DNA from: Balamuthia mandrillaris | Lineage: Eukaryota | Direction: 5' to 3' | Assembly: GCA_031835245.2 (NCBI GenBank) | Contig: JAVKOQ020000112.1 | Location: 62,001-126,000, forward strand | DNA length: 64,000 nucleotides | Shown: in pieces, positions 1 through 64,000 of the stretch | How positions within the stretch are numbered: the stretch's first letter is position 1 | Layout of the letters: each line of letters opens with the position of its first letter | Program-made: the position numbers and the translations under genes | The notes under the pieces: generated by a model | What the model saw: only the letters and a program-made list of their open reading frames with translations | Database searches by the model: none | Told to the model about the DNA's origin: nothing

Positions 1-562
1 CTTTCCGCTTATGGCACCACTGCAACAGATTTGCTTTCGGTGCTTTGGGAAGAAAAGTAGAGGAGGCTGAGGCAAGAGAGGGAGTGGAGGCTGACGACGT
101 AGCAGAAGCGGCACCCAGGAGAGAGGCTGTCGGTTGTTCTCCCTGCATTGCGTTCGGTGTGGTTGACTGGGTGGAAGAGGAAGACGGTGACAGCTCTTGA
201 GGCAGAGAGGGGGAAGTAGCGTCGCACGGCCGCCGATCCGTTTCCATTATTACTGTTGCTGCCAAAACGAAAATTCAAGTAAAAGCGGGTCTGATGTCCC
301 AGCCAGTGGCACGAAAACCGAGGCAAATGTCTGTATGCAAGCTTCACAACGAGCGGGCACGCCTTCGTGTGGTTTCCTCTCTGAAGTGGTATACACTACG
401 CTCCAAAGTGATGGAAGAGATTTTGGTCTTGGTGTGTTTTCCTTTGCTTGGGTGGGTTTGTGTGCGCGCGTTGCTGCACATGCATACAGACGCACCACCA
501 GATTAACCAACCAAATGAGGTGGTGAAAAGGCTCGCCCACCCACCCCTTCCACAATACAAGC

Positions 563-597
<35 letters not shown>

Positions 598-1021
598 ATC
601 GGTTCCTCCTTGCCGCACTGAGATCCGCCTCACACAAACAACAACACAAATAACTGTCGACAATAGAGGTGACATGTGTAATTGATCGTGTCGTCATGAA
701 ATACGCGTATTAAAAAAATACTGTAGGGAAAGCAAAAAATAAGAGAAGTTGGAAAAAAAAAAGTGTAGTGGTGGTGGGGGTGCTGCAGCAGAAAAGTTGG
801 GCCGACTTCCCTTTTTTTCCCTTTTGATTGTTGCCCTGCCCCCTCTTTCTCTCTGTCTGTCTTTCTTGTAGTAATTTTTGTGTGCAACAACAAGCTCCAG
901 TCACTACACTAAGTATTGACCTTGGTGGTTCACACCTGCACACTCCCCAAAAAACCCTCCACCAGGAGAAATTATTCGACAGAAGCATTCCACAAACTCC
1001 AAAAAAAAAAACAAAAGAAAT

Positions 1022-3748
1022 ATGGAACAACTCATCCCAATCATCAACAAGCTTCAAGATGTCTTCAACGCCATTGGCATGGAGTCTTTTGATCTCCCTC
1101 AAATCGTGGTGGTTGGCAGTCAATCCAGCGGCAAAAGCTCCGTCTTGGAAAATGTGGTGGGCAGGGACTTTTTGCCGCGAGGCATGGGCATCGTGACTCG
1201 GCGTCCCTTGGTCCTCCAACTCATCAATCTTCCCTCCAACTCGAGCGCTGGCAGCAGCAACGGCAAAGAAGGCGATGACGAAGGTACAGCACTTTTTTCC
1301 CCCTTTCTATGCTGCACTGCAAGAAGAAAGCAAACAGCTTGCTGATGGTTAAATCAACACAACCAAAGATCGTTTCAAAGAGTGGGGAGAGTTCTTGCAC
1401 AAACCAAACGAGCTCTTTTATGACTTTGATGCCATAAGGGAGGAGATTCAGAAAGAAACGGACCGTCTTTCCGGCAAAAACAAGGGCATATCGCATAACC
1501 CAATCAACCTCAAGATCTACTCGCCACATGTCTTGAATCTTACTCTTGTCGACTTGCCGGGTATCACAAGGGTTTGTACTTTTTGTTAAAAAATGTTTTT
1601 AACTTGCTTGAGTGACATTATTTACACCCGTTCCCAACCAGGTCCCTGTAGGAGATCAACCAACCGACATTGAAGCACAGATTAGGGAAATGGTGTTGAA
1701 ATATATTACCAAGCCGAACGCTATCATTTTGGCTGTTACGGCTGCCAATACTGATCTTTCGAATTCCGATGCCTTGAAGCTTGCTCGGGATGTTGACCCT
1801 GAGGGTGAGTTCTACCAATTCATTTCTTGAAGTTGGCCAACTTTTGTGACACCTTCTCTCTCTCTCTCTCTCTCTTTCACCAACAGGCAACCGCACAATC
1901 GGAGTCATCACAAAGATTGATTTGATGGACAAGGGAACTGATGCTGCGGACGTGCTGCAAGGCCAAGTCATTCCATTGCGTTTGGGCTACATCGGAGTGA
2001 TAAACCGTAGCCAACAGGATATTATCAAGAAAAAGAGCATCCGTCAGGCCTTGAAAGCAGAGGCGGACTTCTTCGCCACCCATCCCAAATACAGAAACCT
2101 GGCTGCTCGATGTGGTACCCCCTACTTGGCCAAAACTCTAAACAAGATCCTTATGAACCATATCAAGGACTGTCTACCGGAGCTCAAAGCCAAGATCAAC
2201 AAAATGGCTGCTGAGACTCAGGCGGAACTGCTCACCTATGGTGATCCCATTTACGATGGCAAGAATAGCCAAGGCGCCCTTCTTCTTCAAGTCATCACCA
2301 AGTTCAGCACTGACTTTAGGAACGCCATTGAGGGTAAGTCCGAAGAGCTGGCCCTCCAGGAACTCTACGGTGGTGCCAGAATCAACTATATTTTCAACGA
2401 TGTCTTTGGTCGCTGCCTTTTGCACATAAATCCTATTGATGGCATGACCATGAATGACATTCGCACAGCCATCCGCAATGCGACGGTGTGTGGTTGCTCT
2501 CCTCTTTCTTTCTTTTTTGGTTTTTGGCTGACACGAATGGCCTCACTTTTGTGCTCCAAAGGGTCCTCGAGCTGCCCTGTTTGTGCCCGAAGCTTCCTTT
2601 GAGTTGCTGGTCAAAAGGCAAATCCAGAGATTGGAAGAGCCAAGCCTTCAGTGCGTAGAGCTGGTGTATGATGAACTGCAACGCATCATTTCACAACTTG
2701 AATCAAAAGAGCTCCTCCGCTTCAATAGCTTGCGGAAAGAGGTGGTTGAGGTAGTCAACAACCTTCTTCATAAGTGCCGCCAACCCACCAAGCGAATGAT
2801 CTCCAACCTGATTTCTCTGGAGATGGCCTACATCAACACCAACCATCCGGACTTTGTGGGCGGGGGAGGCGCTATTTCTGCTGTATTTGAGCGCATGGCC
2901 CAAACTCATGCCCAAGAACAGATGCAGCTACAGCAAATGCAAATGCAACAAATGCAAGCTCAGCAACAAGGTGGCGCACCTTCTCAACAATGGGTAAGGA
3001 TACGAAGCGTTCCTGTCTTTCTTTGCGTACGCAATACTAACTGTTTCTCTTACTCGCTTAAAAGGCTGACGACAAAAAGAAAAAGAAGAAAACCCCAAAG
3101 AGCCTTCCCCCTCCTCCAGGCGAGATGGACGGAGCCTCTCCCCAAGGTTCCAACAGTTTCTTCCAGACATGGTTTGGCGGTCAGCGTGGACCTCAACCTC
3201 AATCACCCCATCCTCAGCAACAATCTCTGCAGTTGCAGGGCCAACCATCAAGTAGCTACTCGTCCGCTGGACGCGAACCGACTTCGGGCTCCAGACCCAA
3301 AACCACCCTTAAGAAGGAGAAGCTGTCACAAGTGCCCTCCACTATCAAAGCCGTCACCTCTCCCACCGACAAAGAAAAATTCGAAACGGAACTTATACGT
3401 ATGTTTCCCTCTCCTTTGCATTTCATTTTTATGTTTGTAGAGTGAAAGAAAACTAACGGCGATATCCATACAACAACAGAGTCATTGTTGATATCATACT
3501 TTAACATTGTGCGCAAGAACATTCAGGACATGGTGCCCAAGTCCATCATGCATTTTCTGGTGAACCAAGCCAAGGACACCATTCAGAACGAACTGGTGGC
3601 CAACCTCTACAAAGAGGAGCTATTTGAGGAGCTTCTGCAAGAGTCCTCCGCGGTGGCCTCTCGAAGGAAGCAGTGCTCTGCCATGCTGGAGGTTCTAAGG
3701 AGAGCCCAAGACATCCTCAACGAGGTCCGAGAGTCCGCCATCAAATAA
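1022..3748 (+). CDS. Dynamin-related GTPase (DRP1/DymA/Vps1-like), multi-exon
   Basis: [15 protein letters not shown]...[19 protein letters not shown] (P-loop), [18 protein letters not shown], middle domain, Q-rich insert, GED ([24 protein letters not shown]). ORF pieces are joined by GT-AG introns. Confidence 0.95.
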
Positions 3749-3959
3749 AAAAAAAAACGAAACGAAACGAAACGAGAACCTGTAGTTAGAGAGAGCAGCT
3801 GGGAAGATGGATTGTTGGTGGTGAAACATGTCTTTTTTTTTTCTTTATACTTTTTATCTCTTCAGTTGTCTCAAAACAATAGTTAGTGGTTGATACATAC
3901 ATATCTTTTTCCCCCCTCCCTTCTCCCAACCAGAAGCATGAGGAGAGAGAGAGTTGCAT

Positions 3960-5390
3960 TTAGTGGAAGAGGGTGTGGGCGAGCGAGGGACCATGCTCGT
4001 CGTAGCTCTGCCTGAACATCCAATTACTCTGAAAGGTGGAGAGGGAGGAGAGGATAGAGCCACCGATCCATGTCGCGTACTTCCTTTCTGGCGGGGCAAT
4101 GACCTTCACTTTCATGGTGGCTGGTGCCAATGCGGTCACCTCTCGCTGGAGGCGGTCCGCGAGGCCAGGGAACATGGAGGAGCCACCCGTTATCACAATG
4201 TTGCCATAAAAGTCCTTTCTGCAGTCGATGGGGCAGTTGGTGATGGCATTGTAGAGCAACTCGTGAATGCCAGGTATCTCCGAGCCAACAAGGTCGGGTT
4301 GGAAGAGCACCTCTTCGGTACAGCGAAAGAGCTCGCTGCCCAGGCGAATGACCTGCCCATCGGGCAGCTCGTAGTTCTTGGTCCTATCGCTCTCGTTGTA
4401 CAGTCGCTGCTCCGTCTCGTAGTCCTCCGCAACATAGCAGAGCTTCTCCTTGATGTCGCGGACGGTCTCATGCTCGGCGGAGCTGCTGGTCAGGTCGTAG
4501 CCGCTCCCCATGAGGAGGGTCTTTAGGCGGTCGGTGATGTCCCTGCCGCCAAAGTTGTGGCGAAAGGCTCCGCGAGGAGGAGAGTAGCCGTTGATGATGG
4601 GCAAGGCCTGCGCCACCCCCTCTCCTAGGCACATTGTGATGGCGGTGTTGCGGCCTGTCGAGTAGAAGGCCAGCAAGGGCCTTCTGGCTATGTAAAGGGC
4701 CGGCACGTTGAACTGCTCCATCATGATCTGCGTCATCATCTCTCGGTTCGCCCTCGGGTTGAGGATGGCCTCGCTCAGCAGGACCGGGTGCTCCTCAGGG
4801 TCCACCCTGATCTCGTTGAAGAAGGTGTGATGCCAGATCTTCTCCATTCCCTCCCAGTCCCTCACAATGCCATGCTGCATGGGAGAGGACAGGTTCAAAT
4901 AGCCTCTGTTGCAATGGGCCTCGTCCCCTACGTATGTGTCCTTCACGCTCCAACTGTAGTGGATACCGTTGGCGGCAAATGCCTTGTTGCTCCTTCCTAT
5001 GAGAGAAGGAAAAACACTGCGAGGGGCGTCGTCCCCTGCGAACCCCGCGCAAGTCATGTGGCTGCCGTTCGTTATGACGAGAGGGGTTACCTCCCCACGA
5101 CCCAGCAGAATGCGAAAGGGGGTTTGGCAGCCACGCGAGATTGTCCAGTCGGAGAGCTCCCTGAAGCCTTCTTCTTTGAGAAGCAGGGAGGCCACTTGCA
5201 TGACGGCGGGGGCGGGCTTGGGCAGGGTCGTCCTCCACTCCCGGCAGACGCCGCGGGCAATGCCCCGCATTACCGGCGAGAGAAAGGAGAGGACGTGGCC
5301 CCATATCTCCCAGGGCAAATTGGGTGTCGTGTTCACGTCTCCCTGCACGTGGCCTTCCTGGGTGGGCTTGTCTTGTTGCGACATGTCCAT
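3960..5390 (-). CDS. F-box domain fused to a divergent full-length actin; intronless
   Basis: N-terminal LPWEIWGHVLSFLSPVMRGIARGVCREW (F-box pattern), then AGFAGDDAPRSVFPS, WEGMEKIWHHTF, YELPDGQVI, APPERKYATWIGGSILSSLSTFQ (actin signatures). Confidence 0.9.
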   Translation of the reverse strand: MDMSQQDKPTQEGHVQGDVNTTPNLPWEIWGHVLSFLSPVMRGIARGVCREWRTTLPKPAPAVMQVASLLLKEEGFRELSDWTISRGCQTPFRILLGRGEVTPLVITNGSHMTCAGFAGDDAPRSVFPSLIGRSNKAFAANGIHYSWSVKDTYVGDEAHCNRGYLNLSSPMQHGIVRDWEGMEKIWHHTFFNEIRVDPEEHPVLLSEAILNPRANREMMTQIMMEQFNVPALYIARRPLLAFYSTGRNTAITMCLGEGVAQALPIINGYSPPRGAFRHNFGGRDITDRLKTLLMGSGYDLTSSSAEHETVRDIKEKLCYVAEDYETEQRLYNESDRTKNYELPDGQVIRLGSELFRCTEEVLFQPDLVGSEIPGIHELLYNAITNCPIDCRKDFYGNIVITGGSSMFPGLADRLQREVTALAPATMKVKVIAPPERKYATWIGGSILSSLSTFQSNWMFRQSYDEHGPSLAHTLFH

Positions 5391-5577
5391 GCGGTCTTCC
5401 CTCTCCTTCTTCTCTTTCTTCTGGCCGCTTTCTTTCCACCGACAGGCACGGCAGAAGGTGGGTAACTCGGTAACCCCAAATCTACCTTTTTGTTTTGCCC
5501 TGATCAGATGTTACCCGTGTCGACACGATCAATCGACATTTTTTTTTGTAGTTTGTATCAGTGGAAGAGGGGTGACG

Positions 5578-8500
5578 ATGCAACACCGAGCAGCAGCAGA
5601 AGGTGGTAGCTCTTCCTCCTTCTCCTCCTCCCCCGTGGCTTCTGACAGCCAGCAGTGGTGGTGGCATGGCCTCGTGGAGGCATTTGGCCAGATAAGAGAG
5701 GAGATAACGGGCTCGGTGGTGTATGTGGATGGGCCTGCTGCTGAGATTTTGCGCTGGACCTTTGGTGGGCTGCACTTCTTCTTCGAGTATGGGGCCACAC
5801 TCATCCATTTGTTGCCTGAAGCTTCCCTTCAGGATGACCAGTCGCATGCAGGGTAAAAAAACCCTTTATTTTTTCAACACATACACACAAGAAGAAGCAC
5901 AGTTTCATGTATTCACCTCATCTTTCTGCATGTAGTGGCGAGGCCAACAGAGGGACCACCACTTCCACGCGTGTTCTCTTTTTCCTCAGTACGCATTTTA
6001 CCTTTTTGTTGAGAAGAGCCATGCTCATTCTCATATGCTAATACCATCTCTGTCTCTCTGTCTCTCTCTCAGCCAATTACTTGCCAGAGTGCAGAGAGCA
6101 AGTGAAACGAGTGTTGCAAGGCCAACCCTTTTCAGAGTGCATCGTTTACACTGCGCTTGCTGAGCAGGACCATTCCCATTACCCAGAGCTTGGTGGTGGT
6201 CTTTTCAAGTATGTTACAGTGTTATATTATAATTCTTCTGCTTGTTCTTCTGCTTCTGCTTCTTCTTTTCTTGTATCTCACGTTTTTAAAATTTACAGTT
6301 CTTATAAGGCCATGATGAAAGACTGGATGCGACAACATCAACAAGCCTCCCTCTCCCCGTAAGTTCCTTTTGTTCCTCTCTTTTTAAATGGCTGTAATGG
6401 TCTATAGCATACCCACCAACAAACAACAGAGTTGTGGCCATTGTACCGTTTCCACTCTATGTCAGCCCGTTCTTCAACAACTGCTTTTTCTTGCCTGCTT
6501 GTCATGATGCTTTTCCTCTTTTACCTAAACTGGCAGCTTGTGCAGATCCTTCTTTGCAACAGTTTGGATTCTCTCTCTCTCGCGCGCTCTCTTCCCTTCT
6601 CACATATGTGTTTTGATGTTCGAATGAAGTAAATCTACAGCAAACCTGGATACTGCACTGCGGAGATTATCACAAACATTAACCAAAACACTAGAAACTT
6701 GGGTTGTGGAAGAAGAAATTTATGCTTTGGGTGCTACTTCCACGATACTGGCCAAACACATGCAACAACACAAGACTCAATCCTCATATGGAGGAACTAG
6801 GCCAAAAGTAGCTTTGCTTCTTGTAGATAGGGTAGGCTGGAGCGTTATTGTTACTTTGAAAGCTGACTTGTTGTCTAACCTCTCATCTGACTCGTGTTGC
6901 GTGCAAGACATTAGATTTTGTTTCTCCCTTACTGCACTCGAGCAACATCATGGACCTAATGCAACATTATTTGCCCAAGTCTGGTGATTATTCGAGCGAT
7001 GTTCTCTTCGATATGGTCTCCTTTTTGTCTCCAGCTCCTCCAAAGAGACAAACCTATCCAAAAGGTACCCTTCCATCAACAGTGAAGAAGTTTTTTAAAT
7101 ATTAAACCTAAAGTTATCATTGAAGATTATTCTTTGGAGGCAGGAATAGCCATGGGCAGCCTAGCACAGGGCAAACCAAACAGTCCTGAACGCTCGGTGC
7201 TGGAAACATTGGCTACCAAACCAGTCAAAGAAAGTTTGAACGCTTTAAGACAGCAGCTCATCGATGGTGGGCTTCAAGAAGGCTTGCCCATTAATATCAG
7301 TAAAGTTTCGGTATGTGTGTCGGTCTCAGTTGCACCTTATATTTTGTTGGCTTACTTCTTTGCATTAGCTAGGGAGTATGAATGCATCGCGGTTGCAAAC
7401 CCTGTTGAAAACATATCAAGATTCTCCGGTTGCATACTTCCGGCATAGTGCTTTGATGCAGTATTCAGTCGCTGTTTTACAAACTTTAAAACGTCCACCC
7501 GATAACTGGGAAGAGTTGGTTGGTTTGGAGAAAGTCCTGGTGCATACCTCTTGCGATCTTCAACAAAAAAGTCTATTAAACCAACTCGCGGAATTTGCAA
7601 ACAAACGTAGCAACCCTATCTACTTCCTCATCATCCAGATAAGTTAAAAATGCCAATGGCTGAACTCTCTCTCTCTCTCTCTCTCATCCAGGACGATATT
7701 CGGCTAGTACACTTCTACGACTTTGTCTCATGTCTTACTCACTAGTAGGGGCACGGGGCTTCAGTGAAGAGGATGAAAGAGCATTCGAGGACGCTCTTAT
7801 GGACCTTCTTTTGGACACTCCTTTGCAACAGGTCTGTTGTTGCTCTAGTTATTAATTCTCTTCCATCAGCTTATCTGGCTCCCTCATTTTTTTTAAAAAA
7901 AAAAGCAAAACGAAGAAGAATGGTTCTGGTTGATGCTGGGCGAGGCTGGCCAGATGCTACAACAACACTATGAGCAGCAACATAGAGCACAGATACGAGA
8001 GGAAGGCGACGTCGCTGACACGGAGGAAGATGCAAAGTATTTTCGCATGCAGCTCAAATTCCAGTTGAATGACACCATTGCCAATCTTCTCCATTTTTTC
8101 CGATATATCTCACGACTGCGAGCCAATTTTAAGGACTATGGGTGGGTTCTCTCTCTTTCTAGTATCTTTCCCTCTGTCATCTAACGATACCGTTACAGGT
8201 CGTTGGTGGAAGGCACAAGCGCGTGCATCTACAAGTCGCTGCTTGGTCAAGTGTTGGAGGATGCCCTCTCTCCTACTAAAACGCTCACCGATCTTGACAA
8301 GCAAAATGCTTCCTCCATGGAGTTCTTTTCGGGAGCAGCCTTAAGGTTCCCCCTTCTCCCTCACTCACTCCCTCTCTCTCTTTCTCTTTCTCTTTCTCTT
8401 TCTCTTTCTCTTTCTCTTTCTCTTTCTCTTTCTCTTTCTCTTTCTCTTTCTCTTTCTCTTTCTCTTTCTCTCATTCTCTCTCTCTCTCTCTCTCTCGCGC

Positions 8501-8891
8501 TGTCTCTGTCTCTGTGTCTCTCTCGCTGTCTCTGTCTCTGTTTCTCTCTGTCTCTCTATCATCCTTTGTGGTGTTGTGCTAATGAAAACAAAAAAGGGGA
8601 TTGGGAAGGCTAGGAGGATTGATGGGATCCTCCAAAGGAAAGACGGGAGGTAGGCGGCCGAGCGACGCACCTATCATTTTGTTGTTTGTGGTGGGTGGCA
8701 TCACATGCAGCGAGCTGGAAGTGCTGAGCCGAGTGGCTGCCTCCTCCCCTTCTCACCAGGTACTCTCTCCTTCTTCTTGTTTTTGTAAAAAAAGAAGTTA
8801 ACTGGGACCTCTGTAGGTACTAGTAGGCAGCACCGCTATGTGGCATCCTTCGGACAGTAGCATGCACCGCTCTATTGCGGAACGCTGTTAA
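5578..8891 (+). CDS. Sec1/Munc18-family domain protein (SCFD2/MIP3-like), multi-exon
   Basis: VVYVDGPAAEILRW, EEIYALGATS, KVALLLVDR-TLD, C-terminal ILLFVVGGITCSEL...VLVGST are typical of SM proteins. The exon model is approximate. Confidence 0.7.
8372..8556 (+). repeat. Intronic (CTTTCT)n / CT-rich microsatellite
   Basis: Tandem CTTTCT and CTCTGT units read directly. Confidence 0.9.
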
Positions 8892-9057
8892 CAGGCCTCT
8901 AGCAACGTGTTGGAAGTGTAAAAAAAAAATGAGGGGAGGAGTATATGTTTTGTTGTTTTTTCAGCCACTCTGGAGAAGAATATGTTTTACACGAGGGAGT
9001 GGTTTGGGGTGAGAGAGAGAGAGCGAGAGAGCGAGAGAGCGAGAGAGCGAGAAGCTT

Positions 9058-10103
9058 CTACTTTCTCCACCAGTTGAGAAGAGTCCTTTCTCTGCTGATC
9101 TTCTTTTGAAGCTGAATGATGCCGTAGAGGAGGGCTTCGGCGGTGGGCGGGCAACCAGGCACATAGATGTCAACCGGGACGATGCGGTCGCAGCCACGGA
9201 CCACCGAGTAGGAGTAGTGGTAGTAGCCGCCGCCGTTGGCGCAGCTGCCCATGCTGATCACGTACCTGGGCTCGGGCATCTGGTCGTAGACTTTTCGCAG
9301 GGCGGGAGCCATTTTGTTTGTGAGGGTGCCGGCCACGATCATGCAGTCGGCTTGTCGAGGAGAAGCACGAAAGACCACACCCAATCGATCCATGTCGTAG
9401 CGAGAGGCGGCTGTGTGCATCATCTTAAATAAAAAAAAAAGGGCAAAACAGAAGCGGAGTGAGATTCAAGCATAGACGCAAAGGGTACCATCAAGAATCA
9501 AAACAAAAGGCATAGAATCAAAAGGAGAGATTTTGTTTTCAAAAAAAAAAAAGTGCACTGTACCTCTACAGCGCAGCAAGCCAAGCCAAAGGTCATCGGC
9601 CAGAGGGATCCCGTTCGTGCCCAATTGATCAGCTGATCTACCTTTGAAATCACGTACTCCGTCTTGGTGAGGCCCGTCATGTTGGGCCTGGCCATTTGTG
9701 CGAGCTTGTTCATTGCCATCTTCCTTCCTGTGGTGGTTTGCTTCCTCTTCTCTTCCCTTGTTCTTATTCCTGCTGCCTCTTTTCCGCGTTCTATTTTTCT
9801 TTTGTATTTTTATTTGTAGATCGCATCATGTCGACGCTGGAGCTGAGCATAATACTACTTTGCCAGAGGAGTCTTTGCCTGAGGTGGCAACCGTTGCACG
9901 GAAAAGTTGTCTAACCTTCTGCTGACTCAGCAGGCATGCAGGGGCGTAGGCGGGGCGCCTCTCCTGTCGCCCTAGGGGCAGCCAGAAAAACCTGCCAAAA
10001 AAAGAAGACAGGAAAGAAAAAGAAAGAAAGAACGGGGGGAAAAGGAAAGGCCGGAGAGAGAGAGAGAGGGGCACGAAGAACGAAGAAGACTCTGCGCCCT
10101 CAT
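9058..10103 (-). CDS. NDUFS7: NADH:ubiquinone oxidoreductase subunit S7 (PSST/NuoB), multi-exon
   Basis: [67 protein letters not shown]. Confidence 0.96.
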
Positions 10104-10179
10104 ATTATTTAAAACTTTAAATTGAAGAGCCTGCTCTCCACAAAAACAAAAAAAACAAACAACACACACACACACAAAA

Positions 10180-12535
10180 ATGAGAAAAGGAGCGGCACTG
10201 GCTTGCACACTTCTTTTGGTGCTGCTGTGCAGCGTGCCCAGCGAGGGCAAAGAATACAAAGACGGGGAGATTGTGTCCTTCTTCGTCAATACCATTGGCC
10301 CGTTTGCCAACCCCTCTGAGATCTACCGATATTACTCCCTGCCCGTCTGTGCCCCCAAGTCAGGGAACCGCGACCCTCACAGGGGCTTCCACTTGGGAGA
10401 AACTTTGGAAGGCGACAAGTTCCTCCGCTCTCTCTACGAGCTCAAGTTCAAAGGTACCAATACTATTCCTTGTTTCTTTTCTTTCTTTTTCAAAGCGCTT
10501 CCTTACAAACTTCAACCTTTCTACTTTTTTTTTGGTTGAACCTTACAGACAACGAGGAGGACAAGCCTCTCTGTCAACGCACGTTTACTCTCTCCGATAT
10601 CAATACGCTCAAACAAGCCATTGATGAGCACTACTATTGGGAACTTATCTGCGGTATGTTTCGTCTTTTGTTTTTTCCCCCCTCACCTCACAACAAAAAA
10701 CGATTGGGCTTACCGTTTATACAATGCACGTTGTGCGAACAACACAGACGGCTTGCCGGTGCATGGCTTCCTTGGCACAACTGACATAGCCACAGGCAAC
10801 CACTATTTGTTCACCCATGTTGAATTCAAGTTGTTGTACAATGGGGAGAGGATCATCGCCGTGAATGCCACCTCCACCGCCAGCGATGTGGTGGAGCTGG
10901 AGACGCTTGCTGCTCTGTCTACTGACGCCGCCAGGAAGGTCTCCTTCACCTACTCTGTCAAATGGTTCCCCACCGATATTTCCTTTGAGCGCAGAAACTA
11001 TCTTGCCTCTGAGTTCTTCAACTCGGAGATGGAGATCCATTGGCTGGCCATCATGAACTCCTTCGTGTTGGTCATTTTGTTGACGGGCTTTTTGGCCATC
11101 ATCATAATGCGAGTTCTTAAGAGCGATTATACTCGCTACAACGATGAAGAGCAAGATGGTAACATTACCCTTCTTCATTCCTTTTTGTTTGCTCTCTCTT
11201 CCTCTCCTTTTCCGCCTAACAAAAACCAAAAAAAAAAAAAAATAGAAGAAGATTACGGTTGGAAGCTCATCCACGGAGATGTTTTCCGTTTCCCTCCAAA
11301 CAAGAACCTGTTCTGCGCTTGCGTGGGAGTGGGTGCCCAATTCCTGTGTGTGGCAATAGGAATTCTCCTGCTGGCTCTTGCCGGCATGTTCCACCCCAAC
11401 AGCAGGGGATCTCTTTACACTGTTGCCATCGTGCTATACGCCCTTACATCTGGTACGATTGTCTTTGTTGCAGGCGATGATATTGTGTGTATATGCGGTC
11501 ATTGTACTTATTTTATGTTTCCTTTTCTATTAAGCCATCGGAGGTTACGTCTCAGGCAATCTTTTCCGCAAGATGGGCGGTCAAAAGTGGGCGTGGAATA
11601 TCATGCTCACAGCTGGTCTCTTTGTCGTACCTTTCGTGATGATCTTCTCCGTGGTAAACTCTGTCGCTATTTCCTACGGTTCCACCACCGCTGTTCCTTT
11701 CTCTGGCATCATTGTGGTCTTCCTTATCCTTGTCTTTGGTACCACCTCCGTTTTTATATCTTTGCCAATCGCTGTAACTAACTTTTTGATATTCGGCTTA
11801 AAGTGGGGCTGCCTCTTACTATATTGGGAGGTATTGCTGGACGTAGGATTGGTAGTGGCGAGTTTGAGGCTCCTTGTCGTACCAAGAACTTCCCTCGCGA
11901 AATACCCCTCATTCCCTGGTTCGTATTGGTTTTTTTCCCTTGTTGAACACATTACTCAACTGTAATTGCTTGCGACAATGCAGGTACAGACAGGCACCAA
12001 TGCAGATGGTCATGGCTGGCTTCCTTCCCTTTAGGTCATATTTCTCATTCATCTCTCTCTCTCTCTCTCTCTCTCTCCCCCTCTCTCTCCCTCTCTCCAT
12101 TTCTATCTCCCCTTCTCATCATTTTTTTTAAAAAAATACAGTGCTATTTACATTGAGCTGTACTACATCTACTCGAGCGTGTGGGGACACAACGCATACA
12201 CTCTCTTTGGAATTCTGTTCCTTGTATTTATCATCCTCATCATCGTGACGGCATGCATTACAATCGCATTGACCTACTTCCAGCTGTCGATGGAGGACTA
12301 CCGCTGGTGGTGGCGGTCCTTCGCATCCGGCGGCTCCACTGGCCTCTTTATCTACGTCTACTCCTTCTTTTACTTTATGTATCGCTCTGAGATGCACGGC
12401 TTCTTGCAGCTCTCCTTCTACTTTGGCTACATGGCGCTCGTTTGCTGGTTCTTCTTCATCATGTTGGGCACCGTTGGTTTCTACAGCTCCCTCTTGTTCG
12501 TCCGCTCTATTTACCGCCAGATACACATTGATTAA
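10180..12535 (+). CDS. Transmembrane 9 superfamily (nonaspanin/EMP70, TM9SF1-like), multi-exon
   Basis: Signal peptide; [56 protein letters not shown]-terminal IYRQIHID. Confidence 0.93.
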
Positions 12536-12680
12536 TGGTGGTCCCATGACAATAACTATTCATTCCCCTTCTATTCCCCTCTATCTCTGCCTTTTCTTTT
12601 TGTGTGTGTTTTGTTGCCAGTGCGTGGGTTGCAGTGGTAGTTCGCGACGCTTATCATAAGGCTTCAGCGCTGTTTCCTGC

Positions 12681-12729
<49 letters not shown>

Positions 12730-12957
12730 TGTCCGCCAAAACAAAAAGCTGACATCAGCTGGGGTGATCAAAGATCAATCTGCACGAGGGGCTGTATAAC
12801 AATGCGCTTGAGGGGTAGTAATACAGAAGAAAGGGAAGAGAAGGAGGAAGGAAGGAAGGAAGGGGGCAGGCAGCCAACAAGAGGAAGAAAGAGACGCGTA
12901 GTAGGTCCCGTGAGAAGAAGCCAGAGAGAGACCGCGAATAACGGATTGGTCATTCGA

Positions 12958-15760
12958 ATGTCTTCGTCGCCAGAGGATAGCAATGGAGGTGCTAGCGAAT
13001 GGACGGAACATACCACCGCAGAGGGCAGGAAGTACTATTACAACAAGCGCACACAAACGTCCGTTTGGGAAAAACCAGAGGAGCTGAAAACCAAAGAAGA
13101 GGTACAGCGCCTTTTTCTCTTTTTTTTTGGCTGTTGCTTTCTTCTTTGACCAACATTTTTTTTGCATCTCGTCGAACGGTGTAGCGTGAGCAAGAGGCAT
13201 GCCCTTGGACAGAGCATGTTACGGACAGTGGCCGAAAGTACTATTACAACCACACCACTCAAAAGTCCAGCTGGGAAATGCCCGAAGAGTTAAAAGGTTT
13301 GTCCTTTCCTTTTGTTGTGACACTGCACTTTGCTCATGCTTTCTCGCTCTCTCACTCTCTTGCTCTCTCCTTCTCTCTCTCTCTCTCTCTCTCTCTCTTG
13401 GTTTGTTACAATAGCCATCAAAGCAAGGCAAGCAGCACCAGCGAGCGCCTCGGCTTCGGCACCCTCCCAAACCACTGAAAGGTTTGTTTATTATTTTTTT
13501 TGTGTCTCTTTCAACTTTGTGCCTTTCCACTTACGTTAGCCACTTTGGTTGCCAGTAAACCCCAAACAACTGAGACGGCCAATGCTGTAGCCACTACAGC
13601 ACCAACTACCACCGCCGCTGCTGTGAGTGCCAAGCCAAGCGGTGGTGTAACTGCCAATGCTGGTCCAGTGGCTAGCACAGCGGTGGAAAAGAAGGCGAAG
13701 GAGGGTGCTACGAGCAAGCGTGTTGTAGCACCTGCGGCTGTTGCCTCTACCGCTGCATATATACCACCAAAGCCTTCCACCTCCCCATTATTGGTGGGAA
13801 AGGATCGTGCTGTTCTTGAGTTTAAGCAACTGCTCCATGAGGCGGGAGTAACTTATACATGGTCGTGGGACGCCACCATGCGTGCTGTCATCCACGATAA
13901 CCGTTATCAATTGCTGCGAACCTTGGCCGAAAGGAAGCAAGCCTTTACGGAATATTTGGAGGAAACCAAAGAGCGAGAAAGGGTACACCTTCTTCAACTG
14001 GTACCTTTTTTGCTTTCTGTGTATGTGCTAACATTTGGGGCAACCATTTTCAGGAGGAAAAAAGAGCAAAGCATCAAATGGTTAAAGATAACTTCATGCA
14101 AATGCTAAGGGACTCGGATGAGATAACCGTGCGTACAAGCTACCGCCGGGCCGCGTCCTTGCTCGGCAGAGATGAACGGTGGCAAGCCGTCGGTAAGGAG
14201 CGTGATCGCGAAGATTACTTTGATGATTATATTTATGACCTTGAACAAAAAGAGCTGGTATGCATTCCCTTCTTTCGCTTTTATCTTCTGTCTTTCTCTA
14301 ACCTCCTGTGTAGGACGAAGCACGAGAGAAAAGAAAAGTTACCACGGAAGCATTCCGCCAGCTGCTAGTAGACAACCCCAACATTACAATTAGGACGCAG
14401 TGGAGACAGATCAAGAAAGACTTGAGTTCTGAGCCGAGTTATAAAGCGCTGGAACGCATCGACAGGTTGACCATTTTTGAGACAAGGATAAAAGAGTTGG
14501 AGCGATTGGATGAGGAACAGCGTAAGGCACAAAAGGAGCTACGGAGGAGGACTGAAAGGAAAAATCGTGATGCCTTCAGGGTATGCTATCTAGCAGTTCT
14601 TCCTCTTTCTGCTATTCATCACTAATTTGACGTTAACTTTTAAACGTAACAAAGGCGTTGTTAATGGAGAAACACGCAAACGGAGAATTCAACCTCAAAA
14701 CGCGTTGGAAAGACTTCCGGTCGACCATCAAGGACATGGACGTTTATACAAACATGATTGGACAATCAGGGTACTGTTACTATTGCTTTGATCCTGTGAA
14801 CGTTGCAGAAAGTTTATTTTCTCTCATATCTTACAGTACTGCTAACACTCGTCTTAGGTCCACTCCGCATGAGTTGTATTTTGACTTTATAGAAAGTTTG
14901 CAAGAGCAATATGAACAAGACAAGAAAGTGCTTAAAGAACTGCTGAAGGTATCTTTCTCTTTCTCTTTTTCTCTTCCACGATGCTCTTATTTAAACATTG
15001 ATATCTAGGAGATGGATCTTAAGGTCACACCGGAAGTACGGGCAGAGCACTTGATGACCCAGATTGACATCCCTTCTTCCTTAAAGCAGACAAACGTGAA
15101 GATATTTTTTGAAGAGGTATCTCAAAACATAGCTCCTTTTCTCCCTTTGTTGTGTTTTTTCCCCAATCCCGTCAAAGTCTAATCCCTCTTCACAAAACTA
15201 GCTCCAAAAGAAGGCGGATAAAGAGACAAAATACAAACACAAAAAGCTATTGAAAAACTTCGATGCTATGCTTCGAAAGAACAAAGAATTGCTTGGCCAG
15301 CGCAGCTGGGTTGAGGTGAATATTTCGTCCCCTCATCTTACTTTCCTTTGGTGCTAACTCGCCCCAAAAAACCGTTACAGGCTCATGCGTTGCTCCAAAA
15401 TGAAGAAGCCTTCCAAGCCCTTCCCAACGAAGAAGAACGCAAGCAGCAATACGAGAAGTTCCTCTTTGAACTTGTACGCTTTCTTGTTTTTATGACAGAA
15501 ATATTTCCCTCAGAACCTAACAATTCTTGTGTTCTTGTGACAAAAAGGCTGCATTGGATTCAGAAGAGGACGACGAAGATAAACACAAAAAGCGAAAGCG
15601 GTCTCATCATCATAATCGCCACAGCCACCGTTCCAGCCGCCGGGACAGCAAGCGGGGTAACGGCCACCATGCTGACTCTGACAAGGAAGAAGGCGAGGCA
15701 GATAATGGTTCACCCGCCATTTCATCACGCCATTCCACTAAGCGAAGAAAGGTATTGTAT

Positions 15761-15808
<48 letters not shown>

Positions 15809-16053
15809 AGTACGATGGTCTTGCCACTGACCAGTCTGATTCAACTTCAAATGCATCAAAGCGCCATGGCAAGCGGCACCATGACGATAGCAGTGAAGAG
15901 GAGGAAGGCTCTCTACCAACACGATCCGGAGGGAGAGGAAGAGGGGATCCCATGCATCTCCAACAGGAAGGCGAAGGTGACAGAAACACGCATGCAGAGG
16001 GTGAGGATGAAGATGCCCCCGAGGAAGGGGAGATCGCTCCACACCACTCTTAG
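12958..16053 (+). CDS. PRPF40: Pre-mRNA processing factor 40 (two WW domains, FF repeats), multi-exon
   Basis: [26 protein letters not shown] and a second WW domain; FF repeats ([27 protein letters not shown]); charged tail ending EEGEI. Confidence 0.88.
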
Positions 16054-16217
16054 CTTCTTCTCATGCTTTTGTTGTTTATTTCGTTGCGGTGAACAACGTG
16101 CTATCCACTGCGACCTTTGGTGAGGGAGAGAGGAGCGATGGAGAAAAACTACAAAAGCGGATGAGAAGAGGTGAGGTGGAGTTATTAATAGTGTTATTGC
16201 GGTGGGGATTCAGCTCG

Positions 16218-17009
16218 CTATGGCCGTTGCTCGGTATCGGCATGCTGATTAGCATGGGGAGGCGCAGTCGCGCTGGGCGGAGTGGTGGGGGAGCTGCGCT
16301 TAAACCACCGGAATGGCGCTATTTCACCAAAACTCTTGTAGACGCCGTTGTAAAACTCTTGCCAGGAGAGGTCTTGTCCTTCCTTCTTTGGCAGCCGCCT
16401 GCTGCCGTCATTTGGCAGTGGTTGGCTAGGCCCTGCCACCCCAGCTGCCTCGCTCTCACTCTCATCCTCATCGCCAAGTAGCGTTCTCCGCAGCCACCGT
16501 TTTGGCTTCTTGGCTGTTGCTGCTTGTGTTTGTTGTTGCTGCTGTTGCTCACTGGGCCACGGGATGACCGCCCGGAAGGAGTCCTCCTCTCCTTCTTGCG
16601 GTGGCGGAAGTTTGTGCTTCTCAACGAGGTTGGGCCGGTGCAACAGGCCATGCATCTTTCTGGCAAAGCCATCCAAGTCGTTTACTCCCAAGGCCTTGGA
16701 GCCAAGCCACACGATGCCGGCCATGCTTGTTATGCTGAGAGCAGTGCCGGCGGCCAACGCCGTCACGGCAAAACGTAGCGCGGAGCGAGGGATGGCCACG
16801 GAGGCTTTATTAGTCTTGCGGTCGTAGATGAGGGTGCCCAGGGAGGCCACGGCGAAAGCTAGCCCGGCCTCTGCCCCTATTATCCATGCAAACTGGCGTT
16901 TGGTGATGGGAGGCTCTGTTTTGGGCAGCCCCCATAGGTCCCTCTCGGCGGTGTTTGTGCCACGATGGTCGGCCTCCTCCTCCTTTGCCATAGTGGTGTT
17001 CGTTAGCAT
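16218..17009 (-). CDS. Membrane protein, possibly TMEM242/DUF1358-like
   Basis: 263-aa ORF with two hydrophobic segments followed by ALGVNDLDGFARKM, resembling the ALGV..M.DFR.KM motif as I recall it for TMEM242. Confidence 0.55.
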   Translation of the reverse strand: MLTNTTMAKEEEADHRGTNTAERDLWGLPKTEPPITKRQFAWIIGAEAGLAFAVASLGTLIYDRKTNKASVAIPRSALRFAVTALAAGTALSITSMAGIVWLGSKALGVNDLDGFARKMHGLLHRPNLVEKHKLPPPQEGEEDSFRAVIPWPSEQQQQQQTQAATAKKPKRWLRRTLLGDEDESESEAAGVAGPSQPLPNDGSRRLPKKEGQDLSWQEFYNGVYKSFGEIAPFRWFKRSSPTTPPSATAPPHANQHADTEQRP

Positions 17010-17287
17010 CTTTGTTTCTTTTCTTTTTTCTTTGTTTTTTTTGAGTTTAAATTTTTTCTTGGAATTGCATGCACTATGATACTACCATCAGCATTATTGT
17101 TATTTTGAATGATCTCTTCTTCGCTTTGGGAACAAAGTGCCATGGCAATGGATGAAATGATGAATGATATACCATATCATGGTAAGAATGCATGCATGCC
17201 GGACAACAACTGCCCCTACGCGATAATTCGCCGACCCGAGCGGAGCCTTGGGGTTGAAGCGGCCACCACGCCAAGCGCAGCAAAGAA

Positions 17288-18904
17288 ATGGCAGAGCAAG
17301 AGATGGGACTGAAGGGGGCAGGGCACCAAGCCCCACGCAGCGACAACAAGGAGAAGAAAGGGCTAAAACAAAGAAGCAAGGAAGTGGTTGTGCCTTCGTG
17401 CCTAGGGGCGTGCCCGCCGACCGGGCGATGCGCTCAGGGCTGGCTCAAAAAGTACTTTTTCTACGGACAAGTGAAGGAACAAGTGGTGGAGGTAACGGAG
17501 GAGGACGCCCTGCACCGCAAGAGAAAACAGGAGGAGCGACGAAGGCAGCGAGAGACCGGCCGTCCGCCACAAAAGCATTGGTACCAACGAAACTGTCTCT
17601 ACCAACGGTTCCTGTGGAAGCGCTCCTTGTGGGTAGCAACCTTTCTGCCTCTAACGGTAGTCTGGTCCTTATGGCTCGTGCTTGTGGGGGCACTGGACCT
17701 GTGGTACGTCTTTGGGGAGGAGAATGCTGGTTCTAAACCCGGATGGAATCTCACCTTAACCATGCTCTTTGGCTCGATGGTGGCGGGAGGCACGGCAGAG
17801 GGAGGAGGCGCCGTGGCCTTCCCAGTAATGACACTGATCCTGGGGCTCTCCACTACGACGGCCCGCGACTTTTCGCTGATGATACAAAGCGTGGGGATGA
17901 CCAGCGCCTCCTTCGCCATCCTCTACATGGACCTGTTAGTGGAGAACTATGCCATCGTGTACGGCAGCATCGGGGGCATGTGCGGGCTGCAGGTAGGCCT
18001 GGAGTTCTTGGCGCCAAGGCTGCCGCCGGCCTACTCCAAAATGATCTTCGTTTCAGTCTTCTTCGCCTTCGCCTGCAGCCTCTTCGCCTTGAACAGGGTG
18101 CGGCACCGGAAGACCTACCTCACCATCCCTTATAGGTGCTGGTGGAAGGCCTTGCTGTTGATGGTGGTTGGCTTCGTGGGAGGACTGCTTACCTCGGTGG
18201 CCGGCAGCGGCATCGACATTTGCACCTTCTCGGTGCTCACCCTCTTCTTCCGGGTGTCCGAAAAGACGGCCACGCCCACCTCTGTCTTGTTGATGGCCAT
18301 CAACACGGTGCTTGGCTTTTACTACAGGGGAGCAGTCCAGCAAGACATCGCCGAAGAGACGTGGCACTTTTGGGTGTCGGCTGTGCCTGCTGTCTGTGTG
18401 GGTGGACCGCTCGGGGCCTTCATCTCCTCTTACCTGCACCGGCAGGTGCTGGCTTGGTTTGTTTACCTTACGGACACGGCCCAGTTCATCCTGGCCTTGG
18501 CCATCGTGGAGCAGACGGCTAAACTGCAGGCGGTCACCTGGGCATGCCTCCTTGGTGGCCTCCTTTTATTTGCCCTGATGGCGCTGCTGGGGCAGCTCCT
18601 CATGAAGGCCAACTCTCGCAAAAGCCGCAAATGGGCCAACCATCACCGCCGCACCCACCAGCTGTCACAGCAACAGCCACAACAACAACAAGAAGAAGAA
18701 CGAGAAGATAGCCTTGCCTCTTCCAAGACCTCCGTGCTGATGAAAGAGCGGAAGGCCATCATGGCTGCGGATATCGTGAGCGGCAGTGATAGCGCCACCG
18801 AGGAGGAGCCCTTCTCCGATACGGAAAGCAATTCCTTTCCCAAGCGGTATGCTGCCATGGAGGAGGAAGAAAATGACTCTGTGGAGGAAGAAAGCTATGT
18901 GTGA
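17288..18904 (+). CDS. TauE/SafE-family sulfite exporter-like membrane protein; intronless
   Basis: GSMVAGGTAEGGGAVAFPVMTL, ARDFSLMIQSVGMTSA, GSGIDICTF, ATPTSVLLMA; multiple TM helices. Confidence 0.8.
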   Translation: MAEQEMGLKGAGHQAPRSDNKEKKGLKQRSKEVVVPSCLGACPPTGRCAQGWLKKYFFYGQVKEQVVEVTEEDALHRKRKQEERRRQRETGRPPQKHWYQRNCLYQRFLWKRSLWVATFLPLTVVWSLWLVLVGALDLWYVFGEENAGSKPGWNLTLTMLFGSMVAGGTAEGGGAVAFPVMTLILGLSTTTARDFSLMIQSVGMTSASFAILYMDLLVENYAIVYGSIGGMCGLQVGLEFLAPRLPPAYSKMIFVSVFFAFACSLFALNRVRHRKTYLTIPYRCWWKALLLMVVGFVGGLLTSVAGSGIDICTFSVLTLFFRVSEKTATPTSVLLMAINTVLGFYYRGAVQQDIAEETWHFWVSAVPAVCVGGPLGAFISSYLHRQVLAWFVYLTDTAQFILALAIVEQTAKLQAVTWACLLGGLLLFALMALLGQLLMKANSRKSRKWANHHRRTHQLSQQQPQQQQEEEREDSLASSKTSVLMKERKAIMAADIVSGSDSATEEEPFSDTESNSFPKRYAAMEEEENDSVEEESYV

Positions 18905-18990
18905 AGACCAGACTTGGACATGCACCAACGGTGGTGCAGGCGGGACAAACAGAGATAGGACAGGAGAGAGCAGAGGGAGCATACATTTAT

Positions 18991-20333
18991 TTATTGGTAG
19001 AACAAGAACTCGTTTTCAGTGCCCCTTACCACCGTCTTGTAGCCCTTCTCAAAGTCCTTGGGCAGGATCACATATCTGTTTTTGCGAACGGCGTGCATGC
19101 CTGCCTCCTGGCATATCGCGTGGATCTCTGCTCCACTTACCTTGTCTGGACGGGATACGTCTTTGGTGGCATGAGAGTCAGTCATAAGCAGCGAGGGAAT
19201 TGTGACAAAGAGAAGACAAGAGGAGAGGATAGAAAATGAGAGAGAACAAGGGATGAACGCACAATCTTCCAAATCAACTTCCTCGCTAAGATTCATCTTG
19301 GAAGTCAACACGGTGAAAATGAGGCGTTTCTGCCGGCGATCAGGCACTGGGAACTCAATCTTTCTGTCAAGACGGCCCGGACGCAACAATGCAGGATCCA
19401 AAGTGTCAGCCCTGTTGGTGGCCATGATGACCTGCAAGCAAGAAACATAGAAATAAATAAATGAAGGCTACATACAGGGATTACGACGCGACAAACCTTA
19501 ACGTTGACAGATTGGTCAAAGCCATCCATTTGGTTGAGCAATTCCAACAAAATACGTTGCACTTCTCTGTCGGCACCAGTCTGGGCGTCGAATCGCTTGG
19601 TGGCGATGGCATCAATTTCGTCGATGAAAATGATGGCAGGGGCGTTTTCTCTTGCTAAGCGAAAAACGTCTCGCACCATACGAGGTCCTTCACCCAAGTA
19701 CTTTTGCACAAACTCGGAGCCCACAACAGCGATAAAGGCAGCGGAAGTGTGATGAGCCACAGCCTTGGCCAACATAGTCTTTCCAGTGCCAGGATGGCCG
19801 TAGAGAAGAACACCACGAGGAGGGTCAATACCGATTTGCTTGTACAGTTCAAAGTGAGTGAGAGGCAACTCGACAGCCTCTCGTATTTCTTGTTTCTGAA
19901 TGTCCAAGCCGCCGATCATGCTGTAAGTGATGTTAGGGCGTTGGTCAGCCGTCATGAGTTGAATGCTAGAGTCTGCTTCAGGTGGAAGGACGTCCACCAA
20001 CGCATTGGAGTGCCTGTGGAGGGCCACTGAGGAAGAAGGTTTGAGGTCTTCTCTGTTGATGGTACTGAGAATGCGAACGTAGTAGTTCGAGCCTGTTGTG
20101 GAGCCAATGATACCCGTGTTGGCATCAATCATTTCTAAGAACTGGCCTATCACTAGAGGCACTGACTGAATACGCTTCACTTCCTCCTGTGCACGCAGAA
20201 GCTCTCTCTTCAAATTTTTATGTTCATCCTTTACATACTCTTCCTGAATCTCCAAAAACCGCAGCTGTCGCTGGTACTCCTTGAACTTTCTGTACAAATC
20301 CTCCTTCGTTTCTGTAACTGTGTCCATGTCCAT
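18991..20333 (-). CDS. PSMC4: 26S proteasome regulatory ATPase Rpt3
   Basis: [61 protein letters not shown]; two introns. Confidence 0.96.
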
Positions 20334-20885
20334 GGCCGAAGAACTGGGCAAAGTCTAATCATGAAAGAAGAGAACAGCGAAAAGCAGTGTGGGGTTAGCT
20401 AGCTTTCCGTGCCATGTCATCATCAGACAAGGAGAGTGAGACAAAATTTGCACCTGAGTTTGACTGCCCTTCGACGCAAGACCAATTTCTTCCATTGTGT
20501 GTGTGTGTTGAAACACTACCGAGGCGCAGACTAACGAGGGGGTAGGAATGTTGTCTCAGACTGCTCGCTACTTTTTTTTTTCCAAGGGGGGAAGGGGTGC
20601 TTGCTTCTCCTCCTCCTTGTTGTTGTTGGGGGTGCGACGTCTTGCTTCGCTGGCTCCTGCTACCTACCCCTCAAGCATAATGCTGCCGACACAAGTAGAA
20701 TGGAACCCTCGAGAAGAAGCCTGAGGGGCTACATCCGTATCTCTTCATTTTCTGCGTTCTTTCCGCGAGGCCACCCGGCGCAACCTGAAAAAAAAGCGCC
20801 GTTCCCTTTTTTTGTTCTTCGCAGCAGCTGCAGCCACAAAGAGTTCTTTTGAGAGACACAAGAGCGCAGCTACGTGAACGCTACC

Positions 20886-22487
20886 ATGGAAGAAGAGAAA
20901 GAGGAGCTTGATCTTAGAACCCCTGAGGTATTGGATAAGTACCGAACTGCTGCCGAAATAGCGAACCGTACGTACCTGTAGCTACTCTATGATTACCACT
21001 CTGTGTAGATAGTAATTATAGAGTAATCCCTCATGTATTTTTTATTTGTTTTTTTGGCATCCCTTTTGATGAGGAAAAAAAATTCAGGCGCGTTGGCCAC
21101 TGTTGTCAGTGAAGCTACTCCTGGCAAAAAGATTGTTGATCTCTGTGCTCTTGGAGACAAGATCATCAACGACGGTGTTGCGGCCGTCTATAACAAGGGC
21201 AAAATTGAGAAGGGTGTGGCCTTCCCTACCTGCATTTCCGTGGACAACTGTGTGGGACACTTTTCTCCACTCAAAGATGATGAGACCGTTCTACAGGAAG
21301 GCGCCTTGGTCAAAGTGTTTGTAGCAGTGTTTATTCTTCGTCAAGCTTGTTTGTTTTTTTTTTTCCTAATTTTTTCTTTGTTACAGAGATCTTGGAGCTC
21401 ATATCGATGGATTCATCGCTACCGGAGCTCACAGCTTTATTGCTACAACCGCTACTGAGGCCATTAGCGGCAAAAAGGCTGATGTCATTTGTGCCGCTCA
21501 CTTTGCGGCTGAGTGTGCGCTCAGGCTATTCCGCCCTGGAAACACGGTAGGAGAGCTGCTCTTTTTTTGTTTGTTTGTTTATTTTTCCGAGAGACCTTTG
21601 GATAAAGCTCACATTTATTTCGTTTTTTTCCTGCTGGTTGCCCTCAGAACGCACAAATAACAGAGGCCATCCAAAAAGTAGCGGAATCATTCAAGTGTAA
21701 CGCCGTGGAAGGTGTATTGTCTCATCAGATGAGACGGTTCGTGATTGACGGTAACAACGTAGTTATCAACAAGGAAACACTGGAGCAAAAGGTTGATGCT
21801 GTGACTTTCGAGGAGTACGATGTTTACTGCTTTGATATTGTGATGTCTACTGGTGAGGGAAAGGTAAGCATTTTGATCTCTCACCGATGCTGCTGCTGCT
21901 GCTGCTGCTGCCGTATTGTGTCCTTATCCATTGTTTTGTTCATATTCTAGGCTAAGGAAACAGAAGTAAGACCTACCGTATTCAAGAGGGCTGTCGAGCA
22001 AAACTATCTTTTGAAGATGAAGGCTTCTCGTGCGCTGTTCAGCGAGATCAACAAAAAGTTCCCCACAATGCCCTTCTCCCTGAGAGCTCTGGAGGATGAG
22101 CGCAGGGCTAAGTTGGGCATTACTGAGTGCTTGAAGCATGAGTTGTTGGAAACCTACCCGGTCTTGTATGAGAAAGAAGGTAACCATTCTCTCTTCTACG
22201 CTTCTCCCAGCCATGCCGCTCATCATCGTTATGTGCCAACCTTTAAAACAGGTGAATATGTGGCACAGTTCAAGTTCACAGCGCTGTTGCTGCCCAACCA
22301 AACCATGCGGCTCATAAGCCACCCGCTCCCCTTTGTCAAATCTGACTTCACCATCGAGGACAATGCCACAAAGGCCCTCCTCAACCAAGGCACCAAGCGA
22401 AGCAAAAAGAAGAAGCGCGCCAAGAAGAAGGCACAAGGTGGTGACCAGGCCCAGGAAGCCTCCATGGATACCTCTGCTCAGGAATAA
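20886..22487 (+). CDS. PA2G4: Proliferation-associated 2G4 / EBP1 (M24 fold), multi-exon
   Basis: KYRTAAEIAN, KGVAFPTCISVDNCVGHFSP, DLGAHIDGF, GEYVAQFKFT, Lys-rich C-terminus. Confidence 0.92.
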
Positions 22488-22768
22488 GTTAACTTTTTTG
22501 GCTGACTGGATGGATTGGATGGGAGGGATGGCTGGAGGATGGGTTGTTGACGTTCAACCTGATAATAAATAACAACAAAAATATCCCAACTTTTTTTGTT
22601 GGTGGGTTGGTGGGTTGGTGGGTTGGTGGGAAGGAGTAACAGCGCCGCAAAAGAGAGGAAGCCAGTCTCTCTCTCTCTCTCTCTCTGTCTGGGAGCGTGT
22701 GAAGTCTTCTTTTTCCGTAGCGCGCATTCCAATCATTCCAATCATACCACAGAAAAGCAAGAAGAAAA

Positions 22769-22772
<4 letters not shown>

Positions 22773-22862
<90 letters not shown>
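22773..22862 (+). repeat. (GA)n microsatellite
   Basis: Long GA run just upstream of the spatacsin start. Confidence 0.95.
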
Positions 22863-22873
22863 GAAGGATCCCA

Positions 22874-25800
22874 ATGGCGGCAAGGGGGGTTGTTGGTGTG
22901 GTTACGGTAAACGCTGGAGGGAGTACCGTACCTCACCTTACAGCAAAGCTGCGCAATTTTGGGGCCGGAACGTTAGCCACGATATCCGAGTACCAAGACG
23001 TCAAGCTCTCGCCTCTGCAGGAATGGGCAGCCTTGCTGAGCAAGGACAAGCAGCTTCATCTCTTTTTTATGGGGTGGCGTTCCCCTTCACAACAAGAGAC
23101 AGAGACAGAACAACGTTGTTCTGGAGAAGGCCAGCAACAGCAGCGGCTTATTACAGAGTTGCGCGTAAAAGATGTGCTCAGGTCAGCACTACTTTCTCTC
23201 CTGTCCTTAACACCGCCTTAGGCTTTTGTTCCTTGTTCTGAACCTCTTGTCGGTTGCAGCTTTGAGTGGATAGGGCCAGTGGTGGACCCTGTCAGCCAGT
23301 GCACGGTATGCTTGCTGCTGGCGGTGGACAGCAACGCCAGCCTTCACTGTTACCAATTCAACGCAACGCCGCTACTCCAGCTACAGAACAATGACCCAAC
23401 AACAAGTGCCACCACCTCTACCTTAGCCATAGCCACCCTGGAGATAGAGAAGCAAAAGGCGCAGCTGGACGGTACCACCACCGGTCGCCTCTCTTTCCCT
23501 TCGTTTGACGTCGCCGCATCCAACAGCAGCAAGCGTGCCTTCTCCCAATCCGCCAACAGCAGCCACAAAGCGTGTTGCATTGCTTCCTCCCTCCCTACTG
23601 CCCTTATGGAATCGTTGTTGCGTCTGCCCGACCACCTTACTCATCAAGGTACAGAATGATCTTCTCCTCTAACCTTGATGTTCGTCTCATAGTCAAACTT
23701 GCCTTAATAAATATATAAGCAGGAATGGAACCGTTACGTCTGCGCTCGGTGCATGCGCACAGTAACCACAGCGCATTGTTGGTGTTCCCATCATTTGCCG
23801 TTTTGGCAAACTTTGCTTTGGAAACGGCGCTAGACATGCAACTCATACGGCTGTTTTCATTTTCTTCTCGCTTAATGCTGGCAGAGACCAACCTTGCTGC
23901 CACATCGCCATCATCCTTTTCCTCTGCTTCTGCTTCGCGGTTTAATACGTCTATCGCTACTACTAATACCAGCAGCAATGCTGAGAGTTCTGGATCCTTT
24001 TCTGCTTCTGCTTCTGCTTCTGATTCTAAGCAACAACGGTACCATTATAAAGCAGTCGCATGTGTGCCAGAGACTACATGGATGTTTGGCTTGCGTTTCA
24101 CTGGCCTTGTAGACCTTTGGGATTTGACACGAGGGCAGATGTCCTCCACAATAGATGTGGTTGGCTTCGTCAACGCTATGAAACAAAGCCCCACGAATGA
24201 AGAGCAACAAGAGCTGCAAGCCTGGGCGGAGTTGCATCGTTCTATGGGCTTCCAGGATCTGGCAATATCTACAGACCTACGATATCTGGCCATTGCGGAT
24301 GGAACGGGCATGAGTGCTTACCTTATCAACCTTGATCAGTACTTTAGTGTGGCACCATTGGCCAATCAGGCTAGCATACCCAAAGCGCACTCATCTCCTT
24401 CTAATACTGTCATTGATTACATCAAAGCAACAACGGGTCCCTTCAAACCAACAACCTCTTCTTCTTCTCTCCATGCAAACCACCACAATAACAACAACGA
24501 TTCCAAAACACAGTCCGTATTTTCGGCTTATCGTGGTTATGATGCTGCTGATAACGACACTGGCACTACTACCCTTTCTTCCACTACAATCAACAACCCT
24601 CTTCGGTTGGGCACATCCTCCCTTTCTCCCTTGTTTCCTTTTGCTCATCGTAGTGACCCCCATTACATGCCCCTCTCGAGATGGTTTGAGCTGCAAAGGA
24701 CAAGTGATACCTCCCCTCATTATTTCGCTTCTCCCTCTTTGCACGCCAATGGCTTTAACATGCATCATCCTTCCAATACCGTTTATAATGTCACTGATAC
24801 CGTTGGCGGCCCATTTCTCCCTTCTGGCGCGTCTGCGATGTCATCATTCTCTAGCAACGCACTGTCTTCCCTCCGCGCCAGTGGCAAGGCATTTGCGCAC
24901 CACTTACTGCTTGATTCGGAAACATCGACTGCTGGCTCAAAAGAGCAGCGCTCAATTGCTACTTTGAAACTGGCCATTTCTCCCACTAGTCTCATTTGCC
25001 GGCAACAGTTTGACCTCAAAACTTCGCCTTCTTTTACCCTTTTTCAGAGAACAACGGTGCGTATCATCACAGCAGGAACAACTGCAGGACAAGTGGGTGT
25101 GTGCTAACTCGTCTGTTATTCAAAGGGAGAGCAGCTGCCGTTTGGTTTCGAGTCCATGGTCGGGCTGCTGCTGTTTAATCGGGATTATTCTTGGTATTGG
25201 CTAAGCTCCGAAGGACTATATGTCCAGCTGCATGACCAAACTAGAGAACAGTTGCTGAGCAATTGCATCATGTTCGAAGGAACGGGAATGGCCGAGCAAT
25301 TGTGTGTCCTTAATGGGTGGGACCGCAAAGCTTTGCTTATGAACGCCCTTCAGTTAGGGCTGAGGTATGTTTGTTCTTCATAGCAACATAAGTGATGCTT
25401 GAAGCCTAAATCCACACATACCAAGATATCGGCAAGTGAGTGTCGTCCGGTCAGCACTGTACAGTCTTGGCAAGGAGCAACAATTAGAGGGCAGCCAAAT
25501 GCTGCTCCAGTACGCGGAAGCCACTGCTTCCATGAACAGGAATGATAGGATATTTCTAGTAGCCCTTCTTCAAATAGGTACCTATTATTGTTGTCTATCA
25601 GAAAGCCTCATGTTCTTGAATGAAACGCTTTGCTTTCTGCTTGTGTAAGATTGTTGACCATGACTTAAATAGGAATGCGCTTTGTGACAAGCATTATCAA
25701 GGAGCAAGCCCACCAGCAAGCGCCCACATTTTGCTTGCAGATGGCGGCTATATTGGAGAAGCTACGCCATTGCTATCTTTCATCCTCTACAGAACACAAG

Positions 25801-28800
25801 ATGACAACCCGTCAAAATAGCGGAGGGTTTCTGGAGCCCATGACACGCAGCAATGGCAACAACAAAATTCTCGCCACCTCTTCAAGGGCACGGAGACCAC
25901 GGTCACCCTCTGCAAAATTGCTCCATAACTCCCTTCACTTTGGATCCTATCACGAGAGGTGGAGATACTGTCACGACGATAGCGAGATCGTGGGGGAGGC
26001 TCTTCTTACCAACACTGTTTCTCTGGCCTTGAGCTTTCTGCAATGGCGTAAAGAAGCTAGCGTACTCAGGCATCGCCCTAAACGAAATAGAGAACTAAGG
26101 AGAAGGAGCAGTAAACACTTAGAGGGCTCTAAACAATCGCCACAACAATCACAGCAAGTTTACCAGTATTTTCAAAACATTGCTGAAGGCTTGGTCTATA
26201 AGGCTGTTTGTGAGGATCAACTAGAGTTAGCACGAACGTTACTAATGCGAAGTGGTCACCCGAATGCATCCCTTCACCTGAAGGATCTGGCTTTTCTTAC
26301 AACACGTCGCACCACCCGAACGAAGCTTCTTTTGCAGCTCGGCTATCGCCAGCCTATCCTCTCTCACCATCTCCAAAATAATGATTTCGACGACAACACA
26401 AGGAAGACAGCCCACGCTGAAGAACATTTTGTAGTAACCCATTTTCATGATGACCACCCGACACAATCCTCCCCCGAAAGAAGCACCCATGGCGAGAAAG
26501 CCGTCTCCAATGACCAATTCTCAGAGGAAGAAAGAGCTGCGGTGGACTACACACTCCTTTTGGAAGATTTGTATCCCAACGTACATTTCACTACCGAGTA
26601 TGAGCAACTCTCTTCCTCTGAAGAGGGTAGTATGTGCAACAACTACTGTTTATTGGCCCCGCTTTCGTCTGTTCAAGAGGAACCTTGCCATAGTTCAACC
26701 TCCATTGAACTGGCGTCGGATAACATCAAGCATGACCAACTGTTGCGCCACTCCATCTACACGGAGAACAAAGCTGATTTGGATGACATACTTCCCGACA
26801 CTGGCCTTCGTTATGGGCTTCAGTTAGTGGATGTGTTCGGCCATCCCCTTGCAAATGATGATGCCGGCTTCTTTGGTACATCCTACCATCGTTACCACAG
26901 CAGCGAGAATGACGATGAAGATGACGACGATCATAACGATGAGGATGATGAGGGCGTTGATGAATATTGGAGCGATGCTAGCGACGAGGAAAGTGATGCC
27001 AGTTATAGCCACGCACATTTCGGTCATTTCCATGCAGCTGCATCATCGACAAGCAATAGGGTTTCTATTGCCATCCGGCCAATGCCGTTTGAGAGCTTGG
27101 GAGCTGGTTCCTCTCGTAGACAGCAGCAAATTGCCGTCGGACAAGGCTACCTTCACACAAGCTTGGATGTTGTGCTCAAGTGGTGGGATAACATTACACG
27201 GGAGAGGATACTCATAGAAAAATCATACCAAGTTTCTCAACGAGAATTGGGTGCCCGCTTGCGATATTACATCGGCCATAATGACTGGAAGTCCCTCGTA
27301 AGGACTATTCAATTGGATGTCGATGCTTCACTCCTCGAGCCAACCCAGTTGGATGCTCTGATCTCCTCTCTGTTGCCATTATGCTCGGTAATGCCCCTTT
27401 TTTGCTCTTCTTATTTTCCCTGCAACCAACATTTTCTTTTCTTGTTGTTTGTTGATACTGCAGAACTACATTGCTGATATAATGCTGGACACGTTTGCGC
27501 AGCGTGATATTTTCCTCACCCAAGAAAGGGAAAACAATCCGCATGCTTTACTTCGGCGTCTTTGTAGGACCAAGCAACTGTTCTCCAGAAGTGAATGTCC
27601 CCGATCCGAACAGCTCTCCTCTATGCTCCCATGTGGTCGCTTCTCTTTCTTTCACACATTCTTTGTACAATTTTGTATAGATAACGGCTTGCGAGATGTT
27701 CTTGCGTTATATGTACGTGGCTATGACCTCCCGTTGCTTCAGTTTCCGCCAGTGGATCCTTCAGGCAGCGGGCAGTCGCGTGCAACCTCAATTCCAGACT
27801 GGGTCTCCCTTTTGGGCCATTTCTGCAACAGGCTTGATGACATACCGCAGGCATCCTTCCTTAGTGCTCGAGTGCATATCAAGGTTGATATTCTGCTCTC
27901 GTTTGTTTGTTTTTGTTTTGTTGCAATACGTTCCTAGCCCTTTTCTAAGCTATGAAATTGTGGTCAACGATAGCCCACCATACGACGGATTCAGGACATG
28001 CTAAAGGACGGGCTCGTGTTAGCAAGCCTGGCAACACTTCTCTATGCCGGCCCCTCCCTAGCTCAGCTCATTGCAACTGGTAGTAATCCTAGAGAGGAAC
28101 GTTGGCGATTTGACAGCACTACACTGAAGGACTGTTTAAAAGATTATCCCTCTCTGCTGTCTGCTCTATTTCCTGATGAAGAGCAAACGCGGCACTGGGT
28201 GGTGCCATCTACTTCATCTCATCAACAGTCTGTACAAGAGGAGGGAGGACATCGGCGGGGCGACTTTTTTACTCATTGCCATGACGTTAGCATGTTACAA
28301 CTGTTGGAAGATGCGTTACCCTTTTATGTGCATAGGATAATGACAATGGCGATGGGATCATCTGGTACAACACTAAATACTGGCAGTCTACTGCTGAACC
28401 TTTCCAACGAGCGGCTCCTAGCCCGAAACACTTCGCAACTACAACCAACTCAGCAGGAGGGTCGCAACCTGCCTCTCCTTTCAAGTCCATCTCTTGCTGA
28501 GTATGCCCACAAGGATGCGCTGGATGTCTACTACTACTTGCGTTTGGGAAGACCCTTCCAAGCCTTCTACTTCTTCCTGAAGGAAGGTAGCAAGGCCTTC
28601 ACCTACTCTCATCGGGTGGAGTGGTTTGACAGTGTGCCTACCACAGTCCTACACAACGAAGACGTTACTCAATTTCCTTCGCCGCCTCCTTCAACCTTTT
28701 CCTCCTTGCCTTTCAACACTCGTTCCGGCCAAAAGCAACAACAGCAATTACTTCTATCGGCAGAGGAAGCAGAGTTTCTACAACGGTGAGTACCAGTGTT

Positions 28801-31800
28801 GCTTGTACTCTTTACTTTTTTCGAGTGCTCACTTGATGCCCACTTTTCCTGAAACCAATCCACACTGCATAGATACGTTCGAGTTGCAGCTATGCGCCAC
28901 GTCCAGAGCGAAGAGGTGCGGGGGGCATGCACCTCATTCTTGCAAACATGTGGCCTATCTAGTGACGCCCTCTCCATTGACTTGGAGGCTGCTCGTCGCA
29001 TAGTTGCCTATACTGCTACAATGACCCCCAGTGGCGGCAAAGCAGAAAGTAGATCACAAAATGAAAGTTTGCCCCACCAAGATGAGGTCATTCGATTGTT
29101 CCTTTCCTTGGATACTGCCGATCAGGTTGGTCGGGAAGGAGAAGTGGAGACTTTCAAGACAGCTAGCCAGAAGCAAGCCTTCACTCCACAACAAGAAGCC
29201 CTCCGGCTGTTGGAACAAGCAACTGCCTTCCTTGGCCAACAGCAAGGACCGTTGGGTTCTACGATACCCATAGAAGTATCATCGTCATCACTGGTAACAG
29301 TAAAAAAGAGTTTTGAAAAGCAGAAGCAGCCGCCAAGTAATACATCATCGTGGTCCCTTGTGGCTAGCTTCTGTCGGTTGCATGGCTTACCTCTCAGCCA
29401 ACAACACTTGTGCAACCTCGCCCGTGCAAATGACTGGATTTGCTTCCTGCATGAAGCGCAGACCCAACAATATCCGCTGGACCAACTACTGCCAATCATC
29501 AAGACCCACTTCAATGACCACAGCCTACGCAGCCATCTCGTTCAATCTCTGCTTTTGCTTCGTAGGAAAGAAGCTGCTGGAAGGTCCTCCCTTCACTGTG
29601 ATACAGTAGTGACTCCCGACGAGCAGTTGGACCCTTCCGCAACAGATGATAGCAGCGACAGCAGTAATGGCAAGGACGACTTGTTCGATTGTATTCTTCA
29701 AGCCCAACGACAGTCGTCTCCGGGGAATGAGTTGCTTTTGCAAGCTGTGCGACGCCGACGGCCCCTGCTTGCCGTGACAGCCGCCTGCTTCCACGATGTA
29801 CATCCTAGTCAGTGTATGTTAGGATGGTTGTATAGCAGCTTTCCCGCTATCCCCCATCAGCAGAAGGAGAAGGAAGAGTTGAAGGGAAACTCTCATTCAG
29901 AACAGCTTTCATATGCAGCAACAACCCCACCCTCTCAGTGGACACTTGGCGATGTTCGCAAAATGGTTCGTCTGCTTTGCGAACACCACCAATATCTCAA
30001 GGTCCAAAAGGCTTTTCTGCTTTTTGATGCGGGCAATCCCTTCCTGGAGTATCTGCTCTTCCATCAAGCATTTGTGCAATATCGCTTCAAGGATTGCAAG
30101 CGCCATCTATGTCAGTTTGTTGCCGCACTCAAGTCCTTCCAACAGGTTGGCCCTGATAAAGATGCTACTATCTTTGGCGATAAGAGTACGTGATGACTGT
30201 TCCATATTTTTCCCCTTCTAACCAACAACTTTACCAGAATGGCAACGATCTGTGGCACTCGAACTCGTGGAAATGCTGTTTGAACGTAAGGCTGCATCTG
30301 CCTACGAACAGGAGCACTTGCTAAAGGTAGTACATCACTCTGGCCTCAGTAGCAAATACAGCCGCCTGCACAGCACTTTCAACCTACTGCAACGGACAGG
30401 ACTGCCGTTATCTTTGCTTCGCAGCCCACCCTCTATCATTGTGTCACAACTGCTTGTTCATGGGCATTATAATGAGGCAAGAACTTATGTGGCTGACATC
30501 CACAAAGCGAAAAGCCGTACCCACGTTGTCGTTAGTCTGCACGATTCCCAGTCTTCTCCCACAGACGAAATACTTGATCAAGCTGATGAAATGCCCTCTG
30601 GTTGGCAGGATGGAAGTTATAACGACCTGATGGATTGTAACGCTATTACGCTGGCCGAAGTTCGTGCTCTGGTCTCAAACTACTACAGCAACGACTGCCT
30701 GTGGCTTGTTGAGGAGGAACGACTGGTATCACCACTCTCCCTCTCCCTCTCCCTCTCCCTCTCCCTCTCCCTCTCCCTCTCCTCTCCCTCTCCTCTCCCT
30801 CTCCCTCTCCCTCTCCCTCCCTCTCCCTCTCCCTCTCCCTCTCCCTCTCCCTCTCCCTCTCTCCCTCTCCCTCTCCTCTCCCTCTCCCTCTCCCTCTCCT
30901 CTCTTCTCTCTCCCTCTCCCTCTCCCTCTCCCTCTCCCTCTCGAAGGCGGTAATTACTGACCAAACTTATTTGTGTGCTGCAATACAACAGAACCTTTGG
31001 AAACGGTGTCACCACATCTTCTTAGATAAAAATTGTGACAGCGACGTAAGCGGCTCCTTCATGCAAGAACAGGCCTTCAAAGAAGGCAGAACAGCCAAAG
31101 AGCAGCTATTGCTGCTCTCTCAGGCTCTGATGTGGTTCAATGGGACTGCTAAAGCTTCCATTGCCCAACAAGAGGCCTCCGTCAGCCCCATCACCACGAA
31201 TAGTTTCAACCCAACCGCTACCACTCCAACACAAGAGGATCATATGCCACCAATGCGGCGCTACGCTGCCTCTACCCTGTCCTTCTCGACCAGCATGGTC
31301 AGCAGTAGTTTGTTCTCTTCCCCTTTTGCATCCCCTTTCCGTGGGCAGGGCGGCAGCGTCATGACTGAATCAGGCCGTTATCGTCGCCTAGTTTTGGAGG
31401 AACACACCAAGCAAGGACCCTGTCGCCCGCCAGAGTTCCTCCAAGAGCTAGAAAAACGTATCCTGCTGCTTTCTGTCAGTGCGGAAGTGGGTCTGTTCCG
31501 TGAGGGTGATGGCCAACCACCCTTGAAGTCATCCTCTCGCTCCGTAGTGGCTGCTCCTGCGATCGAAACCACCAACAGTCAAGAATTCTCGCAGCTAAAC
31601 CCCGGACATAGCTTATCCCCGCTGCCACTAGCCATAGATACGAGTGCCCTCCATCAGCTCATTGGCCTACTTATCAACAATGATGATCTTCATAAGGCCA
31701 GCCAGATTTGTATGCATTTTCTTGTCTGTCCCATCCCATTTCTTTTGAAGTTATTTCCAACATTGAATTTTCCGTTTTTAGGCGAACAACTCTCAATAGA

Positions 31801-34203
31801 GAGTACTGATGTTATTGTAGCTCGTACAATGGTAGACATTGCTGAAGGAACTCTTTCTCTCAATGCCATTCCCTGCAGTTAGTACCTTGTCCTTATTTTT
31901 ATTCTTTTTCTTCCTTACTTCTCGTGCTGCTTGTTTCTTTTGGGCTGGGGACATTTAGTTTGCTAACATAGCTCGTTTTACCTTTTGATACGCTCTGTTA
32001 TTAATTTCAAAAGGTGTATTATCCCTTATTACCCAGTCACTGACGAAGGGGTCAGAAGGGCAAGCTACTATTAACGATGACCCAGTCTACCAAGAAGAGG
32101 AAAAAATACGAGCAGTCATTAGAGAAAGCAACTCGAGAAACAAGGTTTCTTTGGTGTTGTCATGGCTAGCTTCTTGTTTGAGCTCTCACTGTAGAGAGTA
32201 TGGAGAACGAGTGGTCGCACAATTCAAGGTTGCACAGAAGTTGTGCAAGACCTTCAAACAAGTGAGAGAGGAAGAAGATCCATATTCCATATTGTCTGAT
32301 TTGCTGCGCCTTGGAAAACTTGCCTTCGACCTTGCTAATATCTTCGTCACTAGCAATAACCTTGATTACAATACTGTACGTTGCTTAGCCTTATTTGTTG
32401 CAGTCTTTCACTAACTCCTGTTTTTTCCATCTTTTCTTGCAGGTGGCCAAACTTCTGGCCAATGTGTATCATGAGGCTCTTCAACAGCATTTACTAATCG
32501 AGACTGGTGGTCCATCTGTTAGCGACCAACATCAACAGATCGATCCCACTTGGAGCGACACTGACTTTGCATCATTCGTCAACATCTGTAAAGTAAGTCT
32601 TTTTCTTGTTGTAGGCTTGAAGCTGTCCTATCGTAACATGAAATAACAACCTGCAGATACCACACGAAGTTGGACAGCGGTTCTTAATTCTTATGTCTGA
32701 AAGAGAGGCCGATACATGTGAAACGCCTTCTGATATATCCCATGAATGCGAAGTGGAACTACTTGTGCGGGCTTATTTCTGTTTCAGCCTATCATGCCAC
32801 CTGGAGGGAACCCACATGGTACTCGCTTTGGTCAAGCGGAGGGTCGATACCTATGTGAAAGCAAAGAAGTTTAGGTTACTGGTCCGCCTACTTACGGGAA
32901 TTAAAAGCTACGAACAACTAACATATCTCTTCGACCTATTATTTGAGTATCCTTTAATCTCGTTTGTTTGTTTGTTTGTTTGTTTTTTTGGTTTCCCTGG
33001 TCACTTTGTTTACTTCGCGAATTCTTTGACTATCTTTCTCCCTCCTTTTTCTGCGACAACTACAAGACATGACCAATTTGAGCTCATCCTACGGAAGAAC
33101 GTGATACAGCGCAGCAGGGCAGGCAGTAGTGGCAGTGGTTCAGGAAGACGGCGCAGCGATTCATCCGAGATTGGGAGCAGAGATGGGACCTCAAGCAATA
33201 CAGATTCAATTGAATTTCGACGCGCTCTGCACAATTATATCTCTCAGTACCACCCTCAAGACACAGAAAAGCTAACGATGATGTTCTTGGCCTTTAATAT
33301 GCACCGCGAAATGGGTGATTTTCTCAGATCAAAGGTATCAGTCACTCTCTCCTCATTTCTGATTCCCCCAGTTACATTCCTGATGGCATAGTCATATTTT
33401 CAGGCCATGGAGCTCCTTTCACAGCAAAAGAACAAGCCTGTTTCAAGTCGTAAGCACCTTTTAGAGATCATGAGTCTGTATTTGGATGCTGCTGATAACT
33501 ACGTTAAAGATAGAAGCTTTGTAAAAGGCAATCGTTGTCTTGCAATGGTTTGTCCACTCCATGGTGATTGCCTTTGGTGCAACTTATTTATTCTTTCTCT
33601 TCTCTCTTCGGTAGGCATCTTTGATGTCTTTACAAGTTCGAAGGGAAGATCTGAAACTGCTGAATCTTAATAACTCAGAAGCAAGACAACTTTTAACACA
33701 TGCTTTTGATAACTTTCAAGAATGCCAGATAGTTGCAGTGGCCTATGACCTGAACCGTATTTCAGAATGGGCAGCGTACGTAGAGTTGTTATTTTCTATT
33801 TCTTTTTGGTTCTGTGTTTTAACCGGCTATTTGTGTAGTCCTCTTTATCACCAAGTTGTTGTGCGAAACAACTTAACATTCTGGGAAGAGATGAAACAAG
33901 TGCCGCACACAATCTCTTCATTTCCCTTTATCTTCACAGAGCTGACAAAGATGGTATTTCGGAATCCACACAATTAGGTTGTCTCATCTTTCTTTTTCTT
34001 ACTAATTTGTCTTTTGAACACAAAAGTTTTTGCAAGACCCTCAGCGAGCGAACCACACGCATGCCTTCAAAGCATTCCTTAGGACATTGAACGACCGTTT
34101 CCTGTGCTACGATATTGCGAAGCGGGTTGGCTTCACAGACCTGCAGGCCGAAATACTCGAACGGAACCCCAGCCTCGTTTATTGGAAACCACCATCGCAA
34201 TAA
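22874..34203 (+). CDS. SPG11: Spatacsin-like protein, large multi-exon gene
   Basis: WSLVASFCRLHGLPLS..HL..LARANDW..FLHEAQ; C-terminal domain ELLVRAYFCF..C..EG, LLVRLLTGIKSYEQLTYLFDLL, FQECQIVAVAYDLN. Exon boundaries are approximate. Confidence 0.8.
30735..30941 (+). repeat. Intronic (CTCTCC)n polypyrimidine microsatellite
   Basis: About 200 nt made only of C and T in hexamer units. Confidence 0.95.
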
Positions 34204-34405
34204 ACAACAAAAATAAACAAACGGAACTAAGATCACCCAGAGGGGACGAGTGTGCTTGCGTTCATACTCGCCCCCTGGAAAACAGTGCCCATTTTATTTG
34301 GCTGAGCGTAACCAGCCAGCCACGACCAATCAGAAAAGGGGGAGAGGGTTCTTCTTGTGCCGTTTTCCCTTAATAATTATTAGGACAGGCTTCTTCTTCT
34401 TCATT

Positions 34406-34443
<38 letters not shown>

Positions 34444-34511
34444 GGCGCGACCTTCTTTTTCTTTCTTTTTTTTTCGCTCCTCCCTGTGACAGCAAACCCG
34501 CACAAAGAACA

Positions 34512-35555
34512 ATGCAAGCACCTGGCGTGGGCGTTCCCCAACAACAATCTGCCTTTGGGCAGCAGCAACCTTGGTTCGCTAGTTACTACAACCAGGTCAA
34601 CCCTCAGCTCTTGCAGCAAATCCAGGGCTGGTTCTATTCCATTGGTTGGTTCTATTTTTTCCCCCCTTCTCTTCCACACTTTTTGGTTTGTCTCTGATTC
34701 TCTCCGTCTCTCCGTCTCTCTGTCTCTCTCTGTCTCTGTCTCTCTCTCTGTCTCTCTCTGTCTCTCTCTCTCCCTTCTAGATACCGACCGTAATGGAACT
34801 TTGGATCCCCAGGAATTGGGCAAGGCCTTGGCTGCTGCTCAGGTACTTTTGCTTTCCCTTTGAGCTGCCACTCCAGTTTTGTTGTAACTCAAATCTTGCT
34901 CCTCTCCTGTTCAGATGAACTACAACCAACATACCATTATGAAGCTCATGCAAGCCTTCGATACAAACAAACGCGGTACCCTTAACATCAATGAGTAAGC
35001 TTCTCTCTCTCTGCTCCTTGGTCGGTTCCCACCTGTCTGTAACTGATGCATCCTCTTGTAGGTTTGTTGCCCTGTACCAGTTCTTGTGCCAAATGCGCAA
35101 TTCGTTCATGAACTTTGATGTAAGTCCCTTTTTGCAGTTGTTAAACTCGTCCAACAACCGCTCTAATTTTACTTTGTTTTTTTGACCACCAGCGCGACAG
35201 GTCTGGTACTTTGGATTGGGTAGAGCTCAGCCAAGCGCTGGCCATGAGCGGTTTCCAGCTTTCCCAGCAAGGCATCCAGGCACTCACCTTGCGTTTCGAC
35301 CCACAAAGGAAAGGCGGGTTGACCTTGGAGGCCTTCACTGAGATGACCTTGTTCCTTGGTAACCTTCGCAACTACTTTGACTGGTGTGCCCGTCAAGGCG
35401 GAGGCAAGAAGGATAAAAAGGACAAGAAGGATAAAAAGGACAAGAAAGACAAGAAGGACAAGAAGCCGCAAGGAGCCGCCCCCACTGGTGCCACTGGTGG
35501 TTCCATTCGCATCAACTTTGATCAGCTCGTGTCTGCTGCTCCTTACTTTGCCTAG
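34512..35555 (+). CDS. Penta-EF-hand protein (peflin/ALG-2-like) with a (KKD)n insert, multi-exon
   Basis: DTDRNGTLDPQEL, FDTNKRGTLNINEF, D-RDRSGTLDWVEL, FDPQRKGGLTLEAF, GSIRINFDQL. Confidence 0.85.
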
Positions 35556-35819
35556 AGACAAAGGAGAGGAAAGAAAGGCGCTTTGACGCGCTTCCGCTCA
35601 AAATAAAACCATTCACTACACTTGGGCAGCGCAACACCACAAACACAAAAGGCCACAAAACAAAGAAACTAGCGTTCACTCGCTTGCAAGGCGCAACGAA
35701 CAGAACACACACTCTTTCGGTCCTGTGTTGTTGTTGTTAACAACATTCGCCTTTTTCGCTCGGTCTCGGCCTTTCCCTTTTTGGCACGACTAGTGGAGGA
35801 GGCTGCCGCAACTGAAGAG

Positions 35820-36623
35820 ATGGAGAAGACCGCAAGTCAGTCCCTGATGTCTCGGTTGAGAACGGAGACGGTATGCGAGTATTCGACCAAGGAGTACGAC
35901 TTCGAAAGCATCTTGCGTAAGATATTTGACTGGCAAGAGAAGGACTTGAACCTTCTGCACGAAAAAGTAGCGGGAAGTAGCGAGCTGCCACCTCTCACCT
36001 TCGAATGGGACCAAAAGACGGTCTACCATCAGACCTACTACAATTCTCCTCTGCTGCCCGAGATGTTGTCGCTTTACGAGCGCTTTGTGAAAGAAGTAGT
36101 AGCGCCGCAGTTTGAAGGCGAGGTAGCCATAGTCTACCAGCGCAAGCCTACCTTCAGGGTCCACTTGCCCAACAACTTTGCGGTGCCACACAACAGAGGA
36201 CCCGAAGAGAGGCCAGGGCTGCACTGTGACAGCGAGTACAACCACCCACCCGGAGAAATAAACTTCTGGGTACCTTTCACTCCTACAAACGAGCACAACA
36301 CGATGTGGACAGAAAGCGAACCCTTCAAGGAGGATTGGCACCCTGCCCTGCTTTCCTATGGCCAGTTTCTTCGCTTCAACGGCAACCTATGCCGCCACTA
36401 CGGCAACAAGAACGCTTCAGGTCTCACGCGCGTCTCGGTAGACTTTAGAGTAGTGCCTATGTCTCAATGGGACGAAACTGCGGTGGTCAAGGCATCTGTG
36501 CAGAGTTTCAGAAAGTTCATCATAGGGGACTATTTCGAAGAGTATCAGCTTCCTTCACCTTCACCAAGTCATAGCAAAAACGAATGGGGCGAATCATCGA
36601 GCAGAAAAACGCACCAGACCTGA
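35820..36623 (+). CDS. StrG-like / 2OG-Fe(II) oxygenase-fold protein; intronless
   Basis: YQRKPTFRVHLP, LHCD (HxD), EINFWVPFT, CRH, TRVSVDFR. First ATG is at 35820. Confidence 0.75.
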   Translation: MEKTASQSLMSRLRTETVCEYSTKEYDFESILRKIFDWQEKDLNLLHEKVAGSSELPPLTFEWDQKTVYHQTYYNSPLLPEMLSLYERFVKEVVAPQFEGEVAIVYQRKPTFRVHLPNNFAVPHNRGPEERPGLHCDSEYNHPPGEINFWVPFTPTNEHNTMWTESEPFKEDWHPALLSYGQFLRFNGNLCRHYGNKNASGLTRVSVDFRVVPMSQWDETAVVKASVQSFRKFIIGDYFEEYQLPSPSPSHSKNEWGESSSRKTHQT

Positions 36624-36968
36624 TCAGAAACAACGAATTAGTCTTTTGGGTCAATGAGCATGTTTCCCGCCAAAACAACCCTTCATTCTCCCACGTCTGT
36701 GAGGGCAAAGCGGTTGGGGGGGGGGGGGTGAATGGAATGGTGCTCATGCTGATGCTGCCAATACACTTTTGTTGCTCGTCATTCGCCTTGACACTTTTCT
36801 GCTACTCGTTTTCTTTTCTTTTCTTTTTTTCTTTTCTTTTCTTTTCTTTTCTTTTCTTTTCTTTTCTTTTCTTTTCTTTTCTTTTCTTTTCTTTTCTTTT
36901 CTTTTCTTTTCTTTTCTTTTCTTTTCAAAAGTAAACACCCACGAAGCTCCACGCACCACCGTATTTCG
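36610..36968 (+). mobile_element. Degenerate fragment of the left end of the Fanzor element
   Basis: attagtcttttggg.caatgagcatgtttcccgccaaaacaaccc...gctccacgcaccaccgtatttc is shared with 43434-43710; it has an expanded (TTTTC)n. Confidence 0.85.
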
Positions 36969-37064
36969 GATTGCGGAAGAAGAAAACGAAGAGAGAAAAT
37001 AAAATACAAGGTACTTCAGAATAATTGACATTGGCTTTGTACATTCATCGTTCGTTGGAAAAAG

Positions 37065-40000
37065 TCAATAGTTTTTCGTTGTGTCGTTGTCACTTAGTGA
37101 TTCCGGTTCGGGCTCTTCCTTCTCCTCAAGTGAACCAACTCCCTTTTTCTTTGTGGTCGTGTTTTCTTCTGCCTCTTTGTCATGCTTCTCTTGTTCCTTT
37201 TCGTCCTCTTCGTCTTGTTCATCCTGTTCCTCTTCTTCATCCTCTTCTTGATCTTTCACATCCCCTTCACTGGCACTGTCAGATTTGGCTATTACTGGTG
37301 AAGTTGTTATCTCATGGTGTGGATCAGCAAAAGTCACGGCCGCGACCACAGTAGGAACCGGAGCAGGACCAAGAGCAAGAGCAGGCGCAGACGCAGACGC
37401 AGACGCAGACGCAGGCGCAGGGGCAGAAGCAGCAGATATGCCAGGGCTGGACTCCAACGATGTAGCCCTTGCGCTCTCAAGTAGAGTAGCATTCCGAGTG
37501 GTGTCAGTGGCTAGCTGCAAGTCATCTTTGATTCCGTTGCTATCAAGCAGTGGCTCAGCCGAAGGCTTTGATGAGGTATTTTCAGTTTGACTTTTACCAG
37601 GCTCGCCACGTCGCTTGTCCTCCTCCCAGTCGCTATCCTCACCGTCTGCCTCGTTGCCGTCGTGGTGATGTAACACTTCGTCAGATTTGGAGGCCTCTAT
37701 AATTTTCCGTTTTTCAATATCTTCCTCTTTGCTTGATTTCTCTCTTTCCTTATTCTTTGGTTCTTTCCTTCTTTCCTTTTCTTTATCCCTCTCCTTGTCC
37801 TCTTTCTTTCTGTCTTTATCGACCTCCTCTTTCTTCCCTTTCTCAACTTTTCTTTTTTCTTTCTCTTTCTCTTTCTCTTTCTCTTTCTCTTTCTCTTTCT
37901 CTTTCTCTTTCTCTTTCTCTTTCTCTTTCTCTTTTTCTCCTAATTTGTCCCGCTCCTCCATCCTCTTTTCTTTCGCCTCAAGCGCATCTTCCTTTGAGTC
38001 GCGGCTCTTCTTGAGCGCCCGTCTATCGTCGTTTGGTCGTGACTTGCCACTTTTTACCTTCGTTCCTTCTGTCGAGGTTCGCTGGCTGTTGCTGCCTTCC
38101 GCACTCGACTCGCATGTTGTCTTGCTGTCTTCCCTGTCAGGGTCTTCTGTGCCGACAAAATCGGCTGGCCTGCTGCTCTCTTCGTTGTCTCTGGATGATT
38201 TCTTTCGTTGTTTCCTTTTTTCCTTTTCAACAGCTGTGACCTGCAAAATATTGTTTACAGAACGAAAAGGTGAACGAGCTCGGTCGTTCTTATCCTCGCT
38301 GTCGGTGAGCTCATCATCCGCGTAGCCTTCCGTGTCTGAGTTAAGGGTTCCTGTATCCTCATCTCCATTGTTGCCAGAGCCAAGCTCTTTGGTTTCTGCT
38401 TTCGACACCCTGCGGGCCTTATTGTGCTGAGAGGCTAAGCTTATTGTTAAAGGTACAGTTGTCATCGTGGTTGCCGGTGCTGTTTGTTCCGCTTGTCTCG
38501 TCAAAACGAGAGGTGAGGGAGGGGACGAACTGAGGGAGCGAGGGGAGCGGGGAGAGGGAGAGCGCGGAGAGCGCGGGGATAAACTCGGGGAGCGGGCCCG
38601 TGGGGGCTTATCCTCGTTGCCTTCTTTTGATGATGACAACTTAGCCTCTTTAGCTTTGTTGCTTGTCCTCTTTTCCTTTTTGCCTGTGCTATCTCGATCC
38701 TTGTCTTTGTCCTTGGCTCGTTCTTGTTCTTTCGAAGAACTGTTGTTCCTCTCTTTTTCTCTCGTTTTGTCCTTGTCCTTGCTTTTTTCAGAAGGTTCTT
38801 TTTGAAGGATGCCAGAATCAGTCGCCTCAATTGTAGTTGAGTCCTTGCTCTGACCTCGTTTATTGCGCTTTGACGGCTTATCTGGTTCATCTTCTTCACG
38901 TCCTTCGCTGTCTGAAGAGGAGGAGGAAGAAGAAGAAGAGCTATCCACTCCTTTTATAAGTTCTGTGAGAAGGGCGCGTTTTACTTTAGCGAAGTTCTCG
39001 GTGTAGAAGCCTTTCTTTCTTTGTGTTTCCACTAGTTTTTTCGATCGGCTTGTGTCAGGAGAGCTTTTTCTGGCTTTGGATGGCGGTAAGTCTACTCCGG
39101 AGTTTTTCTTCCACGACAACGCAGGAGAGCTTGCTAGCGAAGGCAAACCACTTGCTTGGCTAGACTTCATTGATACAGATCTCTTCTTAGAGCTCGCTTT
39201 GGGTGGATTATCTAAAGCGGGCAAGTCCTCCAAGGAACGAGACGTAGGAGTTGAAGGCGTGTTTCGGTCATGATCCACGTCTGCAAGAATAGGAAGAGCT
39301 CCACGGCTACGAGAAAGGCTTGTCGATTCTGTTGCAGACTCTTGCTCGTCCTCTTCCTCTTCGAAAGCGTCCTCATCATCATCACTTCTGTCATTTTCTT
39401 CGTCAGTCCCTTCATCTTCAGAGGATTTAGCAAGTGACAAAACACTTGAAACATGTCCTTGCTTGAAGGCCGTCGTCCACTTGCGAAAAGCAGTTACAAC
39501 CTTGTGTACCATTTCATTAAACTCCCATCCCTCTCCTTCATTTAGATTGAATTCCACGTAAGTAACCACGCCCTACAGACATAATTGTCAAAACAAGCCC
39601 AAAAAAAAACACATTAAAAAAGCATAAAGAAACAACAGTCGCGAACAATCCTCACCCTTATTTTATGGGTTCTACGCTTCAAGGTGACTGAAAATTTAAG
39701 ATCTTTTTTCGGTTGTACGCACTTTATCATCTCTGTTATGGAGAGCGATCAGAGGTTTTAGAAATTGTAAACCAAGTCAGCAGGACGTACGCAAATGGTG
39801 TCGCTGGTTGGTCGTGTTGGCTTGGTATGAGTGAACATTCAAAGTATTGATGATATGACGAATTTGTGCCCAAGGCACATTAATGTCGTCGAATCTCTTG
39901 CTGAGGCGCAGCTTAAGTATGCAGTACAAGTTAATAGAGGCCTTCTTTGCTTTCAACAGAAATACGAGAAACAAACCACAAAACGAGCTAGCGCAGGGCT

Positions 40001-42762
40001 CTTGGTAGGTCCATTAAACCAAGGATGTTTGAGGATTTTTGAAATGGAAGGACGTTTATCGGGATCCACTTGAAAGATAGACCGTAGCAGATCCTGTGCC
40101 TCTGTGGTGGAGATGAATTATTACAACACAATAGACAGTTTTACTGTGGAAGATGAGAGAAAACGTTACCGGAAGAAAGGTTTTCGGGAACTTCGTAACG
40201 AGCGCTTTGTATGTCGTTAAAGAATTGCTGGGTATTACGAGAGAAAAAGGGCGGCTTTCCGACCAAAAGACGGTAACTAGATGTTACAAGCCGTCAAACA
40301 TTAATAAGCTGCAACAAAATTTGGTAGAAAGAGTGGCACTCATACAGTATGACGCCTATAGCCCAGATATCGATCTTTTCTCCGGAGTAACATTGGCCAG
40401 CAATTTGTTCGGGAGATACATGGTAAAGGCTGCCTGTTAAGCCGGTAGCAAATAGGTCCCAACCTACCCGCAACAACGAAGTACATTAGTTTTACGCATC
40501 ATTATTTATGAGCTTGGCAGAAACCTTTTCGATATATCCCAGCGTGTCCAAAATCAGTTATCTTTAAAAGTCCGTCGTTGCTGTTGAACGGCAAGCCAGA
40601 TCGTGCATCATTGGGCGCACAAGCAAATAAGTGAGGTTGCAAACAAAACAAAAAGCACACTAATAAAACGAACAAAGAAGGTGTCGTTAAGTACCTAATC
40701 AAAAGGTTCTCTAATTTAAGATCTCGGTGACAAACTCCCTGCATCAGGTATATAAAGTTCAAACACCGACTCCAAATAAAGCAAATAATGGCAGACAAAC
40801 CTTCTTGTGGCAATATCGTACACCGCGCAACAACTGCGGCATGAAGTATCTAGTCACCTTTTCTGAAAGTGGCTACCAACAGTAGCGACAAGAAGAGGAA
40901 TAAAAAGAATAATAAATATAGAAAAAGAAAAGAGACAAGCAAGAAAAAAAAAACGTTAGAGAGCGTACCTTAATATCCGCATAATTTGAGATTGACCCAC
41001 CACCACAGAGCTCCATGACAAAGAAAACGCGATCCTCACTTTCAAGCACCTCATACAGCTTAACAATACTTGGGTGATCCAGCATCATCATTGCCTTATA
41101 TACGTCCAGTCAATTAAGAAGAACGATACAAAGGTGAGGGTTTTTACAAAACCTTGAGTTCGACATCAACTCGAGACATGTCGCTGACATCGCCCTGTTT
41201 AATAATTTTAATGGCTCGGCGTTCACCTGTTTCCGAATTTATTGCAAGTCGAACAACTCCGCTGCTTCCTGCGCCCAGTTTGCGTTTGAGCTCATACTTC
41301 CCGATTTGCTTGCGCTACATGAAAAGCCAGTTAGTAATGTTGGCCTCCATTTGTGATGGAACTAATAAAAAAAGTGCCTTTTGGGACCCTTCTTCATAAT
41401 ATCTCATGATGAGGTCAGCTAAAACCATAAACTCATCTTTTGTAAGAAACCCCGTCTTATCAGTGTCATACTCATCTAGCAATCGCTGTGCGACGCTATG
41501 CTTGTCACACTAACAGAGTCAAAGTTATAGATGAGTCAATAAATAGGGAGGCTTAAAACAGGAGAAAATAAAAGTTTTGGTGAAGTACTTTATCGAACGA
41601 AAGGTTTTTAGTATCTATTCCGTCCTTTTCAAGGGCATTTAGCACAAGCTCAAGCTCTTTAACGCCTAAATCTCCGTCTCGGTCAACGTCCGCCTTCAAT
41701 GAAGAAAAATCCATTTAGCATGAATTTTACCTTTTTTTTTTATAGGAGTTGGGGAGGTACCAGTCTAAAAAGCCAGGTCATATATCGTTTACGGCCTTCA
41801 CTACGACGAAGCAGGTTGTTCAGAAACTTTTTTGTATCCTCTGACAAAAAGGCTTCAGTTCCAGAGTTCAACGGAAGCACAGCAGACATAGCCTCTGAAA
41901 GGAAATAAGAATGGACAAAAGCAGAGAGCAATGGGTCAAGGGTCACCCTAATCATTACGAGCGATATGCGTACCGTGCAAATACTTCACTTTGGGAGAAC
42001 CCTGCCCAAGCAGCGCAGGCGTCTCAGTATCTCTCGTCCAGTTCAGTTTCGATGCTAAGAAATAGTGAGTCCTCCCTACGACACCACAAAAGCACCACAT
42101 AACATCAATGAAAAGTCACCTCCAACTTGGTCTAGTGTGGTCCAGCAAGGCGAGTCCCTGAGAATAATAAGGAAAATTGAGGTCAGTCAGCCAGCCACAC
42201 AATTTTTACAGCTGGCCGCCATCAAGCGTGCCAATGGCGCCCAAAGGGAACTCTGCAAAGGGGAGGATAAGCTCACCCAACGTCGTCGTCTGAGAGATCT
42301 CCTTTCTTCTTCTTTTTCTCTCGCTTTTTCTTGTCTTTGTCTGAAAGCTTCTTATCTTTACCCTCCCGTTTTTTCTTGTCATCTTTGCGCTTCTGTTTGT
42401 CGAACTTTTTCTGATGTGCTTGCAAATGCCGAAGCCATTTCTCAAACTCTTCAGGGTTAAGGGAGCCATCTTCCCCATCATCGAACTGTTGAAACGAGCA
42501 ATACAGAGGAGCAGAGGAGCAGAGGAGCAGAGAACCGTAAACCGGGAGGGAAAGAGAAAGAAGAAACAAGAGCATGAGAAAACACTGAGGAAAGACCGCC
42601 AACGATACGTACGCGAAAGAGAAGCAAAGGAGAGTGCGTAAAGGGGCACTGAACTTCTGGTAGCTTGCTGACCGTCAAAAGGTCATCCAGGGTGAGGACG
42701 CCATCTTTCGTACGGTCTAACTGCTCAAATATCTTTTTAGGTTGGGAGTTTTCATTCCCCAT
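37065..42762 (-). CDS. EF-hand-containing Ser/Thr kinase (CAMK/SNF1-like) with a long charged tail, multi-exon
   Basis: MGNENS start; EF loops DRTKDGVLTLDDL, DDGEDGSLNPEEF, DVDRDGDLGVKEL, DTDKTGFLTKDEF; kinase motifs LGAGSSGVV, AIKII, HRDLKLEN, DFG, SPEQ, DIWAIG. Confidence 0.85.
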
Positions 42763-43972
42763 AGTCCACAACCAGACTTGCGGCGGCTGGCCCAACTCTG
42801 CCCAAAGCCCACGTTGTTGACGTTATAGAAGGAGAACAGGTGGGTGATCAAGTTTCTTGCCAAGCTCGAGCTGTAAACAAGAGAGCTGCTTCTCTTCTGA
42901 GCTATCGTTTGCACTACCACTTGTGCAAACAAATTGCTGGAAGCCTTTGGGGGGGTTTGGCTTGTTGCAGTGGGAGGATAAAAGGCCGAAGAGGAAGGCC
43001 ACCAACGCTTGCCTTCTTCTTCTCGTTGTTGTTGTTGTTGTTGGGCTGTATGGAGGGGGGCTTCACAAGGGGCGGCGCTGAGTTTTTCGGAGACATGACC
43101 CCCCAACTAAATTTTTGATTTATTTTCAAGCCTGATTAAAACAAGTGTTGTGTGGGTGCCCGCCCGTTTGTGATGCTTGTGGTTGGGGAGTGGCCGTGGT
43201 TTTTGTTGTAGGAATAGTTTTCAATCACTCTCATCTTCACAGGGGGGAAGTGGTTCGCCATATCTTCTTTGTGCATGGGAATGGTTTCCCAATCCTCTCT
43301 TCTTCGCGTTGGGGCGCAATTCACAACATGCATGGGAATTATTTGTCCAGCCTCTTTTCATGAATTGACAGTGTCAAAATAAGGCGGCGCAAAGATCATA
43401 AGATCTAAGGACAACGAAAAAAGAAATCACGACATTAGTCTTTTGGGCCAATGAGCATGTTTCCCGCCAAAACAACCCTTCCTTCTCCCACGTCTCTGAA
43501 GGCAAAGTGGTAGGGTGGGTTGTGGGGTGGGGTGAATGGAATGGATGCTCATGCTGCTGCTGCCGCCAATAAACTTTTGGTACTCGTCAGTCGCCTTGAC
43601 ATTTTTCTGCTACTCGTTTTCTTTTCTTTTCTTCTCTTCTCTTCTTTTCTTTCTTTTCAAAAGTAAACACACAGACACACATCCACGCAGCTCCACGCAC
43701 CACCGTATTTCTCATTGCTACGCTTCTACTACACAAGGAGGAAACCAGCCGAAGGAGGCAGAGGTGGAAACCGAAGCGGTTCAGCCGCAGGCAGGGGCAC
43801 TGCTCCGATTGAAAAGGTAGCGTTCTTTTTTCTCTGCTCGCTCACTACATTTTTTGATGATGGAAACAAAATTTGTTACCAACCACTCACTAATGATTTC
43901 TTTTGTTTAAAAAAGAACAGCATCACGAACCTCTGTGCGCCTCTTCCACAACGCTGCTGGAAGCTGGCCTGA

Positions 43973-45716
43973 ATGGCAAGTTGCCCACAGTGCGGAAAAA
44001 AGTTTGCTACCTACCTCTCACGGGTTGGCCATCCACTTCGGTCGGGTTCACAAGGAAGGGGGTCGCGCCACTACTTCTGCTACTTCCACTGCTACTCGGA
44101 AAAGAAGAGCGGAAAACGCCCCAGCGGCACCTCAGGCAAGGGCACAGAAGCGTGGTAGGCCGCAGGCTGCACCTGCCCAGCCCTTTTGGAACCAGTTTTC
44201 CAGCGAAATCGGGAGAAGATTAATACGCCCGGAAGCCTTGTGCTTGGAAGAACCCTTTGCCTGTGGTTCAGGATGGTTCACCGCCTGCAAGCACATTCCT
44301 AACGGAGAAAAGGTGTTGGAGGAGGAGGAGAAGAAGAAGGAGAAGGAGAAGGAGGAAGAGGAAGAGGAAGAGGAGAAGGAGAAGGAGAAGGAGAAGGAAG
44401 AAGAGGAGAAAAACCAGAAAGGCTTGTTAGGCCTCATCGAGGGACTCGTTCCGTCTCGCCCAGCCGTACAGCTCACCAAAAAAGGCAAGAACGGAGAGGA
44501 GAAACCGGTAGTGGGGCGAGTGGAGAAGATCCGCCTTTATCCGCGCTCAGAACAAAAGAAGACGCTGGCCAAGTGGTTCGGCACAGTACGATGGACCTAC
44601 AACAAGGCCGTGGAGTTCCATCGTGAACATAAAGGAATGCCTCTTAAGGAGATGAAGGAACAAGTCAGGGAGAAATTCCTGAATAACGGCAATTTCAACG
44701 GAGAGGACAAGAGCCTTGCGTGGGTGTTGGAAACTCCTCGATACATTCGCAGTGACGCCGTCGATGATTTCTTCAACGGCGTGAAAACCAGCTTGGCGGC
44801 GGGCAGGACTGGATTCAAGATGAAGTTCCGTGGTCGGAAGGACAAGAGCCAGTCTCTCAGCATCCAAGCCAGGGAGTGGAACCACAGCAAGTCCATCCGC
44901 CAACTCCTCTTCGGGGAGGCGCGAATCAAAGCGAGGGACAAGAACTACAAAGTTCCGTCGGAGGTGCTCTATGCCGTTCGTCTGGTGAAAGACACTCGAC
45001 TGGGCCATTACTACCTCTGTGTGCCTCAGCCTTTGAAGCTCATGGGCGAGAGCCAAGCCCGTGAGCACCGAAGGAGAGAGGCAGGCATCATCGCCTTGGA
45101 TCCAGGAGTGCGCACATTCATGACCACCTACAACGGCTGCGGGGAGGTCACCGAGTGGGGCAAAGCGGATATCAACGAGATAGGCAAGCTGTGCCACCGC
45201 CTGGACCGCATGCAGAGTAAGGGCACCAAGGGCAACCACAGGCAACGGCGCCGTCTCCGAAGGGCCGCTGCTCGGCTTCGCCAGAGGATCCGCAACCTGG
45301 TGGATGACCTCCACAAAAAGCTCGTGTTTTGGTTGGTCAAGAACTTCTCCCTCATCCTTCTGCCAGAGTTCAGGAGCCAGCAGATGGTGCGGCGAGGCCA
45401 CCGCCGCATTGGCTCACGAACGGCCAGAGCCATGCTCACCTGGTCCCACTATCGCTTCAGGCAGAGGCTCCTCAACAGGGCCCAGCAATTTCCGTCCTGT
45501 ACGGTCTGCCTCTACGATGAGGAATACACTTCCAAGACCTGCGGCAAGTGCGGCCAAGTCCACCACCAGTTGGGGGGAAACAAGACCTTTCGGTGCCCCC
45601 AACCCGAGTGTGGCTACCAGGCCGATCGAGATGCCAACGCCGCCCGAAACATCTTGATCCGCTTTTTCACTTTACAAGCACTTACCACCTCCTCCTCCTC
45701 TGTGAGGGGGCGGTAG
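43973..45716 (+). CDS. Fanzor2 (IS607-TnpB-derived RNA-guided RuvC nuclease) with N-terminal C2H2 finger; +4 frameshift at 44007-44014
   Basis: PFWNQ, KIRLYPRSEQKKTLAKWFGTVRWTYN, RuvC-I IALDPGVRTF, LLPEF, DEEYTSKTCGKCG...CPQPECG, RuvC-III DRDANAARNI. ATG 43973 joins the long frame only if one CTAC copy is removed. Confidence 0.93.
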
Positions 45717-45792
45717 GCGGTAAGGTTGCTTTGGTGCCGGCACCGTTGCTTATAGCGAGTCGTAAGACAAGCCGTGATTAGGCACGCCGGAG
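45717..45792 (+). ncRNA. Putative Fanzor omegaRNA scaffold (5' end may overlap the ORF)
   Basis: Lies directly 3' of the ORF. Hairpins ggtgccggcacc (45733-44), ttgct-tat-agcga (45746-58), gtc-GTAA-gac (45759-68), cgtg-attagg-cacg (45773-86); gccgg (45786-90) is complementary to ccggc (45737-41). Confidence 0.6.
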
Positions 45793-45889
45793 GTGGGTTA
45801 TTTTTTGTGTCTGTTTTTTGTTTTCCTTTTACTAATTTTGCTTTATTTTCGTTGTCCCATTGATCGGCTTGATCTTGGCGCCGCCTTAG
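45793..45889 (+). other. Predicted 97-nt spliceosomal intron containing the element's right TIR
   Basis: AG|GTGGGT donor, U-rich body, ACTAAT and TTGAT branch-like motifs, no AG before the terminal TTAG. Its 3' part matches the RhoGEF intron at 57579-57693. Confidence 0.65.
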
Positions 45890-45909
45890 TCATTTTGACT
45901 GTCAAAATG

Positions 45910-48260
45910 TATTATTCAAAGAGAACAAGAGGTCTGCCAAAGAAGAGCTCGAAGGGTTTGGAGTCTGAGCGACGGGATATTCACTGATTTAAGGCGAATT
46001 GTGCGATGGGGGAGGAAGGTAGACCAGGTCCGAGGTCACCTTTAAGGGATTTCAGAAGCATGGATTTGGTGAGCTTGACGTGGCTTTCTGCAGCTCTGTT
46101 GGCTCGCGGGTGGCACGAAGAGATGAACCGATGGTCGAAACTTGCCTGGTCACGTACCGCGGACATGAATTGGTTGACAAATTCAGTGCCGTTGTCAGAC
46201 TGGACTATTTTGGGGAAGCCGAGCTCGCAGATAACCTTGACAAACTCGCGGGAGACTGCGGATTTGTCCTTAAGAGGGCGGAGAATCGTAAAGCGAGTGG
46301 CGATGTCCGTGATGCTGAAGATGTACGTGAGGGAGCCGGGAGTTGGCTGTCATCGAGTTCATTTTTGGGCTTTGGGGTCAGAGTTTTGGCGTTCTGAGGA
46401 ACTTGAGGAACATTCAGCGGTGCGTTGCTGAGGATGGAAGGGGAGTACAACCGTGAAAGGGAGTCCTCTAAGATGTGGTGAATTCCAGGCCGGTGGAAAA
46501 CCTCGAAGTCGGAATGGAAAATCACGAGAGCCCAGTGTGCAAGCACGCTATTGAGGTCTTTCGCGTTGAAAAGATGCACAAGGGGTCTGTGGTCGGTGTA
46601 GAGTAAGAAACGTCGGCCGATTAGGTAATACCAGATTACAGTGGAATCTGCGGGGGGCGAAGATGAAAGCAAGCAGCTCTCTTTTGATGGAAGGATGATT
46701 GCGTTGAGCGGGGTTAAGAGCCTTGCTGGCGAAAGAGAGTAGCTACGTTTGCCGTTATCGTCTTCTTGGAAAGTACAGGACCAACACCGTGCTGAGAAGC
46801 GTCGGTGCCAACACGAAAGGGTTTGTCCCAATCTGGTGCGCTTAGAATGGTTGGACTGGAGATGACGCGCTTGAAAGTATTGAGTGATCTGGTGAAGACC
46901 AAGATGTCGTCCACATGGTGGGAAGAGATATCGATCAGGAGGCGGAGGGCGGCTGCGATGAAGCGGGACATGACAGCCTGAACGTGCTTGACGCCGAAAG
47001 GTGCGCCCACGAGTCGTACGCCATACCATGTGAAGGTAAGTTTTTTCTGATGCGGTGGATAAACCAGGATTTGGTTGTAGGACCAGACGAGGTCCAAGAG
47101 GGTAGCCCATTTGAGGCCTAGAGCTCGTTCGATGAGAACCTTGGTGTCCTCGATCGGGTACTCGTCGTCGGCGAGGAGAGAGTTAATGCCGCCAGACGGT
47201 GATGTCTGCGCTTGGCTAGAGTTGAGTGCTGCAGGCTGGCGGGGTTTACACTGATGACCAGGATGCCAGGGCGCTGAGCACTTTGCTTTTGGGTGCTGTC
47301 TCATCAGCTTTATGCGTTTACATTCGGCTGCTGAGTGTCCGGATGTGGGGTGAAGAGCGCAGCTGGTGCTAGAGGGAGCCTTGTGCGCGTAGAGATTAGC
47401 TTCGACGCTAAGGGCTATCTGCACAGCTTCATCGTACTTCTCTGCGTTCCGCGAGAGCAGTACGTTGCTGACTGATTCCAGGAGACAAGGGTTGAGGCAG
47501 CGTTTCAGCGCGGCTGTCTTTCTGGGCTTCAGACGGCTGCTCAACCATCTGTTGAAGGATGTTGTCAATCCTCTCGATGACCTTTCTCACCGGTTCCTTG
47601 GGTCGGTGAGTCAGCTTGAATAAGTCGTCATGGAGACGGGTTTGAGTTCCGCGCTGCCGAAGGGGGTGGCGTAGACGTCTCTGGCCTGATGCCATGGCAA
47701 GCGAGGTATAACTATGTTGTTTTGCACCCAGCTGGAAGCGGTCTTAGACCCTTGTGTGTACTTTGCTAGGGCCATGTTCCACATGTTGGAGATGCAGGTT
47801 GACAATCTGAAGGTTGTTCTCCAGTTGCCGAAGGAAGGGTTCCGGGTCGCCGTCACGTTCAGGGTTGTAAGCGGGAAGACCAGTCGGAATCTTAGAGGAA
47901 AACGAAGGAGAGTCCGGAGAGGTAGGTCGTGCCGAAGGGGAGAATAACGCTCTGTAAATGATAGATCAGCTGCACGGTAGGGGGTGTCCGCTACACAGGG
48001 TGTACTGTCGAGAAGAGGCTCTCTTCGCCTTTGACCTTTTCGGGCTCGGTGTGTTGTTGCCGTTGGGCTAAGGCCACTTGGTTGAGCTCTATGCGCTCCA
48101 GGCGGTCTGCTATTTTGTTCACGATGCGGGTGTTTCGAGACAAAGACGGACTCGTCTGTGCTTAAGGAGGGCATCAACAGCTTCTACGAGGTAGGAGATG
48201 TTGGAGGTTTGAAGCTCGAGGCTGTCGAGCCGTTTGGAGGGGTATTGGGGGTCTTTCTGC
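45910..48260 (-). mobile_element. Decayed, internally deleted Ty3/Gypsy LTR retrotransposon
   Basis: Gag-like region; RT fragments LDL..YNQI and HVDDILVF; RNase H FRVGTDASQHGVG and FLLYTDHRPL; integrase VQSDNGTEF and HPRAN. Frameshifted; no LTRs identified; boundaries approximate. Confidence 0.85.
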
Positions 48261-48316
48261 TCCACTTGTTTTGTTTTTGTTTTTGTTTTTTCTTTTTGCA
48301 CTTGACATGCAACAGA

Positions 48317-50650
48317 ATGGAGGGAGAGTGCGCCCCGCTCCTTATCAATTATCCAGTAACCCTGTTAGAGTTTCTGCAAACCCTGCCCATCGAGACTGGA
48401 ACAAGGTCAATACTCTGTTACAATCCGCCCGGCTTTCCCTGCACCGCGAGGGGCAAAACCTTGGCAGCTATTTATAGCGCTTTTGCGAAACGACTCGACG
48501 CAAGGAACAACGCCGGTGCGGCTTCAGATGATCGCAGGGCAAACGCGCTACCATGCTTGCAGGCCTCTCCTGGTGGCGGCAAATCTTTTTTATTGGATGA
48601 GTTGGCAGCACTGAAGAAAACCGACTTGGAGCTCTGCGAGAGCACTACGATGAGAGAAATTCTCCTCCAAAGCGTCGCCATCTCGATAACCTTCAACAGC
48701 AGTTCGACGCTCGAGTCTGAGGTGGAGAAAGACCTGGACCCCGTGGTGACTCGTGTGCTATGGGCCTACTTCTTTAGCACAAAAAAGATGAGCTTCCCCA
48801 CCTTTTGCCAGGCACTCTTCGCCAAGTATGCCGAAACGGCAAACACCTTTACGCTGGAAACCGCCTTGGCTTGCATTCGTCTGCACCTCGCCTCTGCCGC
48901 GAGTCCTTCATCTTCTGCTACTCTCCCCTCCACACCCATTCTCCTTTGTGTTGACGAGCTGTTGAAGGTGTCCTCCGCCCCACAGCCCGACATAAATGAT
49001 CCACAAGTCGCAAAAGCTCTCTCCTCTATTGGCAAACAGTTAAACCGCGACCCCTACTTCAACGTTGTGGTATCAACTCTTGATTCAGGACCTGTGTTGG
49101 TGGAACAAACCCGCTCTGGAAGGCCAATCACTTGGATACCCTTGCCCCCTCTCACACTGAAGGACTCCCTTTTGCTATTCAAGCCCATTCTGGACAACGA
49201 GGAGGACATGCGGGCCAAGGTCAACATAGCGCTTGCCATATCCGAGTGTGGTGGTCATCCTCGTTCATTGGAAAGCCTGTGGCTTGTTCTGCATGATCCT
49301 CCAAACAGTCGGTATTTTTCATTCCCAGAGCTGGTATCGCTGGTGATAGACCGCATGCTGTTGGTCATTTTCCCCATGCAAGCCCTACAGATCGCTCTGC
49401 TTGGTATTCCTTTTCCCCTCGACACGCCAATCGAGTCTGGGCCGCACAGCACGTTGCCTCGCACAATCCGTTCAGAGATAGCCTCTGGCCTATTTCTGAA
49501 CGCTTTGGAATCTGCTGGAGAGACTGTTGCTATCATTCCACGCCTTTCCCCCCTCCGCTTACGTCAGTATGCAAAATTTGGTACTCGGGATGACCTGAAC
49601 AAGTGTCTGGCCAGCATGCTGGCAACTGAAACGAACTTTAGTGGTTTAACATTCGAGCATTTTCATGCTTGGTGGGAAGTACTGCGACGTCTGCTCCTTC
49701 TCAACTCAACCTCACTGTTGGCTGCAGCAACCTTCCATGAGGACAGGCCAGTTCAACTTGGGCAACTCTACAACATCAATTCCGACGTGGAGTTCCTCTT
49801 CCGGAAAAAGAAAGGGGTGATGCAGTTACGTAACCATTTCCCTTGCACCACTGCTTCTGCCGTGTTTGCTGCAGACGGAAAGGAACTCTCCCTCAAGGAC
49901 CTGACGAGCTATGTGCTCATGCCAGCTACAGGCAACCCTGGGTTTGACATTACCCTAATTGAACAAAAGCCTGACAACCGGGGCTACATTGTTATCAACA
50001 TTGAGTGCCGATATTCTCATCCTACCTCTGGGACACAGCTCACAACATCAGAACTGGAGCGGAAGTGGGAGCTCATGCAACAACAGTTTCAGCCCCTCTT
50101 CACTAGGTCTTATGGACAAAAACCAAAGGAACTGTATAACATGCAACTGAAACTGGAGGATGTTTACTTGGTGGTTTGTGCCATTCGCCAGTCTGCCCTG
50201 GTGTTACCAGATTCATTGCCACAGTTGCTTGTGCTGGGCCGTGAGAAACTCCAAGAACTGTACTCGCCTACCCTAGCAATGCGATCACAATTCCTCTCAG
50301 GTCCAGAGTGGGAATCACTTATGCATGCTGCAGCCCTAACAACGGAAAGCAGCCTTGGGCAGGGAGAGAAATATGATGAAGCAGAGCTTAGTAAGTTGCG
50401 TATCAAGGATCTGAAAAAAATCCTGGCAAAGGATGGCCACAAGACAAGCTTTAAAAGAAAAGCTGACTATGTGTGTTTTATCATTCAACATTGCTATAAG
50501 CCCAAGCCAGAACCTATTAAAAGAAAACGGTCTTTATCACCTGTTGAGGAAGAAGAAGAAAAAGAAAAAAAGCAAGAAAAAGCAACAAAAGCAAAAGATA
50601 TCAAGGGAAAAGAAAAACAAAGTCAATATAAAAAACCAAAGAGTAAATAA
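48317..50650 (+). CDS. Crinkler/RHS-type effector-like protein: P-loop NTPase + restriction-endonuclease-like domain + C-terminal HeH/SAP-like motif
   Basis: Walker A SPGGGKS, Walker B ILLCVDE, GGHPRSL, NPGFD...IECRYS, LSKLRIKDLKKIL...KRKADYV. ATG 48317 follows a polypyrimidine tract and CAG, so an upstream exon is possible. Confidence 0.72.
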   Translation: MEGECAPLLINYPVTLLEFLQTLPIETGTRSILCYNPPGFPCTARGKTLAAIYSAFAKRLDARNNAGAASDDRRANALPCLQASPGGGKSFLLDELAALKKTDLELCESTTMREILLQSVAISITFNSSSTLESEVEKDLDPVVTRVLWAYFFSTKKMSFPTFCQALFAKYAETANTFTLETALACIRLHLASAASPSSSATLPSTPILLCVDELLKVSSAPQPDINDPQVAKALSSIGKQLNRDPYFNVVVSTLDSGPVLVEQTRSGRPITWIPLPPLTLKDSLLLFKPILDNEEDMRAKVNIALAISECGGHPRSLESLWLVLHDPPNSRYFSFPELVSLVIDRMLLVIFPMQALQIALLGIPFPLDTPIESGPHSTLPRTIRSEIASGLFLNALESAGETVAIIPRLSPLRLRQYAKFGTRDDLNKCLASMLATETNFSGLTFEHFHAWWEVLRRLLLLNSTSLLAAATFHEDRPVQLGQLYNINSDVEFLFRKKKGVMQLRNHFPCTTASAVFAADGKELSLKDLTSYVLMPATGNPGFDITLIEQKPDNRGYIVINIECRYSHPTSGTQLTTSELERKWELMQQQFQPLFTRSYGQKPKELYNMQLKLEDVYLVVCAIRQSALVLPDSLPQLLVLGREKLQELYSPTLAMRSQFLSGPEWESLMHAAALTTESSLGQGEKYDEAELSKLRIKDLKKILAKDGHKTSFKRKADYVCFIIQHCYKPKPEPIKRKRSLSPVEEEEEKEKKQEKATKAKDIKGKEKQSQYKKPKSK

Positions 50651-51170
50651 AGGACTTTGAAATTAAGTTAAAATAAAAGTGTTATCACTTTCACAATACC
50701 TATTCCTATTTTTCCTTGTATATAATTCTTTCTTTCATTTTAATAAAGGTCTTTTCTCTTTATCCATCAAGTTAGTGTTTATTAGACTTTTTTATTCTTA
50801 TTTTGAAATTTATAACATGAACTTGTGTGGAGCTAGATAGCAAAAAGTGTATTGCAAGTTTACAAAGTTCACTGTGATTAGAGTTTGTAGAACATAATTG
50901 AACTAGTTAATCAAGGCCTATTAGAAAGAATAGCTATAATGTTGACAAAATGGCTATGTTGTGCTTTTTTTGAGACAAGTCAATGAAAATTTTTAATTAG
51001 AAATAAATGGGGCTTGGTAATTGCCAACCCAAAGAAGAAAGATTTGATGAATCCTATTTGTTGGCAAACATTCTTTTCTTTGCTTTGCTTTTCTTTTTTC
51101 TTCCTTCTTTCCTTTGTTTTCTTTCCTTCTTTCCTTTGTTTTCTTTCCTTTCCTTTGCTCAAACAGATAC

Positions 51171-51285
51171 TGTTGAAGGGGATAAACTTTGCAGATCAAG
51201 AAAGAGACTCTGGGTTTATTCATAAGAGGTATGGACCAAGTGTGTGCTTTGAGTGTGTCATGAGGAAAAAGGGAAAATAAGAGAA
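51171..51285 (-). repeat. Degenerate partial copy of the 200-bp LTR
   Basis: Reverse complement matches the 3' part of 56203-56402 (gcagatcaagaaag..gactctgggtttattca..ggaccaa.gtgtgtgctttga). Confidence 0.8.
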
Positions 51286-51676
51286 AAAAATGTGCACAAC
51301 CCATGTCACCTACACCAACACCTTTGATGCCTATACACCTTCTATGAACTCAATACAAACAAAAAGGAGAATCTCCTTTTGCTGTTCATTTAGATTATAT
51401 GGCAAAAAAATATTTTTCAGGTCTTAAAAAAAATATTTTTCTTAAAAATTAATTTTTAGTCAAAAAATATAATCTTTTCATCTCAAGTCACAACATCTAG
51501 TTGTGCTACTTGCATACCTTTCCATATTTTATCCATTTGATTGAAGAGGAGGGAGCAGCTGAAGTCAAAGAAGTGGATGCAGAGAATAAAGGAGTATGTT
51601 GTTGATTTAAAGCAGTCATAGGTTGAAACAAAGTAAAAAAAGGATTATCCAAAGGGGATGAAGGGTGTTGTAAATT

Positions 51677-52615
51677 AGTAGTAGTAGTAGTAATAAAAAG
51701 TTTATTTGCTCTGAGAGCAACACCAATCTATACATAAAAAGTAAGCCTTGTACATACATAGTGTACTCCTTACTTCTCTTAATCCCTCATCCTCAATGCC
51801 TTCCCAATTGTAATTCAAATACACAAGTGGAAGGTGTTGAATGAGATTTCAGACTAACTTTGTATCATCTAGCTATCCTTTTCTTTCCCTTTCCTTACTT
51901 CTCTTTTCCTTGCTATTACATTACTTCCAAAGATTGATAAAATGAAGAAGCTTCCATGCTTCCAACTTACTCTTGCTGCCCATAATCTCCAGACTCGTTT
52001 ACAACTTTGCTTACATTGTTCCATCTCTTGAGCTCTGTTACATTTCTTTCCACTTGACAGGAGCTTTGTTGTACAGGCTTCAATAATCAGCTTTCTGACT
52101 TGTTCTTCACTTCCATTGTCCACACTCCAGATTCTAAAGCGATCTTCCCAAAGGTTAGGACACCTTAACAGGAAGTGTTCTGCTGTTTCTTCCTCAGCAT
52201 CACATGCAGGGCACTTGCTATCCACCTCAGACTGCTGAATGGATCCCCACTTTTTTCCAATAGGCAGTCCCCCACAGCGAATAGCATTCATCAAACGTTC
52301 TTTCCTTGGGTTGGTAATCACTAAGCTCCGTTGTTGTCCAACCAAACATCTTCCATTTGTCAAGAAGTTATGCCATAGCCATGCTCTTGTTCCTCTTTCT
52401 CCTTCAGCTGCATACTCCATCTTGGCTACTCGAGTTAAGGCCCTCATCCTCTTGGCTTTCTTTTCAACAACTGTCGTTCCGTCACCTCCCTCACCTTCAT
52501 TCTTCTCCCCTTCCTCTTCACTTGCTTGGCTTACCTCTTCAAGTAGCTCAAAGTGGCCATCTTGCCTCTCAGCATGATGAATTACTGCTTGTCTTTCCAA
52601 CTCACACATGGGTCA
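51677..52615 (-). mobile_element. 5'-truncated non-LTR retrotransposon (LINE) 3' end
   Basis: zf-RVT-type CPACDAEEETAEHFLLRCP, 3' UTR, AATAAA and (TAC)n tail. Confidence 0.85.
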
Positions 52616-53573
52616 TACTAATTTGAGAGAACAACCAGGAGTAAAGACAAAGGAAATGAACAGAATTTTTGTAAACAAAACCCACTGCTTTGAATGATAA
52701 AATTATACTACTTTTCTATCAATCCTTATTTCTCCTTGTATAATATATTAAAGTCAGCAGGGACTGTTTTGTTTCAGGTTCACAAAGGGCAAGTTTGGCA
52801 GCCAAAGCCAGGAGCTAGCCTAGAAGGACAGTGTTGATAAAAGAACAGAATTAACAAATATAGTCTACAACACCCATTGTCTACTAAGAGTGTTAATAAA
52901 GTTTTACATAAAAAGAAAAGTCAAGGTCATGCTTGACTCCTGTGTCATTAATAGCTTTATTTGACAAATGCATTTACCCAGAGAAGTGAGGATAAGGAGC
53001 TTACAAAATAGAGATATATGGAGAAGTGCTACTGATCATGAGGTTAACTGAATGTCACTCTTTGTTTTAGATGTATTTGTAAGAATAAATATTGGACAGA
53101 AAGCATGGCTTTTAAAGCTGGCCCATACAAGAATGTCTTTTGCTACAAGCTTCTTGAGCAAGGAGGTATAAAACTTATAAATGTACCAACCTAAGGAAAA
53201 AGAGTTGATGATATGACAAGAAGTGTATTCAAGAGAATAGAGAAAGGGAAAAGAGAAAGAGAAAAAAAAGACATAAGAATATACCATTAAGCACAAGGAA
53301 CCTTAATAATTGTTGGTGAATTTACCAACACTTTGTGAAGTGTCCTGCAAATGTGTGTTGAACACATAGTATTTAACAATGGAATAAGTCCTGTACAAAG
53401 CAAGGTCAATGTAATGCAAGTTTGTACAGATTGTTTACACTGTACTACTAAAAAGCAACTATAAAGCTTTATTGGATTTGCACTAAGTAGTAATACTACT
53501 ACTACTACTACTACAAGTTTATTCATCATTGCACTAAGATGGTAAAACCTTGCACTAATTACACAAGCTTGAA

Positions 53574-54143
53574 AAAAAGTGGGGATCCATTCAGCAGTCT
53601 GAGGTGGATAGCAAGTGCCCTGCATGTGATGCTGAGGAAGAAACAGCAGAACACTTCCTGTTAAGGTGTCCTAACCTTTGGGAAGATCGCTTTAGAATCT
53701 GGAGTGTGGACAATGGAAGTGAAGAACAAGTCAGAAAGCTGATTATTGAAGACTGTACAACAAAGCTCCTGTCAAGTGGAAAGAAATGTAACAGAGCTCA
53801 AGAGATGGAACAATGTAAGCAAAGTTGTAAACGAGTCTGGAGATTATGGGCAGCAAGAGCAAGTTGGAAGCATGGAAGTTCTTCTGCATTTTATCAGTCT
53901 TTGGAAGTAATGTAAGCAAGGAAAAGAGGAAAAAGGAAAGGGAAAGAAAAGGATAGCTAGATGATACAAAGTTGGTCTGAAATCTCATTCAACACCTTTC
54001 ACTTGTGAATTGAGTAACAATTGGGAAGGCATTGAGGATGAGGGAGTAAGAAAAGTAAGAGTACACTATGTATGTACAAGGCTTACTTTTTATGTATAGA
54101 TTGGTGTTGCTCTCAGAGCAAATAAACTTTTTATTACTACTAC
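53574..54143 (+). mobile_element. Second 5'-truncated LINE copy with a 14-bp target-site duplication
   Basis: Near-identical inverted copy of 51677-52258; TSD tacacaagcttgaa at 53560-73 and 54144-57; (TAC)n tail. Confidence 0.9.
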
Positions 54144-54181
54144 TACACAAGCTTGAAGTTTGAGCTAAGTTGTATTTGATG

Positions 54182-55020
54182 CTATAATAAGTTCTTCTTT
54201 AACCCCAGTTCTGGAAGAGGCTTGGTGAGGAAGTCAGCAATGTTGTCTTTTGAGGGACAATAGATAAATTCGATGTATTCTTTGATAGTCTTCTTGTTGA
54301 TGAAGTGGTTTGTTGAGTTGATGGGTGAAGATAGAAACAGTGGGTTCTTTTTGCTTTTTGTTGATTGGTAGTACCCACTAAAGTCTCCATGATCATCCAT
54401 TTTGTATGGATAATTATCTGCTTCAGTAATAAAAGAAAGAGTAGTTAATGATAACGTAGGAGAGGTAAATGAAGTTAGAAATAACAGGTTGATTTGGTCA
54501 ACTTTGAAGTCATCTAGGATGCTAGTTTTCTCCTCTTGTTCCATTGTGCTCCTGGTGTTGTCCTCTTGGTCATTAGAGACTTGAGGGGTAAAGAACGGAC
54601 TTTCTTTGTCTTTATCATCCTCAGGATCAATCCATGGTTCAGGTTTTTGAGAGTAATCAATCTGATTTCCTTATCCTAGATACCAATGAGAACTCTATCA
54701 ACGGTTTTGGGGTCCATTTTACATTATTGCTATTTAGGTACCCAGATGTGTGCTCTGCTGTCATTAACTTGAAAGTAACTAAGGTGTGGCCTTTTTCTGG
54801 TCCACTTTTCTTCAGGAGTGAAATTCTGAGTTCCAACATGATTTGTGATGTAGATAGTATAGAAGAGAGCTTTGACTTAGAAGTTGATAGAAAGCTTTGC
54901 ATAATAGAGCATGCTTCTAGCACAGTCAAGTAGCATGTAGTTTATGCATTCTACAACACCATTTTGCTCTGGTGAGTAACAAGTGGTGAGTTGATGTCAA
55001 ATGTATGGCTTTTGTTTCCA
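54182..55020 (-). mobile_element. Ty1/Copia remnant (integrase fragment to RNase H C-terminus)
   Basis: HQLTTCYSPEQNGVVE and IEFIYCPSKDNIADFLTKPL; heavily deleted. Confidence 0.75.
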
Positions 55021-55169
55021 AGTAAAGCACTCTTTAAGTAGTAATATAGGTAAAATTCAGGCTGATTATGTTTGTAACTATTGACATACTTAACTATTTA
55101 ACATATATTCTATCTTCCTTGGGACCTTTCTGGCCTAAACTACACAACTAAAAAAACACAGAAGCCACT

Positions 55170-55369
55170 TGTTGGAAAACCAACCATTATGAGTTCTTGT
55201 TGATACTCTCCCTAATACCTCCAAATTTTCTCACCCTTTTTATTTTCCCCTTTTCCTCATGACACATTCAAAGCACATCCCTTGGTCTACACCCCTTTTC
55301 TTGTGAATAAAGCCAGAGTCGCTTATGTGCCATCCCTTTCTTGATCTGCAGGGTTATTCCCCATCAACC
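55170..55369 (+). repeat. Solo LTR (200 bp), CpG-decayed, flanked by CACT
   Basis: TGTTGGAAAA...CCCCATCAAC(C); cact at 55166-69 and 55370-73; homologous to 56203-56402. Confidence 0.85.
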
Positions 55370-55499
55370 CACTCTTATATCATCATCATTGATCTTTTAT
55401 AATAACACTGAGCCATTCTAAAGATCTATTTCCTGTCTTTCCTGGGACCTTCTGGGCCTAGAATTGAACAACTAAAAAACAAAGAGTATAACATATACT

Positions 55500-55685
55500 A
55501 AAGGGCAACAAAAGCGAACTCTCCCATCAAACAACATCCTGATCCTCATGAATGAGCAAAAACTCCATTGGATCTTGTCCATTCAGATCTTTGTGGCCTG
55601 ATTCATGTATTAAACTTGTTCAAACAAAGGAATGAAATACATTAACAATGACTTTTCTGAATTTTCTTGCTGACAATGGCCCAAC
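55500..55685 (+). mobile_element. Ty1/Copia integrase-region remnant
   Basis: PLDLVHSDLCG and EYINNDFSEFLADNG fragments. Confidence 0.65.
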
Positions 55686-56202
55686 ACCTATGCATTGACC
55701 AGTAACTATGATAGGATGCCTAATTAACTGCTTATTAGTTGTATTGATTGTATCTAGTTAGCAAAATGCCAGGAGCTAGCTCATTCAAATTCTTACTTTT
55801 TCTCTTTCTTATTAAAATGAATTGTATACTCCATTAGTTTCATAACTTGTAAAATCTCTCTTAAGGGAAAAAAGAAAGGTCAAAAAGAAACAGCAAATTC
55901 TTTTGCAAACCAACTCTACTTCATGAAAACATACCTACCACTACTTTAAAACATAATAAAGCCAAAAGCAATATCAACAGTCTATATTCATAACACATTG
56001 AACAACCTTGCTCAAGCTAAGAGTATTAAAGTTTTTTATATAATCATTTCATTATTATGAAGATAAGTTTACAAAGCAAGGGACATTGACAAGCAGAAAA
56101 TCATTCAAAAAGATAACCTTTAATGTATAATAAAACATTTTAGGAGTAGTAATGGTAATAAGATGTTTATTTATAGACTTTTAGATAAATTATTAAAATA
56201 TT

Positions 56203-56402
56203 TGTTGGAAAACCAACTATTATGACTTCTTGTCGACACTCTCCCCGATACCTCCAAATTTTCTCGCCCTTTTTATTTTCCCCTTTTCCTCGCGACACAT
56301 TCAAAGCACACACTTTGGTCCACACCCCTTTTCTTGTGAATAAACCCAGAGTCGCTTACGTGCCGTCCCTTTCTTGATCCGCAGGGTTATTCCCCATCAA
56401 CA
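56203..56402 (+). repeat. Solo LTR (200 bp), CpGs intact, flanked by TATT
   Basis: TGTTG...CAACA termini, internal AATAAA, tatt at 56199-202 and 56403-06. Confidence 0.88.
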
Positions 56403-56422
56403 TATTTATTTATTGTTCTTAA

Positions 56423-58165
56423 TTATAATTTTAATGTATATCTTCGTATTAAATTTGTTTTTTCTTTTTGTTTTCCTATTTTTGAATCATCTTTTACAAG
56501 TTTTGTTTTTTGAATGGTTTCATTTTGTGGAATAATATCCACAAAATGATAATTATTTTTTTTAGCTTTTTTTTGAAGTAATGGAAGAATATCATATTTC
56601 AATTCTTGTAAAGCACTTTGAACATTATTATCTTTAACATTAATAATAAATGTAGTATTTACTTCTTTGTTATTACTTTCTTTGCTTTTAAGAGTCAATA
56701 TGGCACCTATTTAAAGTATAATTAATATTTTAAAACAAATGTTATAGAAATTTACCTTGATTTAAATCATATAAATTCAGTTCCACATTAGTTATAGGAG
56801 CATATGCTATTAATTGCCAAGAAAACGGAGCCTGAAAAAAACTTAAAAAAAAAGAACTACTTGATTGTCTATTTTTTGAATAAAAAAACATAAATAATAA
56901 AATGAGTTTTGTTTTTGTGAATAAAACATATTAAATAAACATAAAATGATTTACCTTTCTTGTGCTAATACTAAAACATCTGTAAATAGAAAAAAAGCCA
57001 AAACCACGGGAACAATTAAAAGATTTGAGGCATTTGATTCTTTACATTCAAACTGTCCTTCTGTTATCAATAATCGTTGGTCATTAGAGAAAAAGTCCTA
57101 ATTATAAGAATTTAGTTCATTAGTTCTTATTTGTTAGTAATGAATTCAAATAAGTACCAAGGGCTCAGCAAAATGGCTTTGAAGGTCTAACATTTGCTGT
57201 TTTACTTCTGCCATTCGTTTTTGTTCATTAATGTATGCAGTGACTTGTTTCATTTCTTTAACAGCCTTTTTAAGGTTTTTGTAGTCTCGGTGCTGTTTTG
57301 TTGTCTTTTTCAAAAGCTCTTGAAGTAAGAGCACGTATCTAAAAACGAAGTACTGATGAGACAAGCAAAGCAAAAATAAGATTGAAAGGAGGAAAGAGAA
57401 AGATAGAGTGAGATGATATTGTGATGCTAAAACCTTGGCAAACGTTGTATTGGCATTATAAGGTAGTTTGACAAACCCAGAACCGCATGTTCACGGTGAA
57501 CCCCTTCTAAAAAGCGGATGACCTTCTTTCGCTTTTGGCATTCCACCAAGGTTTTAATTGAGAGGTCATAGTTGTTCACTAAGGCGGTACCAAGATCAAG
57601 CCGATCAATGGAACAACGAAAATAAAGCAAAATAAGTATGGGGAAAAGGCAGAAAAAAAACAACAGCAACACTAAAAAAAAAATGTTTCATACCATATGA
57701 GGTATACACTTTAAAGCTGTCTACCTGTAGTTGATAAAGCACAAGTGGGTCAGCAGCACAGATGGTTTTGTTTGCAGAGCTTCGCACCTGTGCCAAAAAT
57801 ATATCCGCCAGCTTAGTTTTCTCAGTCCAGTCGCTGTAACGCTCGTTAAGCTTTGACAAGAAGCTACTGTGAAGAGCGAAAATGTCCTTAATTGTAGAAA
57901 AAATGGCAGTAACTTCAGACTCGCTTAGGATAGGACTACGGTCGTTAGAAAGACTATGCAGCAAGGGCTCAAAAAAGACATTGATTGCAAGATCAAGGCT
58001 CTGGACGTAACTTTCCTCAGTGGTTACGATTTCCCGAGCAATTTCGTTCCTTGTTCTGTTCAACTTCTCTGATTAACGGAGACAATTGTCAACTAAGAGA
58101 ACTGAAGGTAAACAGTAATCCTCGCCGGCGGTACCTTTGTCTAGCTTAGCGTGATGTTGGCCCAT
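56423..58165 (-). CDS. RhoGEF (DH-PH) protein with MG start, multi-exon; 3' exons not fully resolved
   Basis: RNEIAREIVTTEESYVQSL, FKVYTSY|VNNYD, LSNYLIMPIQRLPR|YVLLLQELLKKT, PH motif FFLFTDVLVLA. Confidence 0.85.
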
Positions 58166-58467
58166 GCTTGTATTCTTGTTGATTTTCGATTCAAAGAATG
58201 AAAAATAAGGACGACACGGAATATCGGTGTTTCCAAAATTGGCAAAGAAAGAACCGTAACCCTCGGGCAGAATATGTTCACGAAGGATTGGTTGTGGGTC
58301 CTGGAAAAATCGCAGAACAAAAACAAGCCTAATAGGTGAGCTGTCAGCGGTAGGTGGCCACCTTAAATAATCGCAAGCGGCAGGCTCCTCCCAAGTGGTG
58401 TCTTTCTTTTTTATTTCTTTCTGCTCATTGCCGCTGGCAGCACACAACCAACCATCCTCACCACCCC

Positions 58468-61400
58468 ATGGAAGCAAACCAACAGCGTTGGCCCTGTGAC
58501 AAGGTCAGAAAGACTTTCATCGAGTTTTTCCAAGGGAAGGACCACCTCTTTGTGCCCTCTTCCTCAGTTGTTCCTCACAACGACCCCACACTGCTTTTTG
58601 CCAATGCCGGAATGAACCAATTTAAGGTTAAACCTCTTCCTTCTCGCGGAGTGCACCCAAAAAAGCGTAGTTAACTTTTACCCTTTTCTCTCTCTCTCTC
58701 TCCGCAAACACGCACGCTTGCTCTGTGTCAATTCTCTCTACAGCCAATCTTTTTGGGGCAAGTGGACCCAAAAAGCGAGCAAGCCTCATGGAAAAGGGCA
58801 GCAAACAGCCAAAAATGCATACGAGCAGGTGGCAAGCACAACGACCTCGATGACGTGGGAAAGGATACCTATCACCACACTTTCTTTGAGATGCTTGGCA
58901 ACTGGTCCTTTGGGGACTACTTCAAGCAGGAGGCAATTGACTGGGCAATGGAACTGTTGACAGAGGTGTATGGGCTGGATTCCTCCCGACTCTACGCTAC
59001 GTATTTTGGTGGTTCGGATGAAGACGGACTGCCAGCTGATGAAGAAGCTCGTGAGTTGTGGAAGAAACATCTTCCCGCAGAGAGGATCCTTCCTTTTGGC
59101 AAGAAAGAAAACTTCTGGGAGATGGGAGAGACAGGACCTTGTGGACCCTGCTCCGAGATTCACTACGATCGTATCGGAGGAAGGGACGTCTCCTCCCTGG
59201 TCAATAAGGATGACCCTAATGTGATTGAGATTTGGAACTTGGTCTTCATGCAGTTCAACAGGGAACAAGACGGCTCGCTCAAGCGGCTCCCCGCTTCCCA
59301 TGTGGACACTGGTATGGGCTTTGAACGCTTGACTTCTATTCTTCAAGACGTCAAGTCCAACTACGACACAGACATCTTCGCTCCCATTTTCGCAAGAATC
59401 CAAGAGGTCACCGGCGCACCAGCCTATGCCGGAAAAGTGGGCAAAGAGGACACCGACCTCGTGGACACTGCTTACCGCGTAGTGGCTGATCACATCCGCA
59501 CTCTCTGCTTCGCCATTAGCGACGGAGCTGCACCCGGCCCCGATGACAGGGACTATATTCTGCGCAAGGTGCTACGACGCGCTGTGCGCTTTGGCAAGGA
59601 GATCCTTGGTGCGAAGGACGGCTTCTTTCATCAGCTGGTAGGTGTGGTTCTCGAGTTGATGGGCGACGCTTTTCCTCAGCTGCGTGAGAATCCTGCACAC
59701 ATCGTTCAGACTATCAAAGAGGAAGAAGAAAGCTTCACTGCTACTCTCGACAAAGGACTCAAGAAATACCACAAAGCCACTGCCAAGCTTACTCCAGGGC
59801 AAGTGCTTTCCGGCAAAGCTGTTTTCAAGCTCTATGACACCTACGGATTTCCTGTGGAGCTTACTCAGCTTATGGCAGAGGAGAAAGGCCTTGGAATTGA
59901 TTGGAACGGCTTCAAAAAAGAGAAAGAAGCAGCCCAGCATCGTTCCCGCCAAGCTCAGAGACTGGCTATGATGAGCGGTGGTCCCATCTTCGAGCTGGAT
60001 GCCAACGCTGTCTCTGAGCTACAGAATGCCTCCCTTCTCCCTACGGACGATTCGTTCAAGTATCAAACTGGGCAGGATATAGAGGCCGTGGTCAAGGCAA
60101 TCTGGACCACCAACAAAGCCTTTGAGCAATATTCCACTGGCGAAGCGGTTTGTACTTTATCTTTGGAAACTTTTTTGGTGTTTTTTTTTTTGAAACAAAA
60201 ACTCATTTCCTTATTTCTTGTTGCGTTACTTTGGTTTGACAGGGCCTGGTGTTGGACTGCACAAATTTCTATGCTGAGTCCGGCGGGCAGATGTATGACA
60301 TGGGCGTAATGAAAGTGAAGGGCAGAGAGGGAGTTACCTTTGCTGTCTGTGAAGTTCAATCCTACGGTGGTTATGTGCTACATTCTGGCACTTGCTCCGG
60401 AGGAGAGATCAGAGTGGGTGACGTGTTGCAGCTGACGGTGGAACTGTCTCGACGGCTTCCTCTTATGGCCAACCACACCACAACTCACTTGGTGAATCAT
60501 GCTTTGCGGGCAGTGTTGGGGGGTGTTGTGGATCAAAAAGGCTCCTTGGTGCTTCCAGAGCGACTTCGCTTCGATTTCAGCTATGGCAAAGCGTTGACTG
60601 CAGAGCAGTTGGAGAAAGTGGATCAACACGTGCAGGCCGTAATCGCAAGAGATTTGCAGGTATACATCAAGAATGTTGCTCTTCAACAGGCTCTTGCCAT
60701 GCCATGCATTAGAGCAATGTTCGGCGAGACTTACCCCGACCCTGTGCGAGTGGTATCTGTGGGGGCTGCCCTGGAGGAGCTTCTACAAGATCCTGACAAT
60801 CCCAAGTGGTTGGAGTTTTCGGTTGAACTTTGTGGTGGCACTCACTTGAGCAGGTCAAGTGAAGCTGAGTGCTTTACCATCGTTGCAGAGGAAGCTCTTG
60901 CTCGTGGTATCAGACGCTTGGTGGCCCTCACCGGAAAACCCGCCCAGGAGGCCATCCACCGTGGAGAAGAGCTGGCCAAAGCTGTTGCTCTCCTGAAAAA
61001 TAAGAAAGGAGAGGATCTCAAGTGCGCCGTCACCGACCTTGCCAAGCAGTTGGATGAGGCTGTTGTACCTGCTTCCAAAAGATATATCATTCGCGACAGT
61101 TTGGACCAGTTCCGACGGACCGTCGCAGACTCGACTAAAAACACGAAAGCCGAGCAGCTTGAACTTGCCCAACAGTATGCAGAGCAAGCGGTGAGCGACC
61201 TGCAAGCCTCTCCTGATTCCCGCTTCCATGTTGGAATCCTGCAAGTCAACTCCTTCACCGTTGCCCTAACTAATGCTATCAAGGCCATACAAGAGAAGCA
61301 CCCTTCCCTTCCTGTGCTTCTTTTGAGCGCTGATAACACCAACCCCAAGAAACCCAAGGCTACTGTCGTTTGTCAGGTCCCCCAAAGTGTTGTGGATTCC

Positions 61401-61565
61401 ACTTCCCTCAAGGCCAACGAATGGGCTGCTGCTGTGGCCGAGGTGCTCGGTGGCAAAGGTGGCGGTAAGCCCACCACCGCCCAAGGGTCTGGTCCAAAGC
61501 TTCAGCAATTGGATGCCGCCTTAGCCACCGCAAAAGACTATGCCTCACGATTGCTTGCTCCTTAA
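58468..61565 (+). CDS. AARS: Alanyl-tRNA synthetase, 3 exons
   Basis: [42 protein letters not shown], editing NHTTTH and ELCGGTH, GGKGGG. Confidence 0.97.
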
Positions 61566-61827
61566 CCTGCTGCCCATATTCCCTTTCTCCCCTCCGTCCC
61601 CTTCTTCAGAAAGTTATGTTTTCTTTAAACAGAGGAAAATAAACAACAACGGCGTTACAATGAACATGTCCTATCAGCGAAGAAGAAGAACCCACTTTAA
61701 GGTTGGTGGCGTGGCCATCTCACCCAGGCCAGGAGGGATAGTGGCAGTTGCTGTATTTGGTACCAACAGGGCTTCAGTATCATCAGCAACACAATCCTTG
61801 GGTATGGTGGCTCCGCTAGCGCTTCTG

Positions 61828-61921
61828 TTAACGTACAATCATTACCGAGCACTTACCGAAACGCATGACATGCTCAGACACAGAGCCCACTAGCATCCTG
61901 CGTTTCAGCAAAAAGAGAGAG

Positions 61922-61966
<45 letters not shown>

Positions 61967-62487
61967 AGAAAGGCTTTAGACATTGCTCCAAAGGCAAAGT
62001 AGGGAGGAGAACAGTGTACCGCTCCAAAGAGCCAGTTCCACGACTGCCCATAACGCACAAGTCAATGTCATGGTCAGGTATGAGCTTGCAAATGGCCTCT
62101 CTGGCATCGGGGCTTTCAATTGTGGTGTAGGTAAAACGGTCCTTTGCCCACAGACAGGGTCAGCACCAGCTTGCCTCAACAAAAGCAAAGGACCTTTGGT
62201 ACCTTCAACTGAGAGGAAGCGAGTTGAAACATGCCCCTATAGTTTTGCTCAAGTTCTTCAGCCTTTTCTTTTTCCATCACGTTGTTGAGGTGCTCCATTC
62301 GGTCTTCCAAAGGGTTAAAAAGCTTCAAGAAGGTGGTTAACGGGCTGGAGGTTTCCTCCGGGGTAAACACCTCCATCACATGCACAGCAATTAACTCCCC
62401 CTTTTCCTTATCTACCAACTGAAGCGCCCGCTCAAAGGCCCTCCCAGAGGCCTCAGAACCATCTATACATGCCAAAACTTTACGCAT
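61828..62487 (-). CDS. Universal stress protein (UspA family), 3 exons
   Basis: MRKVLACIDGSEAS, DAREAIC, DLCVMGSRGTGSLER, MLVGSVSEHVMRF.KCSVMIVR. Confidence 0.88.
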
Positions 62488-63337
62488 CCTTCCTCCCTTC
62501 CTTCAACTCGTCGATCTTATGATCTCACTTGATCTTGGAATGGGTGACGTTATATGGGTGTGGGGTCAACCAACTTTGCCTTATTTCCGAAACTCCTCCT
62601 GTTCTGGTTTGTTTCTCAGCCGGCTGCAAACCAACCCTCATTTAGAATTGTACTTGAAATTTGTTTTTTTCTCTTCCTTTGTTTTTCTTTTGCTTATTTT
62701 TTTCACACGGCCACTCTGCCTAACAAACAAACATGGCGTAGCGGCCCCCCTGCGGAGTTGGATTCTCCGTGGAGCCTTTTGGGTATGTGATACAAGCCCC
62801 CTTTGAGTGTTGAACCGAGTGCTTTATGATGATAAATGTGAAATAACGGACTAGAGTTTCCGAATCTTCTATTCTAGTGTGGACTTCGCAAATCTGATGT
62901 TTTTTTTTTTGTTTGTTTGTTTTGTTTGTTTTGGTTTTGCTTGCTAATGTGCTCATACTACATCACAGTCTTGTTCACACCAGTCGTTTCACTTTTCTGT
63001 TTTATGGTACGTATGAAGTTTATTTTGTGCCTCGTTCGTGGTCTCCAAAGATGAATCATTTAAAAAAAATAACTGGAATTACCGGCTGAACTCTCCGTGA
63101 ATGAGAAGCACCATTCTGACTGGAGACCCCTCTCCCCTCCTCCCCCAAAAAAATGTGTCATTTTCCGCGCTCATTTTCCCTCTCTAGGGTGCTGTTTGTT
63201 TAACAACGGTGGCATAATGTTAGCTTTGGAGCGCTCATTGGAGGTACCTATGCGCCCCTTTGGATCTTCTCGCAAGCACTTGTGGTAGTTGCTGAGATGT
63301 TACCTATAATCTCATGCTAATCCTGAAATTTGTGATG

Positions 63338-63970
63338 TCAATTCAAGACTTTTCTGAGCAACAACACCATCAAGTAGCAATGCGCTTTAACTGAAGTAGT
63401 GGCTTTTGCTGACCGTTTTTTTATTGTGATACAGCGACTTACCCCTTGCTGAGGCTTGCCGAGGCGCGGGGTGCTCCGCTCATTTTTTTTCCCTGCAAGG
63501 ACCAAGTTTTTCATCAAGACTTCGTATGACTGAAGCATCCTCGCGTTTGAAAGAAATACACGGCCTATTATTATTTACAGCTTTGTTATTTGTCTTGGTG
63601 AAACTACGTGAGAGTGGTGGCGGTGTCAGTAGTGGAGGTTTCATGCGTGAGCAGTAGCTGAGGAGAGGTAATCCAAATAGCGGCGTTTGGGCTGAGGCCA
63701 ATAAATGCCAGGTCGTCCTCCTCGTCCTCATCATTCTGCTCCTCTTCCAATGCTCTAGTTAAAGGCTGTTGTTGCTGTGGTGAAGTGGGGGATGGAACTC
63801 TTACTTGCTCTGGATGATGTTGGGCATACCTTGCCCACTGTAATAGGCTCTGATGAAGCCCAAGCGCTTCGCTCTCTGTCTTGGCTTGGAAGTACACCGT
63901 GCTTTTGTAACAGTGGGCCTTGCTCCCTTCTCGCTGATGGTGGCAGGCAGGTTTGTAAGAGAAAAGTTGC
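63338..63970 (-). CDS. 3' exons of a gene starting beyond the window, possibly PH-domain-containing
   Basis: Exon-like ORF pieces (YFQAKTESEALGLHQSL) bounded by splice-like sites. Confidence 0.4.
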
Positions 63971-64000
63971 TATGGGGGGGGGGGGGGGGGGAGAGAGAGA

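Follow-up and report, generated by a model that had tools for sequence, protein, structure and literature searches.

Fanzor2 genes within elements bounded by terminal inverted repeats (TIRs) have been described before: Yoon et al. (2023, PMC10711439) reported Fanzor2* in eukaryotic cut-and-paste transposons, namely in Chloropicon primus and in molluscs. They bear on an open question, namely how Fanzors switch transposon families yet keep a programmable guide, to which the published answer is that the TIR and the target-site duplication (TSD) are recoded into the guide-RNA scaffold (PMC10711439). Here we analyse a window of 64,000 nucleotides from Balamuthia mandrillaris (contig JAVKOQ020000112.1, positions 62,001 to 126,000), in which positions 43380-45889 are a multi-copy, transposase-less TIR transposon with a Fanzor2 gene; positions refer to the window, and features lie on the forward strand unless stated otherwise. 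This family shares with Fanzor2* the Fanzor2 RuvC fingerprint (DPG, shifted E), the TIRs, the short duplicated-looking ends and the lack of TnpA. It differs in its host group, Amoebozoa, and whereas the Fanzor2* model places TIR and TSD in the scaffold, the Balamuthia element appears to keep an old IS607 end inside, with an intron-like segment before the flank.

Two further kinds of element invite comparison. The IS607-type Fanzor2 and pro-Fanzor elements (ApmFz2, PDB 9b0l; Acanthamoeba ACa-1/-2; cyanobacterial pro-Fanzors) are alike in their protein and in a pseudoknotted scaffold, predicted for Balamuthia, ending in N-G, but the Balamuthia element has no TnpA, has true terminal inverted repeats and spliceosomal introns, and where those proteins have a part overprinted on TnpA it has a C2H2-pattern N-terminus. 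The Spizellomyces SPu-1 element (PMC3627910, PMC10432273) likewise combines a single Fanzor gene with TIRs, a putative TA TSD, a conserved flank on one side and no transposase found; it encodes, however, a Fanzor1 without the pseudoknot, and its conserved flank is a CA on the left rather than a G on the right.

The imperfect TIRs claimed in the initial annotation are indeed present, as 19-nt arms at 95% identity (43380-43398 and 45870-45888). Once gaps are allowed they extend to about 60 columns, with inverted-repeat comparison placing the left TIR at 43382-43439 and the right TIR at 45831-45886 on the reverse strand, and none of 3000 random pairs of 80-mers from the window scores as high. TA was also correctly noted at both ends (43380-43381 and 45887-45888) and recurs there across copies in duplicated-looking form; at the left junction it is a putative TSD or, alternatively, target bases preceding an AG core. 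The right end itself, placed at 45888, has to be moved, since other copies share G45889 and end in TTAG: among the pieces listed, 16 of 18 reach at least 45889, two stop short (at 45876 and 45883) and none stops at 45887 or 45888. The conserved right boundary is thus TA plus an invariant G (45887-45889), a predicted 3' splice site. In the copies compared, the bases outside the left TA vary while the base outside the right TA is a fixed G, and six contigs of run X1 turn dissimilar upstream of 43380.

Contigs of other copies cover the element in the sequencing runs, as expected of a multi-copy family. Summed contig depth inside the element rises more than 100-fold in run X1 and less in three other runs, a figure that is not a copy number; an end-sequence variant in the X21 reads still terminates in TTAG, as would suit a splice acceptor. 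Similarity within the window also reveals, at 36626-36974, a partial copy of the element's 5' region that lacks the ends and is 81-87% identical to 43422-43718. Three other ways of reading the ends were rejected: a 3-bp TSD of PIF/Harbinger type, because left TAA and right TTA are inverted rather than direct; a duplicated TAG, because the left junction reads TAA; and an extension of the TIRs into flanking palindromes, because in other copies the contigs cease to match at 43380 and beyond 45889.

The single nuclease gene lies in one long open frame (43935-45716) with matches to PF12323, PF01385 and PF07282, and encodes (43973-45716) an N-terminal C2H2-pattern finger and a basic tract, followed by WED, REC, RuvC and ZnF. 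The motifs begin at 45093 (ALDPG), 45357 (LLPEF), 45516 (DEEYTSKTC) and 45624 (DRD), and the C4 ribbon occupies 45540-45611. An intact, rearranged RuvC site had been claimed, and the site is intact: in an alignment of 39 sequences the RuvC-I Asp of DPG (45099-45101), the Pro at the canonical RuvC-II position (45363-45365), the shifted Glu (45519-45521) and the RuvC-III Asp (RD, which with the C4 ribbon spans 45540-45632 by domain search and alignment) are all invariant. The catalytic residues align with D324, E467 and D501 of ApmFz2 (numbering of PMC11832414). The invariant D211-P212-G213 matches the RuvC-I DPG by which the Fanzor and pro-Fanzor clade is defined (PMC10711439), and the arrangement characteristic of that clade, a catalytic Glu that lies upstream of the zinc finger by six residues and a canonical site without Glu, is found here, with E351 aligned to E467 and P299 at the canonical site. 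The gene, on the other hand, is not intact in this copy. Four extra bases (44007-44010), a tandem duplication, put the ATG at 43973 out of frame after codon 13, so that reading from it yields a 61-aa peptide. The insertion is absent from other copies (P0002, P0126), and the insertion-free form has the majority of the depth in all four runs. As a source of protein the window copy is therefore likely dead, though it could yet be mobile and yield guide RNA. Many annotated copies of the family are truncated or frameshifted.

The protein is a Fanzor2 by its TnpB-like size and fold, its HTH_OrfB_IS605 domain and its grouping with IS607 Fanzor2 proteins. Its best PDB match is ApmFz2 (9b0l), both in sequence (E 4.6e-27) and in fold (rank 1, E 4e-19, TM 0.68), with SpuFz1 only at rank 34 in the fold comparison. 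In one phylogeny it falls inside a 74-row clade with support 96 and in another inside a 42-row clade with support 99; these trees, built without Fanzor1 rows and without mollusc or algal proteins, do not settle its sister group. The IS607 ancestry that had been proposed is borne out by its nesting among relatives that carry TnpA. Where a locus extends 750 nt or more upstream, TnpA is present in 72 of 73 from genomes, 46 of 54 from metagenomes and 48 of 69 from viruses. The element itself is transposase-less, as stated earlier: a profile of the serine recombinase TnpA built from 129 relatives found no TnpA remnant in the six unspliced frames of element and window, the best score being 3.9 bits on a Glu/Lys tract.

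How did such a gene come to lie between TIRs? The initial annotation suggested capture by a TIR element, and this is now better supported than its author knew, because what we predict to be the former IS607-type right end is preserved 97 nt inward of where the right TIR ends. There is good support for a history in which a TIR element took in an IS607 Fanzor2 that had a right end of its own (pseudoknot partner plus AG), and TnpA was lost. Since the nearest relatives are IS607 loci, the capture in Balamuthia was probably separate from that of the Fanzor2* elements of Chloropicon and molluscs, judging from trees without mollusc or algal proteins.

The pseudoknotted 3' omegaRNA that is a trait of Fanzor2 is predicted here from folding and from a pattern conserved in relatives. 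The predicted IS607-type scaffold (45676-45792) consists of a long hairpin, a small hairpin (45733-45744), two or three further hairpins, a pseudoknot partner (45786-45790) and a tail AG (45791-45792), the last being the predicted old IS607 right end. Its fold has a z of -2.31, with 3 of 200 shuffles as good. Among relatives the stem of the small hairpin covaries, and the complement of the 5-mer in the hairpin loop is found downstream in 17 of 21 loci (77 of 390 with swapped loops), followed by N-G in 16 of the 21 (21 of 390), after three of 24 rows had been dropped as too short. Moreover, sequence identity breaks off at the tail or 1-3 nt past it in three related copy pairs. The pattern occurs once in the window (45733-45792); it turns up in 5 of 2000 shuffles and in 4 of 1500 tiles of the window, rates that are optimistic in that this descriptor, like the donor tests below, was framed after the window had been seen. 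A covariance model from 24 relatives places the window hairpin no higher than rank 8 of 17, with a non-significant score of 3.6 bits (E 5.7), and an Rfam search returned a single chance match (E 0.63).

Directly behind the tail lies a candidate spliceosomal intron of 97 nt (45793-45889), and the right TIR falls within it together with the TA and the fixed G. It reads GAG|GTGGGT ... TTAG and has the features of a U2 intron, namely a GT donor, motifs resembling a branch site 17, 26 and 54 nt before its end, a pyrimidine tract (70% pyrimidine) and a terminal AG, with no AG before the last two bases; low A content favours such an absence. Against a donor consensus taken from general knowledge, the GT after the tail is the best of the 17 in the 3' region, agreeing at 7 of 9 positions, a level that only 2.6% of GTs in the window reach, and a GT stands directly after the tail in only one of 16 relatives. 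Balamuthia introns average 113 nt (bioRxiv 10.1101/2025.02.25.640156). At least one further spliceosomal intron occurs in the Fanzor transcript, a GT-AG intron 5' of the Fanzor start (43817-43920) that is skipped in a run X3 contig of depth 95 and in the P0001 model, and NCBI gene models imply a second upstream intron (43580-43674). Finally, a host RhoGEF gene within the window has a 115-nt intron (57579-57693, reverse strand) homologous to 45793-45889: 56 of its final 60 nt are identical to the element end, its acceptor is the element's TTAG, and its 5' half also aligns with the candidate intron (9 of 5000 shuffles as good). The flanking exons match PF00621 positions 1-80 and 93-142 and join in frame, so that this intron must use the TTAG acceptor.

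We propose, at what we judge an even chance, that the 97-nt segment with the right TIR is spliced out, joining the scaffold to flanking DNA as guide. In this model an IS607 Fanzor2 that kept its own right end came to lie within a TIR element and lost TnpA; its transcript would continue past the right end of the element, the spliceosome would take the donor GAG|GT at 45793 and the acceptor TTAG at 45889, and the guide would be the DNA following the terminal G. A cut-and-paste transposase that duplicates TA would mobilise the element in trans, and only insertions at TA then G, which complete the acceptor, would give a usable guide. The invariant G after the right TA would thus be explained as the base that completes the intron acceptor. 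The target motif (TAM) would end in TAG and, judging from TnpB biology, intact copies would cut vacated sites, with the element restored by gene conversion. Since a TTAG right junction with matching guide would be a self-target, the TAM must be longer than TAG or the model is incomplete.

Is the segment in fact removed? No spliced form of 45793-45889 was seen in contigs or reads from the runs examined. In run X3, from which the 5' intron has been removed and which is possibly RNA though labelled 'DNA?', five contigs run unspliced through 45889, and among the six rows listed there is no loose end of several contigs at 45792, a comparison that may miss contigs with short overlaps. Ten X21 RNA reads over the right end are unspliced, in a compared stretch that did not include the donor. 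These read-through contigs and reads suit another explanation, in which the scaffold stops at 45792, splicing does not occur and a fixed, internal G/U-rich sequence from 45793 serves as the guide. The nuclease would then have one constant target, such as a parental TIR element lacking the IS607 insert, or be a fading passenger. The evidence for the scaffold end is equally compatible with such a frozen guide, and the many truncated or frameshifted annotated copies agree with it. It leaves unexplained, however, the fixed G, the donor exactly after the tail and the RhoGEF intron, and a 14-nt internal guide has one other two-mismatch match in the window (54340), with no evident context. We consider it unlikely.

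A different question is which enzyme moves the element. The initial annotation favoured a TA-targeting cut-and-paste family of Tc1/mariner type, and movement by a TA-duplicating DDE enzyme is in our view moderately probable. No empty-site joint was seen among the joints listed (15 of 54 in one contig set), nor in a second set; a search for fused Fanzor-transposases found 11 longer proteins, none of them named as Balamuthia, which is weak evidence; only Fanzor family members share the 145 residues of the 5' region; and the element termini, sought in 238 related loci, had no element-like match. Tc1/mariner-IS630 elements duplicate TA and vary in the bases outside it, and a symmetric TA-targeting transposase would not predict a fixed G on one side only. 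IS607 elements, for their part, lack TIR and TSD and share a core dinucleotide between their two ends. Improbable, to about the degree of the frozen guide, is movement by an IS607 serine recombinase in trans, with an AG crossover core (TA-AG left, TT-AG right), a TAAG target and no duplication, a reading that is compatible with splicing and differs only in the mobilising enzyme. AG does stand in direct orientation at both junctions, as expected of an IS607 core, and also at the tail of the old internal end; most relatives carry TnpA; some viral IS607 relatives have subterminal inverted repeats of 20-32 nt; and an AAG TAM would spare both TAG and GAG from self-cutting. Yet the inverted repeat spans the very ends including TA, which would then be partly coincidence, the closest TnpA-bearing pairs have no terminal inverted repeat, and the true IS607 end sits 97 nt inside the element. 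Moreover, insertion at intron acceptors suits TAG better than TAAG, as the YAG rule for acceptors favours the former.

Least probable of all, and distinctly doubtful, is an unspliced omegaRNA re-scaffolded by pairing of TIR bases 45880-45886 with 45715-45721 at the stop codon, such that TA and G join the scaffold and flanking DNA is the guide: the 7-bp helix is in the minimum-energy fold if the RNA starts at 45690 or 45712, and TIR and TSD within the scaffold were predicted for Fanzor2* by Yoon 2023 (PMC10711439), but the fold of 45690-45905 is no better than shuffles (z -1.02, 26/200), the helix competes with the long first hairpin, and the pseudoknot would be left about 100 nt from the guide, unlike in all relatives examined.

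The splicing model has partial parallels. In IStrons (IS607 or IS605 with a group I intron; PMC10690162) the right end of the transposon likewise serves both as 3' splice site and in guide-RNA biogenesis; IStrons, however, self-splice the whole element in competition with the omegaRNA (PMC10690162), whereas in Balamuthia only the TIR would be lost, within a short spliceosomal intron, and the guide would come about through splicing. A second parallel is offered by introners, TIR transposons that generate introns (PMC12130899); the main text of that paper mentions neither Fanzor nor TnpB. As in introners, the end of the transposon would carry or take over a splice site, in Balamuthia with target bases completing it, and one host intron ends where the element ends. 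The Balamuthia element differs in that it is not wholly a GT-AG intron and encodes an RNA-guided nuclease.

More generally, we propose, with confidence divided equally for and against, a Fanzor guide matured by the spliceosome. An IS607 Fanzor2 captured by a TIR transposon would have left its bacterial-type scaffold as it was and resolved the conflict between guide and transposase-bound end by having all of the right TIR in an intron, the acceptor of which is made up by the duplicated TA and the target base after it. The end could also take over acceptors of host introns, as in the RhoGEF gene, which would make the family a partial introner. Even without splicing, a Fanzor2* family in an amoebozoan is apparently previously unreported. 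Splicing-dependent aiming, if true, would be a new way of building a guide RNA, and restoration of the guide by the spliceosome a second, eukaryote-only solution to the change of transposon family. It would tie target-site choice (TA then G) to splicing, reveal a capture intermediate with the old IS607 end still present, and connect Fanzor elements with the turnover of introns in host genes.

The element (43380-45889) lies in eukaryotic, intron-rich DNA, and the nearest homologues of its Fanzor2 gene, at 93% and 79% identity, carry the label Balamuthia mandrillaris, with 12 homologues from this species on contigs of 12 different sizes. Four sequencing runs, each from a different study, yield contigs that cover the element and break at its ends, which form a 19-nt inverted repeat at 95% identity (about 60 columns once gapped) whose score was matched by none of 3000 random pairs; this bears out the imperfect TIRs noted in the initial annotation. 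Fanzor2 inside TIR/TSD elements is already known as Fanzor2*, according to the available text of PMC10711439, and in its general build our element is almost certainly a new amoebozoan member. The open literature, as distinct from subscription papers and Repbase, yielded no paper treating Balamuthia together with Fanzor. The organism is absent from the accessible supplements of PMC10711439, PMC10530073 and PMC10432273 (one scanned file aside), a blank that carries little weight for PMC10530073, since its accessible tables lack Acanthamoeba castellanii as well. The supplements of bioRxiv 10.1101/2025.02.25.640156 may annotate repeats of this family.

The open frame 43935-45716 matches PF12323, PF01385 and PF07282 and exceeds the cut-off of the NCBIfam guided_TnpB model. 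Mimivirus Fanzor2 is its best solved relative both by sequence (E 4.6e-27) and by fold (E 4e-19, TM 0.68, for a model of pLDDT 87). The start codon is ATG 43973, the position at which the homologues P0002 and P0126 also begin, with a finger of C2H2 pattern as judged by eye; atlas neighbours include zf-C2H2 clusters (0.89-0.91), and a Pfam search gave no zf-C2H2 match. Another Fanzor2 relative, P0010, has a Cys-rich N-terminus with a weak match to the tesmin CXC domain (E 0.008), which may represent another gained N-terminus of DNA-binding type. The intact rearranged RuvC site claimed initially holds for the active-site residues (DPG, P, the shifted E and RD are invariant across 39 sequences), but the gene itself is frameshifted: four extra bases at ~44007, absent from 4508/5678, 699/699, 125/136 and 93/104 depth units in four runs, end the frame after 61 residues. 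The next in-frame ATG, 44637, lies 3' of the HTH match, and a stop in that frame interrupts the exon upstream, so this copy is likely a pseudogene.

The claim of IS607 ancestry was upheld in trees built without Fanzor1: the protein forms a long branch within a clade whose loci mostly carry TnpA, with support of 96 in FastTree (158 rows, from 266 full-length rows of 301 after redundancy reduction) and 99 in IQ-TREE (53 rows), its sister differing between the two. Where 750 nt or more of upstream sequence is present, IS607 TnpA accompanies 72 of 73 related loci from genomes, 46 of 54 from metagenomes and 48 of 69 from viruses, and all six TnpA frames checked combine Resolvase with MerR or HTH_17 (NF033518). 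In two related copies (L161:195-620 and L163:385-825) the TnpA frame stops after ~145 residues, inside the resolvase domain, through either a shared frameshift or programmed frameshifting. A search of the element for a trace of TnpA found none, in agreement with its description as transposase-less. From trees that contain neither mollusc nor Chloropicon proteins, we infer a capture separate from that of the Fanzor2* of those lineages.

On the left, six contigs of run X1 turn unlike before 43380; the base preceding the left TA is A in the window copy and G in a tandem joint. On the right, loose ends fall behind 45889 (6, 3 and 1 contigs in X1, X14 and X15), 45890 (5, 5 and 1), 45891 (3) and 45894 (3), some of these contigs being the RhoGEF locus; variant ends fall behind 45882 (two contigs, four reads), and none of those listed falls behind 45887 or 45888. 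A variant in X21 RNA reads also closes in TTAG. The common right end is thus TTAG, one base beyond that initially placed; of the claimed TA at both ends, the TA is present but the end shared by copies lies further out. Such an end is compatible with TA duplication at TAG targets or, as in IS607 elements, with a core of AG at TAAG targets. Inverted repeats by themselves cannot discriminate between the two, because subterminal ones occur in some viral IS607 relatives, as is likewise stated for ApmFNuc in the available text of PMC10530073. No empty site was seen among the joints listed for run contigs and reads. Tc1/mariner target choice is symmetric. Because the repeat extends to the outermost bases, with the true IS607 end internal to it, we favour TA duplication as the somewhat probable mode of movement and regard the AG core as rather unlikely.

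The flanks (43366-43379 and 45891-45909) are related short palindromes. The right one reappears in X15, 18 nt past a right end, so that either similar surroundings are targeted repeatedly or X15 shows this locus from a different lineage. A joint of 45889 to 43380 in X1 places two copies head-to-tail, 18 nt apart, and many joints of internal deletions represent MITE-like derivatives. Further pieces in the window are a 5' fragment (36626-36974) and a second right end (57578-57681). Adjoining the element's right side is a decayed piece of a multi-copy LTR retrotransposon that matches RT_RNaseH (~45927-47600, minus strand), followed by an intronless ORF of 830 aa (48158-50650) that has a P-loop-like motif but matches no Pfam family confidently. 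An inverted repeat at 51681-54146 (arms ~580 nt, 92-100% complementary, 1.3-kb spacer; an ORF in one arm weakly matches zf-RVT) is either a retroelement piece in foldback form or an artefact of assembly. A 200-nt direct repeat (55169-55368 and 56202-56401; 92%, 1033 nt apart), with a third, inverted copy at 51172-51280, possibly represents the LTRs of a decayed element.

In relatives the 3' end shares a pattern: a hairpin, then a hairpin with a 3-bp stem whose loop pairs with five bases, followed by a 2-nt tail at the element's end. The hairpin stem covaries (94% paired in 24 sequences; 0/500 shuffles), the loop complement is present in 17/21 loci (20% with swapped loops) and N-G follows it in 16/21 (5%); in three pairs of related copies the divergence sets in at the tail or just past it. 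In an unguided alignment, 45733-45744 is in register with the relatives' hairpin; the loop complement occurs once, at 45786-45790, followed by AG, and the two pair in the minimum-energy fold (z -2.31). On this evidence the scaffold likely ends at 45792, 97 nt short of the element's end. A descriptor, written after the data were seen, finds the window site and 11 of the 21 clade loci that were long enough (6 of 27 fell short), against 5/2000 shuffles and 4/1500 tiles; a covariance model did not single out the window site (E 5.7). We hold it highly probable that the old IS607 end is kept inside the element.

The remaining 97 nt (45793-45889) look like an intron. They begin GAG/GTGGGT, the best donor among the region's 17 GTs by the splice consensus (AG/GTRNG follows 0.6% of window AGs; a GT stands at the matching place in 1 of 16 relatives), are 70% pyrimidine, show motifs resembling branch points at distances of 17, 26 and 54 nt from the 3' end, and contain their sole AG at that end. 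A homologue is the 115-nt RhoGEF intron (57693-57579), whose 3' part is the element's second right end (56/60 identical at the 3' end); the low-complexity 5' halves align further (9/5000 shuffles). Its flanking exons match PF00621 1-80 and 93-142 and join in frame via a 31-nt exon, and since its only other AG lies near the donor, the element's TTAG presumably serves as acceptor. Most simply, the element would have inserted at the TAG of an acceptor already in place and lost its body later. Several long contigs match the right end over its final 40-55 nt alone, possibly further introns ending in the element's TIR.

No spliced 45792/45889 junction was observed in X3 contigs or X21 reads. Ten X21 RNA reads at the right end are unspliced, over a stretch that excludes the donor; in X3, which may be RNA and shows the 5' intron removed, five contigs continue across the right end, and the six rows listed hold no multi-contig loose end at 45792. 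In the dominant X3 contig (depth 699) 86 nt with ends CT..AC are skipped (43845-43930), a deletion or a minus-strand GT-AG intron; the family may have a spliced transcript in antisense orientation. Against splicing, a TAM of TAG alone would make the right junction a self-target, and the terminal TIR can form an alternative 7-bp helix with the stop-codon region. Searches on Fanzor and splicing, judged partly by title and opening of abstract, brought up papers on IStrons together with reviews, a preprint surveying Fanzors and unrelated work; 'spliceosom' does not occur in the accessible text of the review PMC13565253. Removal of 45793-45889 would join the scaffold tail directly to flanking DNA, the arrangement seen in IS607 relatives, and would explain the fixed G; we give a spliced guide RNA an even chance. 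If instead the scaffold is read straight on past 45792, the guide would be constant.

Follow-up and report, generated by a model that had tools for sequence, protein, structure and literature searches.

How could a nuclease encoded within a transposon obtain its guide RNA from the flanking DNA when a terminal inverted repeat (TIR) lies between the RNA scaffold and that flank? This question is raised by a Fanzor2 locus in the window, by which we mean the whole 64,000-nt stretch of Balamuthia mandrillaris DNA that was analysed. The predicted omegaRNA scaffold of this locus ends exactly at a likely splice site, and host splicing therefore likely cuts out the transposon end to build the guide.

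Judged from its sequence, the element is a TA-flanked TIR transposon of 2.5 kb carrying Fanzor2 (43380-45888). The left TIR (43380..43445, forward strand) is imperfect, about 60 nt long, and begins with TA, a putative target-site duplication (TSD) whose second copy (45887-88) ends the right TIR (45822..45888, reverse strand). The pairing of the two TIRs is imperfect over about 60 nt and extends beyond a 19-nt core. The TA duplication was deduced from a single locus, with no empty allele seen; TA is linked to Mariner elements (PMC13565253, section 6.2, excerpt), and a Tc1/mariner-type carrier would be recognized by a cognate DDE transposase sharing these TIRs. No transposase was seen in the element (43380-45888), and Pfam detected no resolvase family in the Fanzor main exon, the 540 nt before that exon being outside the scan. 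IS607 and IS607EU elements are recognized by a serine-recombinase TnpA and by having neither TIR nor TSD, and this element has TIRs and TA at both ends. It shares with Fanzor2* the combination of TIRs and a TSD, the latter judged from one locus. We conclude that the Balamuthia element is a non-autonomous TIR transposon carrying Fanzor2. A similar palindrome (TTGAC...GTCAAAA) occurs in both flanks (43365-43379 and 45890-45909), and a diverged copy in RNA run X7 also runs on into TGTCAAAATG. A remnant of an LTR retrotransposon with RT-RNase H domains lies just 3' of the element on the reverse strand (46208-47304).

The main reading frame (43923..45716, forward strand) encodes an HTH_OrfB domain, the RuvC motifs DPG, EEYTSK and DRD, and a CxxC zinc finger. 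Pfam returned PF12323, PF07282 and, below threshold, PF01385; DPG, EEYTSKTC and DRD were present both in the sequence and in the alignment, with the catalytic E shifted to a position directly ahead of the zinc finger. The best solved relative was ApmFz2 (PDB 9b0l, E 1.8e-26). With its TnpB-like HTH, RuvC and zinc finger the protein has the predicted domains of a Fanzor2, and its RNA-guided, TAM-dependent cleavage is putative. At least 12 related proteins are annotated in B. mandrillaris (a cluster of 10, P0003 and P0050), with B. mandrillaris proteins reaching identities of 78–93%, giving the eukaryotic host and multiple copies typical of Fanzor2. These identities, and a host gene of the window with a 100% identical counterpart, mark the DNA as that of B. 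mandrillaris. Most of these annotated copies look damaged. Gene models of sister copies (P0128, P0050, P0002 and P0125, mapped on the window) contain a 5' intron at 43817..43915 on the forward strand (acceptor 43915 or 43920), with a length of 99–104 nt. The N-terminus of sister copies is a C2H2-like zinc finger (CPQCGKKF...H...H), and the ATG opening this part is found at 43973..44015 (forward strand) as in P0003/P0127; in the window copy, a 4-nt repeat puts the start out of the Fanzor frame. No further copies with DNA came from a metagenome scan (single-protein query) or from viral scans. A prokaryote scan gave two eukaryote-like contigs, the remaining matches being of cyanobacteria type. 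Two short contigs in bacterial MAGs (L160 and L161), possibly mis-binned, carry TnpA and a nuclease that groups among eukaryote-like Fanzor2 relatives.

Where does the scaffold end? According to a published rule, the scaffold closes with a pseudoknot that adjoins the guide (PMC11832414 and PMC10711439, excerpts), and the plan of related loci agrees with it. These loci have in common a hairpin of the form TGG-NN-[5 nt]-N-CC and a UGCA-like motif; the complementary 3' strand, which pairs with these 5 nt, is followed by 2 nt and then by variable flank. The boundary was placed by copy pairs with differing flanks (L048/L058 and L019/L020). The pseudoknot covaries strongly: across 24 relatives, 97.6% of 125 pseudoknot cells were paired, compared to 67% after shuffling, and all 5 pairs varied on both sides, a count that takes in the window row as placed by MAFFT. 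In the window, the 5' strand CCGGC (45737..45741, forward strand) occupies the same MAFFT columns as the strand of the relatives, and its sole perfect partner within 45760-46000 is GCCGG (45786..45790, forward strand). This 3' strand is followed by AG, ending at 45792, the base directly before GT. The predicted scaffold (45716..45792, forward strand, with a provisional 5' start) thus ends in AG at the donor, and the proposal of the sequence-only reading that the scaffold is joined there gained a homologous 3' end (pseudoknot GCCGG plus AG) that coincides with the GT.

A fixed pseudoknot rule, written after the sequences had been seen, gave a single match in the window region, ending at 45792, where a match occurred in 10 of 20000 shuffles. 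The rule had no match in 24 of 50 relatives, and the 24 aligned relatives were chosen by the rule and by eye. Among 62 sites with a pseudoknot in 128 kb, a profile trained on 21 relatives alone (L007, L005 and L028 left out) ranked this one third, and no other fell within 45600-46000. The scaffold was missed by a sequence-only model built on 22 relatives (E 6.3, 14th of 20 matches), and MAFFT by sequence sets the scaffold 3' end 8 nt earlier, at TAGGCA. The 3' omegaRNA with a pseudoknot next to the guide, expected of a Fanzor2, is a prediction from the pairing plan, which the sequence-only profile failed to recover.

Directly after the scaffold lies a likely spliceosomal intron, GTGGGT...TTAG (45793..45889, forward strand), which holds the entire right TIR. 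Its description in the sequence-only reading proved accurate: the scaffold stretch runs ...CCGGAG and is followed by GT starting at 45793, the 97 nt are U-rich (51 T), and the only AG is formed by the last two bases. ACTAAT is present at 45831-36, its A lying 54 nt short of the intron end, and TTGAT occurs twice, at 45860 and 45869; since ACTAAT is also found in the left TIR, it does not specifically point to a branch site. The acceptor AG is completed after TA by G 45889, which belongs to the flank. The two TIRs differ as had been claimed (left CCTTAGATC, right CCATTGATC). We rejected the absence of AG as evidence of splicing, composition being sufficient to produce it (3333 of 20000 shuffles). 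GTGGGT also serves as a host donor, as had been proposed, in intron 8142-8198 of an annotated Sec1-domain gene, whose mapped introns measure 57–85 nt; donors in host introns are GTGGGT, GTTTG and GTC. With GT-AG ends, a host-like donor and a host-like size (97 nt, compared to 57–85 nt in the host gene and 99–104 nt for the Fanzor 5' intron), the candidate resembles a U2 intron, and a group I ribozyme would not be expected from a 97-nt GT-AG stretch with 53% U. After splicing, the flank (45890..45909, forward strand) would be the guide; no spanning read was among those listed.

To look at transcripts we used three raw RNA runs chosen by species label (X6, X7 and X8), with 3–5% of reads examined. 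All three cover the Fanzor frame at low depth and in both mate directions. Likely use of the donor, which the sequence-only reading had predicted, appeared in X6, where three reads depart exactly at 45792 (depth 7 at 45791) and two continue unspliced into the intron. The three departing reads have a median of 99 loose letters with an agreement of 0.81, perhaps from more than one flank, and their loose part matched no genomic TIR end in a comparison made without DNA of the X6 sample. In X7, seven reads depart at 45794, and they share variants and letters with a single-copy contig of the DNA-like run X4, a diverged genomic copy. These seven reads are therefore likely genomic and unspliced, and we rejected them as evidence of splicing. 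Four X7 reads carry TA then T, and X8 had no loose end listed at the donor. The joint 45792-45890 was absent from the listings. The junction to the locus's own flank was not seen because hardly any reads cover this flank (at 45899-45924, X6, X7 and X1 have a depth of 0 and X4 one near 0), and the insertion may accordingly be absent from the sampled material. We conclude that the donor at 45792 is likely used in RNA, with a putative acceptor side.

Conservation among copies was assessed in runs X1 and X4, treated as DNA-like from their flat single-copy depths of about 10–20, that is, by behaviour only. The GT was conserved, as the sequence-only reading required: every copy in X1 and X4 continues with GT after the scaffold. 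In X1 a single contig (depth 440) spans 45688-45796, and bin depths allow for no contig that branches before 45797. The donor depth in X4 is accounted for by four classes, all of which pass 45794; two run along the intron and two depart at 45794, after the GT, into unrelated sequence. About two thirds of the X1 depth (324 of 485 units) carries a GGT insertion, which produces tandem donors. The G after the terminal TA, also held to be conserved, was present in 13 of 14 X1/X4 contigs among the right ends listed. These ends fell at 45889 (three in X4, four in X1), 45890 (five in X4), 45891 and 45887 (one each in X1), and the contigs mix in TIR-only copies or arrays. Many non-autonomous copies are suggested by the depth of the right TIR, several times that of the Fanzor frame. 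The loose ends at 45891 in X1 and 45839 in X6 resemble TIR-like units arrayed in tandem.

The scaffold-then-intron layout recurs in a distant family, represented by loci L007 and L004 (45% identity, 37–38% GC, cluster of 142 proteins). Their scaffold ends in GTAAG-AG, and homology continues past it through GTTAGT, an AT-rich stretch and TACTAAT. The layout in L007 is scaffold-AG, then GTTAGT...TACTAAT...TGTAG (CACTTGTGTAG), 94 nt in all, and L004 is without one G at the scaffold junction; no left TIR was found in the contigs at hand of either locus. GT follows the scaffold in 0 of 17 TnpA-bearing relatives. In a quick tree that did not resolve the Balamuthia branch, L004/L007 grouped with direct-flank elements (99), apart from the Balamuthia protein, which suggests an independent origin. 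The loose end at 45890 in X4, a mixed consensus from five contigs, matches the reverse complement of the L007 right end (L007:1610-1624) exactly over 15 nt, probably by chance.

In our favoured explanation, which we hold to be probable, the scaffold becomes joined to the flank when the spliceosome excises the right TIR. An IS607-type cassette of nuclease and scaffold, ending in AG, would have been captured inside a TIR element. Read-through transcripts would then be spliced from the scaffold end to an AG made of the A of the duplicated TA and the first G of the flank, taking out the U-rich linker together with the right TIR and the TA, so that the flank would be joined to the scaffold as the guide. 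Fanzor would bind this spliced RNA and cut the empty site (TA-G plus flank), restoring the element. Since TAG plus flank is likewise the sequence of the occupied site, the target motif must extend upstream of TA, or the junction of the element itself would be cut; the base upstream would be A at this empty site and T at the occupied end. We lean slightly towards a broader claim, that spliceosome-built Fanzor guides evolved in no fewer than two Fanzor2 families, those of Balamuthia and of L004/L007, and offer IS607-derived nucleases a general route into TIR transposons, the inverse of IStrons.

Could the intron instead be real and incidental, a 3' UTR intron beside a working omegaRNA that stays unspliced and uses a fixed internal guide starting at GUGGGU, or beside a guide system that has decayed? 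Unspliced reads do exist (two in X6 and, from the diverged copy, seven in X7), an AG followed by GT arises easily once the cassette ends in AG, and decay would fit the damaged look of most annotated copies and the out-of-frame N-terminal start in the window. However, such an intron would not be expected to keep its GT even where the downstream sequence is unrelated, nor the G after TA in 13 of 14 listed right ends, nor to share its layout with L007, and few variants were listed at pseudoknot positions. We consider this explanation unlikely.

Less likely again is a conventional Fanzor2* arrangement, in which the unspliced RNA, including TIR and TA, acts as the scaffold and would be destroyed by splicing, as happens in IStrons. 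In its favour are the published pattern (PMC10711439, excerpt), the pairing of 45715-21 with the TIR end in a fold of 45690-45930, and a possible pairing, seen by eye, of AAGGU (45722-26) with GCCUU (45883-87), the latter followed by AG. Yet the fold is no better than those of shuffles (z -0.41), the AAGGU strand is out of the relatives' register, and the aligned CCGGC pairs perfectly at 45786 only, with 4 of 5 bases at 45880. It is very improbable that there is no splicing, with a scaffold ending at 45784 (UAGGCA paired with GCUUA at 45748) and X6 reads that are genomic variants: MAFFT aligns TAGGCA with the relatives' TAGGCG and both 45752 and 45779 differ in a diverged copy, where a U-G pair would remain, but GCUUA is without the TGG..CC hairpin context and neither X1 nor X4 has a contig branching at 45792.

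Splicing at the scaffold end would set the Balamuthia element apart from known systems. Fanzor2 genes in TIR elements have been described, and their scaffold is predicted to contain TIR and TSD (PMC10711439, PMC13565253 and PMC10530073, excerpts). The premise of the sequence-only reading was overstated, because other TIR Fanzors, with TIR and TSD predicted as part of the scaffold, need none (PMC10711439, excerpt). The Fanzor2* of molluscs and Chloropicon likewise are Fanzor2 captured in cut-and-paste elements with TIRs, a TSD and a pseudoknot scaffold (PMC10711439, excerpt). In contrast to their scaffold, predicted to include TIR and TSD, the Balamuthia scaffold ends 97 nt before the element end, at the splice donor, where the homologous pseudoknot is predicted to finish upstream of the TIR. 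The TAM of MmeFz2 is TAG (PMC10432273, excerpt), and a TAG-type motif is predicted for the Balamuthia element too. IS607-type Fanzor2 such as ApmFz2 belong to the same nuclease family and likewise have a pseudoknot adjoining the guide, built from the final nucleotides of the scaffold (PMC11832414, excerpt), whereas in Balamuthia no serine-recombinase TnpA was seen and the scaffold end differs from the DNA end of the element.

An IStron is a group I ribozyme that spans its element. In IStrons, as proposed here, a single transposon-end RNA is both intron and guide precursor; in IStrons, splicing severs the guide (10.1101/2023.11.20.567912, excerpt). The Balamuthia spliceosomal intron, by comparison, covers the right end only, and splicing would create the join. 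Introners (PMC9860276) and mirusvirus shintrons (PMC12768974, excerpt) are also mobile elements that supply spliceosomal splice sites, but there the whole element is the intron, unlike this right-end intron; Fanzor and TnpB do not occur in the main text of PMC12768974. The sequence-only reading cited no described example, in agreement with the literature searched, which gave no spliceosome-joined Fanzor guide, and supplements may hold relevant omegaRNA boundaries. No paper on a Balamuthia Fanzor was found in this literature, whose coverage was incomplete.

If true, our explanation would add a third coupling of guide RNA to transposon end, besides a scaffold that ends at the boundary and one that absorbs TIR and TSD. 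The spliceosome would control the targeting of a DNA nuclease, and alternative acceptors could diversify guides. The passage of Fanzors from IS607 elements into TIR transposons would become testable, and some omegaRNAs would be mis-called by mining that goes no further than the transposon ends. At about 77 nt the predicted scaffold is very short, a useful property for compact editors. A stem predicted in the unspliced RNA spans the donor (45684-45691 with 45789-45796), and copies differ by CCT and GGT insertions in both of its strands; according to this modelled pairing, the stem might act as a switch.

Follow-up and report, generated by a model that had tools for sequence, protein, structure and literature searches.

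The acceptor and the last 60 nt of a spliced intron in a RhoGEF gene of Balamuthia mandrillaris derive from the right end of a Fanzor2-bearing transposable element, an intact copy of which lies in the same 64,000-nt stretch of genomic DNA that we analyzed (hereafter, the window). In the intact element, this end has the layout of a spliceosomal intron that begins directly behind the predicted end of the nuclease's RNA scaffold. The most far-reaching interpretation, to which we assign a probability of roughly 0.45, is that the host spliceosome assembles the guide RNA of this element. An intron would sit at the boundary between scaffold and guide, its acceptor would be completed by the target duplication, a second lineage (locus L014) would have the same arrangement, and the element would seed acceptors and rewrite or create host introns. 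The host gene and the relevant parts of it are as follows.

56423 to 58165, minus strand: RhoGEF (DH-PH type) gene with eight coding exons and low expression
57579 to 57693, minus strand: GT-AG intron of 115 nt, phase 1, within the DH domain of the RhoGEF
57579 to 57638, minus strand: remnant of the element's right end inside this intron, with the branch-point region (ACTTAT), part of the inverted repeat and the acceptor TTAG

Read on the minus strand, the intron opens with GTATGA and closes with TTAG. As the original prediction had stated, 45831-45890 and the reverse complement of 57578-57637 agree at 56 of 60 positions (BLASTN E value of 8e-21 within the window), and both copies finish in CCGCCTTAGT. 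The 60-nt 3' part of the intron scored 100 against the element end, and the runner-up among about 4,240 tiles, at 33, was the element's own left end. The 55 nt of the 5' part bear a weak resemblance to the T-rich sequence that precedes the final 60 nt of the element, an equal score being reached by 8 of 114 T-rich tiles, one of which is the element tile itself. In the branch-point region at 57634, mapped reads and contigs carry the form ACTAAT, which comes from another copy or allele. Removal of 57579-57693 restores an open DH frame (...KVYTSYVNNYD...), as had been claimed, and the open DH-PH type frame requires the removal of this intron plus six others. The resulting spliced protein is identical to two public gene models, one of which is named for Balamuthia mandrillaris. 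The expectation that the element end would serve as a 3' splice site was confirmed in RNA, where the exact junction was found in two raw reads with two starts in run X19 and in one contig of run X6 (depth of 59.6), the joint being flagged "between: not known" in the RNA mapping. We treated X6, which is labeled "DNA?", as RNA given that it lacks all seven RhoGEF introns and the AlaRS intron. Runs X20 and X17 held no junction read, and the flanking exons were barely covered in both; an alternative acceptor for this intron was found in none of the seven joints listed. A second RhoGEF copy (402 aa; 95% identity) lies on another contig, and the loose-end consensus in two DNA runs indirectly suggests that both copies carry the element remnant.

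Several other features of the window were recorded. Upstream of the 115-nt intron, and separated from it by an exon of 31 nt, lies a 63-nt intron (57725-57787) that keeps the reading frame and contains no stop; one public gene model, P0132, retains it. Beside the 3' end of the RhoGEF gene, reads from other loci pile up at 56300-56402 on a dispersed 200-nt repeat, copies of which occur at 55169-55368, 56202-56401 and 51161-51280. A 580-nt inverted repeat (51681-52260 and 53569-54146; 96% identical) overlaps a frame with a weak zf-RVT match, an intronless open frame of 854 residues with no Pfam match spans 48086-50650 on the plus strand, and an actin-family frame with a weak F-box match ahead of it lies at 3960-5510 on the minus strand.

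The element that supplied the acceptor is represented in the window by the following features.

43380 to 45888, plus strand: high-copy element that bears a Fanzor2, is bounded by imperfect terminal inverted repeats and lacks a TnpA motif
43380 to 43420, plus strand: left inverted repeat of about 41 nt
43911 to 45716, plus strand: Fanzor2 reading frame, from stop to stop

The frame encodes 601 residues and has the domains of a TnpB-type protein (HTH, OrfB_IS605 and zinc ribbon), with the OrfB_IS605 match of 28.5 bits lying slightly below the curated cutoff of 30.5. A rearranged RuvC is present, in which D397, E537 and C544 are invariant across 44 sequences; a rearranged RuvC with a glutamate six residues before the zinc finger is described as a Fanzor2 trait in PMC13565253 (here and below, cited papers are represented by the accessible parts of their text). 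The best solved relative is PDB 9B0L (E value of 3e-27), which is ApmFz2 according to PMC11832414. In a 63-sequence tree, for which 62 of 127 usable loci were taken, first by identifier, the protein is nested among proteins linked to an IS607 TnpA (support of 0.92). The serine-recombinase TnpA motif was present at 90 of 147 related loci and was not found in the six frames of 41000-48000. The inverted repeats of the element match at 18 of 19 terminal bases, with a gapped extension to about 40 nt, and no convincing inverted repeats were found in the relatives among the matches listed. In its repeats and duplication, the element fits the inverted-repeat class of Fanzor2s. No Rfam family reached threshold in 43200-46200 and thus no group I intron ribozyme was detected there, no Pfam match was found in the antisense frames across the element, and the right-end motif was not found in prokaryotic genomes. 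Three viral matches to this motif were dismissed as being at chance level.

The element is present in many copies. Balamuthia mandrillaris has 12 or more related proteins in its annotation, and the depth of DNA contigs across the element reaches hundreds to thousands versus 30 to 35 on the unique left flank, this being a summed contig depth and not a copy number. Many short, internally deleted derivatives occur in DNA, several of which resume at 45801-45854. The window copy has 4 extra nt near 44007, close to the start of the frame, that are missing from most other copies. A fragment of the element's 5' interior, without an inverted repeat and with an expanded TTTTC tract, lies at 36626-36974 (87% and 81% identical to 43422-43718). 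Two short words resembling the element ends (13 and 11 nt; E values of 0.1 to 2.6) at 62513-62538 probably reflect chance or a very old remnant. About 40 nt past the element, on the minus strand, are broken remnants of a retrotransposon pol (RT_RNaseH; 45927-48200) that are multicopy in DNA.

The bases that flank the element bear on how the acceptor is completed.

43371 to 43379, plus strand: left-hand 9-bp target duplication, with CA directly ahead of it
45889 to 45907, plus strand: right copy of the duplication, consisting of G 45889 and 45900-45907 and interrupted by a 10-nt fold-back insertion at 45890-45899
57571 to 57579, minus strand: likely right-hand 9-bp target duplication at RhoGEF, consisting of the acceptor G and the first 8 nt of the next exon in a GT-N5-AC pattern, extrapolated from the two measured duplications

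The 8 bases preceding the left end are found again at 45900-45907 (control recurrence of 0.0005 at 8,686 positions). A second insertion was recognized from a left-end remnant in four X21 reads (one locus, perhaps one or two molecules), with the same 9 to 10 bases on both sides. From these two cases, one of which is split by an insertion, we prefer a duplication of 9 bp, with 8 to 10 bp being compatible. Both measured targets read CAG and then TG. Outside RhoGEF, a G follows TTA in all five readable junctions among the rows listed (the window copy, three X2 junction rows and X1 record 8) against a background of 0.23 for G; at one tandem junction, the left 9-mer lacks its initial G. Given that the 9-bp duplications start with G, TA is most likely part of the inverted repeat and the G of the acceptor part of the target. 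An alternative in which the G is encoded by the element and the duplication measures 8 bp is not favored.

This assignment differs from the original prediction, in which TA itself was the duplicated target and insertion preferred TAG. TA does occur at both ends of the element in the window, in an X2 tandem junction and in X21 reads, and mollusc Fanzor2s have TA and TAG TAMs (PMC10530073, PMC10432273). However, a palindromic TA is indistinguishable from the repeat's own terminus, and the two insertions are flanked by longer direct repeats that begin with G and not by a TA duplication of the Tc1/mariner type; empty alleles were not seen. We consider a TA duplication to be of low probability, and the preference for TAG was not borne out in detail, with TA now assigned to the repeat and G to the target. 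Left ends without TA were seen in eight X1 contigs (rows 43381 and 43383, four each); we take them to be decayed ends, yet they also speak against a fixed TA. A preference for T at 45890 in the loose-end rows of X1 and X2 was set aside as probably inflated by two RhoGEF contigs in each and by contig-length bias, and these contigs were not counted. The loose-end consensus at 45890 agrees by eye with the RhoGEF exon at 22 of 30 and 19 of 30 positions, and simulation favors two contigs.

Inside the element, two features of the predicted omega-RNA mark where the scaffold would end.

45733 to 45744, plus strand: pseudoknot hairpin of the predicted omega-RNA scaffold, with a 3-bp stem and a 6-nt loop
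45786 to 45792, plus strand: 3' strand of the pseudoknot (45786-45790) plus AG, the predicted scaffold end and predicted exon end

In the relatives, a small hairpin lies close to the stop codon, and its loop pairs with five bases located two bases short of the element end. Across 16 relatives, the five pairs were 100% paired and four were changed on both sides, with none of 500 shuffles scoring as high; these relatives were picked for their end motif, and both this selection and the alignment lean towards covariation. A descriptor of the pseudoknot fits 22 of 35 hand-picked relatives and has a single solution in the window, which ends at 45792 and is immediately followed by GT. All eight pairs of the window pseudoknot are Watson-Crick. 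Matches to the descriptor arose in 1.3% of 3,000 shuffles and 1.9% of 1,160 window tiles; with a GT required directly behind it, the rates were 0.03% for shuffles and 0.26% for tiles. Both this descriptor and the intron rule given below were devised with knowledge of the window sequence. A covariance model built on the 16 relatives, a type of model that cannot hold a pseudoknot, did not find the window scaffold. In the ApmFz2 structure, the pseudoknot occupies scaffold positions -4 to 0 and the guide comes next (PMC11832414), and the pseudoknot is required in an IS607 TnpB (PMC10711439). From these precedents and from where the pseudoknot lies, we predict 45792 to be the last scaffold base in the window, with 96 bases of the element still to follow. 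The covarying pseudoknot of the relatives would then be the terminus of the Fanzor RNA scaffold.

The remainder of the element, behind this predicted scaffold end, resembles an intron.

45793 to 45889, plus strand: intron-like right end of 97 nt, with the donor GAG/GTGGGT, the branch motif ACTAAT at 45831-45836 and no AG before the terminal TTAG; splicing is predicted

The terminal AG is at 45888-45889, and the length of 97 nt falls inside the range of 49 to 117 nt of eight RNA-supported host introns. A rule of GT, branch motif and YAG holds at 0.13 to 0.17% of arbitrary positions and also at the scaffold end in the window. The AG-free stretch was rejected as evidence, having been seen in 15% of shuffles. 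We put even odds on the model in which the right end of the intact element is a built-in spliceosomal intron, the removal of which would join the scaffold to a guide derived from the flank. We hypothesize that an IS607-type Fanzor lost its TnpA and became enclosed by inverted-repeat ends, a capture that would have placed 97 foreign bases between the scaffold and the flank. The host spliceosome would excise the 97-nt right end and so join scaffold and flank, with the final A of the repeat and the initial G of the 9-bp duplication together forming the acceptor AG, and the guide would begin at the second base of the duplication. Preferred targets of the form (C)AG/TG would fit a TAM that ends in G and would resemble host acceptors. 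TAMs ending in G have been described for other Fanzor2s (PMC10432273, PMC11832414), and a CAG-type TAM would agree with these. The element end may work as an acceptor in RhoGEF because it was likely already the end of an intron in the intact element.

A less probable alternative is that nothing is spliced in the element, which would be an IS607-type Fanzor inside a small inverted-repeat element, with a fixed guide and a T-rich end that was merely exapted in RhoGEF. The guide would then consist of the element's own next bases and be aimed at empty small elements, or be useless. In favor of this alternative, the predicted scaffold end lies inside the element, many short internally deleted derivatives occur in DNA, and a GT behind any given G is common enough by itself. 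In RNA, five X6 contigs run unspliced through the right end into the flanks, and the depth of X6 peaks in that bin. Set against this are a donor, a branch point and an acceptor that are all placed at host intron length, the same layout at L014, and a window that contains no above-chance target of a fixed guide, this being a single window.

Returning to a spliced right end, the rows listed contained neither a loose end at 45792 nor a joint at 45792-45890 or at 45719-45890, and X21 had no coverage of the right flank of this copy. The raw depth of X21, of which about 5% of the run was examined, in long-RNA libraries that lose small RNAs, averages 11.9 across 13 ORF bins and declines to 3.8 and then 0.5 in the final two bins. 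This drop fits splicing and is also compatible with a transcript end or start. One X6 contig departs from the element at 45790 into other sequence and could represent either a spliced variant copy or a truncated copy; it was left uncounted. An intron at 43845-43930 is spliced antisense to the Fanzor frame (X6 depth of 705; four X21 reads) and is missing from two DNA runs. Much of the RNA over the element is perhaps not guide precursor, given that this antisense-spliced transcript covers its 5' part. The original prediction took the RhoGEF intron as support for splicing of the element end. That stands for the acceptor, which is functional in RhoGEF, and has structural support in the intact element, but it did not extend to an RNA junction inside the element among the rows listed.

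We also considered a long scaffold that runs through the inverted repeat and the duplication and whose terminus pairs near the stop codon, in which case use of the AG as a splice site would abolish the guide RNA, as it would in an IStron. The last 8 nt of the element, CCGCCTTA, are predicted to be able to pair with 45714-45724, a competing strong donor at 45720 would delete the scaffold if used, and repeats plus duplication are predicted as scaffold in the elements treated in PMC10711439. However, the covarying pseudoknot is already closed at 45790, with 98 nt of the element still to come, and the full 216 nt fold no better than shuffles do (z of -1.0); we judge a long scaffold improbable.

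A layout like that of the spliceable right end occurs in a second lineage. Among 141 anchored loci, the descriptor was found in 33, the final bases being CG in 23, TG in 4, GG in 3 and AG in 3; loci with less than 90 nt downstream were left out of this count. At L014, which has no TnpA motif, the scaffold ends in AG and is followed by a 94-nt segment with GT, branch motif and AG (1545-1638), and this locus is the 1 of 25 relatives to which the intron rule applies. The segment is internal to the element given that it is also present in L002, a locus of the same family (1888-1966) in which the GT lies one base earlier and the contig stops before any AG. L014 and L002 belong to a Fanzor2 family without the TnpA motif, in a protein cluster of 142 members, and the L014 motif was not found in prokaryotic and viral contigs. 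In the 63-sequence tree, this family joins TnpA-bearing loci before it joins the window's protein. Since the closer neighbors carry TnpA, the comparison of sequences suggests that the intron-like layout of L014 arose independently.

As for the RhoGEF intron, we slightly favor replacement of an existing acceptor over gain of a new intron. An element copy would have landed at a native YAG/TG acceptor, and a deletion or partial repair would have stripped away the old acceptor, the left end and the body, leaving the branch point and AG of the element to take over. Acceptor replacement needs no new donor and agrees with the measured targets. The duplications share a GT-N5-AC pattern that the start of the RhoGEF exon also fits, and this speaks for a true insertion over a copied RNA intron. 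Intron gain, which concerns RhoGEF alone and is compatible with a spliceable end in the element, is possible but less probable. The element would have inserted into an uninterrupted RhoGEF exon and lost its left part, with the donor coming from the left duplication region or from the element itself. The spacing of the DH domain is preserved on removal of the intron, the first 9 nt of the intron loosely resemble the left duplication that would be expected (by eye, 5 of 9 positions without gaps), and the 5' half is weakly similar to the element. On the other hand, the intron has neither a left end nor an exact duplication, splicing after a direct insertion would miss the frame by 1 nt and require further changes, and the spliced exon has T ahead of the 9-mer, where both measured targets, like a native acceptor, have A. 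None of 19 candidate short RhoGEF fragments from relatives revealed the intron position. The original prediction had offered either intron gain from the element or insertion at TAG that regenerates an acceptor. The origin of the acceptor and 3' half of the spliced intron from the right end holds, as does the G that comes next in five of five other junctions, and the duplicated TA does not.

In molluscs and Chloropicon, inverted-repeat DNA transposons have captured Fanzor2s, and these Fanzor2* elements are a close published counterpart (PMC10711439). As described in the accessible part of that paper, they share with our element an IS607-derived nuclease, the loss of TnpA, inverted repeats, a target duplication and a retained pseudoknot. 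There, repeats and duplication are predicted to lie in the scaffold, whereas in our element the pseudoknot is complete 98 nt short of the terminus and the remainder is intron-like. The strings "intron" and "splic" do not occur in the main text of PMC10711439. IStrons are IS605/IS607 elements with a group I intron (PMC10690162, PMC13565253), and in the accessible descriptions their right end is, as here, both a 3' splice site and part of guide-RNA production. Unlike theirs, the intron of our element would be spliceosomal by its signals, confined to the end and predicted to be necessary for the guide, a cooperation and not a conflict. In an IStron, a self-splicing ribozyme excises the whole element, and splicing is in conflict with the guide RNA. 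The RhoGEF intron recalls the introners described in parts of PMC11282704 and PMC12130899 in that one splice site comes from the element end, a base is co-opted from the target duplication and removal is precise. It is unlike them in that a single such intron is known, with one in the window, one end is involved and the left end is missing from the intron; "Fanzor" and "TnpB" do not occur in the main text of PMC12130899. IS607-type Fanzor2s of eukaryotes and viruses, such as ApmFz2, have the same pseudoknot but stop at the scaffold (mostly at CG) without repeats or duplication, both of which our element has (accessible parts of PMC11832414 and PMC3627910). Fanzor1 in MuDR-like elements likewise comes with a 9-bp duplication and no transposase inside the element, but those elements carry fungal Fanzor1 and ours carries Fanzor2 (PMC3627910, in part). 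A search of open-access papers found no spliced Fanzor guide precursor and no Fanzor in Balamuthia, and none of the papers searched mentioned both Balamuthia and Fanzor. A word search of the supplements of PMC10711439, PMC10432273 and PMC10530073, one picture-only file excepted, found neither a spliceable end nor a Balamuthia Fanzor.

In summary, our study bears on how TnpB-derived systems retain a usable guide after capture by eukaryotic transposons that have ends of their own, which is an open problem. The published solution is to recode the ends into the scaffold. Splicing the ends out would, if true, be a second solution in which the conflict of the IStron is reversed, and it would tie an RNA-guided nuclease element to the remodeling of introns. 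Should the intact element prove not to be spliced, there would still be a new family of inverted-repeat Fanzor2s in an amoeba and a clean example of an acceptor derived from a transposon, and a junction of scaffold and flank, if found, would make the system categorically new.
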